Virus record (IMG/VR): IMGVR_UViG_2671180608_000012
From: a virus
Lineage: Duplodnaviria > Heunggongvirae > Uroviricota > Caudoviricetes
Strand: one strand, 5' to 3'
Length of the DNA stretch: 10,537 nucleotides
This document shows positions 1 through 10,537 of the stretch, piece after piece; position 1 is the stretch's first letter, and the number at the start of each line of letters is the position of its first letter. Both the position numbers and the translations under genes were made by a program. Below the pieces are notes generated by a model. The model saw only the letters and a list, made by a program, of their open reading frames with translations. It ran no database searches and was not told the DNA's origin.

Positions 1-12
1 AGTGTAGCGGTA

Positions 13-1290
13 TTAAGCGCAGCTATTTAGTGAATTAAGTAAATTAGTCAGTGACCTTGTAAAGTCTGTTAAACCTTCCTGTGAACCATCGAACATTAAG
101 GCCAGATTATTATTCCATGAATTACTTAAGCGGCCTAACTGCGTCTGAGTAGAGTTAATAATCTTTTCCCATCCACCAGCTTTATCAATCATCCTTCCCA
201 TTTCAGCGGATACTTTAGGAAAAACATCTTTAGAAAGAACCTTACCGTCTTTCATGGCCTTGTCTAATTCTTCCGTAGTCATCCCAAGACTTCTGGCAAA
301 TAACTGAAAAGCACCTGCCATTCTGTCACCTAATTGACCGCGTAGCTCTTCAGCCTGAATCTTTCCTTTAGATGCCATCTGCTCGAAAGCTTTTAAAATC
401 CCGTTAATTTCATCGGTGCTTAGCCCCATTAATCTGGATGTACCAATCACATTAGAAAATAAGGATTCTTTCTGGTCTGCATTCATATCACCAGCACCAG
501 CGGAAAACTTAGCAAAACTGCTTAATGTTTCAATCTGGTCTACACCACTACTATCAGCAAGATTCTTAACAAATTCTGTAGCTCGTTTAGCACCTTCATC
601 ACCTAAAACGAATTGTGCCGCTCGTTGTGATGCTTCTTTTTTCAGACCAACCTCCATAATCCGCCTGTAAGCTTCTAAGGCTGTCTGAAAACTATAAATG
701 GCTGTACCTGCTTTGATTGCACTCGTAGCTAATACATCCAGACTATTTGAAGCATTTTCACTGTGATTATTTTTGCTGGTGGTCTTGTTAAACTTAGAAA
801 GTGTTTCACGAAGAGACTGATTTAACTTTGCTAACTCACGATTAAAAGTTTCGTTTCCAAGTGTCTTGGATTTACTGCTTAAGCTGTAATACTGGCTTTT
901 AAAATACTTCTCAAGCATAGGATTAAAGTCACGAAGCTTGCTCATATTCGCTGAGTAAGCTGCTGTGATTGCTCTGCTTCCGCTAATTCGTGGCTGTCTT
1001 GGTTGTCTAAGTGGCTTTAAAGTATCCTCAATTTCAGTTTTAATCTTAAACGCTCTAGTGTTTTTAAGACGCTGCTCAATCTTGGAAACAGTTTTATCGA
1101 CATTTCTTTCCATTAGTTTGAGAGAATCATTTAAAGGCGTAGGATTAACTCTAAACGACTTATTCAATCGCTTCTCAATTCGTGATGCTACCTGCATCGT
1201 TTGTTTCTCGGCTTTTTCCAAGCCTTTTAAAACTTTCTGAGAGTTAAAACTTAACTCAATCAGAAAATCATCAACTTTAAATTGTGCCAT
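13..1290 (-). CDS. Tape-measure-domain protein (phage tail length tape measure-like), 425 aa, complete
   Basis: ORF with ATG at 1288-1290 preceded by GAGGTG; stop at 13-15. Residues ~290-370 (NGILKAFEQMASKGKIQAEELRGQLGDRMAGAFQLFARSLGMTTEELDKAMKDGKVLSKDVFP) match from memory the conserved tape measure domain of phage tail length proteins. N-terminal 280 aa are K/S/N/L-rich and coiled-coil-like. Confidence 0.6.
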   Translation of the reverse strand: MAQFKVDDFLIELSFNSQKVLKGLEKAEKQTMQVASRIEKRLNKSFRVNPTPLNDSLKLMERNVDKTVSKIEQRLKNTRAFKIKTEIEDTLKPLRQPRQPRISGSRAITAAYSANMSKLRDFNPMLEKYFKSQYYSLSSKSKTLGNETFNRELAKLNQSLRETLSKFNKTTSKNNHSENASNSLDVLATSAIKAGTAIYSFQTALEAYRRIMEVGLKKEASQRAAQFVLGDEGAKRATEFVKNLADSSGVDQIETLSSFAKFSAGAGDMNADQKESLFSNVIGTSRLMGLSTDEINGILKAFEQMASKGKIQAEELRGQLGDRMAGAFQLFARSLGMTTEELDKAMKDGKVLSKDVFPKVSAEMGRMIDKAGGWEKIINSTQTQLGRLSNSWNNNLALMFDGSQEGLTDFTRSLTNLLNSLNSCA

Positions 1291-1380
1291 TCATATTTTT
1301 CACCTCTTTAAGCGTGTTGTACGTAAATTCTATTTTTCAGTGTGGGTATTAGCTTTACAGATTTCACGTAGCACACATAC

Positions 1381-1422
1381 AAAAAAAGGGAGAGCTACCG
1401 ATGTCACTCGATAATCTCTCCC
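1381..1422 (-). terminator. Rho-independent terminator after the 69-aa gene
   Basis: On the minus strand: GGGAGAG (rc of 1416-1422), 21-nt loop, CTCTCCC (rc of 1388-1394), then TTTTTTT (rc of 1381-1387). Lies between the stop of the 69-aa ORF and the start of the tape-measure-like gene. Confidence 0.5.
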
Positions 1423-1446
1423 CGTATTTACCCAACCAATTCTTTT

Positions 1447-1656
1447 TTAATGTCGGACAAGATAATGTAATTCCGTTTCACCTATGATTTGAGCATCAGA
1501 AGGAATACGGTCAATACACCACTTTGGAATCTTGCGTGTTTTTGGTTTGTGTGAGGTGATAACTTGACGTTTGTTTTTAATTCTTAAGGCTGGCTTAGTT
1601 TGTAACTTTAAGTTTTCACAAACAGACCGAATAGTCTCTAAACGTTCTTCAAACAT
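1447..1656 (-). CDS. Hypothetical small basic protein (69 aa)
   Basis: ATG at 1654-1656 preceded by AAAGAGGTG; K/R-rich; 23 nt downstream of the 236-aa gene; no recognisable family. Confidence 0.45.
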   Translation of the reverse strand: MFEERLETIRSVCENLKLQTKPALRIKNKRQVITSHKPKTRKIPKWCIDRIPSDAQIIGETELHYLVRH

Positions 1657-1678
1657 TAATCACCTCTTTAATTCATAA

Positions 1679-2389
1679 TCAAACAGCCTTGCTATACTTC
1701 TGAGAAATCTTCGTTAACTGCTCAATATCAGCCATCAAAGCAATCTTCTTCTGCGACTCATATTCACTAACAAGTTCTTTCATAGTATCAAGTTCTTTTT
1801 TAAGCTTTTGCTTTAACTTATCCAGTTTACCGGAATAATGCTTAGTCAAATTAGCTTCAGCTAACTGAAGAATCTCTTCATCTGTTTTATCAGTCATCAG
1901 AATAAATTGACCAGAACCCCTTAATGCTTGTCTGACATCAATTAACCGGAACCCTTCAGGGATACTTTGAAGAACTTTAGGAACGTCTTCAATCGCTGTA
2001 CCAAAACCATCATTAAAGTTTCCTTCATAATAGATAAACGGGTTTGACTTAATCTCGTAAGCAATATCATATTCTGAAGGTTTCGAGGTTTCTTCGAAGT
2101 TCTTAACAGCATCGTAAGCGACATCAAGTCTAAGACGCTGTGATTTTAAAGCTGGGTAATATTCACGCTCAAGCTCAAATAGTGCTTCAGTTTTGCAGAT
2201 ATCAGGCATTTCTTGAGGCTCAGGAGACACAAAGGAAATTACCTTTGGTGACATCTTTAGCTCTTGCTCAAGCTCAATGCGCTTGTCATGCTCTTGACGC
2301 TGAATAGTATGTAGCGGATGTTCACCCTGTGGTGACCAGTCTCCGAAGCTATCAACCTTTTTACCGTTAATATATAAATCGTTTGTCAT
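1679..2389 (-). CDS. Hypothetical protein (236 aa), cassette copy A large protein; paralogue of 4386..4997
   Basis: ATG at 2387-2389 with GAGGA RBS. Shares colinear motifs with the 203-aa ORF (PEPxEmP; NDGFGTAIEDVPKVLQSIPEG vs RDGWGYDPVEIGKVIADLPEG; following R-rich segment; coiled-coil tail). No known family recognised. Confidence 0.65.
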   Translation of the reverse strand: MTNDLYINGKKVDSFGDWSPQGEHPLHTIQRQEHDKRIELEQELKMSPKVISFVSPEPQEMPDICKTEALFELEREYYPALKSQRLRLDVAYDAVKNFEETSKPSEYDIAYEIKSNPFIYYEGNFNDGFGTAIEDVPKVLQSIPEGFRLIDVRQALRGSGQFILMTDKTDEEILQLAEANLTKHYSGKLDKLKQKLKKELDTMKELVSEYESQKKIALMADIEQLTKISQKYSKAV

Positions 2390-2477
2390 TATAATTTCCT
2401 CTAAGTGTGGTTATTTCTTAATAGAGCACCTTCAACGCCAATACACTTAGAAGATGACTTAACGATTTATTAAAGAT

Positions 2478-2518
2478 GCTCTATTAAGAAAAGCCCTAAA
2501 CATAATCTGTGAAGGGCT
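2478..2518 (-). terminator. Second (distal) intrinsic terminator of cassette copy A
   Basis: Hairpin GCCCT (2493-2497) / AGGGC (2513-2517) with inner 3-bp stem; on the minus strand followed by TTTTCTTAAT. Near-identical to the single terminator hairpin of copy B. Confidence 0.45.
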
Positions 2519-2580
2519 TTGGAGGTTTGCTTATAACGTTAACGAAGTTTCAGGAAAACTTTCTTTAAAAGCTCTGTTTA

Positions 2581-2617
2581 AAAACTCTTAAAGAAAGCCC
2601 TAACTCATGATTAGGGC
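2581..2617 (-). terminator. First (proximal) intrinsic terminator of cassette copy A
   Basis: Perfect 7-bp stem GCCCTAA (2597-2603) / TTAGGGC (2611-2617) with 7-nt loop; on the minus strand followed by TTTCTTTAAGAGTTTTT. Confidence 0.5.
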
Positions 2618-2780
2618 AAAGCTGTAAAGGATTCAATAATGAATGAACAAAGACTTTTTGAGATAGCCTCTCAGACCAACCTGAAAGGCTAGGACGAAAA
2701 GCATTGCACCTTTCCAACTCAGAATATCCATTCATCGGATTATTGAAAGAAAAAATAAGAGAGAATTGCTCTCCCCCATA
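2585..2780 (-). ncRNA. Candidate small RNA or terminated 5' leader (copy A), ~195 nt from predicted start to first terminator
   Basis: Lies between a conserved sigma70-like promoter and an intrinsic terminator; ~90% identical to copy B; no conserved reading frame (indels not multiples of 3, stop codon relative to copy B). Transcript ends are predicted, not observed. Confidence 0.3.
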
Positions 2781-2786
2781 TATACA

Positions 2787-2815
2787 ATTATGTCATGCTC
2801 AAGGTTGTTTGTCAA
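2787..2815 (-). promoter_or_regulatory. Sigma70-like promoter TTGACA-17-CATAAT (minus strand), copy A
   Basis: -35 TTGACA = rc of 2810-2815; -10 CATAAT = rc of 2787-2792; 17-nt spacer. Both hexamers are identical in copy B while the spacer differs at 4 positions. Confidence 0.55.
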
Positions 2816-2904
2816 CAGCCTTTAACAGATTGGTAACATTTATACTTTAATAGATGCACCTGCAATCATACCAATCAATACAAAACAGATAATCACCAAT
2901 TCCA

Positions 2905-3120
2905 TTAATGCACCACCTTCGAATCCGTCACCAGAATATTATCGCTATACAAAATTGCTATAGCCGCCTTGAGATATTTTTCAGGGCTAACGCTGTATTT
3001 GTTCGTTTCTTCGATAATAAGACGCTTCATGTTTGAGTCGGTAACAGGAAACATAAAACGCGGTTCACCAGTTTCAATTTCCTGAATAAAGTCTTCAATT
3101 TCTTCTGAGTTTTCAGCCAT
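2905..3120 (-). CDS. Small acidic protein, cassette copy A (71 aa as seen; apparently 5'-truncated relative to copy B)
   Basis: Protein MAENSEEIEDFIQ...ILYSDNILVTDSKVVH is 49/71 identical to the C-terminal 71 aa of the 108-aa copy B protein. Its ATG (3118-3120) lies 2 nt from an N-run and 14 nt from the IS end, so the true 5' end is uncertain. Confidence 0.5.
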   Translation of the reverse strand: MAENSEEIEDFIQEIETGEPRFMFPVTDSNMKRLIIEETNKYSVSPEKYLKAAIAILYSDNILVTDSKVVH

Positions 3121-3122
3121 TA

Positions 3123-3134
3123 NNNNNNNNNNNN
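3123..3134. other. Run of 12 N (assembly gap or masked bases) at the IS boundary
   Basis: Directly visible in the sequence. Confidence 1.
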
Positions 3135-3177
3135 TGAGGTGTACTGGCAATAGCGGACACTACCATTTGTTCTTTTT

Positions 3178-3996
3178 TTAAGCAGCCATCTGATGATATT
3201 TTTCCCTGAAGGCTGCCGGGGAGATATTCCCCAGACGAGAGTGACGACGCTGACGATTGTAGAAAATCTCAATGTATTCCCGTATTACTGAGATGGCTTC
3301 ATCCCGGTTATTAAAACGATAGTGGCTCAGGCTCTCATTTTTCAGCGTTCCCCAGAAGCTTTCCATCGGAGCGTTGTCGTAACAGTTACCTTTACGCGAC
3401 ATTGATGTTTTCAGACCAGACTGCTCCTGTATGACCCGGTAATCGTATGCGCAGTACTGTGAACCTCGATCAGAGTGGTGGATTAGCCCGGCAGGTGGGC
3501 GCTGGCTCCTGAGCGCCATAAACAGGGCTTTACCTGTCAGCTCTTTTGTCATGCGCTCTCCCATGGCGTAGCCGACAATTTCGCACGTATAAACATCTTT
3601 GATGCCAGCGAGGTACAACCATCCCTCCTGTGTGGCAACATACGTCAGGTCCGCCACCCAGACCTGATTTGGTGCTGTAGGAGCGAACGTCTGGTTCAGC
3701 AGATTTGGCGCAACTGGCAGATTGTGGTTCGAGTTCGTAGTCGCTCTGAACTTGCGTTTCTGCTTACAGCGTAGCCTTAGCTCCTTACGAAGACGTGCCA
3801 GTCGGTCACGACCAACGATGATGCCATTCTCTGCCAGCTCCGTCTGGAGCCGCCGGGTTCCATATGTTTCGCGAGTGCGGATATGTGCCACCTTAATCTC
3901 CAGTTTTAGCCGCTCATCACTTTGTTTTCTGTCTGAGGGTTCATGCTGTACCCAGTTGTAATAACCGCTCCTGGATACACCAAATACCTGACACAT
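3178..3996 (-). CDS. IS3-family transposase OrfB (DDE catalytic domain)
   Basis: Motifs typical of IS3-family OrfB: NQVWVADLTYV, HHSDRGSQY, CYDNAPMESFW, YNRQRRHSRLG. Coordinates are from the first Met; the orfB frame actually extends upstream to the frameshift site near 4077-4083 and is probably expressed as an OrfAB fusion. Confidence 0.85.
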   Translation of the reverse strand: MCQVFGVSRSGYYNWVQHEPSDRKQSDERLKLEIKVAHIRTRETYGTRRLQTELAENGIIVGRDRLARLRKELRLRCKQKRKFRATTNSNHNLPVAPNLLNQTFAPTAPNQVWVADLTYVATQEGWLYLAGIKDVYTCEIVGYAMGERMTKELTGKALFMALRSQRPPAGLIHHSDRGSQYCAYDYRVIQEQSGLKTSMSRKGNCYDNAPMESFWGTLKNESLSHYRFNNRDEAISVIREYIEIFYNRQRRHSRLGNISPAAFREKYHQMAA

Positions 3997-4031
3997 CGCT
4001 TCAATGGGAAATTGTTGTCGCCATTGTTCGA

Positions 4032-4334
4032 TTAACGCGTATTTTTCAGCGACTCCTGTGCAAAATACGCTGTTGCTTTTTTTAATATATCTCGCTCAAG
4101 GCGAGCTTCATTTAACGCCTTACGCAGTTGCAGAATTTCAGATTCCAGTTCAGCCACCGTGCGGGAACCAGGAGTACCGAGCCCTTTTCTGGCGGCGGTA
4201 ACCCATTGTCCTAAAGTGCCTTCAGGAAGAGATAATCGGGAAGCGCCTTCACTGATCGAAAGTTGATTTTCAGGAACCGTTCTGACAGCTTCGGCTTTGA
4301 ACTCTTTAGAGTAACGTTGGGTTTTTCTGCTCAT
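4032..4334 (-). CDS. IS3-family transposase OrfA (HTH plus leucine-zipper region)
   Basis: ATG at 4332-4334 preceded by GAAGGAG; 100 aa ending ...ILKKATAYFAQESLKNTR, resembling IS3-family OrfA; slippery heptamer lies at the LKK codons. Confidence 0.85.
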   Translation of the reverse strand: MSRKTQRYSKEFKAEAVRTVPENQLSISEGASRLSLPEGTLGQWVTAARKGLGTPGSRTVAELESEILQLRKALNEARLERDILKKATAYFAQESLKNTR

Positions 4335-4385
4335 TATTAGCTCCTTCTGATGCCATTCTATTTCAGGAAGGAGTGTCCGTTAAAC

Positions 4386-4997
4386 TCAGGCTACCTCACT
4401 AATCAGCTTAGCCAGTCTTGATTTCAGCAAATTAATCTCATTTTCTCTTGCTTTCATCAGTTTCTCTTTGGCAATTTCTTCAAGCTCAGCTTGTGATTTA
4501 TCAGCAACAATTAGAGACAGTCGATGTGGTGCTCTGACAGCTCTTTCTGTACGAACAACTCTTTGACCTTCTGGTAAATCTGCAATCACTTTACCAATCT
4601 CTACAGGGTCATACCCCCAACCGTCACGGTCTAGTCGAGAGAAATAAGCATAAGAATTGGTTTGAAGCTCCATCGAAATAACCATTTCGTCAATTTCGTC
4701 TTCAAGCTTGGACTGAATTTTCTCGTAAACACTTCTCATTGCTTCTTGAGAGTCTTTAATAGCTTGGAAATATCGGCGTTGTAGCTTCAACTTCAAATCA
4801 AGTTCACACCGTTCGTTCATAGAAAAATCAATTTCAACTCTTGGAATCTCGAGTGGTTCTGGTGGAATATATGGACCTTTATTTACTTCGTGTGATTCCC
4901 GCCAAGCTCTATCAAAAGATTCACGCAAAGTTAATTCGTGAATATCAAGTGCACTTGGTCTGTGTTCGATAAGCATTTCATGTTCATTTCTAATCAT
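4386..4997 (-). CDS. Hypothetical protein (203 aa), cassette copy B large protein; paralogue of 1679..2389; 3' end runs into the IS
   Basis: ATG at 4995-4997 with AAGGGG RBS. The last three codons (EVA) and the stop are encoded inside the IS terminal repeat (IS ends at 4398). About 35 aa shorter at the C-terminus than the 236-aa paralogue. Confidence 0.6.
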   Translation of the reverse strand: MIRNEHEMLIEHRPSALDIHELTLRESFDRAWRESHEVNKGPYIPPEPLEIPRVEIDFSMNERCELDLKLKLQRRYFQAIKDSQEAMRSVYEKIQSKLEDEIDEMVISMELQTNSYAYFSRLDRDGWGYDPVEIGKVIADLPEGQRVVRTERAVRAPHRLSLIVADKSQAELEEIAKEKLMKARENEINLLKSRLAKLISEVA

Positions 4998-5100
4998 TCG
5001 TTCACCCCTTAGTTTATTTGTTATTTCAATTTATAGAAGCACACTCAGCAATCAGAGGTGAAGAGTCTGACTGAACAAGAACCTGCCAAGTGTGCTTTTA

Positions 5101-5136
5101 AAAACTGAAAAAGCCCTAAACATTTCTGTGAAGGGC
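5101..5136 (-). terminator. Intrinsic terminator of cassette copy B
   Basis: Hairpin GCCCT (5113-5117) / AGGGC (5132-5136) with inner 3-bp stem; on the minus strand followed by TTTTTCAGTTTT (rc of 5101-5112). Confidence 0.5.
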
Positions 5137-5290
5137 AAAGGATTCAATAATGAATGAACAAGAGTACTTTTTGAGATAGCCTCTCAGACTAACCTGAAAG
5201 GCCATGACGAAAAGCATTGCACCTTTCCAACTCAGAATATCCATCCATCGGATTATTGAAAGAAAAATAAGAGAGAATTGCTCTCCCATA
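5104..5290 (-). ncRNA. Candidate small RNA or terminated 5' leader (copy B), ~185 nt
   Basis: Conserved promoter upstream and intrinsic terminator downstream; ~90% identical to copy A; 5'-proximal hairpin GAGAG-caatt-CTCTC. The 69-aa ORF reported here (5116..5325) is not conserved as a frame in copy A. Confidence 0.3.
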
Positions 5291-5296
5291 ATTAAA

Positions 5297-5325
5297 ATTA
5301 TGCCATGCTTAAGGTTATTTGTCAA
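5297..5325 (-). promoter_or_regulatory. Sigma70-like promoter TTGACA-17-CATAAT (minus strand), copy B
   Basis: -35 = rc of 5320-5325; -10 = rc of 5297-5302; 17-nt spacer; hexamers identical to copy A. Confidence 0.55.
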
Positions 5326-5426
5326 CAGCTTTTTAACAGGTTGATAACATCAATTCTTATTTACCGCATTGTTAATAATACAACCAACAAATAAGCCAAG
5401 CAACGTCCAAGCAATTATTAAACCCA

Positions 5427-5753
5427 TTAGTGAACCCTCACAGAATCCGTCACCAGAATATTATCACTGTACAGGATTGTCACAGCACCTTTCAAAAATT
5501 GCTCTGGGGAAATACTGTATATGTTCGTTTGCTCGATAACCAATCTTTTCATGTTGCTGTCTGTAATTGGTAGCATCATTCGAGGCTCGTTAAACTCCAC
5601 CGACTGAATAAAGTCAGAGATGTTTTCTACATTATCAGCCATCAGCTTTAGTAATTTATCAAAATTAATTGCGATACCTGCATCAATGAAGCTTTGCACC
5701 ATCATAGCAGTGTCGTTATCAACCATAATTTGCATTGGGTAATTATTCATTTT
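5427..5753 (-). CDS. Small acidic protein, cassette copy B (108 aa)
   Basis: Start placed at the internal ATG (5751-5753) preceded by AGGAG, not at the longer ORF-track start. Net acidic (about 14 D/E against 7 K/R). C-terminal 71 aa paralogous to copy A. No known family recognised. Confidence 0.6.
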   Translation of the reverse strand, partial: KMNNYPMQIMVDNDTAMMVQSFIDAGIAINFDKLLKLMADNVENISDFIQSVEFNEPRMMLPITDSNMKRLVIEQTNIYSISPEQFLKGAVTILYSDNILVTDSVRVH

Positions 5754-5917
5754 TAAATCTCCTATGAAACACACCTCAGACCTCTTAAAATAGCCATTCT
5801 GAGGCCAGTAACCATGCGGGTTACAGAGGGAGTTGCACTGGCTGGTAAGGTAATTTATCAAATTAAGGTGCAACTCTGCCTGTAAAGTGCATTCTACCGT
5901 TTCTTAGATGGTTATTT

Positions 5918-6337
5918 TTAATTGTCTTTATTAATCAATGGCTTAATGTAGAAATACTGTCTCCGTGAAATACCATATTTTTCTGTAATGTATCGCTGAG
6001 ATTGACCAGCATTTATGGCCTGAGTGATATCATCACGGTTATAGCGGTTACCACGGGATTTATATTTGTCACCATCCACATCTTCTGAGGTATTGAAGTC
6101 TTCAATCAGCTTAATTGCATCGTGAAGGTCATCTTCTGAGGCATAATCGAAGGTATGGATAATCTCAAAATCACCAGTATCTGCTGGTGCATTCTTCCAT
6201 CTGGAGAAGCGGGATTTTAATTGCTGGTGTGTGAAGGGTTCAGCATTACGAGTTAAATCTTTCCATGTTCCGTTATTCTCACGGACAAGGTGACCTCTAT
6301 GGCGATAAAACGCATGATAATCAAATGTGCATAGCAT
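5918..6337 (-). CDS. Hypothetical protein (139 aa) with C-terminal HTH-like segment
   Basis: Start overlaps the stop of the upstream RHH-like gene at 6337 (coupled). C-terminal DITQAINAGQSQRYITEKYGISRRQYFYI resembles a helix-turn-helix. Confidence 0.5.
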   Translation of the reverse strand: MLCTFDYHAFYRHRGHLVRENNGTWKDLTRNAEPFTHQQLKSRFSRWKNAPADTGDFEIIHTFDYASEDDLHDAIKLIEDFNTSEDVDGDKYKSRGNRYNRDDITQAINAGQSQRYITEKYGISRRQYFYIKPLINKDN

Positions 6338-6627
6338 TAAACCCCCAGCTTATCCGCCAGTTGATGAACCTTGGCACTCAACACCTGAATCATTGAGCAA
6401 CCTGCCACTGCGGACTGTGCTTTGAGTAGTTCCAGTTGGCCCGTTGTGATTCTGATGGCCTTAGAACCCTCTGCAACGCCCTTGATAGCGTCAAACGGTG
6501 TAAGGGCTATGTGTTCCTTCAAAATCTCACCAACAAGTGCTGTGTGGCTCATGGCTGGGTATTTGTCTTTGATTGCTGCCAGTCTGGAATATGCCTCTGG
6601 CAAAAGGCGTGTAACTGTGTGTCTCAT
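6337..6627 (-). CDS. Ribbon-helix-helix (Arc/MetJ/CopG-like) DNA-binding protein, 96 aa
   Basis: ATG at 6625-6627 with AAGGA RBS. N-terminus RHTVTRLLPEAYSRLAAIKDKYPAMSHTALVGEILKEH fits a beta-strand/helix/helix RHH pattern. Sits directly downstream of the divergent promoter region. Confidence 0.5.
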   Translation of the reverse strand: MRHTVTRLLPEAYSRLAAIKDKYPAMSHTALVGEILKEHIALTPFDAIKGVAEGSKAIRITTGQLELLKAQSAVAGCSMIQVLSAKVHQLADKLGV

Positions 6628-6663
6628 TAAATTTTCCTTCTTAAAATCTTTGACTTATAACTA

Positions 6664-10537: not shown

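Follow-up and report, generated by a model that had tools for sequence, protein, structure and literature searches.

Among the described phage satellites, P4 is known for cos mimicry, and PICMI are minimal satellites of virulent phages. The systems closest to the locus analysed here are the PLEs, Vibrio cholerae islands with a large serine recombinase that are parasites of the virulent myovirus ICP1 (PMC12987554). PLEs encode a chaperone, a tape measure and a baseplate hub protein that are 20%, 20% and 41% identical to their ICP1 counterparts, respectively. The chimeric PLE tails are 10 nm shorter, and PLEs can also block the tape measure of the helper (PMC12987554). It was not until 2026 that satellite tape measures and chimeric tails were demonstrated, in the Vibrio PLEs, with a wider generality suggested; predicted tmp genes were noted in other putative satellites, and the element family described below was not mentioned (PMC12987554). 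On the phage side, gp18 of Bas63 was characterized as a hexameric tube initiator; within the baseplate hub complex, it is found alongside the C-terminal residues of the tape measure (PMC12609058).

We analysed a stretch of 10,537 nt from an IMG/VR virus record (IMGVR_UViG_2671180608_000012; hereafter, the window), the features of which are listed in Table 1. It carries a decayed copy of an integrative element of Escherichia and Shigella in which the tape-measure gene has been cut by IS630. On balance, we lean slightly towards reading the intact members of this family as PLE-like satellites or anti-phage islands of virulent Felix O1-like myoviruses, with the window as an IS630-broken copy.

The likeness to PLEs is one of functional class and is based on gene content. 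Both are small chromosomal islands with a large serine recombinase, a relationship to a virulent myovirus and no capsid or terminase genes. Both encode their own tape measure and a protein of the baseplate hub region, the tape measure being far more diverged from the phage counterpart (20% vs 41% identity in PLEs; ~29% vs 65–82% here). The island tape measure is shorter than that of the helper, by 95 aa in PLEs and by 55–59 aa here, and tape-measure alleles are diverse within the family in both cases. The present family differs in its Escherichia/Shigella host, in the Ounavirinae lineage of its putative helper and in having no recognised tail chaperone. Its second tail gene encodes a tube initiator (Dit_like), where PLEs have BhuB, and it carries an HTH_36/DnaD-like replication protein, an extra small resolvase and a Dam-like methylase.

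Other satellites are less similar. The cf-PICIs with predicted tmp genes (PMC12987554, Extended Data Fig. 10) are likewise enterobacterial satellites able to carry a tape measure; however, they have capsid, portal and terminase genes of their own and steal nothing but tails, whereas the element is devoid of head genes and has recombinases of the serine type only, not the tyrosine type. With P4 and PICMI, the element shares small size and the lack of a structural module, and with PICMI possibly also a virulent helper. A single-copy noncoding sequence in common with the putative helper recalls the P4/P2 cos site; this shared sequence is a candidate packaging site, and the P4 and PICMI marker genes were not found. 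Scans with Pfam, PHROG and NCBIfam detected no PICI, cf-PICI or P4-like markers (tyrosine integrase with alpA/primase, capsid module, psu-delta-sid).

Table 1. Features of the 10,537-nt window.
Feature	Position	Strand	Remarks
Last 27 nt of IS630 (right end)	1..27	+	Identical (100%) to the 3' ends of IS630 copies in E. coli genomes
Truncated tape-measure ORF, 425 aa	13..1290	-	Authentic codons 1–421 = 28..1290; pseudogene fragment
TA target dinucleotide of the IS630 insertion	28..29	.	Homology to intact tape-measure genes from 28 on
Tape-measure core, aa ~300–361	209..390	-	Stretch best conserved relative to the phage gene
Tape-measure start and relic of the phage chaperone/tape-measure junction	1270..1330	-	78% nt identity over 63 nt to ESCO49 11622–11683
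Conserved intrinsic terminator between p69 and the tape-measure gene	1381..1423	-	Hairpin + U7
p69/p72, small basic protein, always upstream of the tape-measure gene	1447..1656	-	Synteny in all family members
p236, allelic type of the p234/p236 core gene; helical, coiled-coil C-terminus	1679..2389	-	
ORF-free region with promoter-like site and two terminator-like hairpins; candidate small RNA(s)	2390..2904	-	
p107 fragment	2905..3122	-	Identity in CP000038.1 stops at IS1 boundary
Run of N, 12 nt, joining two different chromosomal loci	3123..3134	.	
IS600	3135..4398	-	
p234-type allele cut by IS600, 203 aa, stop inside IS600	4386..4997	-	93.5% identity to aa 1–200 of the 234-aa protein
Accessory/replication-like genes of the second (yecE-locus) copy	5427..8127	-	p107, p141, p96a, p61 (+ strand), p96b, acidic protein, HTH_36/DnaD-like
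Dam-like N6-adenine methyltransferase, C-terminal HTH	8491..9153	-	
Palindrome-containing noncoding element	9214..9271	-	Just upstream of the Dam-like gene; 84–86% identity to Ounavirinae sequence
Small serine recombinase (resolvase/invertase), right end of the element	9805..10479	-	

A tape-measure gene interrupted by IS630

The initial annotation, made from the sequence alone, described the 425-aa ORF as a short protein ending in a stop, with a tape-measure domain in its C-terminal third. The domain was borne out by HMM searches. Pfam TMP_3 (PF20155) matched aa 229–396 (E = 1.5e-21, 77.4 bits with a cut-off of 41), phrog_4036 of the PHROG tape-measure family matched the ORF at 1e-71, and TIGR02675 matched an intact homologue with 60.7 bits, the cut-off being 21.35. 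Curated thresholds for tail length tape measures were thus exceeded. The position was less accurate, the domain occupying the last ~45% of the ORF. The PHROG tape-measure matches of the ORF cover just positions 250–470 of a 749-position profile.

Compared with its 688-aa homologues, the ORF product is 95% identical to aa 1–421, and homology stops exactly at 421. The inverted repeat of IS630 supplies residues 422–425 (NSCA) as well as the TAA stop. The IS630 end was identified by the sequence read at locus L005; the terminal sequence lies at a TA target, and in complete genomes the ORF is directly adjoined by a complete IS630, which encodes a DDE_3 transposase of 343 aa. When 5,426 complete E. 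coli genomes were searched by megablast, the region was found in 475 chromosomes, always with homology from window base 28, and the gene is annotated in the matched chromosomes as a 688-aa tape measure. The protein is short because IS630 cuts the gene at codon 421 of 688. The ORF and its stop are present, as annotated, but the shortness is not native: almost certainly, this is the 5' 61% of a 688-codon tape-measure gene interrupted by IS630, and not a full-length uninterrupted ruler.

An exact-sequence look-up found the same 425-aa product in 951 data blocks, among them complete chromosomes such as CP000038.1, which we take to be Shigella sonnei Ss046. The remaining 267 tape-measure codons are located downstream in complete genomes, beyond IS630 and IS600. 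The CP000038.1-type locus begins with p107', p236, p69, the tape measure (aa 1–421), IS630, the tape measure again (421–558) and IS600. It continues with the tape measure (537–688), the tube initiator (1–131), an IS3-family element and the tube initiator (88–256), and ends with the large serine recombinase and tonB. The dN/dS between the tape-measure fragment of the window and intact alleles was 0.13–0.19.

The window itself is composite. Positions 1–3122 match the tonB locus of CP000038.1-type chromosomes at 100% identity, and positions 3135–10537 are 99.6–99.9% identical to a second element copy at the yecE/yecN locus of other complete genomes. The "duplicated cassette" of the initial annotation consists of two diverged copies of one element family, from the tonB and yecE loci. 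Their adjacency in the window reflects either a scaffold join or an IS-mediated rearrangement. The suggestion of a mosaic, degraded locus was correct. This is an IS-riddled, decayed and dead Shigella/E. coli copy, so nothing in it can function. The lesson for the window is that the cause is ordinary: what looks like a short protein is a pseudogene truncated by an IS, in a stretch that is composite and bounded by ISs.

Several window features had no match in databases. Rfam detected no family in the window. Scans with Pfam, PHROG, NCBIfam and PADLOC yielded nothing for p69, p236, p107, p141 or p96, p236 having generic helical matches only. The ORF-free gap is also found in all relatives.

A discrete mobile element in Escherichia and Shigella chromosomes

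In E. coli EC20017429, an intact copy sits between tonB and yciI. Comparison with the empty K-12 site defined a precise insertion of ~11.54 kb at tonB. The direct repeat on either side of it, CAAGGGTCATTGA, is 13 bp long and overlaps the start codon of tonB. The second integration site is yecE, and the copy of ECONIH4 lies inside this gene. All intact copies are ~11.5 kb long, with the same ~13 genes and precise att sites.

The core is arranged alike in more than 80 IMG/VR and metagenome loci: p107, an ORF-free region of ~500 bp, p234/p236, p69/p72, the terminator, the tape measure, the Dit_like gene and the large serine recombinase. The other end of the element contains the replication-like region, the Dam-like methylase and the small resolvase. 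The large serine recombinase has the Pfam domains Resolvase, Recombinase and Zn_ribbon_recom. Three types of this enzyme, mutually 28–35% identical, were found on the same core (type A, 22 loci; type B, 28 loci; type C, nine loci), which indicates modular exchange of integration specificity.

Three element-sized metagenome contigs (L045, L080 and L048) are circular permutations of the element, in which the recombinase runs straight into the other element end. Contig L045 (11,233 nt) has a 55-nt terminal overlap typical of circular assembly. In L080, the junction combines the attL arm of ECONIH4 with the attR arm of the yecE locus at the core ~AAAATCA, with no host DNA between them, and is a true attP. 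The third circular contig, L048, has a truncated recombinase. These circularly permuted attP contigs show that the element excises and circularises in nature; spontaneous excision could be their source. With the recombinase domains, the att repeats and the attP contigs at hand, we regard the element with high confidence as a discrete mobile element.

The element was detected in 475–555 of the 5,426 complete E. coli genomes (~9%). It also occurs in E. albertii, the sole match in an exact-peptide-pattern scan of genome contigs, and homologues of p236 are recorded from Shigella and Salmonella. Megablast with the left 3 kb of the window found no match among 72,556 plasmids or 50,697 phage records. 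A phage-plasmid, one of the options raised initially, and a known phage were both rejected on these grounds.

The absence of recognisable head genes noted in the initial annotation was upheld: the window ORFs scanned with Pfam, PHROG and NCBIfam gave no match to terminase, portal, capsid, sheath or tube families. Intact elements likewise have no terminase, portal, major capsid or tail tube/sheath genes, and a search for structural genes elsewhere revealed no additional ones in the more than 80 related loci.

Tail genes shared with Felix O1-like phages

Phage homologues are known for just two element proteins, the tape measure and the putative tube initiator. Both are homologous to their counterparts in virulent myoviruses of the Ounavirinae, a subfamily that is strictly virulent. 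The intact tape measure is collinear with Felixounavirus tape measures over 100% of its length at ~29% identity; the conserved parts are the first 40 residues, the core and the SSxYPEE tip at the C-terminus. In the window, the core region has 78% nt identity to the tape-measure gene of Felixounavirus ESCO49, and 30 of 40 aa are identical in this block. Island alleles are 679–725 aa long and 43–97% identical to each other; the phage tape measures (743–747 aa) are always longer and ~26–31% identical to them.

Tail genes downstream of the tape measure had been proposed as a check of the initial annotation, and in intact copies the tape measure is indeed followed by one. It encodes a protein of 254–262 aa (Pfam Dit_like, phrog_3721). 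The product of the gene that directly follows the tape measure in the phages is 65–82% identical to this protein, and Ounavirinae are the only phages with homologues (299 records). Synteny equates the phage gene with Bas63 gp18, the tube initiator. Within the family, dN/dS was 0.13–0.21 for the tape measure and 0.16–0.19 for the tube initiator, indicating purifying selection on both.

The pair can be compared with gp17 and gp18 of Bas63 (PMC12609058). Homology is full-length and collinear, with the same order of tape measure and tube initiator. The C-terminal tip of the tape measure, which contacts the hub in Bas63, is conserved, and the Dit_like/tube-like domain is present, with an extension of ~100 aa. 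In contrast to Bas63, the genes are located here on a bacterial integrative element, the tape measure is ~29% identical and 55–59 aa shorter, and a terminator is found upstream, where the phage has chaperone genes. In line with the initial annotation, no tail-chaperone homologue was recognised upstream of the tape measure; p69 and p236 were considered as tail chaperones and rejected, having no similarity to those of phages.

A further link is noncoding. The 56-nt element upstream of the Dam-like gene is single-copy and intergenic in each of the 253 matching phage records (253/253), including Felix O1. A packaging terminus check against the ends of phage records gave scattered positions, and the Felix O1 record has no regulatory annotation at this site. 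Taken together, we consider it very probable that the element is linked specifically to Ounavirinae.

The terminator upstream of the tape-measure gene was also confirmed as a strong one. Its hairpin has a dG of -21.9 to -23.3 kcal/mol (z -2.9 to -4.7) and is kept in 10 of the 10 relatives aligned, where compensatory changes are seen and the pairing is maintained with different apical sequences; the folds of five variants have -22 to -24 kcal/mol. Whether the tape-measure gene begins a separate transcription unit, as claimed initially, is questionable. The stretch from the terminator to the start codon contains no sigma-70-like promoter, and in three relatives the distance from the T-run to the ribosome-binding site is only ~20 nt, which points to conditional read-through and not to a promoter of its own. 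Judged from sequence, read-through or antitermination into the tape-measure gene is more likely, and the tail genes may be kept silent and expressed by conditional read-through.

Possible roles of the intact elements

How intact elements might act is suggested by analogy with the PLE precedent. Infection by a Felix O1-like phage would induce the element, the large serine recombinase would excise it, and it would replicate from its own HTH_36/DnaD-like initiator region. Transcription would then pass the conserved terminator into the tape-measure and tube-initiator genes. Their products would replace those of the helper on the helper hub, tube and sheath, giving chimeric tails that are predicted to be ~8–9 nm shorter (55–59 fewer residues at ~1.5 Å per residue). 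Such tails might serve transfer of the element, spoil phage tail assembly, or both. For induction and packaging by a helper, the shared noncoding element and the circular forms are indirect evidence only.

A satellite was among the options of the initial annotation and is in line with the reading favoured here. We rate a satellite that builds chimeric tails as an even proposition. Somewhat more tentatively, the family, present in ~9% of complete E. coli genomes, may represent widespread satellites of Felix O1-like phages that swap the tape measure and tube initiator. Three observations were counted against the satellite model: no packaging, capsid-remodelling or chaperone gene was recognised in Pfam, PHROG, NCBIfam and PADLOC scans and comparison with phage chaperones; p236 has generic helical matches only; and none of 10 element proteins matched a defence system in PADLOC-DB 2.0.

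In the literature searched, we found no description of a satellite of Felix O1 or Felixounavirus. A 544-bp stretch common to phage vB_EcoM_DE7 and prophage-less E. coli chromosomes was reported earlier, and the element was not recognised (PMC11069274). The family therefore appears to be an undescribed variant of a recently established kind of system. If the satellite reading is true, PLE-like tail remodelling would be seen for the first time outside Vibrio, and in a model host for which helper phages are easy to obtain. Standard phage collections would then allow the generality of chimeric tails to be tested in E. coli. There would also be consequences for phage therapy and typing, as Felix O1-like phages see wide use against Salmonella and E. 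coli. Annotations such as "tape measure protein" and "phage baseplate protein" to which prophage finders can assign no place would be explained as well.

An alternative that we consider unlikely is an island devoted to defence only. Here, the tape measure and tube initiator would be dominant-negative decoys that poison the assembly of Felix O1-like tails and provide protection at the population level, while the element would never be packaged and would spread by other routes. The lack of packaging and capsid genes in the Pfam, PHROG and NCBIfam scans agrees with this, and a diverged tape measure (~29%) next to a close tube initiator (65–82%) would suit a misassembly protein that docks on the hub. 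Interference with tail assembly is, moreover, a known defence strategy (PMC11364771, PMC12987554). However, a tape measure that is collinear over its full length, with conserved ends, strong purifying selection and a near-normal size of 679–725 aa, is what would be expected of a working ruler. The element also has functions for excision, circularisation and replication, and the null result with PADLOC speaks against defence as well. The defence-only model agrees with most of the data, and it is compatible with the satellite model, as PLEs do both. The Tai tail-assembly-inhibition systems were considered as relatives and rejected, as they do not involve tape-measure homologues (PMC11364771).

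Far less probable is a degraded conventional prophage that has lost its head genes and most of its tail genes, another of the initial options. A recombinase at one end, two tail genes and the heavy IS decay of the Shigella copy would be in keeping with such an origin. Yet the intact copies are uniformly compact (~11.5 kb, ~13 genes, precise att sites) with two tail genes only, the element is under purifying selection, and none of the more than 80 loci contains additional structural genes. The phage homologues are found only in the strictly virulent Ounavirinae, and the megablast search of phage records was negative.

Hardly any weight is left for a natively short tape-measure-domain protein recruited to a non-tail role, or for part of a phage-plasmid: the ORF does have a start codon, a ribosome-binding site and a stop and is unchanged in the 951 data blocks, but its stop lies inside IS630, the other 267 codons persist downstream, no plasmid matched, intact homologues are collinear end to end with the virion tape measure and have the cognate tube initiator next to them, and the wide occurrence of the short form fits clonal S. 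sonnei-type genomes.

N runs and repeats in the composite window

The window contains three N runs. The first divides sequence of two chromosomal loci, tonB/yciI and yecE/yecN, and gene adjacency across it is therefore not trustworthy. The second falls inside a direct-repeat region, both repeat copies of which contain the palindrome AACTTTTCAGAnTCTGAAAATTT. Across this region, complete genomes are approximately 175 nt shorter than the window. The repeats are candidates for iterons or an origin, or else for a repeat mis-assembly.

Coordinates of features in the window and in related sequences
Feature	Sequence	Coordinates	Strand	Description
N runs	Window	3123-3134; 9382-9408; 9832-9874		
80-nt direct repeat	Window	9297-9592		Two copies 216 nt apart, between the resolvase and Dam-like genes
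56-nt noncoding element	Window	9214-9271		Contains a palindrome
56-nt noncoding element	Felix O1 (NC_005282.1)	21578-21633		Contains a palindrome
ORF-free stretch	Window	2390-2904	minus	~500 bp, between p107 and p234/p236
Promoter-like site	Window	2815->2787	minus	
Terminator-like hairpins	Window	2779->2755; 2617->2597	minus	
p236	Window	1679-2389		
203-aa ORF	Window	4386-4997		p234-type
Replication-like region	Window	7238-8127		
Replication-like counterpart	EC20017429 (L004)	14981-15949		
Additional cargo	E. coli ECONIH4, yecE copy (L001)	24600-33370		~8 kb
Tube-initiator alleles of islands	Other sequences (L010; L016)	L010 8955-9728; L016 4778-5215		In the spread of 65-82% phage identity

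Noncoding elements of the island

The 56-nt element was single-copy and intergenic in all 253 of the 253 Ounavirinae records, and the island has the same element. An operator, an origin, and a packaging signal are candidate roles. The interval without ORFs is kept in all relatives. Within it, the window has two terminator-like hairpins in addition to a promoter close to consensus (11/12 matches, plus TG), and the stretch is a candidate small RNA. An Rfam search of the stretch gave no matches. The candidate recalls SviR, the regulatory sRNA of PLE, a Vibrio cholerae phage satellite.

Allelic variation and possible exchange with phages

Relative to the phage protein, some island tube-initiator alleles were 80-82% identical and others 65%. 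This spread suggests that exchange took place repeatedly between islands and phages, in agreement with a reported recombination signal (PMC11069274). The replication-like region of the window consists of two ORFs encoding a 129-aa HTH_36/DnaD-like protein and a 124-aa acidic protein, whereas its EC20017429 counterpart is a single 322-aa ORF. Only the C-terminal part is common to the two, which points to an allelic replacement in which the N-terminal DNA-binding domain would have been swapped.

The p234/p236 family and additional cargo

Two allelic types, p234 and p236, with an identity of only ~25%, make up one family. The family is labelled 'transposase' by NCBI in hundreds of records; it matched none of the transposase models of Pfam, NCBIfam, and PHROG, and the label is probably a mis-annotation that has been passed along. 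IS600 truncates a p234-type gene to leave the 203-aa ORF, whose stop codon falls within IS600; this ORF is the second 'short protein' made by an IS in the window.

In ECONIH4, the additional cargo sits where the right-hand genes are usually found and includes an ISNCY transposase, an FRG-domain protein, and several hypothetical proteins. This site may be a hotspot for defence cargo.

Follow-up and report, generated by a model that had tools for sequence, protein, structure and literature searches.

The stretch of viral DNA analysed here (10,537 nucleotides, referred to as the window) contains a small gene (Small), a conserved non-coding element, and a larger gene (Large), which together form a real, single, and conserved module of a mobile element. 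The module is present in two versions, A and B, which are allelic variants of two different islands united by an IS600/N junction. In the window, two damaged members of a single island family are joined, whereas an island in its native state has one module. Judged from its sequence, the module has a somewhat better than even chance of being the terminator-gated control region of a tail-gene operon in a probable, undescribed phage satellite.

In the direction of transcription, the module comprises Small, a coupled peptide of 21–25 amino acids, a predicted sigma-70 promoter, an RNA of about 180–190 nt, one or two intrinsic terminators, a hairpin with 22–27 bp, and the ribosome-binding site (RBS) of Large (Table 1). 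Upstream it is flanked by the island's replication initiator and small proteins, and beyond the module the operon continues from Large to p69, the tape measure gene, and a Dit-like gene. This order is kept across genomes: Small is located upstream of the RNA in 97 of the 108 loci that could be judged, and Large downstream of it in 86 of 95. The deviating loci are 17-mer matches by chance and are not recognised by the RNA model.

Table 1. Positions of the module parts and adjoining features in the window.
Feature	Position	Strand	Remarks
Tape measure gene	13-1290	-	N-terminal 425 codons; cut by an IS in S. sonnei; TIGR02675, E 1e-16
p69	1447-1656	-	small basic protein; between Large and the tape measure gene in all islands
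LargeA	1679-2389	-	236 aa, full length; orphan coiled-coil protein
Long hairpin, copy A	2414-2491	-	arms of 22 bp; directly before the LargeA RBS; inverted repeat I3
Second terminator-like hairpin, copy A	2486-2517	-	GCCCTTCACAG...TTTAGGGC, then a T-run
Structured RNA, copy A	2590-2780	-	~190 nt; start placed from the promoter; parts: 5' hairpin, P1, covarying hairpin P2, T1
Intrinsic terminator T1, RNA A	2590-2617	-
Invariant hairpin P1, RNA A	2696-2714	-
Sigma-70 promoter A	2787-2815	-	predicted; TTGACA-17 nt-CATAAT with TG extension; 11/12 consensus positions
Tiny ORF A	2840-2905	-	21 aa, hydrophobic, MELVIICFVLIGMIAGASIKV; start overlaps the Small stop (TAATG)
SmallA	2905-3120	-	truncated; C-terminal 71 of ~107 residues
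12-N run	3123-3134	.	joins island-A DNA to IS600
IS600 (IS3 family)	3135-4398	-	outside the module; truncates LargeB; 99.7-100% identity to IS600 in hundreds of records
LargeB	4386-4997	-	truncated; 199 native residues, then SEVA and stop from IS600
Long hairpin, copy B	5024-5110	-	27-nt arms, upstream of the LargeB RBS; inverted repeat I2; fold z -2.5
Single terminator, copy B	5107-5136	-
Structured RNA, copy B	5109-5290	-	~180 nt
P1, RNA B	5209-5227	-
Sigma-70 promoter B	5297-5325	-	predicted; TG extension; 11/12 consensus positions
Tiny ORF B	5350-5427	-	25 aa, MGLIIAWTLLGLFVGCIINNAVNKN; coupled to SmallB
SmallB	5427-5750	-	107 aa, full length; ATG at 5750

The preliminary description of this DNA had read the two versions as a two-gene cassette that was duplicated in tandem and then diverged, and the window does contain two homologous units in the same orientation at a distance of 2.5 kb. 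In complete chromosomes of Shigella sonnei, however, A and B are located about 0.7 Mb apart in two distinct, IS-riddled copies of one 10–11 kb island. The chromosome CP104423.1, for example, carries an exact LargeA at 1.83–1.85 Mb and an exact SmallB/LargeB with IS600 at 2.53–2.55 Mb; the first locus is 100% identical to window positions 1–3122 (record L029), and the second, which is another locus in the same kind of genome (L022), is 99.9% identical to positions 3135–9346. A further record (L011) shares the IS600::LargeB junction with the window, but its DNA differs past that junction. In the window, IS600 and 12 N are the only link between A and B, and each of the two is cut short exactly at this joint. 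Each allele is found singly in other islands, a single cassette was seen in every E. coli, E. albertii, IMG/VR, and metagenome locus examined, no locus with two cassettes occurred among more than 130, and a search of 116 further loci returned no second RNA copy. A true tandem duplication is therefore extremely unlikely. The N runs may be masks instead of scaffold gaps, and for this reason a strain-specific IS600 rearrangement is conceivable. IS600 and the N run at the joint had gone unmentioned in the preliminary description, and the gene bounds given there hold in part: SmallB had been started at 5753, three nucleotides before its ATG, and the end of the LargeB frame derives from IS600. The SmallA gene, for its part, is interrupted in complete genomes by an IS1 insertion flanked by a target duplication of 9 bp.

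The non-coding stretches between Small and Large measure 515 nt in A and 429 nt in B. Their core (2626–2823 compared with 5137–5333) is 96–100% identical over about 130 nt and thereby far more alike than the flanking genes, which drop to 25% identity; the conserved element noted earlier at this place is thus confirmed. The allele types upstream and downstream of it combine freely, from which it follows that the conserved stretch doubles as a recombination joint. Layouts with one and with two terminators each occur together with both Large types.

The predicted promoter is kept in all variants and is both the best-scoring site of the region and the sole strong minus-strand site upstream of Large; in copy A it follows three TGTT(A/G) repeats that are in phase. 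From it we infer the 5' end of the RNA, and its abundance and the efficiency of the terminators are likewise read from sequence. The fold of RNA A reaches -60.5 kcal/mol (z -4.1), that of the long hairpin on the LargeA side -37.3 kcal/mol (z -5.5), and 10 terminator-like sites were found where 3.8 were expected. P1 is an invariant hairpin of 19 nt, whereas P2 shows compensatory changes in 5 of its 12 pairs, with 99% of cells paired compared with about 50% when the partners are slid; in an independent set of 81 loci, 6 of the 12 pairs had compensatory changes. The RNA model detects one copy per cassette and zero in phage loci. Within the RNA, no conserved reading frame was found, and the only Rfam match was a miRNA by chance (E 0.42, far under the gathering score). 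It could be argued that the locus is inert prophage debris, in which the non-coding conservation merely reflects recent common descent. Both S. sonnei islands are indeed heavily broken up by IS1, IS600, IS630-like, and other elements, but the E. coli islands, which occur in about 9% of complete genomes, are undamaged and have a common architecture at two integration sites. Since the pairing of the RNA hairpin is also preserved through compensatory changes, and the core is conserved while the flanking genes diverge, debris is a very unlikely explanation.

A somewhat unlikely reading, but one of greater weight than the previous, is that the RNA is a free-standing, trans-acting small RNA directed against helper or host transcripts, with the terminators forming no more than its 3' end, and that the Large operon has a separate, helper-dependent promoter. 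The invariant 19-nt P1 suggests sequence recognition, the fold is compact and stable and has its own predicted promoter and terminator, and the occurrence of both terminator layouts with both Large types would also fit. Against this, no conserved complementary target of at least 10 nt was found within the islands, no RNA match was obtained in any phage at E≤10 (a search that would miss short seed pairings), and no sigma-70-like promoter was found between the terminators and Large.

The Small proteins are identical in 49 of 71 residues, as first reported. An AF2 model of SmallB (pLDDT 68) contains two beta-alpha-alpha units (E-H-H, E-H-H), and among PDB structures F-plasmid TraY chains match it best (prob 0.94). 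TraY is a single-chain double ribbon-helix-helix DNA-binding protein (10.1101/2024.12.19.629322). Like TraY, the Small model places two such units in one chain of about 110 residues; unlike TraY, Small is not found in a conjugation context, there is no sequence similarity, the model is of low confidence, and the structural agreement is weak (E 0.017, TM 0.40–0.45). No ribbon-helix-helix support was found at the HMM or sequence level, and the single-chain double ribbon-helix-helix fold of Small is a low-confidence prediction. The tiny ORF coupled to Small retains its frame and hydrophobic core in 11 peptide variants, and its product can be summarised as a 21–25 aa membrane peptide, translationally coupled to Small.

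LargeA and LargeB are homologous but distant (25% identity over 156 aa, E 2e-17), as the preliminary description had said. In an alignment of nine family members, the invariant columns include the motifs PEP, DGxG, and lPEG, which had been named there as shared by the two proteins. Full-length relatives of LargeB have 234 aa. No relatives of Large, Small, or the RNA turned up in Pfam, PHROGs, PADLOC, PDB, BFVD, or 50,697 phage genomes. In agreement with the first reading, searches placed none of the four proteins in a known family; matches to ordinary virion proteins, which together with a lack of conserved arrangement would have spoken against that reading, did not arise, and the arrangement is conserved. 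The NCBI label for Large is "transposase", which derives only from source records; this assignment finds no support, as no DDE, HUH, serine, or tyrosine recombinase domain was detected in Pfam/NCBIfam. Large ends 22 nt upstream of p69 and has the same orientation as p69, the tape measure gene, and Dit. p69 is a separate ORF for which profile searches found no family match and no phage homologue.

The recurrence of the module in the same order bears out the earlier view of an accessory module in a mobile element, while for the defence or counter-defence role suggested with it no positive evidence was found (PADLOC was empty); the module instead heads a tail-gene operon. An anti-phage abortive infection system could take the form of a type III toxin-antitoxin-like pair with Large as the toxin, or of a membrane-peptide effector under the control of Small. 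The succession of promoter, structured RNA, terminator, and protein gene resembles that of ToxIN, Large is hypervariable between islands whose neighbouring genes are 94–97% identical, and the tiny hydrophobic peptide is conserved. Against a ToxIN-like type III system, the RNA lacks tandem repeats (TRF) and no ToxN/AbiE toxin was found (PADLOC, Pfam). Long helices make up most of the Large model, which also has a small alpha/beta insert; ToxN-type toxins probably fold differently, and the fold matches of the model include no toxin. Together with the co-orientation of Large with the tail genes, these results make abortive infection unlikely.

The islands encode a large serine recombinase and an HTH_36 initiator; of virion genes, only the tape measure and Dit-like genes are present. 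As expected of a satellite, they are small integrative elements with an integrase and a replication initiator, without capsid or packaging genes, and with helper-related genes. The tape measure gene is the third gene of the operon headed by LargeA, and its fragment in the window is 94% identical to a 688-aa tape measure protein of E. coli 4012. Ties to Felix-O1-like phages are found in the tape measure protein (30% identity to that of the Felix-O1-like phage SUSP2), in the Dit-like protein (73% identity to an Ounavirinae protein), and in a 47-nt non-coding stretch that is identical between island and Ounavirinae. In SUSP2, genes for 136-aa and 75-aa proteins hold the position of Large and p69, and no similarity to either protein was found for Large or p69. 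By their gene content, the islands are probable undescribed phage satellites tied to Felix-O1-type phages.

For the terminator-gated control region that we favour, the following working is proposed. Host RNA polymerase would fire constitutively from the promoter and mostly halt at the terminators, which would release the structured RNA and keep the tail-gene operon off. Upon infection by a Felix-O1-like helper, a factor of the helper or the island would permit read-through into Large, p69, tape measure, and Dit. Alternatively, these genes may be driven by a promoter specific to the helper that is located past the terminators and before Large. No antiterminator homologue was found, and Small has no Q-family match in Pfam. 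Small, as a putative double ribbon-helix-helix DNA-binding protein, would probably target the phased TGTT repeats of the promoter region, which are candidate sites. In the weakest step of the proposal, Large would serve the tape measure protein of its own island as an adaptor or chaperone, since its gene occupies the position of the tail assembly chaperones of the helper phage.

In long-tailed phages, tail assembly chaperone genes of the G/GT type are located upstream of the tape measure gene, and Large and p69 likewise fill both slots directly upstream of it. Unlike G/GT chaperones, p69 lies in the +1 (not -1) frame relative to Large after a 22-nt gap, and no sequence or fold similarity of Large to any tail assembly chaperone was found. 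Moreover, Large alleles do not co-vary with the tape measure: LargeA, LargeB, and a 56%-identical variant are all paired with tape measure proteins of 94–97% identity, which counts against a cognate chaperone.

The late genes of phage lambda are controlled from the constitutive promoter PR', whose 6S RNA of about 194 nt ends at tR', and the antiterminator Q is encoded just upstream. The module resembles PR'/tR' in having a strong promoter, predicted to be constitutive, and a terminated transcript of about 190 nt before structural genes, and a small putative regulator gene is placed immediately upstream of the promoter, as Q is. By sequence prediction, it has the lambdoid combination of a promoter and an intrinsic terminator within about 200 nt upstream of structural genes. 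It differs from lambda in that neither Small nor its neighbours yielded a Q-family protein (Pfam, PHROGs, NCBIfam) and no sequence similarity exists; in contrast to 6S, the structure of the module RNA is conserved with covariation and includes an invariant hairpin, and read-through of its terminator is only predicted.

The immunity of satellite P4 relies on the constitutive promoter PLE, the leader-derived CI RNA, and premature termination. The module would similarly belong to a satellite-type element, in which an operon is held off by a leader RNA and termination instead of a classical repressor. Here, however, the operon consists of tail genes and not replication genes, and internal complementary targets were not found. 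Rfam, which includes C4/CI-type families, gave nothing at E≤1 for the module RNA apart from the miRNA match.

The PLE of Vibrio cholerae is a satellite of the virulent myovirus ICP1. Similar to PLE, the islands are small chromosomal elements with a large serine recombinase and their own replication initiator, lack capsid and packaging genes, and are linked to a virulent myovirus; different from PLE, they carry tape measure and Dit-like genes related to those of the presumed helper, whose mobilisation of the islands is putative. It is a tentative possibility that the islands are a new class of Escherichia/Shigella satellites that parasitise virulent Felix-O1-like myoviruses, with the module as a helper-sensing switch. 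If so, the novel, constitutively made RNA and the terminators would gate an operon whose first product, the hypervariable Large, links the tape measure and Dit of the satellite to the tail machinery of the helper or sabotages that machinery, and the islands would be an enterobacterial counterpart of the Vibrio PLE.

The preliminary description presented positions 1679-5753 as a tandemly duplicated, diverged cassette of three parts, namely a small protein (Small), a non-coding stretch now found to hold a structured RNA, and a larger protein (Large). All genes of interest lie on the minus strand of the window. In transcription order, the upstream part carries a small serine recombinase, a Dam-type methyltransferase, an HTH_36 replication-initiator-like gene, and several small unknown genes. 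Copy B (SmallB, non-coding stretch, LargeB) comes next and runs into IS600, after which copy A (SmallA, non-coding stretch, LargeA) is followed by p69, encoding 69 aa, and a tape measure gene represented by its 5' part. The kinship of the two copies was borne out in all three parts: LargeA and LargeB share 25% identity over 156 residues (E 2e-17), SmallA and SmallB are identical at 49 of 71 positions, and the cores of the non-coding element are 96-100% identical across ~130 nt, far above the flanking genes. Both copies are broken at their joint. LargeB has 199 native residues, its final four codons and stop being supplied by IS600, while full-length relatives have 234 aa; of SmallA, a protein of ~107 residues when whole, the C-terminal 71 remain.

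The tandem arrangement, on the other hand, did not hold up as a real feature. SmallB has a 100% identical counterpart in Shigella sonnei, found on at least 1000 contigs, and in complete S. sonnei chromosomes SmallB, a 203-aa LargeB, and IS600 form one island adjoining yecN/cmoA, with lambdoid prophage DNA, not cassette A, past the IS600. The exact LargeA protein is located ~0.7 Mb away in a second island adjoining yciI/tonB, where an IS1 flanked by a 9-bp target duplication interrupts the Small gene. Along the window the match passes from one locus to the other: 3135-9346 is 99.9% identical to the first island and 1-3122 is 100% identical to the second, and the switch falls within the 12-N run beside the IS600 end. 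An IMG/VR contig (L011) has the same IS600::LargeB junction followed by different DNA, and the contig that carries LargeA measures 2-5 kb in 3263 of 4271 collection blocks, a fragment bounded by IS elements and about as long as window 1-3122. Duplicated sequence that complete S. sonnei genomes lack stands on either side of the other two N runs (81 nt at 96% identity around 9832-9874 and an 80-nt repeat at 78% near 9382-9408), which looks like unmerged contig ends from a region with two paralogous copies. Because of the distance between the cassettes in complete chromosomes, the successive matches of the window, the L011 junction, the short LargeA contigs, and the N-run flanks, we conclude that a scaffold join placed A beside B or, as the less likely alternative, that IS600 caused a rearrangement particular to this strain; neither is a duplication. 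Taken as first described, the duplication would mislead, as its source is IS elements and an N run rather than biology.

Coordinates of the window features and of the corresponding features in compared loci
Feature	Locus	Coordinates	Remark
LargeA	window	1679-2389	named 'transposase' by NCBI
TGTT(A/G) repeats, copy A	window	2816-2850	three phased repeats
SmallA	window	2905-3120	
N runs (n=3)	window	3123-3134, 9382-9408, 9832-9874	
IS600	window	3135-4398	99.7-100% identity to hundreds of records
LargeB	window	4386-4997	
TGTT(A/G) repeats, copy B	window	5326-5360	three phased repeats
SmallB	window	5427-5750	
Inverted repeat, 25-nt arms	window	5814-5892	between p139 and SmallB
Initiator-like gene	window	7238-7612, 7738-8127	two ORFs, 124 and 129 aa
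Initiator-like gene	L001 (E. coli 4012)	16840-17781	single 313-aa CDS
Dam-family methyltransferase	window	8491-9153	C-terminal resolvase-type HTH_7 domain
Phage-shared piece	window	~9523-9697	core 9605-9651
Second copy of phage-shared piece	window	9472-9500	inverted, diverged
Small serine recombinase	window	9805-10479	
Small serine recombinase	L001	18778-19347	
Small serine recombinase	L004	9550-10101	
Small serine recombinase	L006	10079-10627	
HNH endonuclease gene upstream of Small	L005	7107-7379	
HNH endonuclease gene upstream of Small	L006	6801-7088	
HNH endonuclease gene upstream of Small	L016, L020, L021		
Extra 102-aa gene	L018 (O55:H7 DEC5B)	300-608	between Large and p69
Two S. sonnei islands	CP104423.1	1,833,970-1,852,680 and 2,530,002-2,548,325	LargeA island, then SmallB/LargeB island
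Island family member	L001	8940-19350	
Island family members	L004-L010, L012, L016-L021		
Long non-coding region	L002 (phage Moogle)	1955-3588	

The unit of Small, non-coding element, and Large is nevertheless real and recurs in one fixed order, but with one cassette per island examined. Of 5426 complete E. coli genomes, 477-492 (about 9%) carry an intact island of 10-11 kb, chromosomal in every case; no close match (≥99% identity) was found in any O157:H7 genome. Strains with an intact island include 4012 (CP103626.1) and DEC5B. Two integration sites at least are in use, tonB/yciI and yecE/yecN, together with two large serine recombinases that are 33% identical to one another. Every island examined has the order Small, non-coding stretch, Large, p69, tape measure, and Dit-like, then the large recombinase on the opposite strand. 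The family further contains variable small genes, the HTH_36 initiator, the small serine recombinase, and often the Dam methyltransferase. Pattern scans contributed 116 further metagenome and IMG/VR loci, in which the RNA has Small upstream in 97 of 108 judgeable loci and Large downstream in 86 of 95, the exceptions being chance 17-mer matches unrecognised by the RNA model; none of the 116 holds two copies. Each upstream allele type is found with either downstream type (MGLI/A 22, MGLI/B 15, MELV/A 18, MELV/B 4, MTLI/A 17, and MTLI/B 5), and this free assortment makes the conserved non-coding stretch a recombination joint as well.

Several parts of the islands vary. The segment upstream of Small differs between islands and in many carries an HNH endonuclease gene in place of the window's p139/p96 genes, and one island has an extra gene between Large and p69. 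The initiator-like gene, a single CDS in E. coli 4012, is divided into two ORFs in the window and is probably another pseudogene of a decaying S. sonnei island. The small serine recombinase (Hin/resolvase type) lies on the opposite strand in E. coli 4012 relative to other islands and shares only 42% identity with theirs; this end of the island may be invertible or replaceable. The window's methyltransferase carries its HTH_7 domain as an unusual fusion, and the inverted repeat between p139 and SmallB may act as a terminator, or as an RNA-processing site, ahead of Small.

The non-coding element opens with the three TGTT(A/G) repeats at 11-12-nt spacing, which lie just upstream of and overlap the -35 of a predicted promoter, TTGACA-17-CATAAT with a TG extension, the best sigma-70 site in the region. 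The transcribed region that follows begins with a covarying 5' hairpin and continues with P1, an invariant 19-nt hairpin (GAAAGGUGCAAUGCUUUUC), P2, a 10-13-bp hairpin, and one or two predicted intrinsic terminators. A further 22-27-bp hairpin stands directly before the ribosome-binding site of Large (fold z: copy A -5.5, copy B -2.5). From its inferred start, predicted about 7 nt past CATAAT, to the first terminator the RNA measures 181-191 nt in the window (fold z -4.1); no reading frame is conserved across its variants, and no tandem repeats were found in it. With the RNA model, each cassette yields exactly one copy, on the forward strand, and the phage loci yield none. A search of Rfam returned no family, and blastn against phage genomes (E≤10) returned no similar sequence.

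The pairing of P2 was assessed with a covariance model built from six sequences, to which 18 loci were re-aligned; this alignment replaced a plain MAFFT alignment in which P2 was mis-registered. A weaker alternative hairpin proposed by RNAalifold on the MAFFT alignment was rejected, being broken in L016. In alignments that are fitted to the model and thus biased toward its structure, 99.3% of cells are paired and 5 of 12 P2 pairs show compensatory changes across the 18 loci, and an independent set of 81 loci (27 distinct sequences) gave 98.8% pairing with compensatory changes in 6 of 12 pairs. We argue that this result is not circular because slid controls reached only ~50% pairing with zero compensatory changes and single-sequence folds kept the P2 pairing in 14 distinct sequence variants.

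The only island genes with phage relatives are those for the tape measure and the Dit-like protein, and these relatives belong to the Ounavirinae. The Dit-like protein (Pfam Dit_like) is about 70-74% identical to an Ounavirinae protein encoded directly after the phage tape measure gene, and the tape measure proteins, with 688 aa in the island and 746 aa in the phage, share 30% identity over the first ~500 residues. Seven island proteins, including Large, Small, and p69, gave no tblastn match in 50,697 phage genomes. Separate from the cassette, up to 47 bases of a non-coding piece between the methyltransferase and small recombinase genes are identical to part of a 1.2-1.6 kb unannotated region of Felix-O1-like phages (Moogle, BPS15Q2, JH2, and VpaE1). 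The shared piece consists of a short hairpin followed by CGAATCAACTAGA, with its second copy ~140 nt away, and it could be a common origin, packaging site, or regulatory site. The long non-coding region of Moogle is rich in the pentamer TGTTA (18 per kb versus 2.9 per kb in the flanks, mostly on one strand); a DNA-binding factor common to this region and the cassette repeats is possible, the observation being post hoc. The island is small and integrative, with its own recombinase and initiator and without capsid or packaging genes, and has two tail genes and a DNA segment in common with one group of virulent phages. For these reasons it is probably an undescribed phage satellite; no description of Felix-O1 satellites, of the tonB/yciI island, or of the RNA sequence was found in the literature searched, though one may exist elsewhere. 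Felix-O1-type phages serve in typing and therapy. If the islands are indeed their satellites, E. coli would make a tractable system in which to study how satellites parasitise lytic phages.

The cassette proteins have no match in Pfam, PHROGs, NCBIfam, or PADLOC. A profile search with Large recovered only 23 clusters among 1.84 billion cluster representatives, and a genome contig scan added only E. albertii and one other Escherichia species. NCBI names Large and thousands of its database relatives 'transposase', and as Pfam and NCBIfam reveal no transposase or recombinase domain, the label looks like a propagated mis-annotation, which is corrected here. In the AF2 model of Large (pLDDT 72, shallow alignment), a long hairpin of helices is accompanied by a small alpha/beta insert and a C-terminal helix of 66 residues, and Foldseek returned nothing meaningful from PDB or BFVD (best TM about 0.3). 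The model of Small (pLDDT 68) has two beta-alpha-alpha units, and among PDB entries it comes closest to TraY chains of the F-plasmid relaxosome (prob 0.94, E 0.017, TM 0.40-0.45). TraY is a double ribbon-helix-helix protein in a single chain (10.1101/2024.12.19.629322), to which the two units of Small correspond weakly. A PDB sequence search with Small, BLAST for an internal repeat, and family searches gave no sequence-level sign of such a fold, and a double ribbon-helix-helix Small is put forward as a hypothesis from the model. A hydrophobic tiny ORF of 21-25 codons overlaps the Small stop codon (TAATG) and persists across 11 peptide variants. The orphan module, which is real, conserved, and uncharacterised, combines two protein families with a micro-protein and a structured RNA, all of them absent from every curated library; it belongs to a probable new satellite family and is carried by about 9% of complete E. 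coli genomes. The weight of the finding lies mainly on the structured RNA and the satellite context, not on the tandem claim as first written.

The operon that begins with the module carries tail genes borrowed from virulent Felix-O1-like phages. In the proposed mechanism, the promoter would be constitutively active and most transcripts would stop at the terminators, leaving the ~190-nt RNA as their end product. Large, p69, tape measure, and Dit would be expressed only once termination is overcome, probably during helper infection, and Small, as a putative DNA-binding protein, would act on the phased repeats at the promoter. The main rival holds that the RNA is a trans-acting small RNA and that the operon is driven by its own helper-dependent promoter; with regard to its two halves, antisense targets of the RNA within the islands amounted to chance-level 10-11-mers, and a promoter scan of the region found no other strong minus-strand sigma-70-like site upstream of Large. 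The predicted RNA-terminator gate constitutes a concrete, testable switch.

The weakest point of the gated mechanism is the role of Large. From the position of its gene, Large may serve the island tape measure protein as a chaperone or adaptor. Large allele types do not track tape measure types, which counts against this role, and the extreme divergence of Large beside near-identical neighbours looks more like that of a protein in an arms race with the helper. Large and p69 have no detectable similarity to the 136-aa and 75-aa proteins of phage SUSP2, yet occupy the slots of the two genes that encode these proteins before the SUSP2 tape measure. In kind, the module is best read as the control region of a late operon, gated by terminators and carried on a phage-related mobile element.

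Follow-up and report, generated by a model that had tools for sequence, protein, structure and literature searches.

The phage lambda N leader and the E. coli adhE 5' UTR are RNase III-processed leaders that mask a ribosome-binding site (RBS). In the immI region of P1/P7, the c4 antisense RNA and its icd/ant target lie on one transcript (Rfam C4), and in the IncI-alpha/IncB rep mRNAs (repZ/repA) a pseudoknot between a hairpin loop and an SD-adjacent segment activates translation, while an antisense RNA blocks it. Two operon layouts also resemble the locus described here: the lambdoid late operon, in which PR' and the short 6S/StxS transcript are followed by the tR' terminator and the late genes, and the type III toxin-antitoxin systems, which are laid out as promoter, RNA, terminator and protein gene.

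We analyzed a 10,537-nt stretch of DNA from a virus of the Caudoviricetes (IMG/VR record IMGVR_UViG_2671180608_000012), hereafter the window, in which long-range inverted repeats lie in the leader of a gene for a 236-aa protein. We infer that this leader may act as a cis-acting translational lock, in which an SD-sequestering pseudoknot is built on a probable RNase III-type hairpin, and we put the probability of this reading at about 0.5. Like the lambda N and adhE leaders, the element is a long 5'-leader hairpin that follows a control region and precedes the first gene, with an RBS that would be occluded by leader structure and with double-stranded RNA of at least two turns that suits RNase III, whose cleavage would alter translation. 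It differs from them in that the SD lies outside the long helix and pairs with the apical loop in a crossing topology, and in that the terminator U-tract is itself the 5' arm of the helix; we found no sequence similarity to them, and cleavage is here a prediction. As in the P1/P7 c4 system, an upstream structured segment of the transcript has loops complementary to a downstream RBS, and loop and target vary between elements but match within each, giving specificity types. Unlike c4, the leader does not match the C4 model, and its hairpin follows the terminator, so it would be made one to one with its target. The IncI-alpha/IncB rep mRNAs share with it a hairpin loop that pairs with a downstream RBS segment in a long-range crossing interaction controlling initiation, whereas here the pairing covers the SD itself, repression is expected, and neither a leader peptide nor an antisense RNA was found.

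At the level of the operon, a strong promoter is followed by a short RNA ending at an intrinsic terminator, with downstream genes reached by read-through, as in the lambdoid late operon and the type III layout; unlike the lambdoid late operon, the locus shows no similarity to lambdoid sequences in the phage collection. A ToxIN-like type III toxin-antitoxin system was considered and rejected, as the RNA has no tandem array and the protein is not ToxN-like: the 236-aa protein and its 203-aa homologue match nothing in Pfam, PADLOC or NCBIfam, and the structural model of the former is a helical coiled coil. To our knowledge, neither of these two layouts is known to include a post-terminator hairpin with an anti-SD loop. 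When the whole window, and both leaders with lax filters, were compared with Rfam 15, no family reached its gathering threshold; the best scores came from pre-miRNA models (19-26 bits against thresholds of 56-230), and none of the bacterial cis-regulatory and phage families, including C4, leaders and thermometers, came near threshold. A literature search for the island that carries the locus, for the RNA sequence and for yecE islands with a serine recombinase returned nothing relevant. Sequestration of an SD within a leader is a familiar principle, which makes the surprise moderate, but this particular build, with a terminator U-tract as the 5' arm of a two-to-three-turn helix and an anti-SD at its tip, appears to be undescribed.

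Organization of the region upstream of the 236-aa gene

Every sizeable ORF in the ORF list of the window lies on the minus strand. The segment at 2397-2491, which includes the interval 2401-2490 where the repeats were first reported, is therefore the 5' leader of the 236-aa gene and is read from high to low coordinates. This gene (1679-2389, minus strand; start codon at 2387-2389) heads a module that continues with a 69-aa, a tape-measure and a Dit-like gene. A second copy of the arrangement precedes a 203-aa ORF (4386-4997, minus strand; start codon at 4995-4997), which is a homologue of the 236-aa gene (25% identical). We refer to the two as copy A and copy B, respectively. Both have the same order of promoter, conserved block of ~190 nt, terminator(s), repeat-bearing leader, SD and ATG; copy B has one terminator and copy A has two.

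Transcription of copy A would start from a sigma-70 promoter at 2787-2815 (minus strand), with TTGACA, a 17-nt spacer, CATAAT and an upstream TG (11/12 matches), which is kept in homologous loci; ahead of the 236-aa gene there is no other good promoter. In copy B, a consensus scan places a promoter with the same elements (TTGACA, 17 nt, CATAAT, upstream TG) at 5297-5325 on the minus strand. The same kind of scan found no minus-strand promoter-like site between the last terminator and the 236-aa gene, so this gene should be reached only by read-through from the upstream unit. One candidate promoter on the opposite strand (2367-2395, plus), which would have given an antisense RNA, was dropped because it depends on bases in the start-codon region that vary among loci.

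The conserved block that follows the promoter encodes a structured non-coding RNA (2597-2786 in copy A and 5113-5296 in copy B, both on the minus strand). It is ~92% identical between the two copies, while its flanks diverge, and a 2-nt indel between the copies rules out coding potential. The RNA of copy A folds with z = -4.1. Among its hairpins, GAAAGGU-GCAAU-GCUUUUC is invariant, and covariation is seen in two more, one of them the 5' hairpin; in a set of more than 90 loci, the RNA is mosaic. It matches no Rfam family and may be the more interesting object of the locus, as a regulator, an antitermination element or an sRNA. Duplex prediction between this RNA and the leader, applied to long sequences, revealed no conserved pairing site.

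In copy A the non-coding RNA ends in a first intrinsic terminator (2597-2617), and a conserved second one follows at 2490-2520 (minus strand; AAAGCCCU...AGGGCUUU, then UUUUCUU). Copy B has a single terminator hairpin at 5113-5136, followed by UUUUUC. All three combine a G+C-rich hairpin with a U-tract. Directly after the first terminator of copy A lies a further hairpin (2559-2597, minus strand; arms of 13 nt, 92% complementary) whose 5' arm is the U-tract of that terminator, a design that it shares with the long helix of the leader described below. As separate observations, three loci, L001 among them, carry the last terminator hairpin inverted as a whole, and in ~12 loci (e.g. L004 and L036) the terminator loop is enlarged by an insertion of ~30 nt that contains an SD and the mini-ORF MNIRITYV, which stops in the 3' arm of the terminator stem. 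A leader peptide translated from the terminator loop was ruled out, since the length of the U-tract varies and the reading frame is not kept.

The leader forms a long helix that begins in the terminator U-tract

Directly after the terminator hairpin, the minus-strand RNA of both copies folds into a long hairpin, whose stem we call helix A. In copy A its arms lie at 2470-2491 (5' arm, which includes the terminator U-tract) and 2414-2435 (3' arm), as identified from the inverted repeat, the fold and covariation, and they are 22 nt long and 91% complementary. In copy B, inverted-repeat pairing and folding place the arms at 5084-5110 (5' arm, beginning in the terminator U-tract) and 5024-5050 (3' arm), 27 nt long and 81% complementary. 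The predicted folds contain 22 bp of helix A in copy A and 25 bp with two 1x1 mismatches in copy B. Folding of both leaders had been proposed as a check on the repeats, and both form stable helices: the copy A RNA reaches -49.7 kcal/mol (z = -7.3; 0/200 shuffles as good) and the copy B RNA -45.6 kcal/mol (z = -3.7; 1/200 shuffles as good).

Two of the three repeat pairs from which the analysis started are parts of these helices. The 14-mer TTCTTAATAGAGCA of copy A is a real repeat with its partner at 2477-2490, and such a match arose in 0/200 shuffles, although it lies at 2415-2428 rather than at 2416-2429 as originally given. The copy B pair (GCACACT at 5039-5045, in the 3' arm, with AGTGTGC at 5089-5095, in the 5' arm) had been located exactly. 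As a bare 7-mer pair it is not significant, since 61/200 shuffles have one; it is the G+C-rich core of a helix of ~25 bp. In RNA from the minus strand, which is the transcribed one, the inverted repeats thus fold into a hairpin. Near-perfect dsRNA spanning at least two helical turns, a range into which 22-30 bp falls, is in general a substrate for RNase III of E. coli, and helix A provides the ~20 bp or more of largely uninterrupted dsRNA that the enzyme calls for. We therefore regard it as a probable RNase III-type hairpin and a candidate substrate.

Helix A is maintained by compensatory changes in homologous loci

The region is present in the chromosome of 474/5,426 complete E. coli genomes (~9%), and metagenomes and IMG/VR contributed ~100 further loci when searched with a 20-mer DNA pattern taken from the conserved RNA. 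A protein-pattern scan of genome contigs had returned a single locus, and megablast/blastn of the region against phage and plasmid collections returned no match. The 117 occurrences of the DNA pattern included 107 with a downstream ORF of the 236-aa family, of which 103 were analyzed, representing 83 distinct leaders. These leaders fall into five sequence types (T1 to T5) with a common architecture. The types are shuffled relative both to the variant of the upstream RNA and to the N-terminus of the downstream ORF, indicating that the region is mosaic.

Long helices are nearly universal in this set: the longest MFE helix has at least 21 pairs (21-32) in 81 of 82 leaders analyzed and 19 pairs in the remaining one, and in most of them it begins 1-5 nt past the terminator stem. 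In a MAFFT alignment of 24 distinct leaders, 95% of the cells of helix A are standard pairs, compared with 35-50% when the partner is slid by 1-3 columns. Both sides change in 14/27 pairs, and the covariation score was reached by 0/500 shuffles, with the caveat that the variation stems from about five lineages and not from hundreds of independent events. RNAalifold, unprompted, predicts the same helix, with compensatory changes in 10/19 pairs. Only a four-pair AGCA/UGCU core is invariant, and single positions run through U·G, C-G and U-A. The earlier note had suspected a structure kept in place while its sequence changes, and had proposed covariation in homologues as a check; this is what we find, as the five leader types in ~100 loci keep the helix by compensatory changes. 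The leader element thereby offers a testable case in which covariation preserves an RNA structure although one sequence replaces another across at least five types.

The pairs also discriminate between strands. G·U cells make up 11% of helix A and outnumber A·C cells by 69 to 23. Read as minus-strand RNA, 95% of cells pair, compared with 87.5% as plus-strand RNA and 84% when only Watson-Crick pairs are allowed, as in DNA. Judged from the aligned sequences, this asymmetry points to RNA of the transcribed strand as the structured molecule, rather than to an operator or cruciform in DNA.

The tip of helix A is complementary to the SD region

In the order of the RNA, the terminator hairpin is followed by the U-tract with which helix A begins its 5' arm, ~34 nt of apical sequence with a pyrimidine-rich tip, the 3' arm, a short A-rich linker and a segment that is complementary to the tip and contains the SD, with the AUG 7-10 nt further on. 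In copy A, the anti-SD segment (UCUUCUAAGUGU, 2443-2454, minus strand) caps helix A, where the MFE fold has its apical loop, and is complementary to the SD region (ACACUUAGAGGA, 2397-2408, minus strand) over 12 nt (92%). In copy B, the apical loop contains UUCACCUCU (5054-5062, minus strand), which is complementary to the SD region AGGGGUGAA (5001-5009, minus strand) over 9 nt (89%). Both pairings include the GAGG/GGGG of the SD, and the MFE hairpin of every type places the centre of the anti-SD within its terminal loop, where a segment that is to nucleate pairing would be expected.

The copy A pairing corresponds to the second repeat pair originally reported, of which the 8-mer CTAAGTGT was correctly placed at 2401-2408, while its complement lies at 2443-2450 and not at 2445-2452; the 8-mer pair by itself is only mildly unusual, since 7/200 shuffles had at least two such matches. 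The repeats had been described as lying between the terminator and the RBS, which is correct for the minus strand, except that the second pair contains the SD itself and is not merely upstream of it. They had also been called mutually exclusive or pseudoknot-like. The two pairings interleave (A5', B1, A3', B2 in RNA order) without sharing a nucleotide, so the topology is that of a pseudoknot; they use different bases, and at nucleotide level the suggested exclusivity is incorrect. Each of the two interleaved helices has separate support: helix A from covariation and helix B, between loop and SD, from type-specific complementarity.

A pyrimidine-rich loop will always be somewhat complementary to a purine-rich SD. 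The predicted duplex of the apical region with the sequence that runs from helix A to the AUG has a mean energy of -17.5 kcal/mol, compared with -7.9 ± 2.6 kcal/mol when the loop is shuffled and -9.3 ± 3.3 kcal/mol when it is paired with windows of the locus's own ORF, ~3.5% of which pair with the loop as well as the SD stretch does. By the shuffled-loop test, the complementarity to the SD within the same leader thus exceeds chance. It is also kept in homologues despite sequence change, in three loop solutions (CUCUUCUAAG(U), UCUUCUAAGUGU and UUCACCUCU/C), each of which fits its own SD flank, and this adds to the case for control at the RNA level. The complementarity runs 5-8 nt past the SD core; in T1 and T2 it reaches 5' of the SD (CUUAGAAGAG, ACACUUAGAGGA), and in T3 to T5 it reaches 3' of it (AGAGGUGAA, CGAGGUGAAU). 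The matrix of cross-type energies is best on its diagonal (T1/T1, -18.6, against about -10 for T1 with T3/4). In locus L005, ACGCUUAG pairs with CUAAGUGU through a U·G replacement, which fits pairing between RNA segments.

Nested folding (ViennaRNA) cannot hold both helices and shows only nested alternatives. For the full leader it gives helix A with an open SD; when the leader lacks the 5' arm of this helix, loop and SD pair in the MFE fold, and the probability that the sequence just upstream of the start codon (the SD in copy A) is unpaired drops in both copies (A, 0.91 to 0.32; B, 0.77 to 0.30). Helix A is joined to the SD by a linker of 5-6 nt in T2 and in many T1 leaders and of 12-20 nt in other types. 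Besides the loop, most loci have a second anti-SD-like motif (CCUCC, CCUUC or UUCUUCACC) just 5' of the last terminator; its position in the window is 2521-2525 (CCUCC in the RNA, GGAGG in the plus strand), and both copies have it paired to the SD in their MFE folds.

A proposed translational lock and its alternatives

These features suggest the following model. The strong promoter would produce the structured non-coding RNA, and most transcripts should stop at the one or two intrinsic terminators. In RNA that reads through, the terminator U-tract and the next ~20 nt would pair with sequence ~35 nt downstream to give a helix A of 22-30 bp, whose tip would present the pyrimidine-rich anti-SD. 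This segment would then pair with the SD region a few nucleotides past helix A, giving a pseudoknot-type fold that would hide the RBS of the 236-aa gene and leave leaky read-through RNA untranslated. Helix A would form first during transcription and the SD would then pair with the exposed loop; we consider the pseudoknot the more likely native state. Silencing of this kind might also open the untranslated mRNA to Rho or to decay. Cleavage by RNase III would part the mRNA from the non-coding RNA and leave its SD without the anti-SD loop. Processing, or a factor arising upon phage infection, could thus open the lock or destroy the mRNA. RNase III is constitutive, so its cleavage alone does not explain a switch. 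If the model holds, terminator and hidden RBS would together form a compact double lock on the tail-protein module of the island, and the leader would mark where to seek the on-signal of the island, possibly phage infection, RNase III activity or an antiterminator.

Against the lock, nested folding predicts an open SD once helix A is formed, so that repression requires the pseudoknot, which would be sterically strained in those types with a 5-6-nt linker. In one alternative, helix A would be an activator of translation that licenses the gene by alternative folding: in RNA that has truly read through the terminator, the rigid helix A would hold the anti-SD away and keep the SD open, and the anti-SD would close the SD when the 5' arm is cut off or occupied, for example by RNase E cleavage or by Hfq at the U-tract. 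Nested thermodynamic folding yields exactly these two states, and the short linkers of T2 and many T1 leaders disfavour a pseudoknot across 22-27 bp. The pairings share no nucleotides, however, and exclusivity is not forced; the longer linkers of the other types would permit a pseudoknot, and a consensus scan found neither a promoter nor a processing site for a 5'-truncated RNA. On balance we consider activation by helix A unlikely.

Alternatively, the hairpin could be an element for processing or stability only, either an RNase III site or a 3'-protective hairpin that parts the non-coding RNA from the mRNA, with the complementarity of loop and SD incidental. The length and near-perfection of helix A would suit a generic dsRNA substrate, the only Rfam similarities, all below threshold, are to eukaryotic pre-miRNA hairpins, which are RNase III-class substrates, and a U-tract hairpin also follows the first terminator, where there is no SD nearby. 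An incidental match would not be expected to run past the SD core, on a side that differs by type, and to track the cognate leader type as this one does, which makes a purely processing role, in our estimate, quite unlikely.

We further speculate that the anti-SD hairpin sets the specificity of an immunity or antisense system based on RNA, in which an apical stem-loop of ~60 nt excised by RNase III would act in cis and in trans on the first RBS of the tail module, as c4 does in P1/P7, and the CUUCUAAG-class and UUCACCUC-class leaders would be immunity groups. We hold this extension to be quite unlikely; if it were true, the sequence types would let different islands coexist or exclude one another in an undescribed satellite-like family.

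Finally, the earlier note's alternative to RNA-level control was an operator with paralogue-specific recognition. A site acting in DNA with type-specific recognition, be it an operator bound by a repressor that is dimeric or forms loops, a cruciform, or a site of recombination or packaging, finds no support in these data and is very improbable, for although type-specific inverted repeats could co-evolve with a DNA-binding protein, and the island encodes several small uncharacterised proteins and an RHH-like protein (96 aa, by our own reading of its sequence), the G·U cells of helix A would be mismatches in DNA, the pair asymmetry favours the transcribed strand instead of the strand-neutral Watson-Crick symmetry of an operator, helix positions move through U·G as well as C-G and U-A, arms of 22-27 nt lying ~34 nt apart are unlike operator half-sites, and the element lies downstream of promoter and terminators.

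The island and the origin of the two copies

The host element is an island of ~11.4 kb inserted in yecE (L002, 14617-25980; L001, 15345-26230; the whole window). Its genes include those for a large serine recombinase, a Dit-like tail protein, a tape-measure protein, a replication initiator with iterons and a Dam-type methylase. Along its full length, the tape-measure protein shares ~30% identity with the tape-measure proteins of virulent Felix O1-like myophages. The island is satellite-like, widespread in E. coli and uncharacterised, and several of its small proteins belong to no family in Pfam, PHROGs, NCBIfam or PADLOC. The same four collections gave no match that would suggest a function for the 236-aa protein, and tblastn against phages found no relative. 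Its AlphaFold model (pLDDT 73) is a helical coiled coil with only generic coiled-coil structural matches, and the name 'transposase' given to it by NCBI is without support.

Copy B is separated from copy A by an IS3-family element, presumably IS600-like (~3135-4398, with ORFs at 4032-4334 and 3178-3996 and a masked N run at 3123-3134 at its left end). The insertion has replaced the 203-aa ORF at its 3' end, so that the final residues of this ORF are encoded by the IS end, and it also truncates the gene that precedes copy A. Two copies occur in just one of 116 sources, the window, and A and B are therefore better seen as allelic variants brought together. From their sequences they look like variants of one mosaic module joined at the IS3-family insertion, rather than co-evolved paralogues, which leaves the paralogue-specific recognition once suggested for them doubtful.

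Other features of the window

Two short ORFs on the minus strand encode hydrophobic peptides of 21 and 25 aa (MELVIICFVLIGMIAGASIKV and MGLIIAWTLLGLFVGCIINNAVNKN; 2840-2905 and 5350-5427, respectively). Their starts overlap the stop codon of an upstream gene of ~107 aa (TAATG), and they end just before the promoter of the non-coding RNA.

Before the tape-measure (TMP) gene, at 1291-1446 (minus strand), a strong terminator (1387-1423) is directly followed by an irregular long hairpin (1304-1386). Its outer pairs join the U-tract to the AAAGAG of the TMP SD; the leader folds with z = -3.1 and is mosaic among loci. Pairing between a terminator U-tract and the downstream SD was considered as an operon-wide rule and dropped, as the pairing in the TMP leader could be trivial complementarity between poly-U and a purine-rich sequence.

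Iteron-like direct repeats (TGACATTTTGTCACT) are found at 7725-7761, with two exact copies 22 nt apart and a third, degenerate copy nearby. They lie directly downstream of an HTH ORF of the replication-initiator type, which appears to be split (129 + 124 aa) relative to the 306 aa of L002. Direct repeats of ~80 nt, paired at 9297-9376/9513-9592 (78% identical) and 9751-9831/9875-9955 (96%), flank masked N runs, and the latter pair duplicates the 3' end of a gene for a Hin-like serine invertase (9805-10479). A 22-nt direct repeat (GTGCATTCTACCGTT...) occurs at 5887-5908, upstream of a 108-aa gene, and again at 10500-10521, past the invertase gene, and may be a recombination or att-type site.

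Follow-up and report, generated by a model that had tools for sequence, protein, structure and literature searches.

Does an insertion sequence really lie between two cut-down copies of the same gene cassette? The stretch of DNA analysed here, 10,537 nt in length (hereafter the window), gives this appearance. A GC-rich element stands directly beside a run of N, and the two genes that face it, one from each of two cassettes made of a small gene and a big gene, are both incomplete. The original prediction offered an IS-associated deletion of both gene ends, or a mis-join at the N-run, as explanations. The two sides of the element were compared with 17 finished loci, namely 9 yecE loci and 8 tonB loci, to which all counts of finished loci below refer.

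Identity of the element and features of the window

Sequence comparison identified the element as IS600. All positions of 3135-4398 are identical to copies annotated as 'IS3-like element IS600 family transposase' on S. sonnei plasmids (1264/1264), which rules out a chance match. The element matched 890 plasmid records, almost all from Escherichia or Shigella, and at least 80% of it was covered in 247 plasmid records. IS600, first described in Shigella sonnei, belongs to the IS3 family and is listed in ISfinder with a length of 1264 bp and a 3-bp target duplication. The copy in the window shares with this reference the full-length identity, the TG...CA ends, the HTH_Tnp_1 and rve domains and the arrangement of orfA and orfB, the frame of orfB being -1 relative to that of orfA and the frameshift site being a slippery A7G (AAAAAAAG) at 4083-4076 on the minus (coding) strand of the element. 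A 385-aa fusion product is annotated for IS600 in finished genomes. Both ends carry TGAGGT, and the terminal inverted repeats are imperfect, with 24 of the first 45 positions matching. The element is apparently complete and intact, and in itself it shows no difference from the reference; what sets the present copy apart is the absence of a target duplication in finished genomes, which means later rearrangement or insertion history and not a different element. The GC content of IS600 is 0.491, compared with 0.374 in 1-3122 and 0.388 in 4399-10537. These results confirm, and by the 1264/1264 identity name, the IS3-family element that had been predicted from its orfA/orfB, imperfect repeats and slippery site, and the difference in GC content from the background supports the separate acquisition that had been proposed for it. 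The element is an already-known IS, and knowledge of IS600 is unchanged by the present data.

Table 1 Features of the window discussed in the text
Feature	Position	Strand	Remarks
Contig edge, 27 nt of IS630-type element	1-27	.	homology to the IS-free tape-measure gene begins at 28
Tape-measure protein fragment, tonB-yciI island	13-1290	-	425 aa; Pfam TMP_3, E=1.5e-21
236-aa big gene, tonB-yciI island	1679-2389	-	intact; the paralogue named in the original prediction
Small gene, 3' part, tonB-yciI island (copy A)	2905-3120	-	71 codons from internal Met37 of a 107-aa gene
N-run 1, 12 N	3123-3134	.	between contig 1-3122 (tonB-yciI island) and 3135-9381 (IS600 and yecE island)
Complete IS600 (IS3 family)	3135-4398	-	1264 nt; nucleotide identity, Pfam and ORFs
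IS600 orfB	3178-3996	-	272 aa; Pfam HTH_21, rve (E=8.7e-26), rve_3, rve_2
IS600 orfA	4032-4334	-	100 aa; Pfam HTH_Tnp_1, E=2.2e-19
203-aa truncated big gene, yecE island	4386-4997	-	native 4399-4997; tail E-V-A-stop from IS600
Intact 107-aa small gene, yecE island (copy B)	5427-5750	-	called as 107 aa in finished genomes; 324 nt in E. coli
N-run 2, 27 N	9382-9408	.	41 nt at 9306-9346 recur at 9522-9562
Short mosaic contig	9409-9831	.	tonB type, then yecE type, then tonB type; aligned with L011 and L017
N-run 3, 43 N	9832-9874	.	same 81 nt on both sides, 96% identical

Two chromosomal islands

The two sides of the 12-N run belong to two different chromosomal loci. The left contig is identical over its whole length (3122/3122) to the finished tonB-yciI loci L014-L018, and in the 8 finished chromosomes with this locus the island has cls, kch and yciI as neighbours at one end and tonB and yciA at the opposite end. 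The right part, 3135-9346, is 99.8-99.9% identical to the yecE loci L004-L012; in these 9 finished or near-finished chromosomes the island lies next to yecN, cmoA, cmoB and a yecE fragment, and IS600 follows the 203-aa gene. The contigs ending at 3122 and starting at 3135 are adjacent in none of the finished loci (0/17), and none of the 17 holds both flanks in one contiguous locus, as a simple insertion into a tandem array would place them. The examples of finished loci were de-duplicated, and the two islands are not displayed within one finished genome record; similar counts of blocks on contigs longer than 1 Mb (74 and 77) suggest that one genome carries both.

The window also departs from the finished loci at a few places. 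At 8447, 8461, 8555, 8951, 9124 and 9166, in and around the Dam gene, it differs from all nine finished yecE islands. Furthermore, neither S. sonnei island contains a match to the 35 nt before the second N-run (9347-9381); over the surrounding 9297-9376, the window shows 91% identity with the E. coli island L002. These differences could reflect a third paralogue, a lineage difference or another chimera.

Related islands are found in E. coli. An island of about 11 kb, with both flanks matching, is present in approximately 470 of 5426 complete E. coli genomes, and its sites, three or more in number, include the tonB-yciI interval (L001), the inside of yecE (L002, L003) and the vicinity of lafU (L022). 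The island genes encode a large serine recombinase, a Dit-like baseplate protein, a tape-measure protein and a small resolvase, and some versions, namely L001 and the yecE island of S. sonnei, add a Dam methylase. No capsid or packaging gene stands among the island gene calls, as judged by annotation or Pfam only and with most genes hypothetical. A megablast search of the phage collection gave no match for either flank, and a phage origin of the background was rejected on this ground and on the match of the flanks to E. coli chromosomal islands. The comparison with IS-free homologous loci, which had been proposed as a check, was made on four E. coli islands, IS-free or other (L001, L002, L003, L022); each of them (4/4, at three integration sites) holds one cassette, in which a small gene of about 107 aa is followed by a big gene of 234-236 aa, and not the pair that the original prediction had envisaged.

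In finished genomes, the 236-aa gene lies between IS1 and an IS630-type element, near tonB, yciA and yciI. Its orthologues (L003, 7080-7790; L022, 5080-5790) are named 'transposase' in RefSeq for some E. coli and 'hypothetical protein' for others, the annotation coming from PGAP for nearly all records. A Pfam search with the 236-aa protein gave no significant match, merely a sub-threshold Mod_r, and the 'transposase' label looks unsupported. For the copy B small gene, a 148-aa ORF with a TTG start was rejected as an over-extension, the gene being called as 107 aa in finished genomes.

Between the small and the big genes (2597-2815 and 5100-5330, both on the minus strand) lies a near-consensus sigma-70 promoter, TTGACA-17-CATAAT (11/12, with TG), and downstream of it a U-run hairpin precedes a core of about 95 nt, after which comes a terminator-like hairpin. 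The core is almost invariant across islands at three integration sites (including L001, L002, L003 and L022), the big genes beside it having a protein identity of only 27%, and the intergenic region has a fold z-score of -3.6. An Rfam search of the whole window at E<=0.1 gave no match, this region included. Judged from its sequence, the region could be a short terminated leader or a small RNA ahead of the structural genes, in an arrangement reminiscent of lambda PR'/6S.

Different elements at the two incomplete genes in finished genomes

In finished genomes, the two genes that are incomplete beside IS600 in the window are interrupted by different elements. The ORF of the copy A small gene starts with the ATG at 3118-3120, 14 nt from the IS end (2 nt and the 12 N), and this Met aligns with Met37 of the 107-aa copy B, leaving 36 residues missing. 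In all the finished tonB-yciI loci (8/8), the small gene is split by a 768-bp IS1 with a 9-bp duplication, CAATTGACC. The junction between the small gene and IS1 reads ...CCATTAGCTTTAGTAATTTATCAAGGTCAATTGG/GGTAATGACTCC..., and the IS1/small-gene junction is also marked by CAATTGACC...TAATGGCTG. Removal of IS1 and one duplicate in silico restored an intact 107-aa ORF, identical to copy B at 72 of 107 residues, and the missing 5' part stands intact on the other side of IS1 in the finished genomes. The clean 9-bp duplication and the restored ORF thus indicate that the N-terminus of copy A was never deleted and that its absence from the window is unrelated to IS600. The distance of 14 nt and a shortfall of about 37 residues had been rightly predicted; the IS-associated deletion of both gene ends is not supported, since in finished S. 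sonnei chromosomes the small gene is split by IS1 with nothing deleted.

Of the two truncations, that of the 203-aa gene alone is the work of IS600. The ORF ends ...AKLIS-EVA-stop, in which the last base of the Ser codon, the E-V-A codons and the stop are supplied by the IS600 end, just as the prediction of three IS-derived codons and a stop had it. Compared with the IS-free E. coli orthologue (L001, 234 aa), the protein is 92% identical and lacks the last 33 residues, close to the roughly 35 that had been expected. A search of the assembly collection for exactly this 203-aa fusion protein gave 1051 blocks; finished S. sonnei chromosomes are among them, for example CP000038.1, which we take to be S. 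sonnei Ss046. The tape-measure fragment at the left of the window owes its truncation to the IS630-type element: in finished genomes, a DDE_3 (IS630-type) transposase gene comes immediately after the cut, the fragment is identical in L014-L018, and the intact E. coli gene has 2067 nt.

These observations bear on the possibility that one island underwent a tandem duplication, that IS600 entered between the copies and that an IS-associated local deletion then removed the 3' and 5' gene ends. Such a history would account for the incompleteness of both IS-adjacent genes and for the collinear cassettes, which lie about 2.5 kb apart in the window (repeat families D1, D4, D6 and D7). It is nevertheless highly improbable and already largely refuted, as each half of the window matches a different chromosomal island at 99.8-100%, the 5' part of the small gene survives beyond IS1, and none of the islands examined (L001, L002, L003, L022) carries two cassettes. 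Furthermore, the big genes (236 aa and 203 aa) are 27% identical and the small genes 69%, which marks them as old alleles and not as products of a recent duplication.

The IS600 copy in the 203-aa gene has a history of its own. In every yecE locus (9/9), the sequence on its far side reads GGGTATAAGG... (junction ...CACCTCA/GGGTATAAGG...) and belongs to a lambdoid prophage remnant with DUF1737, PmrD-like, Q antiterminator and RusA genes. The flanking bases are TAG/GGG in 9 finished genomes and TAG/TCC in L021, an IMG/VR locus with the same 203-aa/IS600 junction and a different lambdoid flank, and neither pair forms a 3-bp duplication; within the window, one flank is hidden by the N-run. Two nearby IS600 copies in the same loci have clean 3-bp duplications (GAA and AAC). 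Since the far flank differs between genomes and the target duplication is missing, this IS600 copy took part in rearrangements. A second IS600 copy, at about 18846 in L004-L012, is also without target duplication (CCG/AGG), and in L021 two inverted copies (1-989 and 7355-8618) bracket a lambdoid segment of about 6.4 kb with methylase, Q, RusA and DUF968 genes; both observations are in line with frequent rearrangement through IS600. The part of the yecE island beyond the truncation comprises the last 33 codons of the big gene, a 69-aa gene, the tape-measure, baseplate and large recombinase genes and the yecD-proximal half of yecE. If the 203-aa gene was truncated by an inversion between two IS600 copies, this missing part would lie beside an IS600 flanked as GGG/IS600/TAGTGACC..., and its absence from a closed genome would mean truncation by deletion.

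Such changes resemble the IS-driven pseudogenisation and rearrangement described in Shigella (Hawkey et al. 2020, PMC7373316), where chromosomes hold 229-348 IS copies, all species share five IS that include IS1 and IS600, IS-driven variation is rapid in S. sonnei and half of the S. sonnei pseudogenes are due to IS. The same pattern appears here, with genes broken up by IS1, IS600 and an IS630-type element and with one IS copy whose flanks have been exchanged; relative to that report, the present data add two more decayed loci and nothing unusual.

The join and the patchwork of the scaffold

The window is composed of four contigs joined by N-runs (Table 1), of which the one beside IS600 had been recognized before and two further ones had gone unmentioned. 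The contig 1-3122 has its left end 27 nt inside the IS630-type element and its right end 28 nt short of IS1, and the contig 3135-9381 begins at the first base of IS600. The exact 236-aa protein occurs in 4271 blocks of the assembly collection, 3263 of them on contigs of 2-5 kb, which fits 1-3122 as a stand-alone 3.1-kb contig bounded by IS. The last base of this contig is the first of 19 nt (AGCTTTAGTAATTTATCAA) that the two small genes share exactly in finished genomes (copy B, 5644-5662). The agreement may be a coincidence, and we do not rely on it as the cause of the break because shared runs of up to 39 nt inside the contig are unbroken.

The right part of the window mixes alleles of the two islands. 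In the short contig 9409-9831, the first ~160 nt are the tonB allele, the middle ~65 nt are the yecE allele, from which the tonB allele differs there, and the last 81 nt carry three tonB-type variants. The same 81 nt stand on both sides of N-run 3, as a tonB-type allele at 9751-9831 and as a yecE-type allele at 9875-9955, and the true relation of the two pieces is thus an overlap and not a gap. The right end of the window falls exactly where the tonB and yecE islands become identical. N-runs 2 and 3 look like places where paralogous pieces were set in series and not like gaps, and the idea that N-runs mask collinear sequence was rejected, as the flanks of the 27-N and 43-N runs overlap on finished genomes. 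The scaffold demonstrably interleaves pieces of two paralogous islands, and the lengths of its N-runs are uninformative.

We consider it likely, with a probability of about 80%, that the join across 3123-3134 is a scaffolding artefact as well, and that IS600 between two cassettes with both neighbours truncated is not a real locus; for the source strain itself, we infer that the 12-N join is artificial. The source would be a draft, short-read-type assembly scaffold of an S. sonnei-like genome in which tonB-yciI and the inside of yecE each host a phage-like island of about 11 kb. The two islands would be paralogues with one cassette apiece, both encoding serine recombinases, a tape-measure protein and a baseplate protein. 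In the tonB island, the splitting of the small gene by IS1 and the cutting of the tape-measure gene by the IS630-type element would leave a unique piece of 3.1 kb, corresponding to 1-3122. In the yecE island, IS600 would sit in the big gene after codon 200, with the far side exchanged for the lambdoid prophage remnant. The assembler would have broken the sequence at the IS copies and at the segments common to both islands because these are repeats, and the scaffolder would then have lined up pieces from the two islands in a single row, separated by N-runs, the run at 3123-3134 creating the apparent IS600 between two cassettes with both neighbours truncated.

The mis-join that the original prediction named as an alternative is therefore the favoured reading, as the flanks come from two islands in the 17 finished loci. 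Its argument that a plain insertion could not remove both gene ends holds; its description of an IS inserted between the cassette copies is not supported, since finished genomes have the cassettes in separate tonB-yciI and yecE islands.

Repeat-induced scaffolding errors occur in short-read draft assemblies. The window compares with them in its contig ends at IS or paralogue boundaries, its arbitrary N-runs (12, 27 and 43), the duplicated sequence across a gap and the mosaic contig of two paralogous loci. It differs in one respect, which also speaks against a mis-join: the contig 1-3122 stops 28 nt before IS1 and not at the boundary. Two further points weigh on the same side. The source strain differs from the finished strains at the six clustered sites in 8447-9166, and 9347-9381 matches neither island, so the strain could have a rearrangement of its own; and the IS600 copy has different far flanks in different genomes.

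These points lead to the alternative that the source strain really has the two contigs side by side, IS600 having fused its tonB and yecE islands. An IS600 beside the small gene may have recombined with the copy that lies in the 203-aa gene, or the latter copy may have reached into the small gene by transposing within the same molecule or by an adjacent deletion; the 12 N would then stand for a few unresolved bases, and the sequence would run continuously from 3100 into TGAGGTGTACTGG. Either route implies that a large segment between the tonB and yecE regions was inverted or deleted. The variable far flank of this IS600 without target duplication (TAG/GGG in nine genomes, TAG/TCC in L021), the IS load of Shigella chromosomes and the rapid IS variation of S. 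sonnei noted above (PMC7373316) and the few sites at which the source differs from finished strains are compatible with such an event, and, given the shared gene order of the two islands, recombination products would resemble the window. We nevertheless regard a real adjacency as unlikely. At the small gene, all 8 finished tonB islands have IS1 and not IS600; the fusion needs at least two extra events and leaves an N-run exactly at the IS terminus unexplained; and elsewhere in this scaffold, two N-joins have been shown not to be simple gaps. Scans for the junctions found nothing elsewhere: exact scans of metagenome_contigs and viral_contigs gave no match for the left junction, and exact scans of genome_contigs, metagenome_contigs and viral_contigs gave a single match for the right one, L021, with its other far flank. 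The stricter version, in which an IS600 event in the source strain produced a hybrid island with two diverged cassettes by inverting or deleting several hundred kb across the terminus region, is a little more doubtful still.

For IS-rich genomes such as those of Shigella, an N-run beside an IS end in a draft scaffold can mimic tandem duplication, double truncation and IS-associated deletion. In biological terms the sequences illustrate routine decay: in S. sonnei, a pair of paralogous phage-like islands has been eroded by IS1, IS600 and an IS630-type element, and the IS600 copy in the 203-aa gene has had its far flank exchanged.

Follow-up and report, generated by a model that had tools for sequence, protein, structure and literature searches.

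Two copies of a noncoding module in an island of E. coli and Shigella

The stretch of DNA analyzed here (the window, 10,537 nucleotides) is a low-GC, ~11-kb island of E. coli and Shigella. The island and its RNA were found in 477 of 5,426 complete E. coli genomes (~9%). Carriers include Shigella sonnei and E. coli strain 4012 (NZ_CP103626). Insertion sites lie between tonB and yciI, within yecE, or between ymdF and wrbA, and a large serine recombinase adjoins the island at every one of them. Besides this recombinase, the island carries a replication protein with iteron-like repeats, a putative tape-measure chaperone pair, a tape measure, and a baseplate protein, with an HNH gene present in some members. 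The baseplate protein shares 70 to 74% identity with proteins of Felix O1-like (Ounavirinae) phages and the tape measure 28% over its full length; the order of the tail genes equals the phage order of chaperone, chaperone, tape measure, and gp92. As judged by these alignments, the island proteins are related to those of virulent Felix O1-like phages. The window looks like a PLE-like phage satellite of E. coli and Shigella, with a gene layout matching that of the Vibrio PLE satellites. A literature search for a described Felix O1 satellite found none, and the family has apparently been undescribed so far.

Two minus-strand copies of a noncoding module were detected in the window, copy A at 2626 to 2840 and copy B at 5137 to 5350 (Table 1). 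Over promoter and RNA together, the copies are 90.8% identical (218 aligned columns, 13 mismatches, 7 gap positions), which bears out the ~90% estimated in an earlier note on this sequence, and the transcribed core alone reaches 94.3%. The flanking DNA is much less alike, at 67% identity in the part of the upstream gene that both copies share, 52% in the open reading frame (ORF) of the small peptide, and 53% in the downstream gene. At the protein level, the upstream pair is 69% and the downstream pair 25% identical, close to the values given previously (~70% and ~25 to 30%). The differences between the copies are not coding-like, as had also been argued: we rejected a coding potential of the element because its ORFs fall in different frames in copies A and B and many relatives lack the 5′ AUG. 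Nor did the copies arise by local tandem duplication; they represent two different island lineages, which meet at an IS3-family element beside a run of N.

Table 1. Features of the two module copies and their surroundings in the window
Feature	Position	Strand	Description
Copy B upstream genes	5350–5750	−	107-aa tandem ribbon-helix-helix protein, 5427–5750; overlapping 25-aa hydrophobic peptide ORF, 5350–5427
Copy B TGTT direct repeats (three)	5324–5349	−	11-bp spacing; 5349–5346, 5338–5335, 5327–5324; read from sequence
Copy B promoter	5297–5325	−	−35 TTGACA, 5325–5320; 17-bp spacer; TGn, 5305–5303; −10 CATAAT, 5302–5297
Copy B hairpin P1	5267–5289	−	GGGAGAG-CAAUU-CUCUCUU; begins 1–3 nt from predicted 5′ end
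Copy B hairpin hp2	5209–5227	−	GAAAGG-UGCAAUG-CUUUUC; 6-bp stem, 7-nt loop
Copy B hairpin hp3	5176–5205	−	12-bp stem, AUGGCCUUUCAG ... CUGAGAGGCUAU
Copy B 3′ tail	5137–5175	−	CUCAAAAAGU, then UUGUUCAUUCAUU, then UUGAAUCCUUU
Copy B intrinsic terminator	5100–5136	−	Hairpin GCCCU-UC-ACA-GAAA-UGU-UU-AGGGC, 5136–5113; U-tract UUUUUCAGUUUUU, 5112–5100
Copy B long hairpin	5024–5110	−	Inverted repeat I2; arms of ~27 bp; 5′ arm takes in the terminator U-tract
Copy B downstream gene	4386–4997	−	203 aa, first of tail module; 3′ end removed by IS3-family element
Copy A promoter and upstream TGTT repeats	2787–2840	−	−35, 2815–2810; −10, 2792–2787
Copy A RNA core	2626–2780	−	P1, 2779–2755; hp2, 2714–2696; hp3, 2692–2663; tail, 2662–2626
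Copy A terminator cascade	2483–2617	−	t1, 2617–2597, with U-run; hairpin, 2597–2559; t2, 2517–2493, with U-run 2492–2483
Copy A long hairpin	2414–2492	−	Inverted repeat I3; 22 nt, 91% complementary; precedes ribosome-binding site
Copy A downstream gene	1679–2389	−	236 aa, coiled-coil protein
Copy A operon beyond 236-aa gene	13–1656	−	69-aa gene, 1447–1656, then tape measure, 13–1290

Across the family, the RNA occupied the same location in all 49 instances, within an invariant order of ribbon-helix-helix gene, RNA, ~235-aa gene, ~70-aa gene, and tape measure. At every locus, an intergenic gap of 430 to 580 nt separated the ribbon-helix-helix gene from the chaperone-tape measure-baseplate operon. 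The 203-aa product of the interrupted copy B gene aligns with its full-length relatives (~234 aa) up to the insertion point. For the 236-aa protein of copy A, the predicted fold consists of long coiled coils and a small alpha/beta domain and matches generic coiled-coil proteins only; its NCBI label, “transposase,” was rejected, being unsupported by any family model or fold. Promoter, RNA, terminator, and protein gene together reproduce the ToxIN layout, as would be expected of a type III toxin-antitoxin system or similar RNA-protein defense pair in which the RNA is the antitoxin for the ~235-aa protein. We consider this exceedingly improbable. Unlike the RNAs of ToxIN, CptIN, and TenpIN, the RNA core contains no tandem repeats (Tandem Repeats Finder), and the coiled-coil protein matches neither a ToxN/AbiQ-like nor another nuclease-like fold and scores convincingly against none of the PADLOC families. 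Moreover, the protein sits at the chaperone position of a phage tail module and diverges to 21 to 25% identity while the RNA stays the same.

Promoter, hairpins, and conservation of the predicted RNA

The promoters of copies A and B are the joint best sigma-70 matches in the window (11/12). Both have the near-consensus minus-strand arrangement TTGACA-17-CATAAT, with the same hexamers in each copy, that the earlier note had described; its count of four substitutions in the spacer was revised to three differing positions. In both copies, a TGn motif stands before the −10 hexamer. Transcription is predicted to start near 5290 in copy B and near 2780 in copy A. Among 16 relatives retrieved independently of the RNA sequence, 14 carried identical TTGACA/CATAAT hexamers, and the other two (L007 and L026) had AAGATT-type −10 hexamers instead. 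Conservation at the locus was highest in the promoter, whose identity across the family had a median of 84%.

The third TGTT repeat of copy B overlaps the −35 hexamer. Even L006 and L007, the most divergent relatives, retain the TGTTAAA and TGTTGAC repeats at unchanged spacing while the bases between them vary, and the repeats are possible binding sites for a regulator. Two types of ribbon-helix-helix protein, only 30% identical to each other, occur next to the RNA. Covariation of the protein type with the repeats was rejected: identical repeats stand beside both types, and there is thus no evidence that this protein binds them. A second promoter with a similar repeat arrangement (repeat family D8) is located at 6686 to 6713.

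Three hairpins and a 3′ tail follow the promoter (Table 1). P1, at the 5′ end, is represented by 22 sequence variants among the relatives, all of which fold as a hairpin; its loop is inverted in some of them (GAGAGCAAUUCUCUC to GAGAGAAUUGCUCUC), and in the copy B variant a U-rich run follows it. The second hairpin, hp2, was identical in 15 of the 16 instances fetched without its sequence, the exception (L007) keeping the loop on a different 5-bp stem. No instance showed any variation in the hp2 loop, with the invariance of hp2 at loci from the viral and metagenome collections, where it served as the search pattern, being given by construction. By this comparison of sequences, the RNA has hp2 as its invariant core.

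In hp3, every one of the 18 to 20 sequence variants folds into a perfect stem of 10 to 13 bp. MAFFT and covariance-model alignments produced register errors in this region, and an outside-in analysis of the stem arms was used in their place to assess covariation. By this analysis, 196 of 198 cells over 11 bp were paired, with changes on both sides of the stem at 5 positions. The arms of one hairpin formed on average 10.89 of 11 pairs with each other, compared to 10.07 ± 0.19 (maximum, 10.72) when arms were swapped (2,000 permutations, p < 0.0005). Even in the generic alignment, 89.9% of cells were paired versus 44 to 60% for slid partners, while a shuffle control was uninformative. The compensatory changes in hp3 and the persistence of P1 in 22/22 variants support a structured RNA, for which the earlier note had looked to covariation. 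The RNA folded better than its shuffled counterparts (z = −3.5 for copy B and z = −5.1 for copy A), and the covariance model recovered 49 instances at 94 to 168 bits (copy A core, 159 bits), with opposite-strand matches at 36 bits or less. A long-range (GGAU)n/(CAUU)n helix around hp2 and hp3, predicted in ~60% of variants, was not counted as a conserved feature because it is lost once the 5′ module is swapped. A search of all Rfam families (E ≤ 1) returned a single chance miRNA-like match, caused by the long hairpin described below. Phage and plasmid collections searched by BLAST gave no match to the locus or the RNA, and a 39-nt hp2 query against them (E ≤ 10) gave just chance matches of 17 to 20 nt. 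As read from its sequence and that of its relatives, the element is a real, unannotated, structured noncoding RNA gene with a strong promoter, three hairpins, and terminators predicted to be leaky.

The earlier note had described the element as more conserved than the genes around it. This holds between the two copies in the window. Across the family, it holds for the promoter and hp2, which alone stand out from flanking genes at 65 to 72%, and fails for the core as a whole, whose median identity of 72% equals that of the upstream gene. The GCCCU/AGGGC clamp of the terminator is also conserved across the family. The family is strongly mosaic, with leader submodules reassorted between islands, and the window copies come from different lineages with the core still 94% identical; both observations would suit a patch of homology exchanged by recombination, whether gene conversion or a shuffling of modules between island lineages. 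A function at the level of DNA (packaging, replication, or a regulator site), in place of an RNA, would suit the 11-bp-spaced TGTT repeats and the invariant promoter region, which point to protein-DNA contacts. We nevertheless judge such explanations quite improbable. The hp3, P1, and long hairpins are preserved through compensatory changes, all on the strand of the promoter and terminator, and recombination accounts for the spread of similarity but not for stems that remain paired.

Terminators and proposed read-through into the tail operon

A GC-rich hairpin with a T-tract, noted earlier ~190 nt past the promoter, was located in both copies (Table 1). The copy B terminator hairpin has a free energy of −10.1 kcal/mol, and the RNA predicted to end there is ~185 nt long; for copy A, RNAs of ~190 nt (t1) and ~290 nt (t2) are predicted. 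A GCCCU...AGGGC hairpin followed by a U-run occurred once or twice in 47/47 distinct leaders, with hairpin energies of −9 to −16.5 kcal/mol. Between the two terminators of copy A, a further hairpin uses the U-tract of t1 as its 5′ arm. Cascades of this kind, with every U-tract doubling as the 5′ arm of the hairpin that follows, are an unusual design.

Beyond the terminators, copies A and B share a long hairpin of the same structure and different sequence, which in copy B stops ~15 to 35 nt short of the downstream gene's ribosome-binding site. Its 39 variants fall into 4 sequence types, all with stems of 22 to 30 bp and energies of −26 to −43 kcal/mol. The long hairpin is a candidate RNase III site in the read-through RNA. 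A scan limited to sigma-70-like sites detected no promoter between terminator and start codon, either in the window or in any of the 47 related leaders, in agreement with the earlier note. The note had also proposed that the downstream gene depends on read-through, and the family-wide lack of another sigma-70-like promoter before the operon points the same way: the chaperone, tape measure, and baseplate genes would be expressed by read-through only.

The earlier note had offered a stand-alone small RNA and an antitermination leader as alternatives; the anatomy of the locus suggests that both apply. To the reading that the element is the promoter and structured 5′ leader of the tail operon of a PLE-like satellite, and also a small-RNA gene, we assign roughly an even chance. 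Under this dual reading, host RNA polymerase with sigma-70 would initiate at the near-consensus, extended −10 promoter (~5290 in copy B, ~2780 in copy A). The transcript, once expressed, would fold into the hairpins identified by comparison, namely, the 5′ hairpin P1, the invariant hp2, and the covarying hp3, followed by an A/U-rich tail. Most transcripts would stop at the one or two moderately stable intrinsic terminators, releasing a stable RNA of ~185 nt or, via the second terminator of copy A, ~290 nt. Read-through would probably be raised during helper infection, and processively rather than by a fold specific to one terminator. The leaders place one core before one or two terminators of differing sequence, an arrangement that speaks against an alternative fold tied to a particular terminator and favors a processive or leaky mechanism. 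The RNA of polymerases that read through would form a 27- to 30-bp hairpin including the terminator U-tract, and RNase III would probably cut this hairpin, parting the same small RNA from the mRNA. The released RNA would probably regulate satellite and/or helper mRNAs in trans, by analogy with SviR (see below).

A purely cis-acting leader for processive antitermination is a possible if doubtful alternative. According to this explanation, promoter-proximal DNA or RNA (hp2-hp3), together with a helper or satellite factor, makes the polymerase resistant to terminators, and the short RNA is a functionless by-product. The lambdoid late leader consists of PR′, the 194-nt 6S RNA, and tR′, and is controlled by Q antitermination; we know of no function for the lambda 6S RNA. 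The layout of the present locus is identical, with a strong sigma-70 promoter, a terminated noncoding RNA of ~190 nt, and late structural genes in an operon that would rely on read-through of one or more terminators and is preceded by no other sigma-70-like promoter. Downstream terminators that vary in number and sequence suit a processive mechanism, two adjacent conserved hairpins just past the promoter and ahead of the terminators recall the put RNA of HK022, and searches of the island and of one Felix O1-like phage genome found no target in trans. However, the tested island proteins include no Q-like protein and no member of any other antiterminator family (Pfam, NCBIfam, PHROGs). The initially transcribed region exists as two alleles, TGTATATAT and TTTAATTAT; hexamers carrying the critical A2 and T6 are not conserved in it, nor is any −10-like, promoter-proximal element of the kind that induces a sigma-dependent pause. 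The comparison with the lambdoid late promoter drawn in the earlier note is one of layout only (promoter, ~190-nt RNA, and terminator). The present RNA also differs from the lambda leader in its covarying hairpins and invariant loop and, as far as descriptions can be compared, from put in the sequence conservation of hp2, the additional 5′ hairpin, and the long processing hairpin. A stabilizing 5′ hairpin and a putative processing hairpin, positioned such that read-through RNA would yield the same small RNA, suggest that the product matters, and the closest biological analogue, SviR, works in trans.

Likeness to SviR and possible action in trans

SviR is a small RNA that acts in trans and is encoded by PLE, a satellite in Vibrio cholerae; its species of 160, 210, and 300 nt arise from one start site with an intrinsic terminator, and it pairs with the 5′ untranslated regions of satellite mRNAs and with helper mRNAs, two seed regions and their targets being known experimentally (bioRxiv 10.1101/2022.04.08.487710). 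The sviR gene sits in an ORF-free gap upstream of the downstream (nixI/structural) operon, under a promoter that requires ICP1 infection; across all PLEs, conservation is strongest in the promoter, seed regions, and terminator, while the neighboring genes vary (bioRxiv 10.1101/2022.04.08.487710). Among known systems, the present element most resembles SviR, by layout and description. Both lie in an ORF-free gap that separates regulatory or replication genes from a downstream operon, and each is carried by a satellite (here, an apparent one) of virulent myophages, the satellite encoding a tail chaperone, a tape measure, and a baseplate hub of its own. The sizes are alike (~185 to 190 and 290 nt predicted here), and here too conservation is greatest in the promoter (median of 84% versus 65 to 72% for flanking genes), the hp2 loop, and the terminator clamp. 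The systems differ in that the promoter described here is near consensus for sigma-70 and that of sviR is infection dependent, and in that the present RNA adds terminator cascades whose U-tracts are sequestered by the following hairpin. The sviR gene is also flanked, upstream of its promoter and after its terminator, by imperfect inverted repeats with compensating changes (bioRxiv 10.1101/2022.04.08.487710). Comparable repeats were not convincing at our loci, where the best 18-nt complementarity averaged 13.3/18 against 12.3 ± 0.85 in shuffled sequence; copy A has one 20-nt pair with 80% complementarity.

The 3′ tail of copy B, which includes CAU and CCUU motifs and for which an unpaired state is predicted in ~40% of variants, is a candidate seed region. 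The tail segment UUGUUCAUUCAU shows weak complementarity to several island genes around their start codons. As partners, start regions in the island were only marginally favored over those of the chromosome (−12.3 versus −10.7 kcal/mol; p = 0.027 for sequences that are not independent), and cognate pairs of RNA and start region performed no better than noncognate pairs. The island yielded no convincing base-pairing target, and a search of one Felix O1-like phage genome, mistaenkt, gave nothing above chance. Neither the covariance model nor the promoter pattern detected a homologous RNA in mistaenkt.

Targets within the same transcript would be expected of an immunity RNA of the P4 CI, P1 C4, or N15 CA type, which would pair downstream, enforce termination or block translation, and keep the tail operon silent until arrival of the helper phage. 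Like these RNAs and that of P7, the present one is a small structured RNA of a satellite or prophage, derived from the leader of the operon under its putative control, with processing involved (here, predicted). We nonetheless consider an immunity RNA improbable. Apart from the chance match, Rfam (E ≤ 1) gave nothing for C4 or other families, no tRNA-like fold or downstream complementary site is present, and nowhere else does the window contain the complement of the hp2 loop. Self-targets of the P4 type were rejected, as duplexes with downstream leader or coding sequence shift between variants and leave no conserved pairing.

Returning to the dual role as leader and small RNA, we advance only tentatively, as a rather unlikely extension, that the RNA combines an infection sensor, an operon gate, and a trans-regulator in undescribed E. 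coli/Shigella satellites of Felix O1-like phages. A factor made during helper infection would recognize the invariant hp2 and switch RNA polymerase, or else the transcript, from terminating to reading through the terminator cascade, and the released small RNA would simultaneously reprogram satellite and helper mRNAs. To our knowledge, RNA regulation encoded by a satellite is so far limited to SviR in V. cholerae. If this extension were true, small-RNA control would have evolved or been retained in two unrelated lineages of satellites of virulent myophages, PLE (with ICP1) and the present family (with Ounavirinae). If the dual reading as leader and small RNA is right, a second, genetically tractable example would be available in E. 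coli. It would also show how a satellite silences its own tail genes until a virulent helper arrives. Felix O1-like phages are widely used in biocontrol and phage therapy of Salmonella and E. coli, and the element would then be a widespread one that may limit or redirect these phages in therapy and typing.

Two copies of a structured RNA

The locus is a real, previously unannotated structured regulatory RNA of the satellite small RNA or late-operon leader kind. Over promoter plus RNA, copies A and B of the noncoding element are 90.8% identical, in agreement with the ~90% given in the earlier note, and their transcribed cores are 94.3% identical; in the flanking DNA, identity falls to 67% in the upstream gene, 52% in the peptide open reading frame (ORF), and 53% in the downstream gene. 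The proposal that the element is more strongly conserved than the neighboring genes holds between these copies but, family-wide, only for the promoter and hairpin hp2: the RNA core as a whole has the same median identity as the upstream gene (72% each), the promoter is highest (84%), and the downstream gene (65%) and the rest of the leader (61.5%) are lower. Both copies carry the TTGACA-17-CATAAT promoter described previously, with three spacer differences rather than four; no other site in the window matches sigma-70 as well as these two, each of which has TGn before the −10 hexamer. The copy B terminator predicts an RNA of ~185 nt, consistent with the ~190-nt terminated transcript first proposed, and the two terminators of copy A (t1 and t2) predict RNAs of ~190 and 290 nt. 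A coding reading of the element was ruled out by frame differences between the copies and by the lack of the 5′ AUG in many relatives, as anticipated from the noncoding pattern of substitutions.

A covariance model built from 28 variants identified 49 instances of the RNA (45 distinct) on the promoter strand, with scores of 94 to 168 bits; scores on the opposite strand did not exceed 36 bits. No Rfam family matches the element. The family is mosaic, with leader sub-modules reassorted between islands. The 5′ hairpin P1, located 1 to 3 nt from the predicted start, folds as a hairpin in 22/22 sequence variants. In three relative loci (L014, L015, and L022), P1 reads GAGAGAATTGCTCTC where the usual stem-loop is GAGAGCAATTCTCTC, its exact reverse complement; therefore, only the P1 stem matters. 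Template switching at quasi-palindromes produces loop inversions of this type. Among 16 instances retrieved independently of its sequence, the second hairpin, hp2 (GAAAGG-UGCAAUG-CUUUUC), is identical in 15, the sole exception having the same loop on a different stem. The third, hp3, has a stem of 10 to 13 bp that is perfect in 20/20 variants. Covariation, suggested earlier as a check, was borne out here: 196 of 198 cells are paired, five positions are changed on both sides, and pairing is better within each hairpin's own arms than between swapped arms in every one of 2,000 permutations. The 3′ tail is A-rich, reading CUC(A/G)AAAAGU, then (CAUU)n, then UGAAYCCUU; its (CAUU)n tract is complementary to a 5′ (GGAU)n tract, with two to four units among relatives. 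A long-range helix around hp2 and hp3 in the minimum-energy fold is not kept in ~40% of variants. The 3′ arm of hp2 (CUUUUCG) has an alternative pairing with CUCGAAAAG after hp3 in variants with a G there.

Features of the window, in gene order
Feature	Coordinates	Strand	Detail
Direct-repeat regions	9297-9592, 9751-9955		Around two N runs
Resolvase, Dam methylase, helix-turn-helix replication-type protein			First in order; last protein beside iteron-like repeats
HTH_36 protein gene	7738-8127		
GTGACATTTTGTCAC-like repeats	7720-7790		Three, closely spaced
Several small genes			Second in order
61-aa membrane-protein ORF	6766-6951		
Promoter pair	6664-6714		
Divergent promoter	6686-6714	+	Faces second promoter; precedes 61-aa ORF
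Second promoter	6692-6664	−	TTGACA-17-TAAAGT; rated good
Module B			Third in order: 107-aa protein, 25-aa hydrophobic peptide, element, 203-aa gene
Peptide ORF, copy B	5350-5427	−	25 aa
Element, copy B	5137-5350	−	
P1 stem-loop (for comparison)	5271-5285		
5′ (GGAU)n tract	5236-5250		
3′ (CAUU)n tract	5148-5160		
Terminator, copy B	5136-5100		
IS3-family element	3135-4398		Between modules B and A; then run of N
IS3-family element with module junction	3121-4398		12 N exactly at junction
Module A			Last in order: 5′-truncated small-protein copy, peptide, element, 236-aa gene, 69-aa gene, tape measure gene
Peptide ORF, copy A	2840-2905	−	21 aa
Element, copy A	2626-2840	−	
3′ arm of hairpin after t1	2559-2575 region		CAGAGCUUUUAAAG

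Probable read-through into the tail operon and a proposed small RNA

Leaders contain one or two terminators built around a GCCCU/AGGGC clamp with a 2x2 internal loop and followed by a U-run, with hairpin energies of −9 to −16.5 kcal/mol. A long hairpin of 22 to 30 bp (39 variants of four sequence types) uses the terminator U-tract as its 5′ arm and ends shortly before the ribosome-binding site; in two-terminator leaders, the U-tract of the first terminator forms the 5′ arm of the next hairpin. Across 47 distinct leaders (296 to 454 nt from start site to ATG) scanned from the first terminator to the start codon, none (0/47) contained a sigma-70-like site, which upholds the earlier claim that this interval lacks a promoter. 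The tail-module operon therefore probably needs read-through from the element promoter or from further upstream. Attenuation through an alternative fold, one way to control such read-through, is unlikely because the same RNA core stands before terminators that vary in sequence and in number (one or two) and no complementarity of the core to the terminator arms was found. A better fit is termination that is leaky or is suppressed processively. None of the island proteins matched an antiterminator family.

The 5′ stabilizing hairpin and the long double-stranded hairpin suggest that the short RNA may itself be a product. Cleavage of the long hairpin by RNase III would free the same small RNA from read-through transcripts. 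With structure and context established, we interpret the element as a terminator-gated leader and as the source of a small RNA like SviR of the Vibrio cholerae satellite PLE, and we infer its transcription and processing, a trigger for read-through, and a function in trans. That the element is a transcribed structured RNA is highly probable, and it probably gates the downstream operon; action of the RNA in trans is a tentative proposal.

Three TGTT repeats with 11-bp spacing sit immediately upstream of the −35 hexamer of the element promoter and extend over it; they recur at the second minus-strand promoter. Next to two versions of the 107-aa tandem ribbon-helix-helix protein that are only 30% identical, these repeats do not differ, and this protein is a candidate binder at most. 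Upstream of the second promoter is a TGTWRA-N5-TGTTGACA arrangement, as at the RNA promoter; judged from sequence, this promoter and its divergent partner look like a regulatory switch region.

Module origin and chromosomal islands

The relevant window genes all lie on the minus strand. The 203-aa gene of module B is a truncated form of a ~234-aa gene, and the IS3-family element separates it from the 5′-truncated ribbon-helix-helix gene of module A. The two element copies derive from two different island lineages that meet at the IS element. The yecE island of complete Shigella sonnei genomes (L148-L151) stops at this IS element, with lambdoid prophage remnants beyond it; the modules may therefore be adjacent through IS-mediated rearrangement or an assembly join. 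Elsewhere in the window, ~80-nt direct repeats (78 to 96% identical) around two N runs include a duplicated resolvase 3′ end and could represent an invertible segment or a repeat that was masked or left unresolved. The GTGACATTTTGTCAC-like repeats adjoining the HTH_36 protein gene are a probable iteron-type replication origin.

The hydrophobic peptide ORF overlaps the ribbon-helix-helix stop codon via TAATG, and its protein sequence is conserved between loci (e.g., MGLIIAWTLLGLFVGCIINNAVNKN, MTLVILWTALGLFVGCWVGNTVNKN); PLE-like elements carry small transmembrane proteins too, such as LidI. The 236-aa protein is a coiled coil with 18 representatives among 1.84 billion clustered proteins, and a fold search gave no informative match. 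Its NCBI "transposase" label is unsupported. The tape measure gene of module A matches PHROG tape measure families.

The locus had no match in the phage or plasmid collections searched and was found on the chromosome of 477 of 5,426 complete E. coli genomes, annotated in none. It resides in low-GC islands of ~10 to 12 kb that occupy at least three integration sites, namely yecE, the tonB-yciI interval, and the ymdF-wrbA interval. Module order is fixed, with an extra gene in a few members and a large serine recombinase at the end; the islands also encode Dam, a replication protein accompanied by iteron-like repeats, and their own tail genes (tape-measure chaperone candidates, tape measure, and baseplate protein), and some members have an HNH gene. 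This description covers window 1-10537, L001 6945-17352, and L002-L004. Beyond E. coli and Shigella, hits to the element-adjacent protein were limited to Citrobacter, E. albertii, and an Escherichia sp.

A probable PLE-like satellite of Felix O1-like phages

The island baseplate protein is 70 to 74% identical to an Ounavirinae (Felix O1-like) protein encoded beside the tape measure gene, the island tape measure is 28% identical over its full length to that of a Felix O1-like phage, and the island ~235-aa and ~70-aa genes hold the position of two tape-measure chaperones in Ounavirinae phages. PLE likewise has a chaperone, a tape measure, and a baseplate hub of its own; these share 20%, 20%, and 41% identity, respectively, with their counterparts in its helper ICP1 and serve to build chimeric tails (PMC12987554). 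The island resembles PLE in encoding its own tape measure, baseplate protein, and candidate chaperones. By these sequence comparisons, the whole window looks like an ~11-kb PLE-like satellite of Felix O1-like phages. The family is apparently undescribed so far; no description of a Felix O1-type satellite was found in the literature searched.

SviR occurs as 160-, 210-, and 300-nt RNAs from a single start site with an intrinsic terminator, lies in an ORF-free gap upstream of the PLE downstream operon, and regulates mRNAs of both the satellite and the phage without requiring Hfq or ProQ; across all PLEs, conservation of sviR is greatest in its promoter, seed regions, and terminator (10.1101/2022.04.08.487710). 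The flanking inverted repeats of sviR are not convincingly present in our element. The RNA has no tandem repeats and so does not have a type III toxin-antitoxin layout. No self-target is conserved, and complementarity to the start regions of island genes is weak. In the genome of the Felix O1-like phage mistaenkt, predicted targets did not exceed chance, and neither a homologous RNA nor a similar promoter was found. A separate match, borderline above chance, involves the hairpin that follows t1: its 3′ arm is complementary to mistaenkt ~76518-76534, a site close to the 3′ terminus of the conserved Felix O1-type gene mistaenkt_116, with 20 variants matching over 14 nt and 2 over 17 nt.
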